Shown piece after piece: positions 1 through 64,000 of a DNA stretch of 64,000 nt (positions within the stretch are counted from its first letter, which is position 1; the number at the start of each line of letters is the position of its first letter). The notes beneath the pieces are model-generated. The model worked only from the letters and a program-made list of their open reading frames with translations, had not been told where the DNA came from and searched no databases. Origin of the DNA: Alphaproteobacteria bacterium (GTDB taxonomy: Bacteria > Pseudomonadota > Alphaproteobacteria > UBA828); NCBI GenBank assembly GCA_963422645.2, contig CAXXVO010000008.1, positions 626,510 through 690,509 of the forward strand, in the 5' to 3' direction. Position numbers and translations under genes: made by a program.

Positions 1-437
1 CGCTCCAGCACAGCCTCTCGGGCGAGGCGATGGACGCGGAGATCGCGCGGCTGCTCGAGCGGCTCAACCTCGCCGGCACCGAGGATCGCCGCGTAGCTGA
101 GCTTGCGCACGGTCAGCGGCAGTGGCTCGCGATCGGCATGGCGCTTGCGATGCGGCCGGTTCTTCTGCTGCTCGACGAGCCGACCGCCGGCATGGGGCCT
201 GAGGAAACCCGGGCCACCGGCGCGCTCGTCCACTCGGTCCATGAGGAGGGCGTCACGATCGTCGTCGTGGAGCACGACATGGCGTTCGTGCGCCAGCTCG
301 GCGCACCGGTTACCGTGCTTCACTATGGGCGGGTGTTCGCCGAGGGATCGCTCGCGGCGATCGAGGGCAACGAGGACGTTCGCAACATCTATCTCGGCGG
401 GTCACGAACGATGGCCGTTCGGAACCGCCACCACTGA
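1..437 (+). CDS. ABC transporter ATP-binding subunit (LivG/UrtD-like), 5' end outside window
   Basis: LAHGQRQW signature variant, LLLLDEP Walker B, VEHDM H-loop, C-terminal VRNIYLG. Confidence 0.85.
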   Translation, partial: LQHSLSGEAMDAEIARLLERLNLAGTEDRRVAELAHGQRQWLAIGMALAMRPVLLLLDEPTAGMGPEETRATGALVHSVHEEGVTIVVVEHDMAFVRQLGAPVTVLHYGRVFAEGSLAAIEGNEDVRNIYLGGSRTMAVRNRHH

Positions 438-464
438 GACCGACAAACCAAGGGAGAGACGGCG

Positions 465-1454
465 ATGCAGAGGATCAATCGGGGCGATATTCCGAGCAAG
501 TACGCCTTCGACTGGGAAGACGAGCCGGTGCTCAGGGTGGCGCAGGGCGAGACGTTTCAGCTCGAGACCGACGACGCGCTCTCAGGCCTCATCGCCGACG
601 ACAGCGACGACCCAAAGGTGCACGACTTCACCGGCGAGCACGTGGTGGCGCTGCAGAGCGTCTGGCCGCCCAAGTACAACCCGGTGGTCGGCCCGATCTA
701 CGTGGAAGGCTGCGAGCGCGGCGACACCCTCGCCGTGAACATCCACTCGATCGACCCCTGGCGCTACGGCTTCTCGGGCATTCTGCCCGGCATCGGCCCG
801 CTGGGGGATTCGAAGCGCTGGGCGGACTGCTCGGAGGCGCACGTGCAGGTGATCGAGCATTTTCCCGGCCCAAGCGGGCATACGCGGGACGGCATGGGCA
901 AGTATTCCGACAAGCTGACCTGGGACCTGATGCCCTTCTGCGGCACGCTGGCGTGCGCGCCGGAGCGTGAGGTCTTCACCTCACTGCTGGGCCAGGGCCC
1001 CTTCGGCGGCAACATCGACTGCCGCGACGTGTGCGCCGGCCACACGATCCTGCTCAACGCCTACCACGACGGCGGCCTGCTCTATGTGGGCGACATGCAC
1101 GGCGGGCAGGGCGACACCGAGTTCACCGGCATCGCCGACGAGACGCGGGCGACGATTCAGCTGAGCGCAACGGTGATCAAGAACAAGCACGCGCCTTGTG
1201 TGCGGATCGAGAAGCCGGACAGCATCGTGGCGGTCGGCATCAACCTGCCGATGGAGCACGCGGTCTACGACGCCTGCGACAACATGATGCAGTGGCTCAG
1301 GGACGATCACGGGATCAGCGGCAAGGATATGTACATCCGCATGTCGTGCGATCCGGCGTTCCGTATCCGCACCTATCAGATGGTGCGCGCGGTGACGATC
1401 CAGCACGTCGTCGGCGCCGAGTATCCCAAGGAGCGCCTTGTCCCCGCGTTTTAG
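465..1454 (+). CDS. Acetamidase/formamidase family protein
   Basis: NPVVGPIYVEG, GPFGGNID, GDMHGGQGDTE motifs; RBS-like GGGAGAG upstream. Confidence 0.9.
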   Translation: MQRINRGDIPSKYAFDWEDEPVLRVAQGETFQLETDDALSGLIADDSDDPKVHDFTGEHVVALQSVWPPKYNPVVGPIYVEGCERGDTLAVNIHSIDPWRYGFSGILPGIGPLGDSKRWADCSEAHVQVIEHFPGPSGHTRDGMGKYSDKLTWDLMPFCGTLACAPEREVFTSLLGQGPFGGNIDCRDVCAGHTILLNAYHDGGLLYVGDMHGGQGDTEFTGIADETRATIQLSATVIKNKHAPCVRIEKPDSIVAVGINLPMEHAVYDACDNMMQWLRDDHGISGKDMYIRMSCDPAFRIRTYQMVRAVTIQHVVGAEYPKERLVPAF

Positions 1455-1500
1455 TGCCATGTTGCCGAAGTTCGCATGCATTTGTGCGGTGCCCCCAACT

Positions 1501-1531
1501 CGTCATGGCCGGACTCGTTCCGGCCATCCAC
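1501..1531. repeat. REP-like palindrome (GTCATGGCCGG...CCGGCCATCCAC), a type common in Alphaproteobacteria
   Basis: ATGGCCGG-ACTCGTT-CCGGCCAT hairpin just after the stop codon. Confidence 0.6.
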
Positions 1532-1558
1532 CCTGCGACAGAGCTGGCCGAGGGAGAT

Positions 1559-2359
1559 TGTAGGGGGACGAAAGTCATTGCGAATCCGGAAGATGCCGGG
1601 AAGAAGGCGGAAGAAGGCGGACGGTCAAGGGGTTGGCGGCGTTTCCGGGGTCTGGCGGGCCGGACGAAAGTCTTTGCGAATCCGGCCCGGAAAGGGCCGT
1701 GAATTGGCTGGAAACGGTGATTTTCGGGGCGTTTCAGGGGTGCTGAAAGGCCTGTAAATCGGCGCGGTTCCGGGGGTGCGGATTCGCCGGTAAATCCCGG
1801 TGCGGCGCGGTGCTTCGCCTCGCCCGGTCTACGATGCCGGCGTTGTCCCCGCGCCGGCCTCCTTCCCTTCGAGATCGGCGCGCCGCGGGTCGCGTGCGAT
1901 CTCCTCGTCGGAGAAGGGCTTTCGCCCGGGGTTCTCGACCTCCCAGCTTTCCATCCATGGCAGCGACTGGCATCCGCAGTTGATCGTCTCGGCGGCGGGT
2001 CCGGCGGGATCGCGGGGGTACATGAGCGAAGCGCCGCCGACGTCGAAGGGCCTGGCGGCTTCCCTGGTCTGTCCGTCGACGGCGTCGTGGGCGATGCGGC
2101 TTCTGAGCTTTCCGGAGCGTCGCCACTGCTTCTTCAGCCCCGGCAGGACCTCGGCGGCCTGCTCCATGCGCTGCTGTCCGGCCATGGAGTATGCGCGGCC
2201 GAGCTCGGTCCGCACGATTGTCAGGGCGCGGGACCTGCCGCCGCTCTTGAGGATGGCGGCGACGCGGCCGGTGGTCTCGCCGACGGGGACCGAGCCGGTC
2301 ATCCAGGCCATTCGCAAAGACTTCCGGCCGCGATTCGCAAAGACTTTCGTCCGGCTACA
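1559..2359. mobile_element. 801-bp non-autonomous Mu/Tn7-like mini-element with TGT...ACA ends
   Basis: Ends TGTAGGGGGACGAAAGTCATTGCGAAT and, reverse-complemented, TGTAGCCGGACGAAAGTCTTTGCGAAT; extra copies of the 20-bp site at 1662-1681 and 2310-2329; no TSD. Confidence 0.75.
1829..2309 (-). pseudogene. C-terminal fragment of a phage minor head/head morphogenesis protein (Mu gpF/SPP1 gp7-like)
   Basis: RALTIVRTE...KKQW...RIAHDAVDGQ...PF.VGG..LMYPRDP....ETINCGC motif. Confidence 0.8.
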
Positions 2360-3053
2360 GCCTTCCCGCCGGGCGTCACCGCCCCGGTCCAGTACGGCCC
2401 TCGCATCACCGCTTGGGTGAGTTACCTGCTGTACGCCCAGTTCGTGCCCGAGAAGCGTCTGGCCGAACTCATGAGCGACATCTTCGCGGTGTCCATCTCC
2501 ACTGCCACGATCGCCGCCATGGGCCGGCGCACAGCGCAGCGCTTCGAGGGCTTCCTCGACCATGTCGCCGATCTGATCCGCACGCAGGCGCCGGTCAAGC
2601 ACCTCGACGAGACCGGCCTGCGTATCGCCGCCCGTACCCGCTGGCTCCATGTGCTGTGCACCCCGTTGCTCACCGTCCTGCGCATCGGCGAGGGACGCGG
2701 CGATGTCGAAAAGAACCTGAAAGGCATCCTCGTCCACGACGACTTCGCCCCCTACTTCACCATCAAGGGCGTCCGCCACGGCGCCTGCAACGCACATCAC
2801 CTGCGCGAACTCCAGGCCCTGATCGACATCGAGAAGGAGGAATGGGCGGCGAGCATGCACCGCCTGCTTCAGCGCGCGCGCAGGGCCGCCCGCTTCGCCC
2901 GTGAGAAAGACCGTCAAGTCCCCGCCTCCCTGGTGGCCCGCATCTCAAGGGCATGGGACCGTATCCTCGAAGAAGCCATCGCCTTCCATGAGGCCCAACC
3001 GCCGCTCCAGATCGCAAAGCGAGGGCGAAAGAAACGCCGCATCGGCCACAACC
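2360..3053 (+). pseudogene. IS66-family single-ORF transposase, middle part; 5' part lost, interrupted at 3054
   Basis: FPPGVTAPVQYGPRI, HLDETG, LVHDDF, CNAHHLREL motifs; continues at 11919 (HN|LARRLQKHKEG). Confidence 0.85.
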
Positions 3054-5497
3054 TCAGACTTCCTGACCTCGTGATGCTGGCTGTTCTGGGCAGCGTGCCG
3101 GGAACTCCTTGAATTCTGATACATTTCGGTTGTTTCAGGCGGTTTTTCGCTGGGTGTCGCGCCCGAGGTCTGATAGTATAATTTGATACCAATTGCACGG
3201 TCTCAACCATGCCCAGTACCCTCCCAATGTGCCCTCCAGAGGCGGTCTCGATCGGCAACAGCTGCTTCGCCGTCCTGATCTCGGACGACACCTTCACCTA
3301 CTTTTCCAACCTCATTCCCTTTGACAGCCACGCCGCCGATGACCGCACGGCCATGCTCTTGCGGATCGGCCGCCTCGCGGCGATCAGCGCGGTCTCGCCG
3401 CAGGAACTGGCTGACGCTTTCGCTGTCTCGCGCGCGACGGTGCAGCGCGCACGACGGCGCTACCTGGCCGAGGGCGAAGCGGGGTTCATGAAGCCCCGGC
3501 GCGGTCGCGGGCCGTCGGTGTTCACTCCGGAGTTGGCGGAGAAGGCGACGGCGTTGCTGGCATCGGGCCTGAGCGGCTCTGCGGCGGCCCGGGTTCTCGG
3601 CGTGTCAGCGCCATCGGTCAACAAGTGGCGCCGTCAGGGACTGATCGGCAACACGGAGGCGGATGGGGAGCCCGGACGCTCAGCGCTGGCTGCGCCGCCT
3701 GACGCGGGTGCGGCTCCTGAAGGCCGTGTCGATGAAGAGAGTACCGGTGCCCCGGGGCCGGAGACGGCGCCGGGGCTGGAAGCGCAGCCGCAAACGGATC
3801 GCAGCGCGCGCGATCGGCGGGACCGGCAGGCGCCGATGGGGCGTGCGACTTGCGATGTTCCGGCTCGGGTTCTGGCCAGTTGTGGACAGGCGGGGCCGGT
3901 CGAACCGCAGTTCGCCGCCGCCGCCCGCGGTGTCCGCTTCGGCGGCGTGCTCGCCGCCCTGCCGGCCCTGCTGAAGGAAGGTCTTCTCTCCGAGACCGGT
4001 CTCCTGCCATTGCTGCCGAAGGGCTATTACGGCTTGCCTACGATCCTGCTCTTCCTGGCCTTCATGACCTTGGCGCGGGTGCGCAACCCCGAGAGCCTGC
4101 GCTACCAGGCGCCGGGCGAATGGGGCGCCATTCTCGGCCTCGATCGCTGCCCCGAGGTCAAGACGCTGCGCCGCAAGATCGCTCTCATCGCCGACGACGA
4201 GGCCGGCGTGCGGGCGTGGCAGCTCGCCCTTGCCAGGCGCTGGCAAGGCGCCGACGAGCCGGAGCTCTGGGCGACGCTGGCCATCGACGGGCACGTCAAG
4301 GTCTACTCCGGCCGCAAGGGGCGCTTGCCCAAGCACTTCGTCTCGCGCGAGAAGCTGTGCCTGCCGGCGAGCGCCAGCTACTGGATCAACGCTCTGGGCG
4401 GCAAGCCGCTGCTCTGTCTGCACAAGCCGCTGGACCCGAAGATGGTCGCGGCCATCGAAGCCGACGTGGTGCCGGCGCTGCAGGAGCTTGGGATCGTTGG
4501 CGCCGGGGCGCCGGACCTGACCGCCGAGCATCCCGGCCAGCCGGCGCTCACCCTGGTCTTCGACCGCGAGGGCTGGAGCCCGGATCTGTTCCGCCGGCTG
4601 GCGAGGCGCGGCGTCGCCTGCCTGACCTGGCACAAGAACTTCAGGGGCGAGGACTGGCCGGCCGAGGACTTCGGCGCGATGACCGTTCCCATTCACGGAC
4701 CGGCGGCGGACGGCAGCGCCACCATGCGGCTGGCTGAGAAGCCGGTGACGTTGCCGAACGGCTTCAGGGTGCGCCAGATCCGCCGCCTGCTCGACAACGG
4801 CCGTCAGGTGCCGCTGATCACCACCGATCCGCACAAGCCGATGGCTGAGGTTGCGGGCGCCATGTTCTCGCGCTGGTCGCAGGAGAACTTCTTCAAGTAC
4901 ATGCGTGACGAGTTCAATCTCGACGCCCTGCCGACCCACGAGCTCGAGCCTCTCGATCCCGCCGCCATGGTCGTCAACCCGCTGCGGCGGGCCTATGACA
5001 AGGCAATCCATCGCCTCGACCGCCAGCTTGGCCGCCTGCGCAACCGCATCGCCGACACGGCCCGGAAGAAGCAGCCGACGGCGGAACTCAGGAGGGAAGT
5101 CAGGGACCTCCAGGATGTCCGCGACATCGTCAGGGCCAGCCGCAGGGAGACGCCCAAGCACTGCCGGGCCGGCGACCTCGACGAAGCCGAGCAGCTCGAT
5201 GCCTTGCCCGCGCGCGAGCGCCTCCTCCTCGACGTCATCCGGATGATCGCCTACCGCGCCGAAACCCGCATGATGCTTCCCGTCATGCAGGCGCAGGGCC
5301 ACAAGCCCCATCCCCGGAAACTGCTTCAAGCGCTGCTCACCGCCGATGCCGACATCCTGCCGGATCCTGGCAATGGCCTCCTGCGGGTCCACATTCTTGG
5401 CCTCGCAAACGACGCCTGCGACCGTTGGATCGATGCGGTTCTGAGCGACCTGAACGCCACCGAAACGGTCTTCCCCGGCACCCGTCTGCGCATAGTC
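3054..5497 (+). mobile_element. ISX copy 1 (unclassified 2516-bp IS), left part; its last 72 bp are at 11847-11918
   Basis: IRL TCAGACTTCCTGACCTC; 3-bp TSD ACC (3051-3053 / 11919-11921); split at GTC by the 5498-11843 block. Confidence 0.9.
3177..3182 (+). promoter_or_regulatory. Putative -10 box (TATAAT) of the ISX transposase promoter
   Basis: Perfect TATAAT ~27 bp upstream of the ATG in an AT-rich patch; present in copies 1, 2, 4 and 5. Confidence 0.45.
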
Positions 5498-5518
5498 TCA
5501 GACTTCCTGACCTCGTGA
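3209..5518 (+). CDS. ISX transposase (HTH domains + IS4-superfamily-like DDE); last ~22 aa replaced by the nested insertion
   Basis: LAIDGH, LVFDREG, RWSQENFFK motifs; two N-terminal HTH-like segments. Confidence 0.85.
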   Translation: MPSTLPMCPPEAVSIGNSCFAVLISDDTFTYFSNLIPFDSHAADDRTAMLLRIGRLAAISAVSPQELADAFAVSRATVQRARRRYLAEGEAGFMKPRRGRGPSVFTPELAEKATALLASGLSGSAAARVLGVSAPSVNKWRRQGLIGNTEADGEPGRSALAAPPDAGAAPEGRVDEESTGAPGPETAPGLEAQPQTDRSARDRRDRQAPMGRATCDVPARVLASCGQAGPVEPQFAAAARGVRFGGVLAALPALLKEGLLSETGLLPLLPKGYYGLPTILLFLAFMTLARVRNPESLRYQAPGEWGAILGLDRCPEVKTLRRKIALIADDEAGVRAWQLALARRWQGADEPELWATLAIDGHVKVYSGRKGRLPKHFVSREKLCLPASASYWINALGGKPLLCLHKPLDPKMVAAIEADVVPALQELGIVGAGAPDLTAEHPGQPALTLVFDREGWSPDLFRRLARRGVACLTWHKNFRGEDWPAEDFGAMTVPIHGPAADGSATMRLAEKPVTLPNGFRVRQIRRLLDNGRQVPLITTDPHKPMAEVAGAMFSRWSQENFFKYMRDEFNLDALPTHELEPLDPAAMVVNPLRRAYDKAIHRLDRQLGRLRNRIADTARKKQPTAELRREVRDLQDVRDIVRASRRETPKHCRAGDLDEAEQLDALPARERLLLDVIRMIAYRAETRMMLPVMQAQGHKPHPRKLLQALLTADADILPDPGNGLLRVHILGLANDACDRWIDAVLSDLNATETVFPGTRLRIVSDFLTS

Positions 5519-8011
5519 TGCTGGCTGTTCTGGGCAGCGTGCCGGGAACTCCTTGAATTCTGATACATTTCGGTTGTTTCAGGCGGTTTTTCGCTGGGTG
5601 TCGCGCCCGAGGTCTGATATTATAATTTGATACCAATTGCACGGTCTCAACCATGCCCAGTACCCTCCCAATGTGCCCTCCAGAGGCGGTCTCGATCGGC
5701 AACAGCTGCTTCGCCGTCCTGATCTCGGACGACACCTTCACCTACTTTTCCAACCTCATTCCCTTTGACAGCCACGCCGCCGATGACCGCACGGCCATGC
5801 TCTTGCGGATCGGCCGCCTCGCGGCGATCAGCGCGGTCTCGCCGCAGGAACTGGCTGACGCTTTCGCTGTCTCGCGCGCGACGGTGCAGCGCGCACGACG
5901 GCGCTACCTGGCCGAGGGCGAAGCGGGGTTCATGAAGCCCCGGCGCGGTCGCGGGCCGTCGGTGTTCACTCCGGAGTTGGCGGAGAAGGCGACGGCGTTG
6001 CTGGCATCGGGCCTGAGCGGCTCTGCGGCGGCCCGGGTTCTCGGCGTGTCAGCGCCATCGGTCAACAAGTGGCGCCGTCAGGGACTGATCGGCAACACGG
6101 AGGCGGATGGGGAGCCCGGACGCTCAGCGCTGGCTGCGCCGCCTGACGCGGGTGCGGCTCCTGAAGGCCGTGTCGATGAAGAGAGTACCGGTGCCCCGGG
6201 GCCGGAGACGGCGCCGGGGCTGGAAGCGCAGCCGCAAACGGATCGCAGCGCGCGCGATCGGCGGGACCGGCAGGCGCCGATGGGGCGTGCGACTTGCGAT
6301 GTTCCGGCTCGGGTTCTGGCCAGTTGTGGACAGGCGGGGCCGGTCGAACCGCAGTTCGCCGCCGCCGCCCGCGGTGTCCGCTTCGGCGGCGTGCTCGCCG
6401 CCCTGCCGGCCCTGCTGAAGGAAGGTCTTCTCTCCGAGACCGGTCTCCTGCCATTGCTGCCGAAGGGCTATTACGGCTTGCCTACGATCCTGCTCTTCCT
6501 GGCCTTCATGACCTTGGCGCGGGTGCGCAACCCCGAGAGCCTGCGCTACCAGGCGCCGGGCGAATGGGGCGCCATTCTCGGCCTCGATCGCTGCCCCGAG
6601 GTCAAGACGCTGCGCCGCAAGATCGCTCTCATCGCCGACGACGAGGCCGGCGTGCGGGCGTGGCAGCTCGCCCTTGCCAGGCGCTGGCAAGGCCGACGAG
6701 CCGGAGCTCTGGGCGACGCTGGCCATCGACGGGCACGTCAAGGTCTACTCCGGCCGCAAGGGGCGCTTGCCCAAGCACTTCGTCTCGCGCGAGAAGCTGT
6801 GCCTGCCGGCGAGCGCCAGCTACTGGATCAACGCTCTGGGCGGCAAGCCGCTGCTCTGTCTGCACAAGCCGCTGGACCCGAAGATGGTCGCGGCCATCGA
6901 AGCCGACGTGGTGCCGGCGCTGCAGGAGCTTGGGATCGTTGGCGCCGGGGCGCCGGACCTGACCGCCGAGCATCCCGGCCAGCCGGCGCTCACCCTGGTC
7001 TTCGACCGCGAGGGCTGGAGCCCGGATCTGTTCCGCCGGCTGGCGAGGCGCGGCGTCGCCTGCCTGACCTGGCACAAGAACTTCAGGGGCGAGGACTGGC
7101 CGGCCGAGGACTTCGGCGCGATGACCGTTCCCATTCACGGACCGGCGGCGGACGGCAGCGCCACCATGCGGCTGGCTGAGAAGCCGGTGACGTTGCCGAA
7201 CGGCTTCAGGGTGCGCCAGATCCGCCGCCTGCTCGACAACGGCCGTCAGGTGCCGCTGATCACCACCGATCCGCACAAGCCGATGGCTGAGGTTGCGGGC
7301 GCCATGTTCTCGCGCTGGTCGCAGGAGAACTTCTTCAAGTACATGCGTGACGAGTTCAATCTCGACGCCCTGCCGACCCACGAGCTCGAGCCTCTCGATC
7401 CCGCCGCCATGGTCGTCAACCCGCTGCGGCGGGCCTATGACAAGGCAATCCATCGCCTCGACCGCCAGCTTGGCCGCCTGCGCAACCGCATCGCCGACAC
7501 GGCCCGGAAGAAGCAGCCGACGGCGGAACTCAGGAGGGAAGTCAGGGACCTCCAGGATGTCCGCGACATCGTCAGGGCCAGCCGCAGGGAGACGCCCAAG
7601 CACTGCCGGGCCGGCGACCTCGACGAAGCCGAGCAGCTCGATGCCTTGCCCGCGCGCGAGCGCCTCCTCCTCGACGTCATCCGGATGATCGCCTACCGCG
7701 CCGAAACCCGCATGATGCTTCCCGTCATGCAGGCGCAGGGCCACAAGCCCCATCCCCGGAAACTGCTTCAAGCGCTGCTCACCGCCGATGCCGACATCCT
7801 GCCGGATCCTGGCAATGGCCTCCTGCGGGTCCACATTCTTGGCCTCGCAAACGACGCCTGCGACCGTTGGATCGATGCGGTTCTGAGCGACCTGAACGCC
7901 ACCGAAACGGTCTTCCCCGGCACCCGTCTGCGCATAGTCTACGACATCGACGGGGCCTCGGAATCCGCGCGGCTCGTGTCACCTAAAATCAGCAGAGGTC
8001 AGGAAGTCTGA
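5498..8011 (+). mobile_element. ISX copy 2, full length, transposase frameshifted (-2 near 6692)
   Basis: IRL at 5498, IRR GAGGTCAGGAAGTCTGA ending 8011; GGCAAGGCCGAC vs intact GGCAAGGCGCCGAC. Confidence 0.92.
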
Positions 8012-8426
8012 GCATAAGGAGGGCTGCCTGCGCTTCCTCACCGACCTGCGCACGCCGTTCACGAATAACGAGGCGGAGCGTGACATCCGTATGAACAAAG
8101 TGCATGAGAAGATCTCAGGCGGCTTCCGCTCCCTGCAAGGCGCCTGCAACTTCGCCGGAATGCGCAGCGTCATCGTCACCGCTCGAAAGCAAGGCTGGAA
8201 CATCCTGCAAATCCTGGCGCACCCGGAACCGATGCAGCTGATCCCTATACTGCGCTCCTGAACTTCTCCGGCTCATCCTGAGTATCGCTGTCCTCTCATC
8301 TTGTTCGCGACGCGGCGTTCATCATCCTCTCGCGCTCAAGAGAGTAGGCACCCCCGCGGCGTGGGGGCGTTGACGCAAAAGGAACTGGCTTGTTCCATAA
8401 GAGAGAGGGGGTACCTGGGCAGTTAC
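8012..8426 (+). mobile_element. IS66 (single-ORF type) 3' fragment with right end ...GGGCAGTTAC
   Basis: FTNNEAERDIRMNKVHEKISGGFRS C-terminus, stop at 8261, TTAC terminus. Confidence 0.85.
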
Positions 8427-8701
8427 AATCGATAAGCTTTTCCCGCTCAAAGTAGGAAATAAGACGACTGTTTCTTACTCTCTCCCTAGCTGGCGCGGGA
8501 AGACAGCATACAGAGTAGTAGCCTACAAGGAGGTCAAGACGTTGCTGGGACAACGACCAGTATTCGTGATCGCGTACGTGGACAGCGGAGATGGAAACTA
8601 CCGGGCAAAAGGTTGGAATCATTACGATCCAGAACTCGGATTTTGGCACCGCGGAGTCTACACAATTTTGAGCGGCACCGGCGGCGAGTTGAAAATGTGG
8701 A
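8427..8701 (+). pseudogene. Internal fragment of an unknown lower-GC gene trapped between IS ends
   Basis: Open frame IDKLFPLKVGNKTTVSY...HYDPELGFWHRGVY with neither start nor native stop. Confidence 0.5.
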
Positions 8702-9451
8702 ACCGCTTATGCACATGGCTCCGGTCGCGAGAGTTTGCCACCAGATGTTGAGGTTGAGGTTAGGGCGGGAGAACGGGTAGAATGTTGCCTATACGTTCCT
8801 GCCGACGGAGCCACTCCAGAAGCAACTCGGCATCGGCTCGTACCGAAGTGCCTGGCTGCTCGTCCACAAGCTGCGCGCCAGCATGGTCGACCCCGAGCGC
8901 AACCCGTTGTCGGGCTTGGTCGAAATCGACGAGGCCAGCCTTCCATTCCGGACCAGGAACGATCCCCCCGGCGGCGGGCAGGGGCGCAGCCACGACGGCA
9001 AGATGCTGATCATCGGCGCCATCGAACTGGGGGATGGAACCATCCCGGGCCGCCTGCGGCTGGCCGAAATCTCCTCCTACGGCGCCGCCGACCTCGGCCG
9101 CTTCATCGAAACCGCCGCCGATCCCGACGCCATCGCGAAAACCGACGGCTGGTCCGGCTACGCTGCGGTCCCCGCCGATCGCCACAATGTCCATGTCGTC
9201 GGGAAGACCGCCGCTCACCTCGTCCTGCCGTGGATCCACCAAGTCTTCTCCAACCTCAAAGGATGGGCGCGAGGCGTCTACCACGGGCTGCGCCGCAAGC
9301 ATCTGCAGGCCTATCTCGATGAGTTCGTCTTTCGCTTCAACCGCCGCAAAACCCGCCACGCTGCTTTCCGCTCGCTCTTCCGCCTCGCCACCAATGCAAA
9401 ACCCCTTACCTACAACATGTTGAGCAAGCCGGAGCCATGTGCATAAGCGGT
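8702..9451 (+). mobile_element. IS1595-family element, internally deleted (Zn-finger N-terminus missing)
   Basis: IR ACCGCTTATGCACATGGCTCCGG at both ends; VEIDE, KTDGW, NLK, YLDEFVFRFNRR motifs (8883-9446); no TSD. Confidence 0.88.
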
Positions 9452-11843
9452 TAATTTGATACCAATTGCACGGGGTCTCAACCATGCCCAGTACCCTCCC
9501 AATGTGCCCTCCAGAGGCGGTCTCGATCGGCAACAGCTGCTTCGCCGTCCTGATCTCGGACGACACCTTCACCTACTTTTCCAACCTCATTCCCTTTGAC
9601 AGCCACGCCGCCGATGACCGCACGGCCATGCTCTTGCGGATCGGCCGCCTCGCGGCGATCAGCGCGGTCTCGCCGCAGGAACTGGCTGACGCTTTCGCTG
9701 TCTCGCGCGCGACGGTGCAGCGCGCACGACGGCGCTACCTGGCCGAGGGCGAAGCGGGGTTCATGAAGCCCCGGCGCGGTCGCGGGCCGTCGGTGTTCAC
9801 TCCGGAGTTGGCGGAGAAGGCGACGGCGTTGCTGGCATCGGGCCTGAGCGGCTCTGCGGCGGCCCGGGTTCTCGGCGTGTCAGCGCCATCGGTCAACAAG
9901 TGGCGCCGTCAGGGACTGATCGGCAACACGGAGGCGGATGGGGAGCCCGGACGCTCAGCGCTGGCTGCGCCGCCTGACGCGGGTGCGGCTCCTGAAGGCC
10001 GTGTCGATGAAGAGAGTACCGGTGCCCCGGGGCCGGAGACGGCGCCGGGGCTGGAAGCGCAGCCGCAAACGGATCGCAGCGCGCGCGATCGGCGGGACCG
10101 GCAGGCGCCGATGGGGCGTGCGACTTGCGATGTTCCGGCTCGGGTTCTGGCCAGTTGTGGACAGGCGGGGCCGGTCGAACCGCAGTTCGCCGCCGCCGCC
10201 CGCGGTGTCCGCTTCGGCGGCGTGCTCGCCGCCCTGCCGGCCCTGCTGAAGGAAGGTCTTCTCTCCGAGACCGGTCTCCTGCCATTGCTGCCGAAGGGCT
10301 ATTACGGCTTGCCTACGATCCTGCTCTTCCTGGCCTTCATGACCTTGGCGCGGGTGCGCAACCCCGAGAGCCTGCGCTACCAGGCGCCGGGCGAATGGGG
10401 CGCCATTCTCGGCCTCGATCGCTGCCCCGAGGTCAAGACGCTGCGCCGCAAGATCGCTCTCATCGCCGACGACGAGGCCGGCGTGCGGGCGTGGCAGCTC
10501 GCCCTTGCCAGGCGCTGGCAGGCGCCGACGAGCCGGAGCTCTGGGCGACGCTGGCCATCGACGGGCACGTCAAGGTCTACTCCGGCCGCAAGGGGCGCTT
10601 GCCCAAGCACTTCGTCTCGCGCGAGAAGCTGTGCCTGCCGGCGAGCGCCAGCTACTGGATCAACGCTCTGGGCGGCAAGCCGCTGCTCTGTCTGCACAAG
10701 CCGCTGGACCCGAAGATGGTCGCGGCCATCGAAGCCGACGTGGTGCCGGCGCTGCAGGAGCTTGGGATCGTTGGCGCCGGGGCGCCGGACCTGACCGCCG
10801 AGCATCCCGGCCAGCCGGCGCTCACCCTGGTCTTCGACCGCGAGGGCTGGAGCCCGGATCTGTTCCGCCGGCTGGCGAGGCGCGGCGTCGCCTGCCTGAC
10901 CTGGCACAAGAACTTCAGGGGCGAGGACTGGCCGGCCGAGGACTTCGGCGCGATGACCGTTCCCATTCACGGACCGGCGGCGGACGGCAGCGCCACCATG
11001 CGGCTGGCTGAGAAGCCGGTGACGTTGCCGAACGGCTTCAGGGTGCGCCAGATCCGCCGCCTGCTCGACAACGGCCGTCAGGTGCCGCTGATCACCACCG
11101 ATCCGCACAAGCCGATGGCTGAGGTTGCGGGCGCCATGTTCTCGCGCTGGTCGCAGGAGAACTTCTTCAAGTACATGCGTGACGAGTTCAATCTCGACGC
11201 CCTGCCGACCCACGAGCTCGAGCCTCTCGATCCCGCCGCCATGGTCGTCAACCCGCTGCGGCGGGCCTATGACAAGGCAATCCATCGCCTCGACCGCCAG
11301 CTTGGCCGCCTGCGCAACCGCATCGCCGACACGGCCCGGAAGAAGCAGCCGACGGCGGAACTCAGGAGGGAAGTCAGGGACCTCCAGGATGTCCGCGACA
11401 TCGTCAGGGCCAGCCGCAGGGAGACGCCCAAGCACTGCCGGGCCGGCGACCTCGACGAAGCCGAGCAGCTCGATGCCTTGCCCGCGCGCGAGCGCCTCCT
11501 CCTCGACGTCATCCGGATGATCGCCTACCGCGCCGAAACCCGCATGATGCTTCCCGTCATGCAGGCGCAGGGCCACAAGCCCCATCCCCGGAAACTGCTT
11601 CAAGCGCTGCTCACCGCCGATGCCGACATCCTGCCGGATCCTGGCAATGGCCTCCTGCGGGTCCACATTCTTGGCCTCGCAAACGACGCCTGCGACCGTT
11701 GGATCGATGCGGTTCTGAGCGACCTGAACGCCACCGAAACGGTCTTCCCCGGCACCCGTCTGCGCATAGTCTACGACATCGACGGGGCCTCGGAATCCGC
11801 GCGGCTCGTGTCACCTAAAATCAGCAGAGGTCAGGAAGTCTGA
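9452..11843 (+). mobile_element. ISX copy 3, IRL and promoter lost, transposase frameshifted (-1 near 10520)
   Basis: Starts at TAATTTGATACC directly after the IS1595 IR; IRR ends 11843, followed by TSD GTC. Confidence 0.9.
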
Positions 11844-11918
11844 GTCTACGACATCGACGGGGCCTCGGAATCCGCGCGGCTCGTGTCACCTAAAATCAGC
11901 AGAGGTCAGGAAGTCTGA
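11844..11918 (+). mobile_element. GTC duplication plus displaced right end of ISX copy 1
   Basis: GTCTACGACATCGAC...GGAAGTCTGA completes copy 1. Confidence 0.9.
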
Positions 11919-12404
11919 ACCTCGCGCGCCGCCTTCAAAAGCATAAGGAGGGCTGCCTGCGCTTCCTCACCGACCTGCGCACGCCGTTCACGAATAACGA
12001 GGCGGAGCGTGACATCCGTATGAACAAAGTGCATGAGAAGATCTCAGGCGGCTTCCGCTCCCTGCAAGGCGCCTGCAACTTCGCCGGAATGCGCAGCGTC
12101 ATCGTCACCGCTCGAAAGCAAGGCTGGAACATCCTGCAAATCCTGGCGCACCCGGAACCGATGCAGCTGATCCCTATACTGCGCTCCTGAACTTCTCCGG
12201 CTCATCCTGAGTATCGCTGTCCTCTCATCTTGTTCGCGACGCGGCGTTCATCATCCTCTCGCGCTCAAGAGAGTAGGCACCCCCGCGGCGTGGGGGCGTT
12301 GACGCAAAAGGAACTGGCTTGTTCCATAAGAGAGAGGGGGTACCTGGGCAGTTACAAAGGAACTGGCTTGTTCCATAAGAGAGAGGGGGTACCTGGGCAG
12401 TTAC
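11919..12404 (+). mobile_element. IS66 3' part (continuation of 2360-3053) with tandemly duplicated 49-bp right end
   Basis: Transposase C-terminus to 12190; ...CTGGGCAGTTAC ends at both 12355 and 12404. Confidence 0.85.
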
Positions 12405-12956
12405 GCGTTTTTAGCACCGAGGCTCGAACATCACCACAACTGCCATCACCGCAGTTCGGAGAATCTTGTCCCCGTAGCAAGTTCAAACCCATCATCTCGG
12501 CCCCTCCACCGCCGTGCCGTCGCCGAACAGATTTTCCAGCAATGGCTCCCAGTCCCTCCTCGCAATCCGCGCGCTCCATAGTGCGCATTTTCCCCTCGAC
12601 CAGAAAGGCCAGTGCGTAGCTAATGCGCATGAGCACCGCCTCTTCCGTCCCAGCTGCCGCCCCGCACCCGGCAACGCGGACCATGCTGTCGTGAAGCGCG
12701 CGTTGCTCCCTCTAGTCCAGCGCTGCGGACTGAGACTGGTTCATCGAGGCGGACATCATATTCGAAAACAACCGCCTGGATTCTCTGGCGGAGTTGCTAA
12801 AGGGGAGTGACTAAGCGCTCGTCTTTCCTGCGTGGATACACGCGACCGAGTTACTGCCGGAAGACAATCCCTTTCTACAGTGAGGTCGGTGGATTTGACC
12901 CTCATGATCTCCCGCTGAAAGCGTTTCCGATCCGCCTTGGGCCGGCGGCCAAACTG

Positions 12957-13784
12957 TCAGGTTATCTCCGTGTCAGAGTGATAAACTCGGGCGGCAGCCT
13001 CTCTGTCTTCACAAATCCGACGCATAAATTCTCGGCGTCTGGATAGTTGGCGCCGAATAGACCATGGCATACGGCGCCAGAGAAGCATCACTGGGTTCTC
13101 GGTCTGCCGGTGAAGCTGACGCGACCGCCTACGGTCTTCGTCTATCTGGGAGTCGTTCCACTCTCCATGAAATACGACCGGCGGATCGAGATAATAGATA
13201 TTCAGCCCGTTCTCCCAGTAGTTGTTAATTGCCATGTCAAGCGCCCACGTCATCTCTGGCGTGACCTCCAGAAAGCGACGTGCCGCATCTCTTGTAATCA
13301 CGTATCCTTCGGTGCCAGAGTCATGATAGCGGACTCGGCCGATAATGTGTCCGGTCGAAAGCTGTTTGTATGGTATAAAGGCCCTATTGGGCCTGCGCCT
13401 GTTCAGCTTCACAACGTCGAAGGGCACCGGACGTCGATCCAATGCCGCGAGAACCAATGGAAGTTCCGCAGACAGCTCGGCATCATCTTCGAAAATTGCA
13501 GCAGTCTCGGGTCCGTTCTCAACGATTTCCTGCATGACCTGTCGTTGGCTCAGCCAATTCCCGATCAATGCGTCTGCCTGCGGATTGAGACCCATGCGCC
13601 GCGGCGTGCTCCTGTCGACTTGGGCGTAGTCTTCTTCGGTCAAACGCTTTCCATCGACAGCCTCATGAAATTCGGGCTTGAGACCGACTCTCGCAAACTG
13701 TTGGGTTATTCGCTGCCTACGGTCTTTCGCGCGAGCCAGGTTGATCACAAACATCCGCACGGATGCACTCCTGCCCACAGCCAT
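12957..13784 (-). CDS. Glycosyltransferase family 25 (LPS/LOS biosynthesis)
   Basis: FVINL...DRR, FHEAVDG, IFEDD, GTEGYVIT...A motifs; lower GC than flanks. Confidence 0.88.
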   Translation of the reverse strand: MAVGRSASVRMFVINLARAKDRRQRITQQFARVGLKPEFHEAVDGKRLTEEDYAQVDRSTPRRMGLNPQADALIGNWLSQRQVMQEIVENGPETAAIFEDDAELSAELPLVLAALDRRPVPFDVVKLNRRRPNRAFIPYKQLSTGHIIGRVRYHDSGTEGYVITRDAARRFLEVTPEMTWALDMAINNYWENGLNIYYLDPPVVFHGEWNDSQIDEDRRRSRQLHRQTENPVMLLWRRMPWSIRRQLSRRREFMRRICEDREAAARVYHSDTEIT

Positions 13785-13984
13785 CGACCACTACAGCTCG
13801 CGAGTTCAACTAGACGGTCACGAAGCATTTCGGCACCTCATCTACTGAGCAGACATAAGGTACTGCCCGCCCGAGGAGCGGTCCAGCACCGAACCGGGCT
13901 TGGCCACACCCGATGCAGCAGGTCCCAACTCGGGGACAGGCTCCGATTTGCATGGCGAATTCGGCGCGGTGCTATGATCTGCCG

Positions 13985-15110
13985 ATGACCGACGCGGTCA
14001 CGCTGCAGATCATCCGGGGCAAGCTCGAAGCGCTTGCGCGCGAGATGGGCGTGGTGCTCGCGCGCAGCGCGATGAGCCCGGTCATCTATGAGGTCTACGA
14101 CTTCGGCTGCGGCATCTCCGACGCCAAGGGCAGGCTGATCGCCGGCTCCCACGGAGTCGCCGCCTTCTCGGCGCTGTTCGGGCCCCAGATCAACGCGACC
14201 GCCGCCAAGTACGGCGATGCGATGCGCCCCGGCGACATCTACATGACCAACGACCCTTATCTCGGCGGCTCGCACCTGAACGATGTCCTCCTCGTGGTGC
14301 CGATCTTCGAGGACGGGCGGCCGATCGCCTTCGCCAGCTCCTACGCGCACTGGACCGAGGTCGGCGGCATGACTCCCGGCTCGCTCTCGCCCAACGCCGA
14401 GGAGATCTACCAGGAAGGCATCCGCTTCCCGATCATGCGGCTCTACCGCGCCGGCGAGCGGCAGGACGAGCTGCTTGAGCTGATCGCGGCCAACGTCCGC
14501 CTCCCCAAGATGTCCCTCGGCGACCTCAACGCGCAGATCGCTGCGCTCTGCATCGGCGAGACCCGGCTGCGCGAGGCGATCGCGAAGTACGGCAGGGATC
14601 ATGTCCTGGCAGCCTTCGACCATGTGCTCGAGACCAGCGAAGGGCTGGCCCGCACCGCCGTCGCCGCGCTGCCGGATGGCGTCTACGAGGCCGAAGACTT
14701 CATCGACGGCGACGGCTTCAGCGACACCCAGTATCCGGTGCGCATGCGCATGACGATTGCGGGCGACGAGATCGAGTTCGATTTCGCCGGCTCGTGCGAC
14801 CAGCTGCGCGGCCCGATGAACTGCTCGCTCGAAATGCTGCTGTGCGGCGTCAAGGTGGTGTTCAAGGCGATCGTCGACCCCCACGGGCCGTCCAACGAAG
14901 GCTGGTACCGGCCGATCCGGGTCAAGGCGCCGGAGGGTTGCGTCTTCAACGCCCGCGCCCCGGCCGCGATGGGCTGGTTCTACGAGCCGATGGCGCAAGG
15001 GGCCGAGCTGGTGTGGAAGGCGATGGCACCATTGGTGCCCGAGCGGCTCACGGCCGGCAGCTACATGAGCATCTGCGTCGTGCTGATGGGGGCGAAGTGG
15101 CCCGGCAGCC
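13985..15110 (+). pseudogene. Hydantoinase B/5-oxoprolinase family protein, 3'-truncated
   Basis: DAVTLQII, RSAMSPVI, NDPYLGGSHLND, HWTEVGG, EIYQEG motifs; similarity appears to end ~15105 (breakpoint approximate). Confidence 0.85.
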
Positions 15111-15191
15111 GATTGGCCCCGACGTCTCGCCAGGGTCGCGGCGAGCGCGGCATCGTGTGCCCCACGGGGGACAGTCGTGCACAAATTTTTG

Positions 15192-15281
15192 GTGGGATTC
15201 GCGGGATAAGTGGGATGTAAGTGGGATAAGTGGGATGTAAGTGGGATAAGTGGGACAAGCGGGATGAGCGGAATTTGGGAC
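15192..15281. repeat. G-rich short tandem repeat, ~9 units of GTGGGA(T)(GT)AA
   Basis: gtgggataa/gtgggatgtaa units read directly. Confidence 0.85.
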
Positions 15282-15404
15282 GGCAAACGCTCGCCGAGTA
15301 AGCACTCCGTCTTCTCGCCTCCACCGACCGCGATCCGCTTGCTCTGCATGGCGCAACGGTGGCGTACCCGTCGCCTCTCATGCACCGCACCATGGTCCGG
15401 AGTG

Positions 15405-15604
15405 CCGTGCTCCCTTCCGCGGCCTGGCTCAGCGGCGAATACGGGATGAACGGCCTCTATGTCGGCTTGCTCGCAGTCATCGGCGCGGGTGGTGTCGAGC
15501 ACGTTGTCGAAATCGCGCGCGACGATGACGAGCGCGCGACCTTCGCGCACTCCGTCAACGCAGTCCGCACACTCTTGGAGGCGGTGGGCAACCTGACCGC
15601 ATAG
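15405..15604 (+). pseudogene. mdh: Malate dehydrogenase C-terminal remnant
   Basis: VLPSAAWLSGEYGMNGLYVG..VIGAGGVE.VVEI...E...F..SV.AVR resembles the LDH-like Mdh C-terminus. Confidence 0.75.
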
Positions 15605-15626
15605 CAAAGCTATCCAGTATGACAGC

Positions 15627-16460
15627 TGGAAACGGCGGTGCGAAATTAGTCCACGGTAGCGGCGAGATGATCTCGCTGCGGGCGGAGCAAGACTCTGCCA
15701 GATAGGCCCTTCCCGGCGACGGGGAGGGCGGGGGCATGCATACCGTGGAACTTTATCGGAAGGTCCGTCTCGCCTGCCGGGACGGGATGAGTGAGCGGGC
15801 TGCGGCGCGTCACTTCGGGATTTCACGCGAGAGCGTGAAGAAGATGCTGCAGTTTTCGGCGCCGCCGGGCTATCGGCGGACGGCGCCGCTTCGGCGTCCG
15901 AAGCTGGACGGGTTCATCGAGATCATCGACGGGTGGCTGCGGGACGATCTGGAGCAGCTGCCCAAGCAGCGGCACACGGCGAAGCGCATTTTCGACCGTC
16001 TTCGGGCCGAGCACGGGTTCAGCGGCGGCTACACGATTGTGAAGGATCATGTGCGCGAGCATCGGCGCCGGCGGCGAGAGATGTTCGTGCCGCTGATCCA
16101 TCCGCCGGGGCATGGGCAGGCGGACTTCGGCGAGGCGCGGGCGGTGATCGGGGGTATCGCGCGCAAGGCGCACTTCTTCGTGTTCGATCTTCCGCACAGC
16201 GACGCCTGCTACGTGCGGGCCTACCCTGCGGCGACGGCCGAGGCGTGGATGGACGGGCATGTGCATGCCTTCGCCTTCTTCGGCGGGGTTCCCCGATCGG
16301 TTCTCTACGACAACGACCGCTGCCTGGTGTCGCGCATCCTGGCGGACGGGACGCGCAAGCGGGCGGGGCTCTTCAACGGGTTCCTGTCGCACTACCTCGT
16401 GCATGATCGTTACGGGCGTCCGGGCAAGGGGAACGACAAGGGCGCGGTCGAGGGTCTGGT
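15627..16460 (+). mobile_element. istA: IS21-family element, left end and truncated istA (15736-16460)
   Basis: TG-starting end TGGAAACGGCGGTGCGAAA; GQADFGE, LYDND, KGNDKGAVEGLV, then abrupt fusion. Confidence 0.88.
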
Positions 16461-16953
16461 ACCAGCCCACCGGCCGCTTGCCGCAGGTGCGCTCGAAGGA
16501 TTCGACGGCGAGCCGGATGTGCTCGCGCTCCTCCTCGCGCGAGAGGCGGAACACCTCCTCCCAGCGCCAGCCGTGGCTGCACACCTCGTGGCCGCCGGCG
16601 ACGACCGCGCGGGCGACCTCCGGGTTCTGCTCGAAGGCCACGGCGCAGGCGTAGAAGGTGGACTTGATCCCGGTCTCCCCGAAGAGCCGCAGAATGCGCC
16701 AGACGCCGGACCGGGAGCCGTACTCGAACATCGATTCCATGGCGAGGTTGCGGTAGCCCTCGGGCAGCGGGTAGTTGCCGAACTCGGTCAGCGTTTCCTG
16801 GGTCGGATCGCCCATGGCCTCGGAGTACTCCGAACCTTCCTCGTAGTTGACCACCACCGAGACAGCGAGCCGCGCCCCCTTCGGCCACGGGACCGCCGGC
16901 GGGTTCGCGCCATAGCCCACCAGATCCCGCCCGCCCGAAGATGTCTCCGCCAT
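16459..16953 (-). pseudogene. Polysaccharide deacetylase/PuuE-like allantoinase, 3'-truncated
   Basis: RDLVGYG, VNYEEGSE, ESMFEYGSRSG, HEVCSHGWRW, RPVGWY. Confidence 0.85.
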
Positions 16954-17027
16954 GATGCGCCTCCCTTCCCCTGCTGCCCCCGCCGGGCGTGCGTATGCCC
17001 GCCTCGCTCGTCGGTCATCATAGAGCG

Positions 17028-18287
17028 TCAAGCGCTGCCGTCGTAATGGGCCTGGAGGATGGCGACCACGCCGTCGCGGCTGTATTCGGGCGGGATCGCC
17101 TCGCCGCCCGCGAACATCTCGCGCAGCCGGGTGCCCGAGATGCGGAGCTTCACGTCGTCGCCGCGTCGGCAGGGCCGGCCCTCGGCATCGCCGGTCGCCA
17201 CCGCCGCCACCGCGCGATGGCGCTCCGCCTCGCCCGGAGGGTCCCTTCCCTCTTCGACGGCGAAGCAGACGTTCCCCGTCGCCATGCCCTTGCAGTCGAA
17301 GCAATGGAAGGTGTCGTCGATCTTGAGCGGCCGGATGGCGAGGCTCGCGGCATCGATCTCGTCGAAGATGCGATGGGCGTCGTAGGGACCGTAGTAGCCG
17401 CCGAGCCCGGCATGGTCGCGCCCGATCACCAGGTGCGAGCAGCCGAAATTCTGGCGGAAGAGGGCGTGCAGCAGCGCCTCCCGCGGGCCGGCGTAGCGCA
17501 TCTCGATGGGGTAGCCCGCCTGGATCACCCTCCCTTCCACGAAGTGGTTGGCAACCAGCCAGTCGATGGCGCGAACCCGGACATCGGCCGGGATGTCGCC
17601 CGCCTTGAGCGCGCCGAGGACCTGGTGAATCAGCACCCCGTCGCACACTTCCAGCGCGACCTTGGCGAGAAACTCGTGACTGCGGTGCATGGGGTTGCGG
17701 GTCTGGAAGGCGGCGACCGTCGACCAGCCCTTCTCGGCAAAGAGCGCCCGGGTCTCGGCGGGGCGCAGATAGAGCCCCCGGTAGGTCTCGGGAAAATGGC
17801 CCTCGGAGAAGACCGAGACGGGGCCCGCCAGGTTGACCGCGCCCTGCGCCATGACCTTGGCGACGCCCGGGTGGGACTCGTCGGTCGTGCCATAGACCTC
17901 GCGGCACTCCAGGTGCTTGTCGATGGCGTATCTCTCGGTGAGCGCGAGGACGCCGAGGATCTCCCCACCCGCATCCGTCAGCGCCACCTCGTCGGCGACG
18001 GCGATGGCGAAGTCCTCGCCGCAGGAAAGCGTGATGGGCAGCGGCCAGAAGAGCCCGTTTTCCAGCCGCATCTCCAGGCACGCGCCGCGCCAGTCGGCCT
18101 CGCCCATGAAGCCCGCGAGCGGCGTGTAGGCGCCCATGGCGAGCATGAAGAGGTCCGAGACCTCGCGGCTCGACAGCGGCAGCCGCTTCAGGGTGCGCGC
18201 CCGCTTCAGCGCCTCGTCGCGTTCCTCTTCGGGCAGCAGCAGGGGCGTCAGGGCGGCGTCGCCGTGCGGGGGGATCAGTGTCGACAT
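17028..18287 (-). CDS. sat: Sulfate adenylyltransferase (Sat-type ATP sulfurylase)
   Basis: AFQTRNPMHRSHE, MRYAGPREALLHA, IGRDHAG, ISGT motifs. Confidence 0.95.
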   Translation of the reverse strand: MSTLIPPHGDAALTPLLLPEEERDEALKRARTLKRLPLSSREVSDLFMLAMGAYTPLAGFMGEADWRGACLEMRLENGLFWPLPITLSCGEDFAIAVADEVALTDAGGEILGVLALTERYAIDKHLECREVYGTTDESHPGVAKVMAQGAVNLAGPVSVFSEGHFPETYRGLYLRPAETRALFAEKGWSTVAAFQTRNPMHRSHEFLAKVALEVCDGVLIHQVLGALKAGDIPADVRVRAIDWLVANHFVEGRVIQAGYPIEMRYAGPREALLHALFRQNFGCSHLVIGRDHAGLGGYYGPYDAHRIFDEIDAASLAIRPLKIDDTFHCFDCKGMATGNVCFAVEEGRDPPGEAERHRAVAAVATGDAEGRPCRRGDDVKLRISGTRLREMFAGGEAIPPEYSRDGVVAILQAHYDGSA

Positions 18288-18293
18288 GGGGCG

Positions 18294-18488
18294 TCAGCGC
18301 CGGTTGGCGACTTCCTTTCGGATTTCCTTCGACTTGGCTTCGGGCAGGACCCAGATCGCACCGGCCATCAGCGGCCCCAGGGCGAGGGTCACCCAGCGCA
18401 CGATCCCGGTGCTGTCGTCGAGGAAGAACACCGCCACGCACAGCGCGAGGGCGAGGGCGGAGACCAGGATCTTGTAGTTGTTGGGCAT
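18294..18488 (-). CDS. Small two-TM membrane protein
   Basis: 64 aa with two hydrophobic stretches, RBS AAGGAAG, tightly coupled to sat. Confidence 0.6.
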   Translation of the reverse strand: MPNNYKILVSALALALCVAVFFLDDSTGIVRWVTLALGPLMAGAIWVLPEAKSKEIRKEVANRR

Positions 18489-18508
18489 TGCTCGCTTCCT
18501 TCGCGATC

Positions 18509-18814
18509 TCAGGCGGACGCGAACGCGTCGATTGCCGCGGCCACGTCGGCGCTCGTCATCTCCCACGTGTTGCCGAAGTTGGCCACGACGTCGCGCATGA
18601 AGGGCTCGACAAGATCAAGGGCGCGGGCCTCCTCGCCCGCACCGAGGTGATTGGCCAGGATCGCGAGCGCGAGCTGACGCGACTGTGCGCCTTCATAGGT
18701 CCACTCGAAGCCGGTCCCGCTGTAGCGGCGTATGTCGAGCCTCTGGTCGAGGGGCTCGTCGTCAACGGTGACGACGAGCCCGTCGATGGTCCGATCCCCG
18801 GCGTATGTCTTCAT
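18509..18814 (-). CDS. Conserved small protein (DUF6166-like)
   Basis: GFEWTYEG...QLALAILA motif; RBS GGAG. Confidence 0.7.
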   Translation of the reverse strand: MKTYAGDRTIDGLVVTVDDEPLDQRLDIRRYSGTGFEWTYEGAQSRQLALAILANHLGAGEEARALDLVEPFMRDVVANFGNTWEMTSADVAAAIDAFASA

Positions 18815-19076
18815 GGCGTTGCTCCGAAGCGGGGCTGAACGTCGCCCATCGTAGATTCGTCCGCGCCGACGCTACAGTCACGATAGCCGACCCGTTCCGC
18901 CGACGCGCCATCGATCGCCCATCGGCGCGGCGCCGCGATTTTGTGGTGCGCGCCCCATGTTGTTGTCGCGCGCCCGTCCTTGACGGGCTCGCGACAGGCC
19001 GCGACTGCGGCCCGCCACTCCTGTGGCGCCCTCGCGGAGGCGCGGGCCGCAGGCCGGCTGCCGTGAGCGACAAGAC

Positions 19077-19113
19077 GCTAGAGCGTTTCCGTGCGAAACG
19101 GAAACGCTCTAGC
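19077..19113. repeat. CTAGAGCG...CGCTCTAG palindromic intergenic repeat
   Basis: GCTAGAGCGTTTCCGT-GCGAA-ACGGAAACGCTCTAGC perfect 16-bp stem. Confidence 0.8.
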
Positions 19114-19200
19114 ATACCCGCGTACAGGCGGCCGGGACGTGCTGCCGCAATCGCCGAAGCATCCCACTTCCGAACAAGCTTTCGCGTAACGGAGCCGCAC

Positions 19201-19884
19201 TTGAGCGAGAGTGAGAGAGAGTCGGACGCGGGCCAGCGCAAGGACCCGGACCGCAGCCTCACTGACCAGGCATACGTCGCGCTCGAGGAGATGATCTGCA
19301 CGCTCAGGCTCGAGCCTGGCGAGGTGCTCTCAGAGGGTGCGCTCTCGCAGACGCTCGGCATCGGACGCACGCCGGTGCGCGAGGCGTTGCAGCGCCTGGC
19401 GCGGGAGGGGCTGGTCACCGTGCTCCCCCGGCGCGGTGTCCTCGTCTCGGAGTTCAACGTCGGAAAGCAGCTCCGGATGCTGGAGGTGCGCCGCGAGCTC
19501 GAGCGGCTGATGGTTCGCTCCGCCGCGTCTCGCGCAACGGCCGACGAGCGCGCCCGCTTCGCGGCAATCGCCCGTGCGATATACGAGAGTGCCGCTGCGG
19601 GCGACGACATCAGCTTCATGCGCCTCGATCGCGAGTTCAATGTGCTGGTGAGCCAGGTGAATCGCAACGAGTTCGCAGCCGAAGCGATCTCGTTGATGGC
19701 CGGCCTTTCGCGGCGCTTCTGGTTCATGCACCACCGCCAGGACGGCGATCTGTCGTTGATCGCGAGACTCCATGCCGATATCGCCAACGCCATCGCGGCA
19801 GGTGACGAGGCGGCGGCGGCGGCGGCGAGCGATGCCTTGCTGGAGTACATCGAATCGATCACGCGGGCGGCGGTGGACTGGTGA
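19201..19884 (+). CDS. GntR family (FCD) transcriptional regulator
   Basis: LEPGEVLSE..L...LGIGRTPVREAL..L..EGLV...PRRG wHTH; start (TTG) uncertain. Confidence 0.9.
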   Translation: MSESERESDAGQRKDPDRSLTDQAYVALEEMICTLRLEPGEVLSEGALSQTLGIGRTPVREALQRLAREGLVTVLPRRGVLVSEFNVGKQLRMLEVRRELERLMVRSAASRATADERARFAAIARAIYESAAAGDDISFMRLDREFNVLVSQVNRNEFAAEAISLMAGLSRRFWFMHHRQDGDLSLIARLHADIANAIAAGDEAAAAAASDALLEYIESITRAAVDW

Positions 19885-20043
19885 GCGGCATGGCGGTAGC
19901 GAAACCCTTGCACCTGCACGCCGCGATACTCAAGATCGGGGCTGCAGCGTGATTGTTTTGCACTTGATATTCGACTAATATATTACTCTCGGAACGCCTT
20001 GGCGCGCCAGCGCTCAAGCCCAGGGGGCACAGGGGGCACAACC

Positions 20044-20847
20044 ATGGAACTCGCGAACTCACCGATGGACGAGCGCCAGCGGATCTACCGTGAGGTCTAC
20101 CGGGAGCGCATCGCGGCCTGGTACAACGGCTATCTGCACGTCGCGATCATCTACCTCATCGGCGCCTGCGCGCTCTACGTCTGTCTCTCCCATCTCGGGA
20201 ACCTGCAGTGGTGGGAGTGGCTCACGATCCCCGTGGTGCTGCTGGCGAGCAACATCTTCGAGTGGCTGCTCCATGTCCAGGTGATGCACCGGCCGCGCAA
20301 GTGGAAGGGCTTCCGCGCCATCTACACGCGTCACATGCTCATGCACCACCAGTTCTTCACCGACAAGGAGATGCGCTTCGCCGGCCAGCACGACTGGCGG
20401 GTGACCGTCTTCCCGCCCTACGCGCTTGTCGTGTTCATCCTGATGTCGACGCCGCCGGCTCTGGTCGCGGGCTTTGTCATCTCGGCGAACGTGGGCTGGC
20501 TCGTCATCGCCACCACGACCAGTCTCTATCTGCTCTACGAGTTCATGCACTTCTGCTGCCACATCGACGAGAACCGCTTCGTGCGCTACTGCCCCTTCGT
20601 GAACACGATCCGGCGCCACCACGCGGCGCACCACGACCAGTCGATCATGATGGAGCGCAACATGAACCTGACCTTCCCCATCGCGGACTGGATGTTCGGT
20701 ACGTCGGACCTCGATCGCGGCCTGCTCGGGCACCTCTTCAACGGCTATTCGACGAAGTACGTGAAGACCGACATGCGCAAGAGTGCCAGGACGCCGAAGG
20801 TGAAGGCACGCTCCCCGGTCGATGCAGCGGTCGGCAGCCCCGCCTGA
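20044..20847 (+). CDS. Fatty acid hydroxylase/sterol desaturase family membrane di-iron enzyme
   Basis: His boxes HVQVMH, HMLMHH, HFCCH, HHAAHH; TM segments. Confidence 0.88.
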   Translation: MELANSPMDERQRIYREVYRERIAAWYNGYLHVAIIYLIGACALYVCLSHLGNLQWWEWLTIPVVLLASNIFEWLLHVQVMHRPRKWKGFRAIYTRHMLMHHQFFTDKEMRFAGQHDWRVTVFPPYALVVFILMSTPPALVAGFVISANVGWLVIATTTSLYLLYEFMHFCCHIDENRFVRYCPFVNTIRRHHAAHHDQSIMMERNMNLTFPIADWMFGTSDLDRGLLGHLFNGYSTKYVKTDMRKSARTPKVKARSPVDAAVGSPA

Positions 20848-21063
20848 GGCCGACGCGCCCACGGGCGCCTGAAGACGGATTCGCATGACTAGCGGCGGCG
20901 CCGGATTCCGGTGCCGCCGCAGCGCGCTTTCCGGCCCGACGCCGCCTGCTCCTCTCCCCTTCGCGTCGAATGGACGGACCCCGCCCTCAGGCCGCGCAAA
21001 CCACCGCTCTCGGCAAACTCTGGTAACGTGCCCCGCAGACCACCTCGAGCCAGGAGAAGGGCC

Positions 21064-21966
21064 ATGACCAGCCACGCGACCGGGGACGGAGGCATTCCGC
21101 CGAGAGATGCTGCGGCGCGCGGGCTGAAGCGGATCATGACGCTCGGTGGTGCGTACGGGACCCGCAACTACACCGTGAAGGACCTGCGCGATCAGAAGGG
21201 AAAGCGCGTGCTGGTGGAGACCCTGCCCTTCTCCCCGGAGGAAGCAGCCGCCGCCGAGGAGGCCGGCATCGATACCATGAAGACGCGCTTCGACCCCCGC
21301 CAACCCGATCTCGCGGCGGCGATCCGGCGCGCGGCCCCCAACACGTTCATGGCCTTTTCCGTACCGCTCGTTGCCGCCGCGAGCGAGGTCGAAGCGGTCC
21401 GCATCGGCTACGATGCGATGGCGCACGGGGCGGACGCGATCATGTGCCAGTGGAGCCCCCGCTTCGTGGCGGCAGCAGCCGACGCGGGCATTCCGATCCA
21501 GGGCCACGCGGGGCTGGTCCCCCGAAAGAGCACCTGGACCGGGGGCTTGCGTGCAGTCGGAAAGACCCTCGACGAAGCCATGTGGGTGTACCGCGAGATC
21601 GAGGCCCTCGAGAACGCCGGCGCCTACGCGGTGGAAGTCGAGGTCATCCCCGCTCAACTGCTGGTCGAGATCAGCAAGCGCACGCGGCTCCTCACCTCTT
21701 CCATCGGGGCTGGCAGCGGCGGGGATATCCAGTTTCTCTTCGCCGACGATATCCTCGGCAACAATCCGCCCCCCTACCCCCGGCACTCGAAGCAGTACCG
21801 GCACCTCTACAAGATGAAGGAAGCAATGCAGGCCGAGCGGGTGGCCGGATTCCGGGAGTTCGTCGCCGATGTCCACGAGGGCCGCTTCCCCGGACCGGAG
21901 CACATCGTCAACGCCTCGGACAACCTCGTCGACTCCTTCGTCGATGCGGTGGAGTCCGGTGGTTGA
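21064..21966 (+). CDS. PanB-like (ketopantoate hydroxymethyltransferase family) protein, divergent
   Basis: GHAGLVP, GGLRAVGKT, EVEVIP, IGAG..GDIQ.L...DILG, RHSKQY motifs; canonical LVGDS absent. Confidence 0.75.
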   Translation: MTSHATGDGGIPPRDAAARGLKRIMTLGGAYGTRNYTVKDLRDQKGKRVLVETLPFSPEEAAAAEEAGIDTMKTRFDPRQPDLAAAIRRAAPNTFMAFSVPLVAAASEVEAVRIGYDAMAHGADAIMCQWSPRFVAAAADAGIPIQGHAGLVPRKSTWTGGLRAVGKTLDEAMWVYREIEALENAGAYAVEVEVIPAQLLVEISKRTRLLTSSIGAGSGGDIQFLFADDILGNNPPPYPRHSKQYRHLYKMKEAMQAERVAGFREFVADVHEGRFPGPEHIVNASDNLVDSFVDAVESGG

Positions 21967-21996
21967 ACAGCCCCCGATAACGCAGGAGACAAATCG

Positions 21997-22845
21997 TTGA
22001 GCGAAGCGCAGACAAGCAAAGGGCAGGCATTCAAGGACCTGCATTCGGCCGACGGCATATTCGTGATGCCGAACGCATGGAACGCCGGCGGCGCCTACAT
22101 GCTGCAAGCAGCGGGTTTTCCCGCCGTCGGCACCAGTAGCGCGGGGATCGCATTCGGTCTCGGTCTCCCCGATTACGAAGGCGTGCTCACCCGGCAAGCG
22201 GCGCTGGAGGAGACCGCACGGATTGCAGGCGCGCTTCGGATACCCGTCAGCATGGATGCGGAAAACGGCTACGGACATACGCCGGAAGAGGTGACCGATA
22301 CCATCCGCCGGGCGGCCGAGACCGGCGTGGTGGGGGCCAGCATCGAGGACTATGCCGCCGCCTACGGCACAGGCGATCTTTATGATCGGGCGCTAGCGGT
22401 GGAGAGGATCGAGGCTGCGGCGACCGCCGCCGCCTCCCTTCCCTTTCCATTCACGCTGACGGCGCGAGCCGAATGTTATCTCATGGGGCATCCGAACCCC
22501 TTCGAGGAATCGGTGACACGGGTCAACATGTACCGTGAAGCGGGTGCGGACTGCCTCTATGTCCCCGGCGTCAAGGACCCCGAGACCATCGGCAGGCTGG
22601 TGAAGGAAGTCGACGGGCCGGTCAACGTGGTCATGGGTCTTGCCGGCAGTCCGATGAGCGTGGGCCAGCTCAAGGACCTGGGCGTGAAGCGGGTGAGCAT
22701 CGGTGGCTCGCTCGCCCGGGCCACGTTTGGCCTGATCCGTCGGGCAGCGGAAGAAATGCGTGACCGCGGCACCTTTACCTATTCCGAAGAGCAGGTGCCG
22801 AACGGCGAACTTTGCCGCTTCTTTGACGAACAGCGGGGCTCATGA
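21997..22845 (+). CDS. Isocitrate lyase/PEP mutase family protein
   Basis: PNAWNAG, GTSSAG, DAENGYG, SIED, TARAE, YREAGADC motifs. Confidence 0.9.
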   Translation: MSEAQTSKGQAFKDLHSADGIFVMPNAWNAGGAYMLQAAGFPAVGTSSAGIAFGLGLPDYEGVLTRQAALEETARIAGALRIPVSMDAENGYGHTPEEVTDTIRRAAETGVVGASIEDYAAAYGTGDLYDRALAVERIEAAATAAASLPFPFTLTARAECYLMGHPNPFEESVTRVNMYREAGADCLYVPGVKDPETIGRLVKEVDGPVNVVMGLAGSPMSVGQLKDLGVKRVSIGGSLARATFGLIRRAAEEMRDRGTFTYSEEQVPNGELCRFFDEQRGS

Positions 22846-23067
22846 GCCCCGTAAGCGGGCGCGACCGTGGTTAGAAACAACAGTTACGTCTTGTTCCTGC
22901 TGATGCTCGTACTTGCTTAGGAGTACTCGGATACCGCTGTAACATTGGGTTTTGGCCGATATCCGACGATCCTGAAAGGCCAGGAGAGGTCAGGAACACC
23001 CCTGAAGTTACTCTCATGTGTTGTGGTTGGTGTTGATTGCGATCCCAAGCCATGCCATCATGCCCGC

Positions 23068-24336
23068 ATGCCAAATTCCGGGAAGCGCGTCGCGCGCGTC
23101 AAGCTCACCATCGCCAAGCGCGCCATCGACAGCCTCGAGCCCGCCAACAAGCCATGGATCGCCTGGGATGACAAGCTGACAGGCTATGGCGTCCTCGTGC
23201 ACCCCTCGGGCGTCAAGTCCTACATCGTCAACTACCGCCTGGGCGCGGGCGGCAGGACGGCGCCCAACAAGCGCCTCGTCATCGGACGCTGTGACAGGAT
23301 GGCGGCCGAGCAGGCGCGGCGCGAGGCCCACAGGCTGCTCGGCATGGTCGCCATGGGCGAGGACCCGGCGGCCGAGCGCGCGAGGAGCCGGCGCATGCCC
23401 CCGCTCAGGCAGGCCTTCGAGCAGTACATGAGGGCCAATCCCAAGCGCAAGGCGAGCACCAACGAGTCCTACCGCGACCGCTTCGAGCGGCCGCTCGCCG
23501 ACTGGCTTGCCCGTCCCCTCGACGCCATTACCCGGAGCGACGTGGAGGACCGTTTCAACCGCATCACCGAGAAGCATGGCTGGGCGACGGCCAACCAGTG
23601 CATCTCGCTCTTGCGCTCGGTCTATCGCCGGCCCTGCGTGGACATCGAGGGACTGGCCAATCCGGTCGACCTCTGGCTCGCAGGCGGCGGGAGGTTCCAT
23701 CCCAAGCCGCGCCGCAAGATCCCGCCACCGGCGGAGGTCCTTCCGTGCTGGCGGAAGGGGATCGAGGCCGTAGTGAGCAACCCCGCCCTTCGCGACGTGT
23801 TCTGGTTCGGCATGTACACCGGCATGCGGCTCGGCGAGGTGCTGCCGCTCCGATGGGAGCGTGTGGACAGGGAGGCGCTCGTCTTCCGCGTGGATGAGAC
23901 CAAGACGGGCGCGCCGCTGGAGCTGCCCATCACCCGGCAGCTGGCAGCCATTCTCGATCGCCGGTGGGCCGAGAGCGGCCACCTGCCGGGCGGTTGGGTG
24001 TTTTCCTCTGCCTCCAGCCGCACGGGCTATTTCGTGAAGTTGACCTATTTCCATCGCCGCATCAGCGAGGCAGGTGGCGCAAAATTCTGGTTCCACGGGC
24101 TGCGCAACTGCTTCATCACGGTGGCCGAGCGCGAGTTGATGCTCCCGCACGCCCTGACCAAGCGGCTGGTGAACCACGCGCCGCCCAACGACGTCACCGA
24201 GGGGTACGCCGCCGACTGGACGATCGGGCAGCTGCGCGGGCCGGCTCAGCGCATAGCGGATTGCATCGAGGCCTTAATGATAAGTGCAGACTCCGAGCGT
24301 ATCTGCGGCGAATGGGCGGCGGTCGGGTCCTCATAA
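23068..24336 (+). CDS. Tyrosine integrase with arm-DNA-binding N-terminal domain
   Basis: WDDKLTG.G...SGVKSY arm domain; TGMRLGE, HGLR, NH...T.GY catalytic residues. Confidence 0.92.
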   Translation: MPNSGKRVARVKLTIAKRAIDSLEPANKPWIAWDDKLTGYGVLVHPSGVKSYIVNYRLGAGGRTAPNKRLVIGRCDRMAAEQARREAHRLLGMVAMGEDPAAERARSRRMPPLRQAFEQYMRANPKRKASTNESYRDRFERPLADWLARPLDAITRSDVEDRFNRITEKHGWATANQCISLLRSVYRRPCVDIEGLANPVDLWLAGGGRFHPKPRRKIPPPAEVLPCWRKGIEAVVSNPALRDVFWFGMYTGMRLGEVLPLRWERVDREALVFRVDETKTGAPLELPITRQLAAILDRRWAESGHLPGGWVFSSASSRTGYFVKLTYFHRRISEAGGAKFWFHGLRNCFITVAERELMLPHALTKRLVNHAPPNDVTEGYAADWTIGQLRGPAQRIADCIEALMISADSERICGEWAAVGSS

Positions 24337-24374
24337 CCTGAAGGTCGCAGGTTCAAATCCTACCCCCGCAACCA
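24330..24374 (+). other. att site: 3' half of tRNA-fMet (CAT)
   Basis: CTCATAACCTGAAGGTCGCAGGTTCAAATCCTACCCCCGCAACCA; no 5' half upstream. Confidence 0.85.
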
Positions 24375-24871
24375 AAACCGGCCGAAAATACCCCGCTAAC
24401 ACAGATGGTTAGCGGAGTATTTCAATTCAAACCAAAATGGAGCGGTTTTCTTCAGGCACCATATCGGTACCACTTTTTTGTAATCTCCAGACCGCTCCTG
24501 ACCACCAACAACGGTAACGGTTCCGTTGTGCCGTTAGAAGTTGACGGGGGTAGGGGCGGAAAACGGCCGCTGAGGTAGGAGATCGGCCGGCTGAGCGCGC
24601 CATCCACGCCTGCCGGTCGTATGATTCCACGGTACAACCGAACCGATACCAACAACGGCGGAGTTCGGCTGGCCCTGCTGACGGCCGGTGGACATTGCAG
24701 AACGGGCGCGGCGCGGCGATCCCCCATATGTTTGACTGCGGTTTCGATGGCAACGGTCATTCCGAGCCGCCGCCGCTATGGCATCGCGGCTCGGACTCGG
24801 GCATGTTCGGCCCGGTTGTAATGATCGCGCCGGCCTGGAACCGGCGGGAGGCGGGACGCAGGAAGCACGCG

Positions 24872-27301
24872 TTGAAGCGCAAGGACCCCGATAAAGACGA
24901 AGCCGCGGAGATTCGCGAGCGTCTCGCACGGCTCGCGGCCGAAAGGGCGAAGCTTGAGGAGCGGCTTGCCAAGATCGAGGTCAGGAGCCCTGCCCCACCG
25001 GACGGCAACACGCCCGGGTGGCGAGTGACCGAACGTTCGCCGGCGAGCCGGAAGATCGCGCTGTTCCGGTCGCTCTTTCGCGGACGCGACGACGTGTTCC
25101 CCAGGCGCTGGGAGAACGCCCGGACCGGAAAGTCGGGCTATGCGCCCGTCTGTGGCAACGAGTGGAAGCCGCGCGTGTGCGGCAAGCCCAGGATCCGGTG
25201 CGGCGCCTGTCCCACTCAGGCCTTCCTTCCGATGACTGACGAGGTGATCGACGGGCATCTGCGCGGCCGCCACACGATCGGCGTCTATCCCATGCTGCCG
25301 GAAGGCAGCTGCCGGTTTCTCGCCGCCGATTTCGACAAGGAGACATGGCAGTCGGATGCGGGCGCTTTCCTTGCTGCCTGCCGGTCGAAGCGCGTGCCCG
25401 CGGCGTTGGAACGCTCGCGTTCGGGGAATGGCGGCCATGTCTGGATGTTCTTCGCTGAGCCGGTGCCCGCGGCGCTCGCCCGGCGCCTCGGCGCTCATCT
25501 GCTGACCGAGGCAATGGAGAGCAACCCAGACATCGGCTTCCAGTCCTACGACCGGTTCTTTCCGAGCCAGGACACGCTGCCCGACGGGGGGTTCGGCAAC
25601 CTCATCGCACTGCCCTTGCAGGGCGGTCCGCGCGAGCGGGGTAACAGCCTGTTCCTCGACGACGGATTCGCGCCGCATCCCGATCAGTGGACGTTTCTGT
25701 CTTCGCTCCGCCGCATGACGCTGGCGGAGGCCACCGCAATCGCCGACGAAGCCAGCCGGCAGGGCCGGGTTGTCGGGCTGCGCCTGCCACAGGATGAGGA
25801 GGACAAGGAGCCCTGGACCGCACCGCCCTCGCGGCGCCGGCCGAAGCCCACGATCGCCGGTTCGCTGCCCGAACGGATCGACACGGTCCTGGGGGACCAG
25901 CTCTACGTTCCGCGTGCCGGATTGCCGCCGGGGCTGGTCAACCGGATCGTCCGCCTCGCGGCGTTCCAGAACCCGGAGTTCTATCGGGCGCAGGCGATGC
26001 GGCGTTCGACCTTCGACATTCCCCGCATCGTGGCCTGCGCCGAACTCCTGTCCCACCACATCGCGCTGCCGCGCGGCTGCTACCCGGTACTGGAGCAATT
26101 GCTCGACGATCTCGGTATCGGCGTTCGCCTGCGCGACGAACGCAACTCCGGCCGCGCCGTCGAGACAGCCTTTCTCGGCGAGTTGACCGCGGAGCAGAAC
26201 GCAGCCTCCGAGGCGCTTCTCGCGCACGAGACCGGCGTGCTGGCGGCGGCAACCGGGTTCGGCAAGACGGTGATCGCCGCATCCGTCATCGCCGCCCGCG
26301 GCGTCAATACGCTCGTCCTGGTTCATCGGCGCCAACTCATGGATCAATGGATCGCCAGGCTCGGCGCGTTCCTCGATCTTCCGAAATCCGCCATCGGGCA
26401 GATCGGGGGCGGCAAGCACAAGCCGGGCGGCATCGTTGATGTCGGCATGCTGCAGAGCCTCGTGCGCGACAACGAGGTGGATGATATCGTCGCCGATTAC
26501 GGACATCTCGTGATCGACGAGTGCCACCACCTCTCCGCCGTCAGCTTCGAGGCGGTGGCGCGCCGCGCGAAGGCCCGGTACGTGCTGGGGTTGTCGGCGA
26601 CAGTCACCCGCCGGGACGGCCACCATCCGATCGTCTTCATGCAGTGCGGCCCAGTCCGGTTCCGGGTGAGCGCGAAGGCGGAAGCCTGCCGCCGTCCTTT
26701 CAGGCACCGGGCGCTCCTGCGGCCGACCTCGTTCCGGCTGCCCGAAGGCATCGACGGGGAGCGTCCGCCGATCCAACAGGTGTACGCCGCTCTGGCAGAG
26801 GACGAAGATCGCAACGCGCTGATCTTCGACGATGTGCTGACGGCGCTCGAGGCGGGGCGCTCGCCGATCCTGCTCACCGAACGCAAGGACCATGCCGGCC
26901 GCCTCGCCCAGAGCCTCGGACGCTTCGCGCGCAACGTGCTGGTTCTCCGTGGAGGTATGGGGGCGAAACAGCGCCGCGAGATCATGCAGCGTCTCGAGGA
27001 CATTCCCGATCATGAGGAACGGGTTCTGGTGGCGACCGGGCGCTATGTCGGGGAAGGGTTCGACGACGCCCGCCTCGACACGCTGTTCCTGATGATGCCG
27101 GTCTCGTGGAAGGGAACGCTCGCCCAGTATGTCGGACGGCTTCACCGGCTACACCCGGTGAAGCGCGAGGTGCTGGTCTACGACTATGTCGACGACGCCG
27201 TGCCGGCGCTTCGGCGCATGGGCGGAAAGCGGATCCGGGGTTACGAGAGTCTCGGTTACAGAGTAGAGAGGCCCGGCACCCTTACTCACGCCGGAACGTG
27301 A
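24872..27301 (+). CDS. AEP/TOTE-type primase-like domain fused to an SF2 (ResIII-like) helicase
   Basis: LFRGRDDVF..RW, LAADFD, ERSRSGNGGHVW, GNLIALPLQ; ATGFGKT, IDECHH, LSAT, QYVGRLHR; start uncertain (frame open from 24695). Confidence 0.85.
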   Translation: MKRKDPDKDEAAEIRERLARLAAERAKLEERLAKIEVRSPAPPDGNTPGWRVTERSPASRKIALFRSLFRGRDDVFPRRWENARTGKSGYAPVCGNEWKPRVCGKPRIRCGACPTQAFLPMTDEVIDGHLRGRHTIGVYPMLPEGSCRFLAADFDKETWQSDAGAFLAACRSKRVPAALERSRSGNGGHVWMFFAEPVPAALARRLGAHLLTEAMESNPDIGFQSYDRFFPSQDTLPDGGFGNLIALPLQGGPRERGNSLFLDDGFAPHPDQWTFLSSLRRMTLAEATAIADEASRQGRVVGLRLPQDEEDKEPWTAPPSRRRPKPTIAGSLPERIDTVLGDQLYVPRAGLPPGLVNRIVRLAAFQNPEFYRAQAMRRSTFDIPRIVACAELLSHHIALPRGCYPVLEQLLDDLGIGVRLRDERNSGRAVETAFLGELTAEQNAASEALLAHETGVLAAATGFGKTVIAASVIAARGVNTLVLVHRRQLMDQWIARLGAFLDLPKSAIGQIGGGKHKPGGIVDVGMLQSLVRDNEVDDIVADYGHLVIDECHHLSAVSFEAVARRAKARYVLGLSATVTRRDGHHPIVFMQCGPVRFRVSAKAEACRRPFRHRALLRPTSFRLPEGIDGERPPIQQVYAALAEDEDRNALIFDDVLTALEAGRSPILLTERKDHAGRLAQSLGRFARNVLVLRGGMGAKQRREIMQRLEDIPDHEERVLVATGRYVGEGFDDARLDTLFLMMPVSWKGTLAQYVGRLHRLHPVKREVLVYDYVDDAVPALRRMGGKRIRGYESLGYRVERPGTLTHAGT

Positions 27302-27368
27302 GATTGTACACGCGGAAGGTGCATGGCGACCACGCCGGTGTCACTGCGGTGGGTATCTCGGATCGTAC

Positions 27369-27655
27369 CGTGCCTATCCGGTTGTCTCCCACATCCACCA
27401 TATGTAGGGTGCGACGGGGGTGCCTCGGGAGGCGGGCGACGCGGGGATGGACGTACTGGAACGCAAAACTCTCTCGTTTCCGCGATCGCTTCCGGAGTTC
27501 CAGCGACTTTTCCCGGACGACACGGCCTGCGCCGCCTATCTGGAGAGGGCGCGGTGGGGTGACGGGTTCGTCTGCCCCCACCTACGCCCAACTCTATGCG
27601 GGCGATTGGCAGCACCCTACATATGGTGGATGTGGGAGATAACCGGATAGGCACG
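27369..27655 (+). mobile_element. 287-bp IS1595-derived MITE
   Basis: ~44-bp TIRs, 8-bp TSD GATCGTAC (27361-27368 / 27656-27663), retains transposase N-terminus FPRSLPEFQRLFPDDTACAAYLERARWGDGFVCP. Confidence 0.9.
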
Positions 27656-27877
27656 GATCGTACGTCTCACCCTTCCGCTCGGATGGTCCGCGTAAGATTG
27701 TCGCGTAGTGTCAAAGGACCGATCCGGTCTGGTGGTTTGCGATGGTCGATGACGAGGAGCTCAGTAACCATCCGGCATAGGCCGCCTGTTCTGATGGCGA
27801 GAGATTGGGCAGGCTGAGCGATCGGGTAGTGGGCACTTCGGAAGTGTCCACTTACGGCTAAGTGGACACGATCGCTG

Positions 27878-28306
27878 ATGTCGGATGTTGAGGAGAAGTC
27901 GGGCGCGGAGAGGGGCGGGGTGGTTCGTCGCCGGCGCCGTCGGTGGAGCGAGGCGCAGAAGCGGCAGATCGTGGCGGAGACCCACGAGCCTGGTGTTTCG
28001 GTGCCGATGGTCGCCCAGCGCTACAACGTCAACGCCAATCAGGTGTTTGCATGGCGGCGGCTGTTTCGCGAGCCGGCGCGCGATACCGGGATCGACGGGT
28101 TCGTGCCTGTGGTCGTCGGAACAGCGCCAGGTCACGAGGTGGGTGCGGCGACGATGCACCCGCCCTCCGACGATCCTGTAGCGGCGGGTCCGCCGGCGAC
28201 GGGCCGGATGGAGATCGTGCTGGCGGGTGGCCGCCGGGTAATCGTCGACCGGGCGGTCGATGGCTCGGCGCTGGCGCGGGTACTTGCGGTCCTGGAGCAG
28301 CGATGA
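27878..28306 (+). CDS. tnpA: IS66 TnpA accessory protein (HTH)
   Basis: RRRWSEAQKRQIVAET..PG.SV..VA.RY.VNANQVFAWR. Confidence 0.9.
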   Translation: MSDVEEKSGAERGGVVRRRRRRWSEAQKRQIVAETHEPGVSVPMVAQRYNVNANQVFAWRRLFREPARDTGIDGFVPVVVGTAPGHEVGAATMHPPSDDPVAAGPPATGRMEIVLAGGRRVIVDRAVDGSALARVLAVLEQR

Positions 28307-28650
28307 TCCCTGTTCCGAGCGGCGTGCGGGTCTGGCTTGCGAGCGGTGTGACGGACATGCGACGCGGCATGAACACGCTGGCGCTTCAGGTTCAGCAGGA
28401 TCTCGGGCGCGATCCCCACGCGGGCGATCTTTCCGTCTTTCGAGGACGTAGAGGCGACCTGATCAAGATCCTCTGGCACGACGGTCTCGGCACCTCGCTC
28501 TACGCCAAGCGTCTGGAGCGGGGCCGCTTCCTGTGGCCGTCGTCGGCGTACGGGGCTGTGTCGGTCACTGCGGCGCAGTTCGGCTACCTGCTCGAAGGCA
28601 TCGACTGGCGCAACCCGGTTCGGACCTGGCGGCCGTCCCGGGCCGGTTGA
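28303..28650 (+). CDS. tnpB: IS66 TnpB accessory protein
   Basis: TDMRRG, FRGRRGDLIKILWHDG, YAKRLERGRF. Confidence 0.92.
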   Translation: MIPVPSGVRVWLASGVTDMRRGMNTLALQVQQDLGRDPHAGDLSVFRGRRGDLIKILWHDGLGTSLYAKRLERGRFLWPSSAYGAVSVTAAQFGYLLEGIDWRNPVRTWRPSRAG

Positions 28651-28729
28651 GCTGCGCCAAACGGTGGCCTGGGCGGCTTGGCCCAGCCAGGAATTGCCGG
28701 GAGACGGCGGATGTGATTCGCTTCCGGCC

Positions 28730-30318
28730 ATGACCGCCACCGATTCGCACGACACTGGAGCGCTCAAGGCGGCGCTCGCGGCATCCGAGGCCCGAGCGGC
28801 GGCGGCTGAAGCGCAGATCGCCGCGCTGACGCTGATATGATCGAGAAGCTCCGTCGCGCGCTCTACGGGCGGCGGTCTGAGCGCAGTGAGCGCCTGCTCG
28901 GCCAGCTGGAACTCGCCCTCGACGAACTCACGGCGAGCGCGACAGAGGACGAGCTGGCGGCTGAGAAGGCGGCGGCCGCGAGCACCGAGGTCAAGGGGTT
29001 CATCCGCCGCAAGCCGTCGCGCAAGCCGTTCCCCGACCACCTTCCGCGCGAGCGTGTGGTGGTGCCGGCGCCCACGGCCTGTGAGTGCTGCGGATCGGAC
29101 AGACTGTCGAAGGTCGGCGAGGATGTGACGGAGACGCTGGAGGTGATCCCCCGCCAGTGGAAGGTCGTCCAGACGGTGCGCGAGAAGTTCACCTGCCGGA
29201 GCTGCGAGAAGATCTCGCAACCGCCGGCACCGTTCCACGTGGTGCCGCGCGGCTGGGCGGGCCCGAACCTGCTGGCCATGATCCTGTTCGAGAAGTACGG
29301 GCAGCACCAGCCGCTCAACCGTCAGAGGGATCGCTACGCGAGAGAGGGCGTCGATCTCAGCCTGTCGACGCTGGCCGACCAGGTGGGAGCCTGCACGGTG
29401 GCTCTGAGGCCGCTGCACGACCTGATTGCGGCCCACGTGCTGGCGGCTTCGCGTCTGCACGGCGACGACACGACCGTGCCGGTGCTGGCCAAGAGCAAGA
29501 CCGACACCGCGCGGGCCTGGGTCTATGTGCGCGACGACGCGCCGTTCGCCGGTCCGGACCCGCCGGCGGCGCTGTTCCGCCACGCGCGGGATCGTTCCGG
29601 CGATCACCCGGTCGAGCAGTTGCGGACCTTCACCGGGATCCTGCAGGCCGACGCCTATGCCGGATACAGGCGGCTATACGAGCCGGGCCGATCGCCGGGG
29701 CCCGTGACCGAGGCGCTCTGTTGGGCGCACGGCAGGCGCAAGTTCTACGAGCTCGCCGACATCGCGGCGAACAAGAGGCGCGGCAAGCGCGCGCCGCCGA
29801 TCTCGCCGCTTGCGCTGGAGGCTGTGAAGCGGATCGACGCGCTGTTCGATATCGAGCGCGAGATCAACGGCGAGACTGCCGAGCGGCGCCTCGCGGTGCG
29901 CCGCGAGCGGAGCGTGCCGCTCGTCGCGGAGCTCGAGGACTGGATGCGGACCGAGCGTGCCGCGCTCTCGCGCCACGCCTCCGTGGCCAAGGCGATGGAT
30001 TACATGCTCAAGCGCTGGGACGGCTTCGCCCGCTTCCTCGACGACGGCCGCATCTGCCTGACCAACAACGCCGCCGAGCGGGCACTACGGCCCCTGTGCC
30101 TCGGAAGACGTTCCTGGCTCTTCGCCGGGTCCGATCGAGGCGGCGTGCGGGCCGCAGCCATGTACACCCTCATCGGCACCGCCAAGTTGAACGACATCGA
30201 CCCTCAGGCGTGGCTCGCCGACGTCCTCGACCGGATCGCCGACCTGCCGCAGACCCGGCTGCACGAAATCCTGCCCTGGAACTGGGAGGGCGAACAGCAG
30301 CAGGCCCTGGCGGCATAA
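28730..30318 (+). pseudogene. tnpC: IS66 TnpC DDE transposase with a +2 frameshift near 28835
   Basis: N-terminal coiled coil ends at CTGATATGA; HGDDT, QADAY, CWAH, NNAAERALR in the 28837-30318 frame. Confidence 0.85.
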
Positions 30319-30975
30319 GCCGCATTCTCCACCGCGCCGTTCATGGCTGAGCCCCCCGATCCAGTCGGGTCAAGACCAATACGTCGCGGTCCTCGCCGGA
30401 TGAATACGGAGCTCAGGGCGAAACTCGCCAAGGTAGAGGCGCTGTTCCGGGGGGCCGGCAGTCCGGGGGAGAGGGCCGCCGCCGCCGCGATGGGCCGGCT
30501 GCAAGGCCGCCTGGGCGAATCGGACAGGCATCGCGAGCCTGAAGTCGAACTGAAGTTCTCGCTACCCGATATGTGGTCGGTGAGGCTGTTCATCGCGTTC
30601 TGCCGCAAGCACGGCGTGCGTCCGTACCGGTATGCGAGCCAACGGCGGACGACGGTCATGGTGCGCGCCCGCGAGTAGGAATTCGACCGGGTGGTCTGGT
30701 TCGAGTTCAGCATGCTGCACACAGAGCTTGAGAGCTACTTCGAGGACGTTACCGATCATCTGATCTCGCGCGCCATGTGCTCTGACGGCGACGACAGCGC
30801 CCTCGACCTTCGGCAGTTGCCAGGCTAGATGGAGGTCCCATGAAGCAAACTCTGGTTTGCGCGCCGTGCAATCTGCTCAGTTGTTGTTACGGTGCCAATC
30901 GGCGTCGCACCGTCGGACCGAACGACAGTCAGGGCTACAATCCCAATCGCTAGGAGCGGGAGGGTTAGGGTAGAG

Positions 30976-31524
30976 GTGTTGCGGCTCGGCATACTTATCA
31001 TCGGCTCGTTGTACTGGGACTGCTCACCTCATCGAACCAGATGGCGGCAGCGACATCTTGATTGCGACAGTCGACGACGTGTCAAGGCTCCTATCCGTTA
31101 TGGGCGTCAATCCGCGACTCGTGGTAACACGTACACGATGGTTCTCTCGCCGGGTTTGGGCAAGGAGAATTTTGGCACCGCGATTGCGATACCCTGCAGG
31201 TCCCAAGACCTGGTAAGGGAGGCCGAGTGCCTCTGGACTGCCGAACGTAGCCCCGGAAGCAGCCCGAATAGACGTATCTCGGCCAATTGGGGATGTGTTG
31301 CGCTTGTCCATAATCCCGAGAGCCGTTTTGCGGAGGAGATTCGGCATCGTTGGAGTGAACGGGTGTCTCTGGAAACAGGCTACCAACACATAACTGGGGA
31401 CGCTGACGAAGGAATCGTGGTTGACGGATCAGGCTTCCTGAACATTGCTTGGCCAATCACAACGGCATCTTCGCCTCTTGATTCGGATGCGTTGCTTGTT
31501 ACCGTGACATCTCTGGCGGGCTGA
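30976..31524 (+). CDS. Hypothetical protein, possible GGCT/ChaC-like fold, possibly truncated
   Basis: N-terminal ILIIGSLYW resembles the YGSLxW motif; lower GC. Confidence 0.45.
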   Translation: MLRLGILIIGSLYWDCSPHRTRWRQRHLDCDSRRRVKAPIRYGRQSATRGNTYTMVLSPGLGKENFGTAIAIPCRSQDLVREAECLWTAERSPGSSPNRRISANWGCVALVHNPESRFAEEIRHRWSERVSLETGYQHITGDADEGIVVDGSGFLNIAWPITTASSPLDSDALLVTVTSLAG

Positions 31525-31732
31525 ACGACAACCGGAATACACCTTAGCTCAGCCGCCAGGCTGTCCGACGAACCGAGGCCACCTCAAGGTATTTTGAGCT
31601 CTAGAGAGCCGCTTGCAAAATTCCGCATTTGAGCGGATTTCTGCCGCCGCACAGGGCAGATTTTAGTGGAAATTGGGACCGCTCTCATGGTCCTGTCGGG
31701 TTCTGGACAACCTGGGCAGGGAGAGCGGCCCC

Positions 31733-32866
31733 ATGTCGCTGGGACAGACACTATTCAGATTCTGGCACGCCGTTCAAGCTGATCTTTTCCCCTGGCTTGA
31801 GGAGGAACTCGGGCCGCTGGGCGAGAGGTATCGGCGTCTCATCACCGTGCTTGAGTTGACGCGGGTCGAGAGCTTCATTCCTCACTTCCATGGCCTGCCC
31901 GGCCGGCCGATCGAGGACCGGGCTGCGCTGGCCTGCGCCTTCATCGCCAAGGCTGTGTTCGACATTCCGACGACGCGCGCCCTGATCGAGCGCCTTGAGA
32001 ACGACAAGACGCTACGCCGTCTGTGCGGCTGGACCTATGCCGCAGAGATCCCGAGCGAGGCGACCTTCTCGCGGGCGTTTGCAGAGTTCTCCGAGAGTGC
32101 GTTGCCCGCTCGCGTGCACGAGGCGCTGATCGAGAAGACCATGGGGGAGCATCTGGTCGGGCACATCTCGCGCGACGCAACCGCGATCGAGGCGCGCGAG
32201 AAGCCTCAGCCCAAGCCCAAGGCGGAGAAGCCGAAGCGCAAGCGCGGCCGCCCGCGCAAGGGCGAGGAGCGGCCCAGGGAGCGCCGCCGGGTGCAGCGCC
32301 AGCTCAAGATGACCCTGCCGCAGATGCTCGACGATCTGCCCAAGGCCTGCGATGTCGGCACCAAGCGCAACGCCAAGGGCCATACCGTCTCCTGGATCGG
32401 ATACAAGCTGCACATCGACGCCGCCGACGGCGGCATCCCGATCAGCTGCATCCTCACCTCCGCCTCGCTGCACGACAGCCAAGTCGCGATCCCGCTGGCG
32501 ACCATGACCGCCGAACGCGTGACCAACCTCTACGATCTCATGGACGCAGCCTACGACACGCCCGAGATCGGCTGGCACAGCTACCTCCTCGGCCATGTCC
32601 CGATCATCGACATCAATCCCCGCGACAAGGACTTCAAGGAGGAACTGGCGCAGGAAGCCAAGGCGCAAAGCCGCTTACGCCATGGCCACCCGGCGGACGA
32701 GCGTTACAACGAGCGCTCGAACGTCGAGCGCGTCAACGCCGGGCTCAAGGACAACTGCGGTGGTGGCCGCCATGTCCGCGTGCGCGGCCACGCCAAGGTC
32801 TATTGCCATGCGATGTTCGGCATTCTGGTCCTGACCGTCGATCAGTTGATGCGCCTGCTGACCTGA
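31733..32866 (+). CDS. DDE transposase (IS5/IS1182-like)
   Basis: PSEATFSR, SRDATAI, GYKLH, MDAAYD, YNERSNVERVN. Confidence 0.9.
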   Translation: MSLGQTLFRFWHAVQADLFPWLEEELGPLGERYRRLITVLELTRVESFIPHFHGLPGRPIEDRAALACAFIAKAVFDIPTTRALIERLENDKTLRRLCGWTYAAEIPSEATFSRAFAEFSESALPARVHEALIEKTMGEHLVGHISRDATAIEAREKPQPKPKAEKPKRKRGRPRKGEERPRERRRVQRQLKMTLPQMLDDLPKACDVGTKRNAKGHTVSWIGYKLHIDAADGGIPISCILTSASLHDSQVAIPLATMTAERVTNLYDLMDAAYDTPEIGWHSYLLGHVPIIDINPRDKDFKEELAQEAKAQSRLRHGHPADERYNERSNVERVNAGLKDNCGGGRHVRVRGHAKVYCHAMFGILVLTVDQLMRLLT

Positions 32867-34620
32867 ACGCCGCCTCCGGTTCCGATCCCTGCCATGGCGC
32901 ATGCCTCCCGCGACGGGGGCGGGGAAAGCCGCGTCCGAACCGCGACGGGCGGGCTCGGAAAGTGCTCGAAACGGCCCTGCTTCCCGGAAAGAGGCTTATC
33001 CCTTTGCTTCCGGTTCGTCTAGACGCCTTGAGCGTCATTGATCTTCTCGTTTGAGCCGAGTTTCAGGCGGCAAGTTGTTGCCCCTTCCACAGGCGGTCGA
33101 TTTGATCGTCGAAGCGCTTGACGAGGCGCCCGAGTGCGGGCGGTGCGTTGTCGTCGAAGACCGCCGAGAGTGCCGGGCCGAGGACGCGGCGCTGGCTGCG
33201 GCAGTAGCACAGTGCCACGCGCTGTCCGGCCTCGGTGACGCGGTAGCGGTGCGAGCGGGGGAGGCGTTCGATCAGCCCCCGCAGGCGAAGCCGCCGCAGG
33301 TCATAGCTGGCACGAGCGGAACCATAGGCCTCGGCGTCTACGCCGAGCAGCGGCGCAACATGCTGGCGCAGGTCGCGGTTGGCGAAGCCCATGGGCAGAA
33401 GCCGGAAGATGAGCAGGGCGGCCAGCAACACCTGCACCCGAGGGTCGCCGAAGCGAAGCGCCGCCACGCGACGGTCATCGATCTCGACGGGGCGGTGCAA
33501 CTGCTCGAAGGTCTCCGCTCCCAGCGGGCAATCATGGCTGAGCCGTTGGACGCCCAACAGGCGTCGATTGGCGGCGAAGCCGACCTGCTTCAGGTCATCG
33601 AGGTTGCTCAGCCGTCTGCCGATAGCGAAGTCGTAGGTGTCGTTGATCACGGTCTCGGTGCGAAGCGCACGGCCGCCCTTGTAGTACTGCTTGATACGCG
33701 AGTGCTTGTAGTCCACGTGCAGCGACGGGATGACCCCGTCGGTGATGACGCGGGTGCGATACCGCGAGGGCGTGCGCCTGCTGACGCGACGATCGAAGTT
33801 CAACTGCACATGGTCGGGGCGGCCCAGGTCGAGGTTCTCGCGCATCACCTCCTCGAAAAGCACGCGGCCCTGGGCCGGGCGATCGAAGACATGGGTCAAA
33901 GCAAACTCCGCTTGCAAGATCGAGACCTCGTAGCGGATGTGCGCCGCCCGGTCGGCGGCGGTGAACGGATGAGGCAAGCGCGCCAGCCACTTGCGCAGCA
34001 AAGCCTCGATACGGGGCGCGCTCACCTCCCGGGCGATGGCCTGCATCGCCTCGGCGTCGTCGCAGCGCACGATGCCGTTGTCGAGCGCCTCGAAGCCGAT
34101 GCCGCGCTTCGTCAGTTGGCGCTTCACATACTCATGCCCGTTCACGCAGAGCTTCGCGTTGTACGGAAAGTACGAGCAGAACTTCACAAAGAGCGGGCCG
34201 AAGTCGTCGTCGACCAGATAGACGTAGTACTGGTTGACCATCGCGGTGCTCGCGACCAGCCACGGGTAGGGAGTGAACCGGTGTGCGCGTCGTGACGGCG
34301 CTCGGTGCGCACCACCCGGGCGCGTTCCTGCGCCTTGCCGATGTAGAGCACGCCCTCCCCGCCGCGCCGCTTGAGCAGATACTGCTGTGTGCGCTCATCC
34401 TTGCGCTCGCCGCGCTCGAAGCGGATCAGATCCAGCCCCTCACTTTCGGCGTAGCGTTCCAGCGCGCCGACGAAGTGCCGCGTCATCGGCGCCATCAATG
34501 CCGATGACGGTACCGGATGGCCGCGCACCTCGCGGAAGAAGTGCGCCGCGCCCGCCGGACTCTGCAGCAGCGGCACGTAGACGTTGAGATAGAGCCGGTC
34601 AATGCATTCAAGCTCCAGCG

Positions 34621-36327
34621 TCCTCATTCCCCGAGTAAGGCGCTGGTGGGCAGGCTCGGGTGGCCTTTGGTGATGGATTTTCTAGATTTGAGGTTTGGGC
34701 GCGGTCGGTCGGCCGTGTTGGCCGCCTCGGACCGGGCTTGGCGGGGGCGATGGGCGTGGTGTCGCCGTGGACGGGCCAAGCATGGCGGTTCGCGGGTCGG
34801 CCGCGGCGTTGGCAGCCTGGGCGGAGCGGCCTCAGGCCAAGAGCGGCGGTGGGCGGGTGTGGATGCGCACCCGGTAGCGGTCCAACGCAGTGCGCGCGAA
34901 GCCCGATGCGAAGCGCAAGACCCTCTCGCGCGCATGGCAGATCAGCCGGGCCAGGGTGTTGAGCACAAGAAAACGCAGCCGCTTGGGCCGGATGCGATGC
35001 AGCTCCTCGGGCAGGCCGAGGCGCTTGAACGCAGACAGCAGGTTGTAGAGCATCACGTTGAGGCGGAACCACGCCGCATTGGCACCGAACTTCTGGCTCG
35101 GCAGCGCCGCCGCCGCGAGCTCGTTGGCGAGCACGTCATGGGTATGCTCGACCGTGCCCGCCTTGCCGCGATGCCAGCGCAACAGATCGCCCGCGTCGCC
35201 GCCTTCCGGGTCGTCGCGGTTGGTGACGACACAGAAGTGCTTGACCGCCTCGCCGTCGGCGAACAGCGATCCCTGCCTGCGGCTGATGCGGATGGCGATA
35301 TAGCGAAGCCTGCGCACCACGCCATCCGGCTGATCGATCGCGCCGTCGGGCAGATAGTCGAGCACCGCCCAGTGGCGAAGCACGCCTTCGTCCTCGCGCT
35401 CCAAGTGCCAGGACGCCTCGGCCAGCCCCCGCATCCGCCGCAGCAGCCCAGGGCTCACCGGCACCGAGATCGCAAACCCCACCTTCCTCTGATCCAGGTA
35501 CACCATCAGAGAATGGTCGTAGAGCGCGCTGTCGGCGCGCAGAAAGACCCGCTCCACACCCTCAGGCAACGCTGCCAGCGCACGCTCGATCACACGACGG
35601 TTGCCGCTCTGCGCAGAGACGTTGCCGGCGCGGAACTCGTCGGCCACGATCGCATCCTGCTCCGCCCACAGCGCAACCACCGGCTGATAGCCCCGCCTGC
35701 CGTCGTAGCAGGGCGCAGCAGCCCGCTTGGACGAGGCCAGGATGGTGGCGTCGAGGTCGATCGTCGCCACTCTCTGCGGCGCACGCGCCTGAAGGTCCGC
35801 AACCACCGCCGCCGACGCCCGCGAAAGCGCACGCAGGCCCAGACCCTCCTCCCGCACCGCAGAGCGCCCGCCGCCCAGAAGCGGCAGGTCCGGCTCGTCA
35901 AACGTGGCCAGAAAATCCCGCGCCGTCTGTGCCGCAGGCAGCCCATGGCCCAGAAGAAGCCCAAGCCCGTCCTGGCCGCGTAGACGATCCAAGTCTTCGC
36001 ACGGCTCACCCCCGCAGGCCCACAACGCCAACAGGCTCTCGCACATCTCAGACGCCGACAGGCCACGCTTGCGCCGCTTGTACGGAACCGACCCGTCCAC
36101 CACCACCGCCGCGCCAGAGCTGCGAAAGTGCTCAATCAGCGCAGGCACACCTCCGTGCGACGTCACCGCACCAAGACCGACCTCGTGATCCAACTCAAAA
36201 TCCAGACGAGATCCCGACACCGAACCCCCCCCAACTCTCACCCACAAGGTGAAACCCTCAAACCCCATAACCCGCCAAATGCAAAGGTCAATACCTCAAC
36301 ACCAAAATCAATCCCGGGGAATGAGGA
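34621..36327 (-). mobile_element. IS1380-family element
   Basis: IRs TCCTCATTCCCC / GGGGAATGAGGA; 4-bp TSD AGCG. Confidence 0.9.
34832..36268 (-). CDS. IS1380 transposase (start uncertain)
   Basis: TSHGG, TIDLDAT, GYQP, FRAGN, LRADSA, WHRGKAGTVE motifs. Confidence 0.9.
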   Translation of the reverse strand: MGFEGFTLWVRVGGGSVSGSRLDFELDHEVGLGAVTSHGGVPALIEHFRSSGAAVVVDGSVPYKRRKRGLSASEMCESLLALWACGGEPCEDLDRLRGQDGLGLLLGHGLPAAQTARDFLATFDEPDLPLLGGGRSAVREEGLGLRALSRASAAVVADLQARAPQRVATIDLDATILASSKRAAAPCYDGRRGYQPVVALWAEQDAIVADEFRAGNVSAQSGNRRVIERALAALPEGVERVFLRADSALYDHSLMVYLDQRKVGFAISVPVSPGLLRRMRGLAEASWHLEREDEGVLRHWAVLDYLPDGAIDQPDGVVRRLRYIAIRISRRQGSLFADGEAVKHFCVVTNRDDPEGGDAGDLLRWHRGKAGTVEHTHDVLANELAAAALPSQKFGANAAWFRLNVMLYNLLSAFKRLGLPEELHRIRPKRLRFLVLNTLARLICHARERVLRFASGFARTALDRYRVRIHTRPPPLLA

Positions 36328-37685
36328 AGCGTCGTGTGCTCGTCCAACACTTCGGCGGCGGTCCGTGCTACGGTCATGCTCAGGACTCCGGTCGATGGGC
36401 TCCCCACTTGGCCAAGATTAGAGCCACCAACGCCACAGAGCGATCATGAACGCGGATCCGTCCGCAGAGCGGAGCAGTGACCGGAGTCCACCTCTCTCAC
36501 CGACGACTCCACATGCCTCGTCGGTCTGAGGCAAAGCCTCGCTAGATATTGACCTACGTACCGCAACGGTTTCATCCGGCGGACTCAGAAAATCACAGCG
36601 CAGCCCGGGCCTTATCCGGGCCTTCCAGCAGTAGGAAGGTACACAACATCGTGTGCTCCCGGAGCCAAGGGGATAAGCCTTCCCGGAAAATCGACCCGAC
36701 GACGGCGATCATGCGGCGAAACAGACTGCCCGCGCCGTGAGCCCAGCACATGCGGCCCACGCTCAGGGGTTTTGCAAGTGCCTCTAGATTTAGGAGACTG
36801 CCATCAGTTCTCCTAAGTGCTCCTTAGAGCGTCGTCGTTGTCCCGCGCGGTTAGCCAAAGTCAATATGTCGTCTTTCCGGTGGGTGTGCAACCATCGGAC
36901 GCATTGGTAGTCGGGGGGCAACGCGGAGCGCACAGCGTGCAAGCACGGCAGGGTCTCAATGAGCAAGGCGACTAGCCGGGCGATTGTCGTCTCAGAACGA
37001 GCTGAGTCTCGCAGGTCATCTCCGGCGGCGCTTCCGCCGCCGGATAGGCATGGGTCCTGCTCGGCGTCTCATTCCCTTGTCGGAGAACCCCTCACGTTGC
37101 TTACGCTCACCTGATCTGTGCCGCGAGCCGTCTGCCCCTTCTGAACGCCACCACGACGCCCCTGGGGTGGGTCTTTACACAAGACGATCCTCCAGCCATC
37201 GCGCGGTCTCTCAAAATGGGCGTCGGTAGCGCCACCGCCGATGGATCGGCATTGTCGCCTCGAGTTTGATACCCTCCTCGTTGCACCGCTGCGGGACCGT
37301 TGACCTTTCCCTTCGCCTCCCACTGTACTGGCGAGTCGATTCTGAAGATCCAGTGACCCGCCACCGGATCGACGACGATGGCGCATCCCTTGGCTCCAGC
37401 CCGCTTCCGGCCACCCTTACCGCTGCGCCGCAACGGCCACGCGGCGATGCTGCAATCTGTTGTGTCGAGCATCTCGCATTTGCGTTCTGCTCTCTGCATA
37501 TCTGTGCCAGCTGGGGCTCGCCGGCTCGTTGCTGGAAGAAACGCGCCGGTCGACGAGCCGACGACGCGCCCTTCGTCCGTGGTGTCGTCCGATGAAAGGG
37601 GTTGACCCCTCCCAACCAAACCAGCGGCTCAGTGTGCCCGGCGGCGCCAATCCGGGGCGACGAGCCACAACCAACCCAAGTCGTG

Positions 37686-39044
37686 TCAGCATTCCTGGCG
37701 TCGCCCGAGCCACGCCCCCTCCATCTCGGCGCGGATCCGTTCCGTCACCTTGCGGCCCTCGTCGGTCAGCCCTGACTCGAACCGCTTCCCGTCCATGAGG
37801 ATGACGGGTCCCACCTCCTCCATCCGCTCGTGCGTGACCTCCTTGCCGGCGAGGTAGTCTGGCCGCTCGAAGCCCATCACCTCGACCACCCAGGTTCGCA
37901 CCTCGCCATTCCGCCGCGCCTTGATCAGGAAGTCCGGCAAGCTTGGCCCGTGCTTGGTGCCTATTTCGAACACCGGCTTCTCCATCGTGAACTCGGTATC
38001 CGGGAATTCCTTGCTCAGTATCCACAGCGTCGTCTCGAGCGTCGAGAAGGCCTGGCGCTCGAAGTCCGAATCCACCGGCACGGGGCGGTGGACCGACACG
38101 ATGGGCTGCGCCCAGCCCCGCACGCACTCGTATCCGCGCTGCCTGGTGGTCAGCGCCACAACGCCGAAGAACAGGTAGGGGCCCGACACGGGGCGCCCAC
38201 CGATCGTCGGCCGCTTGATCCGCGAGACCACTTCGAGCTCGCCGTACTTGCTGGTTGCGGGCAGCGATCTCTCTCCCACGTGGCGTACCGGAAAGCACAC
38301 GAACCCTTGCGGCACATGGCCCTTCGGGAAGTTCTGCGCGGCTTCCCGGACCTGCGCATGCACGCGCCGCCGGTCCCAGCCGGTGCGCCACGGGAACAGG
38401 AGTTCGTCCAACGGGTGTCCGGGCGCGACCTCCATTGTCTTCGCCGCGGCGCGCATGGCATCCGTCCACCCACCGATGCCCGGTGCAGGCTCATTCGCCC
38501 GCACCCGCGTGAGGCCGGCCGTCTCCAGCAACCGGCACAGGAGACCCGGCAATGCGGGCATCCGCCGCCGACCCGGTTCCCTGTCCCCGTCCTCCCCCGG
38601 CGCCTGGAGCGGATCGGTCAGCGCCGTGCCGTCCTCGCCGGCGAGCAACTCCGCCGAATTGCCGCGCTTGCGGGCGAGCAGCGCCGCAAAATACCCCTCC
38701 GGCCGTATCCGCGCCGCCCGGCGCCAATCCTTCTCGGCGCGTTCCTCGCGGCTCTCCCGGTAGAAGACGCAGTTCGCGAGGTGCCGCGGACGGTTCTTGC
38801 CCTGCAGGACTCGCCACGAGTACCCGGCGCCCTCCGGCATGCGGCACGGTGCAACGAGGGGATCGTCGTCGATGTCGATCCGGCAGTCGCACCGGAGCCA
38901 CAGATCGTTCTCACTCCCCTCTCTGAGAACGGCCAATGCCAACTCCGCCGCGCCGTCACGCAGCGGATCCTTCACCGCGTCGGCCTCTTTTTCCGTGAGC
39001 TCCCGCACGACGCGCAGCTTGGACTTGGTCACCAGACAGAGCAT
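37686..39044 (-). CDS. DUF1173-like protein (Zn-binding N-terminus, PD-(D/E)xK-like C-terminus)
   Basis: CDC...H...C; PVDSDFER; PDFL...VEVMG...DY...K. Confidence 0.65.
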   Translation of the reverse strand: MLCLVTKSKLRVVRELTEKEADAVKDPLRDGAAELALAVLREGSENDLWLRCDCRIDIDDDPLVAPCRMPEGAGYSWRVLQGKNRPRHLANCVFYRESREERAEKDWRRAARIRPEGYFAALLARKRGNSAELLAGEDGTALTDPLQAPGEDGDREPGRRRMPALPGLLCRLLETAGLTRVRANEPAPGIGGWTDAMRAAAKTMEVAPGHPLDELLFPWRTGWDRRRVHAQVREAAQNFPKGHVPQGFVCFPVRHVGERSLPATSKYGELEVVSRIKRPTIGGRPVSGPYLFFGVVALTTRQRGYECVRGWAQPIVSVHRPVPVDSDFERQAFSTLETTLWILSKEFPDTEFTMEKPVFEIGTKHGPSLPDFLIKARRNGEVRTWVVEVMGFERPDYLAGKEVTHERMEEVGPVILMDGKRFESGLTDEGRKVTERIRAEMEGAWLGRRQEC

Positions 39045-39194
39045 GTCGCGCTCTTCCGCGTCTCAATCGTGAGGGGCAATGTCAGCCGCGCACAGGATGA
39101 TGCAACTGCTTCCCTTACCCCGTCACCGGGTGTTGCCTTCGCACGGGGCGGCGCCTCTACCTGTCCGCCGCCATCCGTGATTCCGGCATCGGTC

Positions 39195-39493
39195 TCAGAA
39201 CGGATCCCGGCCCGGCTCCGCCATCGCCGTCTGCGCCGCCGTCCTCGCCTTCCGGCCCGGCAGCTCTCCCTTGTCGAGGAACGTCTTCAGGCTCCGTTCG
39301 CCGATCTCGATGCCCCGCGCCTTCAGCACCTCGTGCATCTGCGCCACCGTGACGCCCTTGGCCCTTTGCTCGAGCATCCGCTCGCGCAAGCGATCCAGCA
39401 CGTCCTTGAGCGCATCGGTGGCGCCAGCTTGGACAGATCGGCATCGATGGCCTCGAAATCGATGTCGGATTCGTTGAAGCGCCTCGCGACCAT
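39195..39493 (-). pseudogene. Small helical protein divergent from the relaxase (probable mobilization accessory factor), frameshifted ~39420
   Basis: MVARRFNESDIDF...KLAP / DALKDVLDRLRERM...KGVT..QM.EVL..RGIEI...SL in adjacent frames. Confidence 0.5.
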
Positions 39494-39740
39494 GATGCGA
39501 ATCCCCACGTCCTGTAGCTCCATTGGCAGCCAGTGCATGATCGATTGGCCCACCTGCCATGTCAATGCGGAAATCCATACATGTTGGGTTTCCCGGAAGA
39601 TGTGCCACAAGACCTTGTGCCCGGCACATCGGCCGTGATATACGCGAACCATGCCTCCAACAAGCGATTTGAGAAGGAAGCAGGTCTCTCACACCTCTGC
39701 ACTAAAGTGCGCGGTGTCGGCATGTATCGCCCGTTGTATA

Positions 39741-41899
39741 CCCAAGTTGGCACTTTTTCCGTTTGTTCGGGGCCGAATTGGCCAGGTTTTTCCGGCTGAC
39801 ACACCAGATATAGCGTTGACGAGAAGGGCACGCCCCTACATTTGCGATTGCCGTCTCGAACTCCCTTTGTAGTGCCAGGGAATGGTGGGTTTGCAGGATT
39901 TCCCTTGACCCCACCACCAAAGCCGACATATCTGAACCCGCCACGACCAAAACGTGCCGGGCGACATGTTCATCAGGGCAACCAAGACCCACACTACCGA
40001 AGGCAAGCCGGTCCGCAGCCATCGCCTCGTGCTCTCGCAGCGCATCGGCGACAAGGTCAGGCAGCGCACGCTTCTCAACCTCGGCACCGACTATCCGGTG
40101 CCGAAGGAGAAATGGCGCGAAGTTGCCGGACTCGCCGAGGCGCTGCTCAACGGCCGCCCGCCGCTGCTCGAAGCCGCGCCGGACGTGCAGGCCGCAGCCG
40201 AGGACATCGTCGCCAAGCTCAGGGCCAGGGGGTTCCGCCCCGAGGCGATACAGGAAGAGGCGCGCAAGCCCGACATCGCCACCGTCGACCTCGATACCCT
40301 GGAGCACGAGAACCCGCGCACGGTCGGCTGCGAGCGCCTGTGCCTCAAGGCCCTCGACGACCTCGGCTTCGCCGACATCCTCCACGGCCTCGATATCAAG
40401 GGCCGCGACGGGCGCATCGCCAGCGCGCTGATCGTCGCCAGGATGGTCCATCCCGCCAGCGAGCGTGACACCAGCCGCTGGCTGCGCCGCGACAGCGCGA
40501 CCGCCGAGCTCCTGGGGCTGGAGGGCGACCGCAAGGCGCTGCGGCGCAAGACGCTCTACCGCATCGGCGACCTGCTCTGGCGCCACCGGGCCGCCATTCA
40601 GCGGGAGCTGTTCAACCGCGAGCGCGCGCTGCTCGACCTGCCCGAAACGATCGCCTTTTACGATCTCACCAATGTCCACTACCACGGCCACACCCACGGC
40701 CAGCTTCCCAGGTTCGGGCGCTCCAAGCAGAAGCGCGACGACTGTCCGCTGATCACGCTGGCGCTGGCGCTCGACGGCGCAGGCTTCCCGCGCAGTTGCG
40801 AGATCCTGCCGGGCAACGTGAGCGAGCCGGGCACGCTGGAGGACGCGCTGGTCAGGCTCGAGGCGGTGTGCGGCGGCACGGCGCCGAAGCCCACGGTGGT
40901 CATGGACGCGGGCATCGCCACCGAGGAGAACGTCGCGTGGCTGGGCGAGCAGGGCTACGACTGGATCGCGGTCAGCCGCGGCGCCAGGCCGCCGCTGCCC
41001 GAGGGCGGGCCCGAGGCTCTGCTGATCACCAGCGCGCGGCACGAGGTGCGCGCCTGGCGGCTTGCCAGCGAGGACGGCGAGGCGCGGCTCTACGTCGTCA
41101 GCGAGGGCAAGAAGAAGGCCGAGAACGCGATCATCGGCCTCAGGCGGAACCGCTTCGAGGCGGCGCTGGAAAGGCTCCATAGCGGCCTGCCGGTCAAGGG
41201 CCGCCTCAAGCGCTACGACAGGGTGCTGGAGAGCATTGGCCGTCTCAAGCAGCGCTTCTCCACCGTCGCCAGACACTACGAGGTCACGGTCGAGAAGGCG
41301 AAAACCGGCCCCAACGCCGCCGCCGTGCGCTTCAAGCGCAGGCCGCAATACGACGAGGCCGACGAGGGCGCCGGCGCCTATGTGCTGCGCACCAGCCACG
41401 TCGACTGGGATATCGAGACGATCCTGCGGACCTACTGGCGCATCACCGACATCGAGGCCACCTTCCGCAGCCTGAAATCCGAGCTCGGCCTTCGCCCGAT
41501 CTGGCACCAGCTCGACCGTCGCATCGCGGCCCACCTGCTGATCGCCGTGCTGGCCTATCACGCCGTGCATCTGATCCGTACCCGACTGGCCGCGCGGGGC
41601 ATCCACAAGTGCTGGGCATCGATCCGCGAGGGCATGCGGACCTGGGTGCGGATCACCACGCGACTGCGCCAGACCGACGGCACCTTGATCGTCAACCGCC
41701 AGGACACGCGCCCGGCCGCCGAGGTCGCCCAAATCTCCTCGGCGGCGGGTGTTGACCCCGCCATCCACCGCACGAGGACCCGCCTGACGAGCTGACAGAA
41801 TCTCACAAAATGTAGTGCCATGTTGGAATCGGCAGAGAAAAATATTGCGCCATATCAAAGCGATAAACGACAGCAGAACACAAAAAGTGCCAACCTGGG
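39741..41899 (+). mobile_element. IS1634-family element
   Basis: IRs CCCAAGTTGGCACTTTTT / AAAAAGTGCCAACCTGGG; TATA (or GTATA) duplicated at the flanks. Confidence 0.88.
39966..41795 (+). CDS. IS1634 transposase
   Basis: YDLTN, FGRSKQKRDD, VMDAGI, IEATFRSLK..L.LRPIWH. Confidence 0.92.
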   Translation: MFIRATKTHTTEGKPVRSHRLVLSQRIGDKVRQRTLLNLGTDYPVPKEKWREVAGLAEALLNGRPPLLEAAPDVQAAAEDIVAKLRARGFRPEAIQEEARKPDIATVDLDTLEHENPRTVGCERLCLKALDDLGFADILHGLDIKGRDGRIASALIVARMVHPASERDTSRWLRRDSATAELLGLEGDRKALRRKTLYRIGDLLWRHRAAIQRELFNRERALLDLPETIAFYDLTNVHYHGHTHGQLPRFGRSKQKRDDCPLITLALALDGAGFPRSCEILPGNVSEPGTLEDALVRLEAVCGGTAPKPTVVMDAGIATEENVAWLGEQGYDWIAVSRGARPPLPEGGPEALLITSARHEVRAWRLASEDGEARLYVVSEGKKKAENAIIGLRRNRFEAALERLHSGLPVKGRLKRYDRVLESIGRLKQRFSTVARHYEVTVEKAKTGPNAAAVRFKRRPQYDEADEGAGAYVLRTSHVDWDIETILRTYWRITDIEATFRSLKSELGLRPIWHQLDRRIAAHLLIAVLAYHAVHLIRTRLAARGIHKCWASIREGMRTWVRITTRLRQTDGTLIVNRQDTRPAAEVAQISSAAGVDPAIHRTRTRLTS

Positions 41900-42061
41900 T
41901 ATAGACAGATCTATGACGGCCTGCCCCGTCGATTCTGGTAACGTTTTGACGCTAATGGGGAATTCTGGTCCGGTAGTCATCGACGCCGTGCCGGTCCCTG
42001 GCCGGAAGCCGGCGCCGGGCGGGGACGCGGCCATCGCGCCGGCTTCTCTGCGAGGCTCGCC

Positions 42062-45000
42062 GTGGTAGCGACTCTCGCCCAGGCGGCGTCTGCCGCCTAC
42101 TACCTGGAGAGCCAGCGCTCGTTCCGGCATCCCAACGAGTACTACACGGCCGGCGAGGAGCCCGACGGGGTGTGGTTCAACCCGAAGGGCCTCTTCGGCC
42201 TGGAGGACGGCGGCAAGGTGGATTCCGGCCACTTCCACCGCCTCTACCACGGCTTCGCGCCGGACGGCTCGGGCAGGTTGACCCGGAACGCCGGCAGCGA
42301 GAAGCGCTCGCCCGGCCTCGACATGACCTTCTCGGCCGACAAGAGCGTGTCCGCTTTCTGGGCGATCGCCGATCCCGAGCTGCGCGGCCAGATCGAGCAG
42401 GCTCACAACGATGCAGCAAGGGTCGCGCTGGAGGAGACGGTGTTCCGCCATTGCGGCTTCACCCGCATCCGCGATCGCAAGGGGAAGATCCACGTTCTCC
42501 CCGCCGACCTCATGGCGGCGATGTTCCAGCACGGCACTAGCCGGGAGAACGACCCGCAGCTCCACACCCACTGCGTGATCTTCAACGCGGCCAGGGCGCA
42601 GGACGACGGCAAGTGGCGGGCGATGCACCAGCACCCGGTCTACGGCTGGGCCAAGGCGGCGGGCGCGGTCTACCGCAACGCGCTCGCCTGGAACCTGCAT
42701 CAGAGCCTCGGTATCCCCATGGAGCGATACGGCCGGGACGGGGAGTTCACCCGCGTCAAGGGCGTGCCGGAGGACCTCGCCGCGCATTGGTCGAAACGGC
42801 GTGCCGCGATCGTCGATGCCGCCAACGACATGGGGTTCAAGGTCGAGGGCAACGCGGCGCGGGCGGCGGCGGCGAACAAGATCACGCGGGCGGGGAAGTC
42901 TCCCGACAACGATCCCGAGATCAGGCACCGGCGCTGGCGGGGCGAGGCCGAGGGGTTCTGCGAGCGCGAGGCGCTGATCGCCTCTCTCATGGGCGATGCC
43001 GAGGACATCACCCAGGAGCAGCTGCGTGAGCTGACGGAAGCGCTCGAAGCCCTGCCGGAGCGGCTCACCCGCGAAGAGGCAGTGTTCCGGCTTCCGGACA
43101 TCGTAGAGCGTGTGGGCAACGCGACGGCGGGGCTGATGGGCCGGGAGGCGGTGGCCACCGCCATCGAGCGCGTGCTGCGCCATCCAGAGGTGGTGCGGCT
43201 GACGCGCATCCCCCGCTCGGCCGAGGGCCGGGCGGACATGGCGCATACCAGGCTCTACACCACGGGGCGCACGCTCGAGATGGAGCAGGCGCTGCGCGAG
43301 ATGGCCGCCAGCATGGCGGCGGAGACGGGCCATGCGCTCCCCGCGCAGGCGGTCGAGGATAAGATCGCATCGCTCAAGGAGCAGGGTTATGCGCTGAGCG
43401 ATGAGCAGACGGCGGCGATCCGTACCGTTGCCGGACGGCAGGGACGCGTCGCCATCGTTGAGGGCGCGGCGGGCTCGGGCAAGACCACCACCCTGCGACC
43501 CATTGCCGACCTCTGCCGCGAGCACGGGGGCACGGTGATCGCCACCGCCGTGGCGTGGCGCACGGCGGTGGCCTTGGGCAACGACCTCGATGCGCGGCCC
43601 TTCTGCGTCGACAAGCTGCTGAAGCTGGCGGCGAAGAACAGCGCCGAGATCGACGGCGGCACCACCATCGTGGTGGACGAAGCGGGAATGCTGTCGACGC
43701 GGCACGCCCATCACGTGCTACGTCTCGCAGAGCGTCACGGGGCGAAGGTGGTGTTCGCGGGCGACACCCGGCAGCAGCAGCCAGTGGAGGCGGGGCCGGG
43801 CTTGCGGCTGATCCGGGACGCGGTGGGCAGCGTCCGCGTCGACCGCATCCGGCGCCAGAAACCGGACCTGGAAGACATCCTAGTCCAAGTCCATGGCGAA
43901 ACGCCGTCGGCTGCGCGCTTTCGCGGCGGTCTGATGGCGGACGAGGAACGTGCGCGCATTCTCGCCGATTACGAAGCGATGGAGGAGAAGCCGGCATTCA
44001 CCCCCTGGCAGGTCAAGGTGTCGGAGGCGCTCAGGGACGGGGACGCGGAATCGGCGATCTTGGCCTGGCACGAGCGGGGGCGTTTCCACCTCGGATACGA
44101 CGAGGAACGGACGCTGACCGCACTGGTGGATGAGTGGGACCGCTACGCCAAGCAGTACCCCGACAAGGCCGCCGCGGTGCTGGCGCGCACCCGCGCCGAG
44201 GTTCGGGTGCTGTCGCACTTGATGCGCGAGAAGAGACTCGCCCGGCAGAACGTGGAAGACGTCAAGCGCGTCACGGTAACCGTGAGCCGGGGCACCGAGG
44301 ACGAGCGGAAGGCGTCTCCGCTGGAGATTGCCGTCGGCGACCGGCTTCGCATCGGCGCCACCCACTGGGAGAAGCGGCTCTTCAACGGCACCGTGGTGAC
44401 GGTGGAGGATTTGCGGGTCAAACGGCATGGGGCCGGGACGGAGGCGGAGGGTCGGGGACCGGATGGCCCGGAACCGGGAAAGCCGGAGCGCGAACCCCCG
44501 GTGCTCATTTCGGCGCGGACCGACGACGGGCGAGAGGTACAATTCCGGCACGACGAGATCCGCGACTGGTACGGCAACGTCCGCCTCGACCACGGCTATG
44601 CGCTGACCATCGCCGCCGCCCAGGGGCTGACCGTGGACCGCACCTTCCTGCTGGCCGACGACCGGCCGGCGCGGGAAACCATCTACCCGGCGGGGACGCG
44701 CCACCGCGAGGAGATCGACGTCTATGTCAATCGCGCCCCGCTGGCTCTCGACGTGGCCGACCGGCGGGTGGACAGCGACCGGGAGGTGCCGGTGACGGAC
44801 GGCGAGATCAGGGCGCATCTGGCGGAGCGCTGGTCGCGGTCGGCGCCCAAGAAGGCGGCGCTCGACTACATGGCGGACGACGCGAGGGAGGAGTTCGCCG
44901 AGGGTGCGCGGGAGCGTGGGAACGCTGCCGGTGTGGGGCGGCAGAGGGGCGCCGGCGACACCCATATGGAAGAGTCGAGGTCGGCCGCCAACGACAACGC

Positions 45001-46951
45001 GCTCTCGCGCATCGCCCGCGATGTGCAGCGCACCGCCTTCGCCTGGCGTCACGGCGCGGCCGTCGACGCCTTCGCCGCCGGCAGGCAGGAGGTCGTGGCG
45101 GCGTGGGACGAGCTGCGCGAGATGACGCGCGCGGGCGGCGATGCGGTGGCGCTCTGCGATACCTACCGCGAAAACCTGGACCGCCACGCGGCGCTGCTGA
45201 GACAGGCCGAGCCCTTCCGCGCCCGCCCGGACGCCTTCGCTTCGCTGCTGGCGGCGCGCACCCGCATCGGCCGCGACGACCTCGAAGAATTCGAGGCGCT
45301 GCACGAGCGCGCCCGCCGCCACCGCCGCGCCGCGACCATGCGGCAGATCCATCGCGCCAGGCGGGAGACCGAACGCCAGGTGTCCCCGGCGGAGACACAA
45401 GAGGACGTGCGGCCAGCGCACGAGGGGGCCGTCGAGGCGGCGTCCGTCGTTCCACCCGACTATCTGGATTCCGTCCCGCCTCCGACCGACGAGGACCACG
45501 CCGAGGCGCGCGAGAACCCGGCGCCGCCTGCCCCGGAGCCCCCGAAGCCGGACTGGCGATCCGCCTGGGAGCCGGTGATAGGGGAGTGGAACGCGCTGAT
45601 CGACCGTGCCCGGCATTCGGGCGCGATCGCCTTCTACATGAAGGGCTATTCGGAATTGATCCCGCGCATCCGGGAGCTCACGGAGAACCCGGACGTCCCG
45701 GCCGACAGGCGGGAGTCTCTGGTCCCGTTGCTGGAGAACCACGAGCGCCAGCGCGCGGCGCGCAAGCGGATCGAGGAGTTCCTGGAGGCCGTCGAGCGGC
45801 ACAGGCACCGGCGCAACGCTCTCGAGCAGTCTTCGGACGAGACCGGAGTGGCGGTCACGCAGGCGCCCGGCTATGGCAAGTGGAGAAAGACGGCCGACCG
45901 TCTTCTGCGGGAAGGCAAGGCAATCCTCGCCGACCGCAACTACGCTCCCCATCTCGACCGCATCTCCTCGGTCCGCAAGCTCGCGGAGGTGCGGGTCTCC
46001 GGCCTCGGCGAGACGACCCGCGAGGACGACCGGGAGCCGGCGGAGGCCGAACGGGAGGCGCGAGAGCGGCGCCGGCTGAACCGGGAGCTGGCCCGCCTCA
46101 GGTTCGCGGAGGACGCCGGTGCGGCAGCGCAACCGGACCCGGCGCCGGCCGTCGACGACGACGGCACGCGGGCGGACAGGCTGCTCTGGCGGCTTCGCCG
46201 GATCCACGACTGGGACGGGCGCCTGGCGGAGAGCGAGAGGCAGGCCGCGATCGAAGCCGCGACGCGGGCCTCCCTGGAGGGCTGGGAGAGCCTCCGGGAG
46301 CGCTGGAACCTGCAGGTGGACCACGCAGGGCGGGAGGGTGTCCACGTCATTTACACCGCCGAGTACGAGACGCTGTACGGGGAGCTTCAGTCCCTCGCCC
46401 GCGGCGATCCCTACTTGCCCGAAGAGGTCCGCTCGGAGATCGACCGCGTTATCTACGCGGTTGGCGCGGCGGAGAGAACGCGTGACCGCGTCGTGCAGCA
46501 CGGCGCTGCCATTGCGGCCCGGCTGGCCCGCCGCCGCGAGATGCTGGACTCTGGGTGGTCGCGGGACGAGCGTGCCTTCGTGGACCGCGAGGGCTACGAC
46601 CCGTGGCGGCGGGACACCGAGAAGGCGGTGGAAGCCGCCGAGAGCCTGCTGTCCGAACCGAAGGACTACGGCATCCACCTCCAGGGCCTGACGCGCCTCA
46701 GCCTCGAATCCTCGCTCTCCAGCGCGCGCGAGGTGCTGGCCGATGACGACCGTCAGATGGCGGAGGCCCTGGTGCCCGAGCGCAAGGGCGACGACCCGCG
46801 CCGGAGGGAGGAGCGTATCGCCGCCCTCCTCGACGACCCGGAGAAGCTGCGCGAGCTGCACAGGCGCCAGATCGAGCGCAGAGAGGCGCGCAAGGCCGCT
46901 CGGCAGCGGCGGCGCAAGGGGCGGTATCAGGTTCGCAGCATGCGCATGTAG
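42062..46951 (+). CDS. MOBF relaxase-helicase (TrwC/TraI-like) with long C-terminal extension
   Basis: YY...YY tyrosines, DMTFSADKSVS, H.TSR..DPQLHTH HUH motif, GAAGSGKT, VDEAGM, HGYALT...QGLT. Confidence 0.93.
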   Translation: MVATLAQAASAAYYLESQRSFRHPNEYYTAGEEPDGVWFNPKGLFGLEDGGKVDSGHFHRLYHGFAPDGSGRLTRNAGSEKRSPGLDMTFSADKSVSAFWAIADPELRGQIEQAHNDAARVALEETVFRHCGFTRIRDRKGKIHVLPADLMAAMFQHGTSRENDPQLHTHCVIFNAARAQDDGKWRAMHQHPVYGWAKAAGAVYRNALAWNLHQSLGIPMERYGRDGEFTRVKGVPEDLAAHWSKRRAAIVDAANDMGFKVEGNAARAAAANKITRAGKSPDNDPEIRHRRWRGEAEGFCEREALIASLMGDAEDITQEQLRELTEALEALPERLTREEAVFRLPDIVERVGNATAGLMGREAVATAIERVLRHPEVVRLTRIPRSAEGRADMAHTRLYTTGRTLEMEQALREMAASMAAETGHALPAQAVEDKIASLKEQGYALSDEQTAAIRTVAGRQGRVAIVEGAAGSGKTTTLRPIADLCREHGGTVIATAVAWRTAVALGNDLDARPFCVDKLLKLAAKNSAEIDGGTTIVVDEAGMLSTRHAHHVLRLAERHGAKVVFAGDTRQQQPVEAGPGLRLIRDAVGSVRVDRIRRQKPDLEDILVQVHGETPSAARFRGGLMADEERARILADYEAMEEKPAFTPWQVKVSEALRDGDAESAILAWHERGRFHLGYDEERTLTALVDEWDRYAKQYPDKAAAVLARTRAEVRVLSHLMREKRLARQNVEDVKRVTVTVSRGTEDERKASPLEIAVGDRLRIGATHWEKRLFNGTVVTVEDLRVKRHGAGTEAEGRGPDGPEPGKPEREPPVLISARTDDGREVQFRHDEIRDWYGNVRLDHGYALTIAAAQGLTVDRTFLLADDRPARETIYPAGTRHREEIDVYVNRAPLALDVADRRVDSDREVPVTDGEIRAHLAERWSRSAPKKAALDYMADDAREEFAEGARERGNAAGVGRQRGAGDTHMEESRSAANDNALSRIARDVQRTAFAWRHGAAVDAFAAGRQEVVAAWDELREMTRAGGDAVALCDTYRENLDRHAALLRQAEPFRARPDAFASLLAARTRIGRDDLEEFEALHERARRHRRAATMRQIHRARRETERQVSPAETQEDVRPAHEGAVEAASVVPPDYLDSVPPPTDEDHAEARENPAPPAPEPPKPDWRSAWEPVIGEWNALIDRARHSGAIAFYMKGYSELIPRIRELTENPDVPADRRESLVPLLENHERQRAARKRIEEFLEAVERHRHRRNALEQSSDETGVAVTQAPGYGKWRKTADRLLREGKAILADRNYAPHLDRISSVRKLAEVRVSGLGETTREDDREPAEAEREARERRRLNRELARLRFAEDAGAAAQPDPAPAVDDDGTRADRLLWRLRRIHDWDGRLAESERQAAIEAATRASLEGWESLRERWNLQVDHAGREGVHVIYTAEYETLYGELQSLARGDPYLPEEVRSEIDRVIYAVGAAERTRDRVVQHGAAIAARLARRREMLDSGWSRDERAFVDREGYDPWRRDTEKAVEAAESLLSEPKDYGIHLQGLTRLSLESSLSSAREVLADDDRQMAEALVPERKGDDPRRREERIAALLDDPEKLRELHRRQIERREARKAARQRRRKGRYQVRSMRM

Positions 46952-47190
46952 GCCGACCGAGACCGGACGGTAACGAGATCTCTGCCTCCCTGCCCCTGCC
47001 CTGGGGGTCTTGCTCACCGCGCCCTGCTCCGCCACGACAAGGGCGACGATAGCGAGGCCGGTGCGTCGCATTCAGCGTCATGCCCGAATCGAAGACGGGT
47101 GCTCCACCTGGAATGGTCCGTTTGGCTGCTGTAGCCTGACGGTGCCCCGGTCGCTGGCTTCATAGCCTCAGGACAGGACCGAATCGGTAG

Positions 47191-50100
47191 ATGGACATGG
47201 ACACGAACGAGCAGTTCTTCGACCGCCCGATCCTCAACTCACCTTACGAATACCCTGCGCGACACTGGGAGCTTGACGAGAGCGGCCAGCCCACCAACCG
47301 CATCCTCGAGCTGCGGCGTCAGGTCTCGTTCATCACGCCGATCCCCAAGCCAAAGAAGAGCAAGGGGTCGCAACAGACGCTGATCTTCGACGAGGAAGCA
47401 CAGCGGGTCGCGACCGAAGGCCAGCAATACGAGCTGGCGCAGACGATCAACAGCGTACGGAATGCCGTCGATCGCTGGCGGGAGCTGCCAGATCAAGGAC
47501 AGTGGCGCGTGACACCGGAGACGGCCCGGCTGCTGCACCACTGGCGCCACCACAGGTTCAACGATATCCGCCCTTTCTTCTGCCAGGTCGAGGCGGTGGA
47601 GACGGCGATTTGGCTAACCGAGGTCGCACCCCAGATCGCCGCAGGACGCCGGTTCCTCGAACACCTGGACAACGCGAACAAGGAAGCCAATCCGGCGCTC
47701 TCCAGGTTGGCGCTGAAGCTCGCCACCGGCGCAGGCAAGACCACCGTGATGGCCATGCTCATCGCATGGCAGACGATCAACGCGGTGCGCCGCCCGAACA
47801 GCAGGCGCTTCACGCGGGGCTTCCTGATCGTCACTCCCGGCATCACCATCAAGGACCGGCTCCGGGTGCTCCAGCCCAACGACCCGGACAGCTACTACCA
47901 GAGCCGTGAGCTGGTACCGGGCGACATGCTGGGCGATCTCGAACGAGCGAAGATCGTCATCACCAACTTCCATGCCTTCAAGCGCCGCGAAACGATGGAG
48001 GTCTCCAAGGGCGGCCGGGCTCTGCTCCAGGGTCGCGGTCCCGATATAAGGTCGACCGAGAGCGAAGGACAGATGCTTCAGCGGGTCATGCCCGAGATCA
48101 TGGGCATGAAGAACGTGCTCGCGCTGAACGACGAGGCGCACCACTGCTATCGCGAGAAGCCCGGCGAGGACGACGAAGGCAACCTGAAGGGCGAGGACCG
48201 CAAGGAAGCCGAGAAGAACCGCGAAGCCGCGAGGCTGTGGATTTCCGGGTTGGAGGCGGTGGGTCAGAAGCTCGGCCTCACCCGCGTGATCGACCTCTCG
48301 GCGACGCCCTTCTTCCTGCGCGGCTCGGGCTACGCGGAAGGGACGCTCTTCCCCTGGACGATGAGCGACTTCTCCCTCATGGACGCCATCGAGTGCGGAA
48401 TCGTCAAGCTGCCCCGTGTGCCGGTGGCCGACAACATCCCCGGCGGCGACATGCCGAAGTTCCGCAACCTGTGGGAGCATATCCGCAAGGACATGCCGAG
48501 GAAGGGGCGCGGCAAGACCTCCAATCTCAATCCGCTGCAGATTCCCGTAACTCTGCAGACGGCGCTGGAGGCCCTCTACGGTCACTACGAGAAGACCTTC
48601 GCTCTCTGGCACGAGGCCGGCATCGAGGTCCCGCCCTGCTTCATCGTGGTCTGCAACAACACCTCGACCTCGAAGCTCATCTACGACTACATCGCGGGCT
48701 TCCAACGAGAAAACCCGGATGGCTCCACGACTCTGGTCAACGGTCGGCTCAAGCTGTTCCAAAATTTTGACGAGCATGGCACCCCGCTCGCGCGCCCGCG
48801 CACTCTCCTGATCGACAGCGAACAGCTCGAGTCCGGCGATGCGCTCGACAAGAACTTCCGCGCCATGGCGGCGGACGAGATCGAGCGCTTCCGCTGGGAG
48901 ATCATCAAGCGCACGGGCGACAAGAAGCGGGCTGATAACCTCTCCGACCAGGACCTGCTGCGTGAGGCGATGAACACTGTTGGCAAGGAAGGCCGGCTCG
49001 GCGGCGCGACCCGCTGCGTCGTCTCGGTCTCGATGCTGACCGAGGGGTGGGACGCAAACACCGTCACCCACGTGCTCGGCGTGCGCGCCTTCGGCACGCA
49101 GCTCCTTTGCGAGCAGGCGGTGGGCCGGGCGCTGCGCCGGCAATCCTACGAGCTGAGCGACGACAACCTGTTTCCCGTCGAGTACGCCGACGTGCTCGGC
49201 ATCCCCTTCGACTTCACAGCGAAGCCTGTGGTCGCCCCGCCGCAGAAGCCCACCAACGCGGTCCAGGTCAAAGCGATTACGCCGGAGCGCGACCGCTGCG
49301 AAATCCGTTTTCCGCGTGTCCAGGGTTACCGCGTCGAATTGCCGGAGGAACGATTACAGGCGACCTTCACTGCCGATGACACGCTGGTTCTGACGCCCGC
49401 GCTCGTCGGCCCCTCTCGCACTCGGGTTGAGGGGATTATCGGTGAGGGGGTCGATCTCAACCTGGTTCACACGGGCGATCTGCGCCGCTCGACCCTGCTG
49501 TTTCACCTCACCAAGCGTCTGCTGGAGACGAAGTGGTGCGATCCGGGAGAGGAGCCGAAGCTCCACCTGTTCGGCCAGCTCAAGCGGGTTGCACGGCAGT
49601 GGCTCGACGATCATCTCGTCTGCAAGGGCGGCACGTACCCGGCGCAGCTCATGTATCTGGAGTTGGCGGACATGGCCTGCGAGCGCATCACGCGAGGGAT
49701 CGTCGAGCGGCATGTGGACGAGCGCCCCGTGAAGGCGGTGCTCGATCCCTACAATCTCGCCGGCTCGACGATCCACGTGCGCCTCACTACGTCGAAGAAG
49801 ACGCTGAGGAAGACCGATGCCCGCTATTGCCACATCAACTATGTCGTCTGCGACAGCGACTGGGAGGACCAGTTCTGTTTCGTGGCCGAGGGGCATCCCC
49901 GCGTCCGCGCCTACGTCAAGAACCACGGACTGGGCCTCGAAGTGCCCTATCTGCGCGGTTCCGAGCCGCACAGATACATCCCCGACTTCATCGTGCTGGT
50001 GGACGACGGCCGTGGCGAGGACGACCCGCTGCACCTGATTGTCGAAGTCAAGGGCTACCGCGGCGAAGACGCGAAGGTGAAGAAGGCGACCATGGAGACC

Positions 50101-50235
50101 TATTGGGTGCCGGGCGTGAATGCGCTCGGCACCTTCGGGCGCTGGGCCTTCGCCGAGTTCACCGATGTCTACGAGATCGAGGCCGGGTTCGATGCGCTTG
50201 TCCGCGGCTTCCTTCTCGAAGATGCTGCCGCATGA
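47191..50235 (+). CDS. res: Type III restriction endonuclease Res subunit
   Basis: LATGAGKT, DEAHHCY, SATP, MLTEGWD, YIPDF...VEVKG nuclease motif. Confidence 0.92.
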   Translation: MDMDTNEQFFDRPILNSPYEYPARHWELDESGQPTNRILELRRQVSFITPIPKPKKSKGSQQTLIFDEEAQRVATEGQQYELAQTINSVRNAVDRWRELPDQGQWRVTPETARLLHHWRHHRFNDIRPFFCQVEAVETAIWLTEVAPQIAAGRRFLEHLDNANKEANPALSRLALKLATGAGKTTVMAMLIAWQTINAVRRPNSRRFTRGFLIVTPGITIKDRLRVLQPNDPDSYYQSRELVPGDMLGDLERAKIVITNFHAFKRRETMEVSKGGRALLQGRGPDIRSTESEGQMLQRVMPEIMGMKNVLALNDEAHHCYREKPGEDDEGNLKGEDRKEAEKNREAARLWISGLEAVGQKLGLTRVIDLSATPFFLRGSGYAEGTLFPWTMSDFSLMDAIECGIVKLPRVPVADNIPGGDMPKFRNLWEHIRKDMPRKGRGKTSNLNPLQIPVTLQTALEALYGHYEKTFALWHEAGIEVPPCFIVVCNNTSTSKLIYDYIAGFQRENPDGSTTLVNGRLKLFQNFDEHGTPLARPRTLLIDSEQLESGDALDKNFRAMAADEIERFRWEIIKRTGDKKRADNLSDQDLLREAMNTVGKEGRLGGATRCVVSVSMLTEGWDANTVTHVLGVRAFGTQLLCEQAVGRALRRQSYELSDDNLFPVEYADVLGIPFDFTAKPVVAPPQKPTNAVQVKAITPERDRCEIRFPRVQGYRVELPEERLQATFTADDTLVLTPALVGPSRTRVEGIIGEGVDLNLVHTGDLRRSTLLFHLTKRLLETKWCDPGEEPKLHLFGQLKRVARQWLDDHLVCKGGTYPAQLMYLELADMACERITRGIVERHVDERPVKAVLDPYNLAGSTIHVRLTTSKKTLRKTDARYCHINYVVCDSDWEDQFCFVAEGHPRVRAYVKNHGLGLEVPYLRGSEPHRYIPDFIVLVDDGRGEDDPLHLIVEVKGYRGEDAKVKKATMETYWVPGVNALGTFGRWAFAEFTDVYEIEAGFDALVRGFLLEDAAA

Positions 50236-50483
50236 AGACCACACGCTATTTCGAGGAGCAGGTACGACGCAAGCGACCCTACATCGACCCGGCGTGGTGC
50301 GCCGCCGTCATTGCCGCGCCTCTTCGCCACGAGGTACAGCCGGACAGCCGCATTCGCTTCTGGGGCGAGGTCGAGCGCCCCGGCGAAGATGCGCCGCGCA
50401 TCCTCCGCGTGGTGACGCTGGCCGACGGGGAGACGGTCCACAACGCCTTCTTCGATCGGGGTTTCAAGAGGGACGAAAAATGA
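50232..50483 (+). CDS. Small putative toxin paired with DUF2283
   Basis: 83 aa, LRVV..DGETVHNAFFDR; overlaps res stop and DUF2283 start. Confidence 0.65.
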   Translation: MKTTRYFEEQVRRKRPYIDPAWCAAVIAAPLRHEVQPDSRIRFWGEVERPGEDAPRILRVVTLADGETVHNAFFDRGFKRDEK

Positions 50484-50695
50484 AGCTGCACTACTATCCC
50501 GAGACCGACAGCCTCTATGTCGAGTTCAAGGCGGAGCCTGGCGTGGAGACGCGCGAGGTCTCGGACGGCCTTAATGTCGATCTTGATGCTGCCGGCGACG
50601 TGATCGGTTTCGACATCGACCATGCGTCCCGGCGTCTCGATCTCTCCACGCTGGAGACCGAGGCGTTGCCGCTGCGCTCGACCAGGGTCGGCTGA
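50480..50695 (+). CDS. DUF2283 family putative antitoxin
   Basis: MKLHYYPETDSLYV...D.D..G.VIGFDI..AS. Confidence 0.85.
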   Translation: MKLHYYPETDSLYVEFKAEPGVETREVSDGLNVDLDAAGDVIGFDIDHASRRLDLSTLETEALPLRSTRVG

Positions 50696-50698
50696 TCC

Positions 50699-51646
50699 GT
50701 GGCACGCCGCAAGAAGAAGGCCAAGTCGGTCGAGACGCTCACGCATGGCGAGGCGGCGCGGCGCAACATCCCGACGGCGGAATACCACCCCGTCATGGCC
50801 GACGAGGACAAGACGCCGATCCGCGTGGCCTACGAGCGGCGCAACCGCGACCTCGACCCGCAGCTCGTCTGGCGCGGCAAGGACGAGCAGGACATGGCCG
50901 ATCTCGTCGTCCAGGCGCCGCCGCTCTACATCCAGGAGAAGGTGCACCCAAAAGTCCTTATCGACGACCTGCTGCGCCAGACGAAGGCGCGGCGGGAGGA
51001 GGAGGCGCCCACTGCACCGGACCTCTTCGCCGATTTCAACGGCCTGCCCGATGACGCAGCGAAAACCGAGTTCTACCGGCACGACGCGAACTGGTCGAAC
51101 CGCATGATCCTGGGCGACAGTCTTCAGGTCATGGCGTCGCTGGCGGAGCGTGAGGGCTTGCGCGGCAAGGTGCAGTGCATCTACATCGACCCGCCCTACG
51201 GCATCCGCTTCAACTCCAACTTCCAGTGGTCCACCACCAGCCGCGACGTGAAGGACGGCAAGGCCCAGCACATCACCCGCGAGCCCGAGCAGGTGAAGGC
51301 CTTCCGCGACACCTGGCGCGACGGCATCCACTCCTACCTGAGCTATCTGCGCGACCGGCTGACCGTGTCGCGTGATCTGCGGACCGAGAGTGGCAGCATC
51401 TTCGTGCAGATCGGCGACGAGAACGTGCATCGCGTGCGTGCGGTGATAGACGAGGTGTTTGGGGAAGAAAACCACGTAGCAAACATTGTGTTTCGCAAGA
51501 CCACGGGAAAGGCGGGCATTTCACTGGACAATACCTACGATGTTGTCGTTTGGTTTGCGCGACAATCAGAAAAATCCAAGATACGAGAGCTGTTTTTCAA
51601 GAGACATGTAGAATTGGACCGAAATTTCGGTAGTGTCTCAGTTTGA
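50699..51646 (+). pseudogene. mod: Type III Mod DNA methyltransferase, truncated within the TRD
   Basis: MILGDSL, YIDPPYG; no FxGxG SAM-binding motif; ends inside the 51629 inverted repeat. Confidence 0.85.
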
Positions 51647-51697
51647 ATTTTTCCCTCAATAAAAACAATGCGCTATGTATCAAACTGAGACACTACC
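51629..51697. repeat. 69-bp mini element with perfect 18-bp inverted repeats
   Basis: GGTAGTGTCTCAGTTTGA - 33-bp AT-rich spacer - TCAAACTGAGACACTACC. Confidence 0.85.
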
Positions 51698-52058
51698 CGG
51701 AACCGGAAAGAAACCGGCCGAGACCCGGAGCGATGCCCGCCGGCCGAGCTCGATCCGCTTCTCCGATTCCGAGTGGACTCTCGTCGAACGGGCCGCCGCA
51801 CGGCGTGGAACTTCAGCCGGCGAACTCGTCCGCTCGGGCGCGCTCGCCCTCGCCGAGGACCGCCTCGGCGAGCCTCCCCCGACCACCCTGTCGAAGGGAC
51901 ACGCCGCGCTCATCAAGGAGATCTACCGCTTCGTCTACGTGATGGCCACGCTCGACCGGGAGGAAATGCTCGACGCCGAACGCGGCGGAGAGCTCGACGA
52001 CCTCGTCGCCGCCGCCCGCAGGAGCATGGCGGAGACGATGAACGAAGGCCCGGCGTGA
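51675..52058 (+). CDS. Ribbon-helix-helix DNA-binding protein (N-terminus possibly replaced)
   Basis: SIRFSDSEWTLVERAAARRGTSAGELVR RHH pattern. Confidence 0.6.
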   Translation: MYQTETLPGTGKKPAETRSDARRPSSIRFSDSEWTLVERAAARRGTSAGELVRSGALALAEDRLGEPPPTTLSKGHAALIKEIYRFVYVMATLDREEMLDAERGGELDDLVAAARRSMAETMNEGPA

Positions 52059-52111
52059 GCGAATCCGCCGCTGGATGCTTCCATCCCTTTGCCAGGGGAT
52101 TGCCCTGAGAC

Positions 52112-53443
52112 ATGGTACAAGAGACTATCCACACCGGAACCGTATTGGATCGGACGCAAGGAATGAGGCGGGCAATACGCAATCTGGAGCAGCTTTCCGA
52201 CAACGTTCTCTTCCAGACCTTGTCCGAGGGCATGTCGCTCATCGTCGACAATGCGGACGGCTTCGACGAAACCGCCCACCGCCTCTACCGGGACGGGGAA
52301 TTCCGCGCCTCGGAAATCATGCGCGGCTTGGCGGAGGAGGAGGCCGCAAAGGTGCTGATTCTCATCGACTATGTACGGTGCCCGAGGAGCTCGGAAGGAA
52401 GGGCGCAGGTGCTGAACCGCTTCTACGGCCATGTTGCGAAGCGCATCCACGCCATGGCATGCGAATATCCGGACATCGCATCGTTCGGCGAACTCTCGGA
52501 CTGGGTCGAGCACGAGTGCCGCCCGTGGTATCTCGACGGACCGAAAGGGGTCGACTGGGTCTTCCCGAATTCGATTTCGGAGAAGCGCGAACGCGACCTC
52601 TATGTCGATTATGTACAGGACGTGACGGACGCCGCGGCCGCGTGCTACTGGATTGCTCCAGCCTCTGCGGACGATTCCCAGTCGCAATATCTGACGTCGG
52701 ATTGCGTCATGCTTGTCCAATCCCTGTCGGGGGCGGGCGCCGTTTCGGCCGACGGCCTCGCTGAAATCGCCGATGTCTGGAGAGGCTTCGCGCCCGAGCC
52801 ATGCACCGATCGCGAGGAATTGCACCGTCTGATCGCCGAAACGCTGGACCGTCTCGCACGGCGTTGCGGCGCCCTCGAAGAGGAGGCCGCGCAGTTCATT
52901 GTCTCGCACTGGCCGTTTCCGTTGTGGCCATTGACGATAAAGGAACCACGCCCGAACGACGGCGATCTCGACAGCCTGCGCGAAGCACGGGAGCGCGCCA
53001 TAGAGTGGATCATGGAGACTGAAGCCAAACGCGATCCGGCGCCGGCGATTTCCCGGTCGAAGGTCGAGGAATTGAGCAACGCGCATGCAGTATGGCGGAG
53101 CGATGTGGACGCGCGGACCGTTCGCCACGACGAGGGGGAAGACATACGCCTGCGAATCCAGCCTGTGGATGACGAGCGATTCGGATTGCCGTCCTACGCG
53201 CGACTACAAAACATGTTCCGAGGGTTGACCGCGGAGGAGCGCGCGGCGCTTCTCGCACTGGGATGGTTCGCACGGGAACAGGTGGCTGACTGGCCCCGAA
53301 TCCACGAACGCGCCGTTAAGGCAGAACCGACAACCAACGAGAACTACCAGATCAGTCGCGCCTCCTACTGGCTGGCCGGCTTGGAGCGCTGGGAAGAGAA
53401 ACCCCGGCCCTTCCAAGCCGGACGGTCGTGGCAGCTTAGGTGA
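52112..53443 (+). CDS. AbiV-like (HEPN) abortive infection protein with a DUF3775-like C-terminal domain
   Basis: NA..F...A..L, LAEEEAAK, F.GH..K, R...LYVDY; C-terminal EERAALLALGWFARE. Confidence 0.7.
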   Translation: MVQETIHTGTVLDRTQGMRRAIRNLEQLSDNVLFQTLSEGMSLIVDNADGFDETAHRLYRDGEFRASEIMRGLAEEEAAKVLILIDYVRCPRSSEGRAQVLNRFYGHVAKRIHAMACEYPDIASFGELSDWVEHECRPWYLDGPKGVDWVFPNSISEKRERDLYVDYVQDVTDAAAACYWIAPASADDSQSQYLTSDCVMLVQSLSGAGAVSADGLAEIADVWRGFAPEPCTDREELHRLIAETLDRLARRCGALEEEAAQFIVSHWPFPLWPLTIKEPRPNDGDLDSLREARERAIEWIMETEAKRDPAPAISRSKVEELSNAHAVWRSDVDARTVRHDEGEDIRLRIQPVDDERFGLPSYARLQNMFRGLTAEERAALLALGWFAREQVADWPRIHERAVKAEPTTNENYQISRASYWLAGLERWEEKPRPFQAGRSWQLR

Positions 53444-53580
53444 TCGCGAACCTCGGGAACGGCATAGGCAGTTGCACGCGGATGCGCCTTGCGGCTTGCT
53501 GCCGGGGACGAAGCATATCCGTGTTCAGAGCCCCAAATCCACAACGCTTTCTTCGATCGGGGTTTCAAGAGGGACGAAAA

Positions 53581-53796
53581 GTGAAGCTGCACTACTATCC
53601 CGAGACCGACAGCCTCTATGTCGAGTTCAAGGCGGAGCCTGGCGTGGAGACGCGCGAGGTCTCGGACGGCCTTAATGTCGATCTTGATGCTGCCGGCGAC
53701 GTGATCGGTTTCGACATCGACCATGCGTCCCGGCGCCTCGATCTCTCGACGCTGGAGACCGAGGCGCTGCCGCTGCGCTCGACCAGGGTCGGCTGA
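53581..53796 (+). CDS. DUF2283 family protein, second copy (GTG start)
   Basis: Same protein as 50480-50695. Confidence 0.8.
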   Translation: MKLHYYPETDSLYVEFKAEPGVETREVSDGLNVDLDAAGDVIGFDIDHASRRLDLSTLETEALPLRSTRVG

Positions 53797-53799
53797 TCC

Positions 53800-54441
53800 G
53801 TGGCACGCCGCAAGAAGAAGGCCAAGTCGGTCGAGACGCTCACGCATGGCGAGGCGGCGCGGCGCAACATCCCGACGGCGGAATACCACCCCGTCATGGC
53901 CGACGAGGACAAGACGCCGATCCGCGTGGCCTACGAGCGCAACCGCGACCTCGACCCGCAGCTCGTCTGGCGCGGCAAGGACGAGCAGGACATGGCCGAT
54001 CTCGTCGTCCAGGCGCCGCCGCTCTACATCCAGGAGAAGGTGCACCCAAAAGTCCTGATCGACGACCTGCTGCGCCAGACGAAGGCGCGGCGGGAGGAGG
54101 AGGCGCCCACTGCACCGGACCTCTTCGCCGATTTCAACGGCCTGCCCGATGACGCAGCGAAAACCGAGTTCTACCGGCACGACGCCAACTGGTCGAACCG
54201 CATGATCCTGGGCGACAGTCTTCAGGTCATGGCGTCGCTGGCGGAGCGTGAGGGCTTGCGCGGCAAGGTGCAGTGCATCTACATCGACCCGCCCTACGGC
54301 ATTCGCTTCAACTCCAACTTCCAGTGGTCCACCACCAGCCGCGACGTGAAGGACGGCAAGGCCCAGCACATCACCCGCGAGCCCGAGCAGGTGAAGGCCT
54401 TCCGCGACACCTGGCGCGACGGCATCCACTCCTACCTAAGC
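53800..54441 (+). pseudogene. mod: Second mod copy, truncated by ISX
   Basis: DPPY present; cut after GIHSYLS. Confidence 0.85.
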
Positions 54442-56956
54442 TCAGACTTCCTGACCTCGTGATGCTGGCTGTTCTGGGCAGCGTGCCGGGAACTCCTTGA
54501 ATTCTGATACATTTCGGTTGTTTCAGGCGGTTTTTCGCTGGGTGTCGCGCCCGAGGTCTGATATTATAATTTGATACCAATTGCACGGTCTCAACCATGC
54601 CCAGTACCCTCCCAATGTGCCCTCCAGAGGCGGTCTCGATCGGCAACAGCTGCTTCGCCGTCCTGATCTCGGACGACACCTTCACCTACTTTTCCAACCT
54701 CATTCCCTTTGACAGCCACGCCGCCGATGACCGCACGGCCATGCTCTTGCGGATCGGCCGCCTCGCGGCGATCAGCGCGGTCTCGCCGCAGGAACTGGCT
54801 GACGCTTTCGCTGTCTCGCGCGCGACGGTGCAGCGCGCACGACGGCGCTACCTGGCCGAGGGCGAAGCGGGGTTCATGAAGCCCCGGCGCGGTCGCGGGC
54901 CGTCGGTGTTCACTCCGGAGTTGGCGGAGAAGGCGACGGCGTTGCTGGCATCGGGCCTGAGCGGCTCTGCGGCGGCCCGGGTTCTCGGCGTGTCAGCGCC
55001 ATCGGTCAACAAGTGGCGCCGTCAGGGACTGATCGGCAACACGGAGGCGGATGGGGAGCCCGGACGCTCAGCGCTGGCTGCGCCGCCTGACGCGGGTGCG
55101 GCTCCTGAAGGCCGTGTCGATGAAGAGAGTACCGGTGCCCCGGGGCCGGAGACGGCGCCGGGGCTGGAAGCGCAGCCGCAAACGGATCGCAGCGCGCGCG
55201 ATCGGCGGGACCGGCAGGCGCCGATGGGGCGTGCGACTTGCGATGTTCCGGCTCGGGTTCTGGCCAGTTGTGGACAGGCGGGGCCGGTCGAACCGCAGTT
55301 CGCCGCCGCCGCCCGCGGTGTCCGCTTCGGCGGCGTGCTCGCCGCCCTGCCGGCCCTGCTGAAGGAAGGTCTTCTCTCCGAGACCGGTCTCCTGCCATTG
55401 CTGCCGAAGGGCTATTACGGCTTGCCTACGATCCTGCTCTTCCTGGCCTTCATGACCTTGGCGCGGGTGCGCAACCCCGAGAGCCTGCGCTACCAGGCGC
55501 CGGGCGAATGGGGCGCCATTCTCGGCCTCGATCGCTGCCCCGAGGTCAAGACGCTGCGCCGCAAGATCGCTCTCATCGCCGACGACGAGGCCGGCGTGCG
55601 GGCGTGGCAGCTCGCCCTTGCCAGGCGCTGGCAGGCGCCGACGAGCCGGAGCTCTGGGCGACGCTGGCCATCGACGGGCACGTCAAGGTCTACTCCGGCC
55701 GCAAGGGGCGCTTGCCCAAGCACTTCGTCTCGCGCGAGAAGCTGTGCCTGCCGGCGAGCGCCAGCTACTGGATCAACGCTCTGGGCGGCAAGCCGCTGCT
55801 CTGTCTGCACAAGCCGCTGGACCCGAAGATGGTCGCGGCCATCGAAGCCGACGTGGTGCCGGCGCTGCAGGAGCTTGGGATCGTTGGCGCCGGGGCGCCG
55901 GACCTGACCGCCGAGCATCCCGGCCAGCCGGCGCTCACCCTGGTCTTCGACCGCGAGGGCTGGAGCCCGGATCTGTTCCGCCGGCTGGCGAGGCGCGGCG
56001 TCGCCTGCCTGACCTGGCACAAGAACTTCAGGGGCGAGGACTGGCCGGCCGAGGACTTCGGCGCGATGACCGTTCCCATTCACGGACCGGCGGCGGACGG
56101 CAGCGCCACCATGCGGCTGGCTGAGAAGCCGGTGACGTTGCCGAACGGCTTCAGGGTGCGCCAGATCCGCCGCCTGCTCGACAACGGCCGTCAGGTGCCG
56201 CTGATCACCACCGATCCGCACAAGCCGATGGCTGAGGTTGCGGGCGCCATGTTCTCGCGCTGGTCGCAGGAGAACTTCTTCAAGTACATGCGTGACGAGT
56301 TCAATCTCGACGCCCTGCCGACCCACGAGCTCGAGCCTCTCGATCCCGCCGCCATGGTCGTCAACCCGCTGCGGCGGGCCTATGACAAGGCAATCCATCG
56401 CCTCGACCGCCAGCTTGGCCGCCTGCGCAACCGCATCGCCGACACGGCCCGGAAGAAGCAGCCGACGGCGGAACTCAGGAGGGAAGTCAGGGACCTCCAG
56501 GATGTCCGCGACATCGTCAGGGCCAGCCGCAGGGAGACGCCCAAGCACTGCCGGGCCGGCGACCTCGACGAAGCCGAGCAGCTCGATGCCTTGCCCGCGC
56601 GCGAGCGCCTCCTCCTCGACGTCATCCGGATGATCGCCTACCGCGCCGAAACCCGCATGATGCTTCCCGTCATGCAGGCGCAGGGCCACAAGCCCCATCC
56701 CCGGAAACTGCTTCAAGCGCTGCTCACCGCCGATGCCGACATCCTGCCGGATCCTGGCAATGGCCTCCTGCGGGTCCACATTCTTGGCCTCGCAAACGAC
56801 GCCTGCGACCGTTGGATCGATGCGGTTCTGAGCGACCTGAACGCCACCGAAACGGTCTTCCCCGGCACCCGTCTGCGCATAGTCTACGACATCGACGGGG
56901 CCTCGGAATCCGCGCGGCTCGTGTCACCTAAAATCAGCAGAGGTCAGGAAGTCTGA
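54442..56956 (+). mobile_element. ISX copy 4, full length, -1 frameshift, no TSD
   Basis: Both IRs present; flanks AGC vs GGT come from unrelated genes. Confidence 0.92.
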
Positions 56957-57703
56957 GGTTTGAGCGTCGCCGACGAAGTGGCCGTAGAAGCGGGCGGTCT
57001 TGATGTGAAGCAGGCTCGGGCCCTCGCCATTGCGGGCGCGTTCGACGGCCTCTCTCATCGCGTCGTAGACCGCGAAGAAGTCGAACCCGTCGATTTCGAC
57101 GCCCGGCATTCCGAAGCCGTTCGCGCGGGCCACCTGTGAACCTGCGACCGAATAAGAGGACGGCGTCGCCTCGGCATAGCCGTTGTCTTCGCAGATGAAG
57201 ATCACGGGCAGCTTCCAGATATTCGCCATGTTGTAGGCTTCGAAGATCAAACCCTGGTTGGAACCGCCATCGCCGTAGAAGGCCACGGCAACGCCCTTCT
57301 CGCCTTTCGCTCTTGCCGAAAGGCCGGCGCCCACGGCCAGGGGGCCGGTCGCGCCGATGATCCCGTTCGCGCCCAGCATCCCCTTGTCGAGGTCGGCAAT
57401 GTGCATCGAGCCGCCCTTGCCGCCGCAGACGCCGGTGGACGCGCCATAGATCTCGTCCATGGTTTCCTGCAGATCCAGGCCGCGCGCGATGCACTGGCCA
57501 TGCGCGCGATGGGTCGTGGCGATCCAGTCCCGCTCGTCCAGCGCCATGTAGACGCCGGCGGCCGTCGCCTCCTGGCCGGCGGAGAGATGAACGAAGCCCG
57601 GTATCTTGCCGTCCGAGAAGTTCTCGAAAACGCTTTCCTCGAAGTGCCGTGCCGCCGCCATCGTGCGGTACGCGCTCAGCAGCTCGTCTCTGCTCAGTTG
57701 CAT
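56957..57703 (-). pseudogene. TPP-dependent dehydrogenase E1 alpha subunit (AcoA/PdhA-like), 3'-truncated by ISX
   Basis: GFVHLSAGQEA, GKGGSMH, GDGGSNQG...EDN, RFYGH. Confidence 0.9.
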
Positions 57704-58107
57704 CAATGTCTCCCTTGCTCCTGCTGCGCGCCTCGCCCGAAGCCCAAGACGCCATCGCCGGCCGCTAAACCTGTGAGGGGTGGCAGCGTGTGCCGCAATA
57801 TACTGGCTCGCCCCGGCAAGTCACGGCTCAACCCGGCTTATCGGTGTGCGCGTCTCCCTTAGACCCCGAGCGTACGCACCCCAAGTCGGGGCTCAACGTC
57901 CGCTAAGTCGAGTTCATGCCAGCTCTTCCGAGATGGACTGGGATATAGGGGGACGCGCTTATCACCTCGGCACGACAGGGCGTGTCGGCAAGATTGAGAG
58001 GATGCGGTGGTTGTGGGTCAAACGAGCCTACGCAGGTGCTACCGTTGACGCTCACAAGCTGTGGGCAACCATGGATTGGTCTCTCCCGGAAGGGGCGCCG
58101 TTTGCGC

Positions 58108-60555
58108 TTACGCCTTGATGCGGCCGGATGTCGGGTCGTAGAGGGGGCGGAGGGAGGCTTTGGCCGGGTAGCGGACGCCCGCGACCTCGATCTCGTAGCG
58201 GCCGGCGGCCACGTAGTCGGCGTCCACGCCGCCGGCATTCTCCACATAGCCGAGGCTCACGGCACCGCCCAGCGTATGGCCGTACATGCCGGAGCGCACG
58301 TAGCCCGCGATCGCATCGTCCCGCCAGATCGGCTCGTTGTGGTAGAGCAGCGGCGCGGGGTCTTCGAGCTGGAACTGCACCAGCCGCTGGCGAACGCCTT
58401 GGTCGCGCTGGCGCAGCAGCGCGTCCCGCCCGATGAAGGGCTCGGGCTTGTCGAGCTTGACCGCGAAGCCGAGGCCGGCCTCCAGCGGCGTATCGGCGTC
58501 GCCGATGTCGTGGCCGTAGTGCCGGTAGGCCTTCTCGATCCTGAGCGAGTTCATGGCGTGCATGCCGACGTGGCGGAGGCCGACATCCGCCCCGGCTTCC
58601 ACCAGCATGTCGTAGACGCCGGCGGCGAACTCGGTGGGGATATAGAGCTCCCAACCGAGCTCACCCACGTAGGTAATGCGCGAGGCACGAGCACTTGCAT
58701 AGCCAAGCTCAATCTCCCGGCTGGTGCCGAAGGGGAAGGCCTCGTTGCCGAGGTCGTCGGGGCTGAGTGACTGCAGGAACTCCCGGGCGCGGGGGCCCAT
58801 GACGCCGAGCACGGCGAGGCCGGAAGTGACGTCGGTGAGCACCGCGTGCGCGCCGTCGGGGATGTGGCGCGTGAGCCAGAGGGCGTCCCGCACCTGGAAC
58901 TCGCCGGAGGTGATGATCAGATAGTCGTTCTCCGCGAGCCGGGTGACGGTGAGGTCGGCCTCGATACCGCCATTCTCGTTCAGCCACTGGGTGTAGACGA
59001 TGCGGCCGGGCGGCACGTCTATCTCGTTGGCGGAGACCCGGCCCAGAACCTTCGCCGCGTCGCGCCCCTGCAGGCGGAACTTGGCGAACGAGGTCTGGTC
59101 GAACAGGCCCACGCCCTCCCGCACCGCGCGGTGCTCTGCCGCCGAACAGTCGAACCAGTTCTGGCGGCCGAAGCTGTATTCGTAGCGGGGCTCCATGCCT
59201 TCCGTCGCGTACCAGTTGGGCCGCTCCCAGCCGAAGGCCTCGCCATGGCAGGCACCGCGCGCCAAGAGGCGATCATGAAAGGGCGAGCGCCGCACCCCCC
59301 GCGCGGTCGCGTACTGGCGGAAGGGCCAGTGGTCGTCGTAGAGCAGACCGAGGGTCTCGCTTACCCGCTCGCACAGATAGCGCCGGTTGGTCTGGAAGGG
59401 CAGGTTGCGGCGTATGTCCACGTCCCACATGTCGATGAGCGGCCGTCCGGTCTTGATGCACTCGGCCAACACCTTCCCCGCGCCGCCGGCCGACTGGATG
59501 CCGATGGAGTTGAACCCGGCGGCGATGTAGCAGCCCGAAAGTCCCGGCGCCTCGCCCAAGTGGTAGCGGTCGTCCGGCGTGAAGCTCTCGGGCCCGCAGA
59601 AGAAGGTCTGGATGCCGGCGTCCGCCAGCGCCGGCATGCGCTTCAGCGCGTGCGTCAGCACCGGCTCGAAGTGCTCGAAGTCGTCGGGCAGCTGGTCGAA
59701 GCAGAAATCCTCGGGGATGCCGTCCATGCCCCAGGGCTTGGCGTCGGGCTCGAAGGCGCCGAGAAGAATTTTCCCGGCGTCCTCCTTGTAGTAGGCGCAG
59801 CCGTCGTAATCGCGCAGTACGGGCAGGTCCGGAGTCACGCCCTCGAAGGGATCGGTCATCACGTAGAAGTGCTCGCAGGCGTGGAGCGGCACGTGGACGC
59901 CGATGGCGGCCGCAAGCTCGCGGGTCCACATGCCGGCCGAAAGCACCACCGTCTCTGCCGCAATCGGGCCTTCCGGCGTCTCGACGCCCGTGATGCGCTC
60001 GCCGTCGTGGCGGATGGCGGTGACAGGCACCCCTTCGCGGATCAGCACGCCGCCGTCCCGCGCTCCCTTTGCGAGCGCGCGGGTCACGTCGATGGGGTTG
60101 GTCTGGCCGTCGGAGGGGATGAAGATCCCGCCCACCACGTCGTCGACGGTGATCAGCGGGTAGCGCTCCTTGATCTCTTCCGGGCCGAGCACGTCGACGC
60201 GGAGGTTGAAGACCTTGGCCATGGAGGCGCTGCGCTTGAGCTCTTCGAAGCGGCCCTGGTGGGTGGCGAGCGAGATCGAGCCGTTCTGCTTGAAGCCGGT
60301 CGCCTGGCCGGTCTCCGCTTCCAGGCCCGTGTAGAGCTCGGCCGTGTACTTGGCGAGCTCGGTCATGCGCTTGGAGGGGCGGAGCTGGCCGATGAGGCCG
60401 GCGGCGTGCCAGGTGGTGCCGCAGGTAAGCTCGCGGCGTTCCAGCAGCACCACGTCGGAGACACCGGCCCGAGCGAGATGGTAGGCAACGGAGCAGCCCA
60501 CCATCCCGCCGCCGACGATGACCACGCGCGCCGAGCGGGGCAGGTCCGCAGCCAT
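58108..60555 (-). CDS. GcvT-family FAD-dependent oxidoreductase (sarcosine/dimethylglycine dehydrogenase-like)
   Basis: GGGMVG, GTTWHAAG, GPESFTPD, GWERP, GELGWEL, LRIEK. Confidence 0.93.
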   Translation of the reverse strand: MAADLPRSARVVIVGGGMVGCSVAYHLARAGVSDVVLLERRELTCGTTWHAAGLIGQLRPSKRMTELAKYTAELYTGLEAETGQATGFKQNGSISLATHQGRFEELKRSASMAKVFNLRVDVLGPEEIKERYPLITVDDVVGGIFIPSDGQTNPIDVTRALAKGARDGGVLIREGVPVTAIRHDGERITGVETPEGPIAAETVVLSAGMWTRELAAAIGVHVPLHACEHFYVMTDPFEGVTPDLPVLRDYDGCAYYKEDAGKILLGAFEPDAKPWGMDGIPEDFCFDQLPDDFEHFEPVLTHALKRMPALADAGIQTFFCGPESFTPDDRYHLGEAPGLSGCYIAAGFNSIGIQSAGGAGKVLAECIKTGRPLIDMWDVDIRRNLPFQTNRRYLCERVSETLGLLYDDHWPFRQYATARGVRRSPFHDRLLARGACHGEAFGWERPNWYATEGMEPRYEYSFGRQNWFDCSAAEHRAVREGVGLFDQTSFAKFRLQGRDAAKVLGRVSANEIDVPPGRIVYTQWLNENGGIEADLTVTRLAENDYLIITSGEFQVRDALWLTRHIPDGAHAVLTDVTSGLAVLGVMGPRAREFLQSLSPDDLGNEAFPFGTSREIELGYASARASRITYVGELGWELYIPTEFAAGVYDMLVEAGADVGLRHVGMHAMNSLRIEKAYRHYGHDIGDADTPLEAGLGFAVKLDKPEPFIGRDALLRQRDQGVRQRLVQFQLEDPAPLLYHNEPIWRDDAIAGYVRSGMYGHTLGGAVSLGYVENAGGVDADYVAAGRYEIEVAGVRYPAKASLRPLYDPTSGRIKA

Positions 60556-61021
60556 CAGGAACGCCCCGCCGCTCTCCCCGACACGGGCTCCCGTAGTCTC
60601 ACATCAATGGAATTGCCCAGGGATTCTTTCTCCGACATGACCTGCGCCTCCGTCATTTGACCGCACTGCATTCAGGGATCGGACACCACCTAACTCGCAC
60701 CCGATAGTGTATCATCCGGCCACTAAAAATTTGAGAGAAAACCCAGAATTTCTTCAAGGTCGGCCCGTCTTGTCTCTTGAGTAACTGCGGACAATGCGCG
60801 ATACTTTCTCGTCTTTCCGCATGCCACGAATGACGATCAACATTGCACTATAGGGCCCCGCTCGAAAAGGTGTGTGAGCACGGCGAACAAGAGCGTCCGC
60901 ACCGTCACGGCTGGCACGCAATATGCTGGACGTGCTGCTTGGGGTGGACCGCAGATTCCGTCTCCGGCGCCGCACGCGCGCTTTGAGCGCGATCGCCGAG
61001 GAGCGGGGAGTGACACGTCAC

Positions 61022-62017
61022 ATGAGTCAGCCAGCTGAAGCCAGGTTCGACGCCCCCGCGCGCGATCCGGTCGCGATCGTGGATGCGCTGGTGCGTCGCG
61101 GGCGTGCAGCGATGATGGAATTCGCCGGCTCCGATCAGGCGCGGGTCGATGAGGCCGTGACCGCCCTCGCCTGGTCGCTCTACAAGCCGGCGCACGCCGA
61201 GGCGCTGGCCAAGATGGCGGTCGACGACACGGGCCTCGGTAACGCGGCGGACAAGGTGGTCAAGAACCAGCGCAAGACCTTCGGCACGCTGCGCGACCTC
61301 ATGCGGGTGAAGAGTATCGGCATCATCGAGGAACAGCCTGCGCTCGGGCTCGTGAAATACGCGAAGCCGGTCGGTGTGGTCGGCGCGGTGAGCCCCTCCA
61401 CCAATCCCTCAGCAACGCCGGTGAACAAGGCGATGATGGCGCTCAAGGGACGCAACGCGATCGTCATCGCGCCATCGCCGGCAGGCCTCGCGACGACCAC
61501 GCGAACGGTCGAGTTCATGCGGGCGGAGCTCGAGAAGATCGGCGCGCCGGCGGACCTGGTGCAGGTGCTGCCGCCACCGGTGGACAAGGCGAGTACGCAC
61601 GCGCTGATGGCAGCCTGCGATCTCGTGGTCGTCACCGGCTCGCAGAGCAATGTGCGCGCCGCCTATCGCAGCGGCACGCCGGCGATCGGGGTCGGCGCGG
61701 GCAACGTCCCGGTCATCATCGATTCCAGCGCCACCATTGACGAGGCGGCAGCGAAGATCAGCGAATCCAAGTGTTTCGACAACGCCACCTCGTGCTCGTC
61801 GGAGAACGCCGTGATCATCCTCGACGACATTTACGGCGACGCGGTGGCCGCTCTCGAACGCGCCGGAGGCTATCTGGCCAACGCGGCGGAGAAGGATGCG
61901 ATCCAGTGCACCCTCTGGATGGACGGAAAGCTCAACCGCAGGGTCATCGCCAAGGATTTTGGGGTCTTCGCGGCTGAATGCGGTCTCGACGCTAAGGCGC
62001 CCGGCGCGAAATTTTTC
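61022..62017 (+). pseudogene. CoA-acylating aldehyde dehydrogenase (SauS-like), truncated by IS66
   Basis: DKVVKNQRKT, PSTNP, VTGS, GVGAGN, SKCFDNATSCSSEN. Confidence 0.85.
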
Positions 62018-62196
62018 GTAACTGCCCAGGTACCCCCTCTCTCTTATGGAACAAGCCAGTTCCTTTTGCGTCAACGCCCCCACGCCGCGGGGGTGCCTAC
62101 TCTCTTGAGCGCGAGAGGATGATGAACGCCGCGTCGCGAACAAGATGAGAGGACAGCGATACTCAGGATGAGCCGGAGAAGTTCAGGAGCGCAGTA
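62018..62196 (-). mobile_element. Right end of the single-ORF IS66, inverted, interrupted by ISX
   Basis: Reverse complement of 8248-8426. Confidence 0.88.
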
Positions 62197-64000
62197 TCAG
62201 ACTTCCTGACCTCGTGATGCTGGCTGTTCTGGGCAGCGTGCCGGGAACTCCTTGAATTCTGATACATTTCGGTTGTTTCAGGCGGTTTTTCGCTGGGTGT
62301 CGCGCCCGAGGTCTGATAGTATAATTTGATACCAATTGCACGGGGTCTCAACCATGCCCAGTACCCTCCCAATGTGCCCTCCAGAGGCGGTCTCGATCGG
62401 CAACAGCTGCTTCGCCGTCCTGATCTCGGACGACACCTTCACCTACTTTTCCAACCTCATTCCCTTTGACAGCCACGCCGCCGATGACCGCACGGCCATG
62501 CTCTTGCGGATCGGCCGCCTCGCGGCGATCAGCGCGGTCTCGCCGCAGGAACTGGCTGACGCTTTCGCTGTCTCGCGCGCGACGGTGCAGCGCGCACGAC
62601 GGCGCTACCTGGCCGAGGGCGAAGCGGGGTTCATGAAGCCCCGGCGCGGTCGCGGGCCGTCGGTGTTCACTCCGGAGTTGGCGGAGAAGGCGACGGCGTT
62701 GCTGGCATCGGGCCTGAGCGGCTCTGCGGCGGCCCGGGTTCTCGGCGTGTCAGCGCCATCGGTCAACAAGTGGCGCCGTCAGGGACTGATCGGCAACACG
62801 GAGGCGGATGGGGAGCCCGGACGCTCAGCGCTGGCTGCGCCGCCTGACGCGGGTGCGGCTCCTGAAGGCCGTGTCGATGAAGAGAGTACCGGTGCCCCGG
62901 GGCCGGAGACGGCGCCGGGGCTGGAAGCGCAGCCGCAAACGGATCGCAGCGCGCGCGATCGGCGGGACCGGCAGGCGCCGATGGGGCGTGCGACTTGCGA
63001 TGTTCCGGCTCGGGTTCTGGCCAGTTGTGGACAGGCGGGGCCGGTCGAACCGCAGTTCGCCGCCGCCGCCCGCGGTGTCCGCTTCGGCGGCGTGCTCGCC
63101 GCCCTGCCGGCCCTGCTGAAGGAAGGTCTTCTCTCCGAGACCGGTCTCCTGCCATTGCTGCCGAAGGGCTATTACGGCTTGCCTACGATCCTGCTCTTCC
63201 TGGCCTTCATGACCTTGGCGCGGGTGCGCAACCCCGAGAGCCTGCGCTACCAGGCGCCGGGCGAATGGGGCGCCATTCTCGGCCTCGATCGCTGCCCCGA
63301 GGTCAAGACGCTGCGCCGCAAGATCGCTCTCATCGCCGACGACGAGGCCGGCGTGCGGGCGTGGCAGCTCGCCCTTGCCAGGCGCTGGCAAGGCGCCGAC
63401 GAGCCGGAGCTCTGGGCGACGCTGGCCATCGACGGGCACGTCAAGGTCTACTCCGGCCGCAAGGGGCGCTTGCCCAAGCACTTCGTCTCGCGCGAGAAGC
63501 TGTGCCTGCCGGCGAGCGCCAGCTACTGGATCAACGCTCTGGGCGGCAAGCCGCTGCTCTGTCTGCACAAGCCGCTGGACCCGAAGATGGTCGCGGCCAT
63601 CGAAGCCGACGTGGTGCCGGCGCTGCAGGAGCTTGGGATCGTTGGCGCCGGGGCGCCGGACCTGACCGCCGAGCATCCCGGCCAGCCGGCGCTCACCCTG
63701 GTCTTCGACCGCGAGGGCTGGAGCCCGGATCTGTTCCGCCGGCTGGCGAGGCGCGGCGTCGCCATGTTCTCGCGCTGGTCGCAGGAGAACTTCTTCAAGT
63801 ACATGCGTGACGAGTTCAATCTCGACGCCCTGCCGACCCACGAGCTCGAGCCTCTCGATCCCGCCGCCATGGTCGTCAACCCGCTGCGGCGGGCCGCCGG
63901 ATCCTGGCAATGGCCTCCTGCGGGTCCACATTCTTGGCCTCGCAAACGACGCCTGCGACCGTTGGATCGATGCGGTTCTGAGCGACCTGAACGCCACCGA
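62197..64000 (+). mobile_element. ISX copy 5 with two internal deletions, runs off the window
   Basis: IRL at 62197; lacks the equivalents of 4619-4861 (243 bp) and 4994-5358 (365 bp). Confidence 0.9.

Follow-up and report, generated by a model that had tools for sequence, protein, structure and literature searches.

IS10 is subject to antisense control by RNA-OUT and RNA-IN, and the ends of IS200 are short, asymmetric and hairpin-bearing. For IS200, an excerpt of PMC4513863 describes a stem-loop in the 5′ untranslated region (5′UTR) of tnpA together with an antisense small RNA, art200. The bridge RNA and the seekRNA of the IS110/IS1111 elements are the subject of excerpts of PMC13626964 and PMC13396178, and an R-x-Y-x-K motif, an R-x-E motif and Asp metal ligands are described for Rep_trans proteins in an excerpt of PMC4797284.

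Here we report on 168 bases (36378-36545) of the window, i.e., of the whole stretch of 64,000 nucleotides from an alphaproteobacterial genome that was analysed. They represent the conserved left end and the folded leader of a widespread, unannotated mobile element that lands at CTAG and encodes a protein of 533 amino acids. The locus is comparable to IS200 and IS10 in two observed respects: the ribosome-binding site of the transposase gene is buried in the leader, where it is paired in a conserved helix, and a single gene lies between short, asymmetric, hairpin-bearing ends. A small RNA opposite the 5′UTR would be a third common trait, which in the present element is a prediction. The differences are that the leader forms a four-way junction of five helices and ~110 nt instead of one stem-loop, and that the protein has no relationship to HUH/Y1 TnpA or DDE transposases. 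The likeness to IS200/IS605 concerns the architecture of the ends (hairpins, a tetranucleotide and no duplication beyond it), and the protein is devoid of a Y1_Tnp domain. A transposase leader with antisense control is a device of a known kind; a fold of this type and size and an element family of this kind have no entry in Pfam, NCBIfam or Rfam.

Results

Boundaries and target of the element

The region had originally been predicted to be the leader of a CTAG-bounded mobile element, and this assignment is borne out by the boundaries of related copies and by an empty site. The element and its parts outside the leader are located as follows:

33019..36545, minus strand: whole element from CTAG to CTAG, delimited by copies in the same genomes that diverge just outside CTAG
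36542..36545, minus strand: left CTAG, the target or crossover tetranucleotide
33019..33062, minus strand: right end of the window copy, AAACTCGGCTCA...GCTCAAGGCGT followed by CTAG
34617..36327, minus strand: IS1380-family insertion sequence (NF033539), which interrupts the gene at codon 16/17 and is not the element's own
33063..34616, minus strand: remainder of the gene for the 533-aa protein, with a 2-nt insertion (frameshift) near 34276

The element has a length of 3,527 nt with the inserted IS and of 1,816 nt without it. Contigs of sequencing run X5 depart from the window sequence at 33019 and 36547. An empty site in the same genome (L002) exhibits a single CTAG within a unit of ~170 nt, which is bounded by terminal inverted repeats (GGCTTATCCCCTTG...CAAGGGGATAAGCC). 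The element of the window is located at the CTAG of this unit, and CTAG flanks it on both sides (36542-36545 and 33019-33022). The sets of copies are unrelated exactly beyond the CTAG tetranucleotides in eight of ten multi-copy genomes, and in the other two the automatic comparison halted sooner, the copies themselves differing. The flanks outside CTAG are unrelated among the five to six copies per genome. One genome harbors six copies in which the left tetranucleotide is always CTAA and the right one CTAG, which is indicative of a fourth base of the left tetranucleotide that belongs to the element itself. Across phyla, the left end conforms to the consensus CTA[G/A][C/T]GAGGCnnnGCCTCAGACCGACGAG and the right end to AAACTTGACTCA, ~20 nt, TCAAGGANT and CTAG. 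The comparison of copies revealed neither terminal inverted repeats at the element ends nor a duplication beyond CTAG, and head-to-tail neighbours have one CTAG in common (L013/L014, L046, L019, L034).

The copy in the window is dead. Its ATG opens a frame of 16 codons (MTVARTAAEVLDEHTT) that runs into the IS1380-family insertion, which exhibits terminal inverted repeats (CGGGGAATGAGGA) and whose transposase (34832-36268) matches NF033539 with an E-value of 2.7e-70. In a contig of run X5, position 34616 is joined straight to 36328, thus skipping 1,711 nt, and the 2 nt at 34276 are missing. Measured against this contig, the window copy is a relic that was broken twice, by the IS insertion and by the 2-nt frameshift. 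An intact 533-aa protein (P0001) is 99% identical over the C-terminal query of 392 aa. The leader and the first 16 codons of the window copy are intact.

Layout of the leader

The order of elements on the minus strand is CTAG (36545-36542), a single C, the terminal hairpin H0, the conserved run AGACCGACGAG, the variable hairpin Hv, a linker, the domain closed by helix P1, TGAGC and the ATG:

36517..36541, minus strand: probable cis-acting left end, consisting of C, H0 (GAGGC-TTT-GCCTC) and AGACCGACGAG
36499..36525, minus strand: variable hairpin Hv of 8 bp, with the invariant ACCGACGA as 5′ arm and a lineage-specific 3′ arm
36383..36489, minus strand: four-way-junction core of ~110 nt (P1-P5), based on covariance model R1 and covariation
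36471-36475 / 36399-36403, minus strand: P2, which closes the four-way junction
36461-36465 / 36452-36456, minus strand: P3
around 36440-36442 / 36431-36433, minus strand: P4
around 36404-36425, minus strand: P5, degenerate in the window copy
36386..36389, minus strand: Shine-Dalgarno sequence GGAG in the 3′ arm of P1, 8 nt ahead of the ATG
36375..36377, minus strand: ATG of the gene for the 533-aa protein

H0 is a hairpin of 5 bp (GAGGC, 36528-36532; GCCTC, 36536-36540) located one base off CTAG (36542-36545). Its pairs do not vary among the 30 leaders compared, and the left-end motif is present in 60 of 80 metagenome loci. The 5′ arm of Hv is part of the conserved run AGACCGACGAG, and ACCGACGA (36499-36506) pairs with TCGTCGGT (36518-36525). 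In the window, P1 is a perfect helix of 11 bp between GGACTCCGGTC (36383-36393) and GACCGGAGTCC (36479-36489). All helices of the original prediction are present on direct reading of the sequence, including the long helix whose 3′ arm was said to carry the GGAG near the ATG and which indeed contains it in P1 (36389 to 36386). The smaller stems within the long helix are present as well, but GGCTC/GAGCC and CTTGGCCAAG represent a local variant of the family hairpin P5. The family partner of GCTCC (36399-36403) is GGAGC (36471-36475), and the two form P2. The distance between GGAG and ATG is usually 5-8 nt and amounts to 8-10 nt where the gene is one codon shorter.

Conservation and covariation of the fold

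The single-sequence case for the fold of the window copy is weak. The whole leader of 181 nt has a z-score of -0.78 on the mRNA strand and of -2.42 on the plus strand, and the 109-nt core reaches -3.0 and -3.4. The comparative evidence is strong, as well over 100 related elements of many phyla have the fold in common and exhibit compensatory changes in it. The leaders of 80 genome loci align end to end, and compensatory changes are visible by eye (GGCC/GGCC, GGTTAT/ATAACC, GATCC/GGATC, GGGTCC/GGACCC). We set the structure by hand from this visible co-variation (H0, P1 with 13 bp, P2-P5) and then tested it; RNAalifold recovered only parts of P1, P2 and P3 from the plain MAFFT alignment.

The MAFFT alignment of 30 leaders, which is free of the bias towards structure that is inherent in the model-fitted ones, has 87.8% of its cells paired versus 29-48% with slid partners, and 16 pairs changed on both sides versus 3-7. 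The corresponding values of a model-fitted, and hence biased, alignment of 45 matches are 88.4% versus 28-50% paired cells and 30 of 36 versus 5-10 pairs changed on both sides. Held-out sources provided a third alignment, likewise model-fitted and biased towards the structure, of 69 distinct rows (three of 70 rows are weak reverse-strand matches), with 88.5% of the cells paired versus 28-41% and 34 of 36 pairs changed on both sides versus 15-18; compensatory changes were found in 411 cells compared with 33-83 for the slid controls. None of 500 shuffles reached the observed level in any of the three alignments, and covariation is seen in all five helices from P1 to P5. The multi-stem structure of the original prediction is accordingly real, with a covariation among homologous leaders well above slid and shuffled controls.

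Covariance model R1, which was built from the core, matches the window at 36375-36493 on the minus strand (97.3 bits, E 1.6e-19). Of 58 sources searched with it, 43 contain the domain at E <= 0.001 in the orientation of the gene and always with its end at the start codon, and one weak reverse-strand match was returned. The domain was found by a second model, R2, in 67 of 89 sources outside its build, again ending at the start codon, with three weak reverse-strand matches. No family of Rfam 15 matches the leader at E-values up to 1, and no tRNA- or tmRNA-like gene was detected in it with ARAGORN.

Mismatch patterns of the two strands

The closing helix P1 was located in 114 unique leaders by an alignment-free search that scores G.U and A.C alike. 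It ends mostly 1-6 nt (1-12 nt in all) ahead of the start codon and its mean score is 11.0, compared with 5.7 when the 5′ part is shuffled. Read on the mRNA strand, P1 of these related and hence not independent leaders comprises 1,355 Watson-Crick pairs, 109 A.C or C.A and 26 G.U. An A.C on the mRNA strand corresponds to a G.U on the other one, and the mismatches of P1 are therefore wobble pairs on the antisense strand. The model alignment contains a total of 57 A.C, almost exclusively in P1 and P2, and where a co-varying pair alternates between A-U and G-C, the intermediate is A.C in eight cases and never G.U. The excess of A.C over G.U and these A.C intermediates on the mRNA strand suggest that it is the antisense strand on which P1 is maintained. 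The two types of mismatch are balanced in the inner hairpins (82 G.U, 57 A.C), as expected if both strands must fold, and also in Hv (26, 24). In comparison with dinucleotide shuffles, the core has a mean z-score of -2.8 in sense and of -3.6 in antisense orientation, and the antisense value is the lower one in 32 of 40 cases.

Many of the G.U in P1 are located at its doubtful outer edge.

A promoter-like motif in the first codons

The strand opposite to the gene exhibits a conserved motif directly downstream of the start codon:

36366..36374, plus strand: TGCTACGGT, an extended -10-like TGnTAnnnT from codons 2-4 (ACC GTA GCA)

Codons 2-4 have the form Axx-xTA-xCA in most lineages although the encoded residues vary (N/K/T/S, V/I/L, A/P/S/T). 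On the opposite strand this pattern reads TGnTAnnnT, the extended -10 consensus. Genomes provided 47 unique gene starts, 38 of which contain it, and metagenomes provided 59 unique leaders, 45 of which do. In the remainder of these genes, the codons of the motif are seldom used: GTA accounts for 4.8% of Val, ATA for 3.0% of Ile, GCA for 6.1% of Ala and CCA for 7.0% of Pro codons. Most leaders have a distance of 8-11 nt between the motif and GGAG. This also applies to genes that are one codon shorter, where a longer spacer between GGAG and ATG compensates for the missing codon. Given this spacing, a transcription start 7 nt past the hexamer would coincide with the first bases of the P1 arm. Distant relatives retain less of the motif, with TATGGT lacking the TG in a Rhodococcus copy and no motif in a Mycobacterium copy. 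By eye, a -35 element at a distance of 17-18 nt is not evident in the window copy, and no U-tract terminator was seen downstream on the antisense strand. A strict scan of 36300-36800 for sigma-70 promoters and terminators yielded none of either, hence no sense promoter in the leader of the window. Three sequencing runs with the same species label, presumably of RNA, contained no match to the stretch.

A candidate sense promoter in the loop of P5 was rejected. TAnnnT is present there in closer relatives, but the best -35-like hexamers are 19-20 nt away, and judged by eye the motif is missing in more distant lineages.

Miniature derivatives

The numbers of left ends, junctions and full genes in five multi-copy genomes are 6/5/5, 9/6/6, 22/4/3, 5/3/3 and 6/3/3, and 20 of the 21 junction matches adjoin the start of the gene for the 533-aa protein. 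The surplus left ends are miniature elements, six of which were examined: three of 93 nt at different sites of one genome, two of 127 nt and one of 141 nt. They are bounded by CTAG, and in each of them the outermost 30-40 nt of the left end are joined to the last ~45-60 nt of the right end. The left-end motif is retained in all six, and the 3′ arm of Hv and the entire junction are missing. Contigs of run X5 that have just 36509-36548 in common with the window were also found.

The different flanks of the miniatures indicate that they have moved. The mobility of junction-less derivatives, and likewise the X5 contigs, in turn suggests that the cis-acting site comprises the outer ~30 nt and that the junction is dispensable in cis. 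The outermost ~30 nt (CTAG, H0 and AGACCGACGAG) are thus probably a recombination site at the DNA level. The proposal of a folded single-stranded DNA (ssDNA) origin is weakened by these results: for the ~110-nt junction such a role in cis is unlikely in view of mobile derivatives of 93-141 nt without it, and its location next to the gene in 20 of 21 cases also speaks against it. The single-strand origin (sso) of rolling-circle replicons is a folded non-coding region that is required in cis and in one orientation, which probably does not apply to the junction.

The 533-aa protein and its family

Pieces of the protein from the window have no family match in Pfam or NCBIfam, and Pfam yielded only weak winged-helix matches among 36 members at E <= 1. 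The best hit of a sequence search against the PDB has an E-value of 0.47, Foldseek retrieved nothing from the PDB at E <= 0.001, and the matches from the ESM Atlas were clusters of "hypothetical proteins" throughout. The domains DEDD (PF01548) and Transposase_20 (PF02371) of IS110 are absent from the window pieces and from the 36 members at E <= 1. Neither the window pieces nor the 36 members contain the Y1_Tnp domain (PF01797) of IS200/IS605. Term searches of the open-access literature did not retrieve a described CTAG-targeting family without inverted repeats. A first homologue search returned at least 8,000 candidates, all of which pass E 0.001, and the family comprises 10,897 clusters at 50% identity (E <= 0.001). 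It is multicopy in many phyla. The plasmid carriers among the matches listed belong to Burkholderia, Caballeronia, Paraburkholderia, Rhodococcus and Mycobacterium. Annotated plasmid copies among the 25 matches listed are designated as hypothetical or uncharacterized proteins, and the exceptions in that list comprise one weak match to an ArsR regulator and some short fragments located under other genes.

A structure model based on 36 diverse members reached a pLDDT of 86.5, and one based on 20 close homologues could not be used (pLDDT 46). In the former, a winged helix of the PadR/MarR kind comprises residues 382-510 (Z up to 9.7, rmsd 2.8 Å, 90 residues aligned), and residues 1-378 form a pseudo-symmetric double beta-saddle with TATA-box-binding proteins (TBP) as best matches (1mp9_B: Z 9.0, rmsd 4.2 Å, 182 of 189 residues aligned). 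As modelled, the protein would therefore consist of a TBP-like double saddle and a winged helix. The nearly invariant residues K325-x-Y327-x-K329 and R335-x-E337 are located on adjacent strands, and D23 and D152 on others. The Rep_trans structure 4cij_C was found by Foldseek with an E-value of 0.033 and is not among the 50 best structural matches listed. The Rep_trans profile PF02486 has no match at E <= 1 in the 36 members and none in the genome of the window. We regard the possible likeness to Rep_trans as a lead, not as a result.

Discussion

Proposed hiding of the ribosome-binding site by the leader

We tentatively favour, at somewhat less than an even chance, an arrangement of the IS10 and IS200 type, in which the leader hides the ribosome-binding site and a structured cis-antisense RNA acts in addition. 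The 533-aa enzyme would act at the outer DNA site of ~30 nt (CTAG, H0, AGACCGACGAG). P1 pairs the ribosome-binding site with an upstream CUCC, and we propose that the full-length leader thereby keeps the mRNA of the enzyme poorly translated. From the promoter-like extended -10 in codons 2-4, antisense transcription would set in right at the P1 arm and yield an RNA with the first G of GGCUCCGG, ~7 nt past TAnnnT, as its 5′ end. This antisense RNA would be a mirror-image junction that docks on the mRNA via three complementary hairpin loops and covers the ribosome site, in parallel to RNA-OUT in IS10 and art200 in IS200. The antisense bias of P1, the closing helix, would stabilise the small RNA, and complementary loops on both RNAs could nucleate the pairing, which would explain the balanced conservation of the three hairpins. 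We infer from sequence comparison that either strand is transcribed, that the motif serves as a promoter and that the effect is repressive.

The combination of leader and antisense RNA would account for a set of traits that can be read directly from the sequences, namely the fixed position of the co-varying structure at the start codon, its absence from the miniatures, the rare codons, the mismatch bias of P1 and the balance of the hairpins. Among the three functions that had been considered originally, i.e., an RNA that sequesters the ribosome-binding site, a guide RNA and an ssDNA origin, the first provides the best fit, and the ribosome-binding site lies within the 3′ arm of P1 in all lineages. 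Against the antisense RNA stand the lack of a -35 element and of a U-tract terminator in the window copy as judged by eye, and the fading of the motif in distant relatives. Moreover, A/U-rich early codons can also be selected for an open mRNA structure, and a five-helix junction with conserved joining bases is beyond the needs of the known antisense regulators of insertion sequences.

Alternative explanations

The junction might alternatively work in the sense transcript alone, without any antisense RNA, by blocking read-through translation, as a sensor or as a site for the winged-helix protein of the element; the rare codons would then serve translation initiation or protein binding. The ribosome-binding site in P1, the fixed position at the ATG and the association of the junction with the gene are all compatible with this, as is P4, whose co-varying pairs include G.U on the sense strand (seven U.G at 71-92, six G.U at 70-93). 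We nevertheless consider it unlikely, since P1 tolerates C.A and not G.U on the mRNA strand (109 versus 26), the opposite of what selection on a sense RNA should produce, and since the motif in codons 2-4 corresponds to TGnTAnnnT base for base.

Rather improbable, and ranking behind the sense transcript, is a trans-acting RNA cofactor, i.e., a junction RNA of either strand that binds the 533-aa enzyme, scaffolds or guides the ends and serves miniature derivatives in trans, loosely like the bridge RNA of IS110 and the omega RNA of IS200/IS605. Such a role would suit the complex and strongly conserved fold with its conserved joining bases, its location in a non-coding end beside the recombinase gene and the abundance of junction-less miniatures beside full copies (22 left ends versus three genes in one genome). 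An antisense transcript that runs on would moreover carry the complement of the left end. It is opposed by a target that consists of CTAG only with unrelated flanks, by ends so invariant that no co-variation with the loops is visible, and by a protein without a recognised RNA-binding domain; the tight coupling of P1 and the ribosome-binding site would be left unexplained.

A guide of the bridge RNA or seekRNA type in particular had been suggested by analogy of position. As far as the excerpts of PMC13626964 and PMC13396178 describe IS110/IS1111 elements, the likeness comprises a structured non-coding region in the element end beside the recombinase gene, asymmetric ends without inverted repeats, a short core present in the target and in both junctions, and head-to-tail copies that have this core in common. 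The differences from IS110 are the lack of DEDD and Transposase_20 domains, a 4-bp target with random flanks and a P1 that contains the ribosome site. The unrelated flanks outside CTAG leave no long target for guiding, and in view of these flanks and of the protein the suggestion is not supported. By eye, no co-varying complementarity between loops and the nearly invariant ends was seen; CUAG follows P1 in three lineages and not in others. The analogy to IS110 fails on the protein and on the length of the target, and an RNA partner of another kind may be compatible with the data.

Quite doubtful, finally, is a structure in bottom-strand ssDNA, with the junction as a priming or complementary-strand origin or as a second protein-binding site, which presupposes a Rep_trans-like nickase and movement through single-stranded DNA. 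Both strands fold and the mismatch bias of P1 would equally fit G.T in bottom-strand DNA. The protein weakly resembles Rep_trans (4cij_C, Foldseek E 0.033; K-x-Y-x-K and R-x-E); as far as the excerpt of PMC4797284 describes Rep_trans rolling-circle initiators and MOBT relaxases, the possible likeness to them lies in a large pseudo-symmetric beta-sheet with a basic-x-Tyr-x-Lys and an Arg-x-Glu motif on neighbouring strands, and a DNA hairpin beside the cut site would be a further trait that the element has in common with these systems. In contrast to Rep_trans, the protein has no sequence-family match (no Pfam Rep_trans match in 36 members at E-values up to 1) and its best structural matches are TBP and not Rep. 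Unlike Rep_trans replicons, the element resides in the chromosome in multiple copies that are inserted at CTAG, and its junction is dispensable in cis. Junction-less derivatives have spread to several sites, and the junction is tightly linked to both the ribosome site and the start codon. Something else altogether takes the probability that is left over.

Significance

As a well-defined motif of RNA or DNA with strong covariation, the leader could be included in RNA-family libraries and could serve to find and orient the elements. If the junction RNA were a trans-acting cofactor, the element would represent a new RNA-assisted recombinase. In the most far-reaching version, as doubtful as the ssDNA structure, the junction RNA would be the obligatory partner of a new transposase class, a Rep_trans-like or TBP-fold tyrosine nuclease cutting at CTAG; its likeliest form would be an antisense transcript from the P1 arm through the complement of the left end, which scaffolds or guides the ends and serves miniatures in trans. 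If true, RNA-assisted transposition would have been invented a second time, independently of IS110 and IS200/IS605. If the preferred antisense reading is true, the logic of self-restraint known from IS10 and IS200 would extend to a new class of transposons.

Interruption of the element's gene

The 533-aa gene of the CTAG-to-CTAG element is interrupted in the window by a second mobile element, which is inserted at codon 16/17 and associated with an apparent 4-bp duplication (ACGC).

34617-36327, minus strand: 1,711-nt insertion sequence of the IS1380 family, carrying the inverted repeats CGGGGAATGAGGA

The uninterrupted form of the gene, with the same flank and no IS1380 copy, was seen in one contig of sequencing run X5. 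A comparison with the X5 contig and with the reading frame of the intact homologue P0001 moreover revealed two extra bases at window position ~34276, and the frame of the gene is consequently shifted.

Miniature elements and head-to-tail neighbors

Six loci of related elements harbor miniature versions that also range from CTAG to CTAG.

L093, L098, L103; start position 1501, matched strand: miniature elements of 93 nt
L100, L105; start position 1501, matched strand: miniature elements of 127 nt
L101; start position 1501, matched strand: miniature element of 141 nt

In all of them the left end is fused to the right end. Within a single genome, 22 left ends stand against only three full genes. 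The flanks of L013/L014, L046, L019 and L034 show that head-to-tail neighbors, either full or miniature, have one CTAG in common, which is expected if the right-end CTAG can itself serve as a target, or if the elements give rise to tandem or circular forms.

Variation of the leader

One subfamily (leaders L074, L077, L177 and L190) exhibits an inverted copy of the left end about 40 nt further inward. The left end and its own inverted copy would form a hairpin of ~25 bp that takes in CTAA and the terminal hairpin H0. The loop of P5, a hairpin of the four-way junction (at ~36410-36420 in the window), reads TAnnnT on the mRNA strand without exception in closer relatives, with versions including TATAGT, TAGACT, TATGAT, TAAACT, TACAAT and TAATCT; a suitably spaced -35 is absent. 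In more distant lineages TAnnnT is replaced by CGAA-type loops.

The target repeat and its surroundings

The landing site of the element is a repeat unit of ~170 nt with the terminal inverted repeats GGCTTATCCCCTTG / CAAGGGGATAAGCC, and an empty second copy is present on a different contig of the same genome (91% identity over 140 nt).

36546-36690 and 32990-33018: repeat unit hosting the element, flanking it on both sides
L002, 1490-1670: empty second copy of the ~170-nt repeat unit

This unit probably represents a MITE or REP-like repeat in its own right. The element is adjoined by a 452-aa open reading frame (37686-39044, minus strand) without any match in Pfam or NCBIfam. Just past the right flank of the element, at 32500-32880, the 3' portion of an apparent IS4/IS5-type transposase gene was recognized by eye. 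This putative gene, the IS1380 copy and the TIR-bounded repeat would jointly make up a patch of nested mobile DNA.
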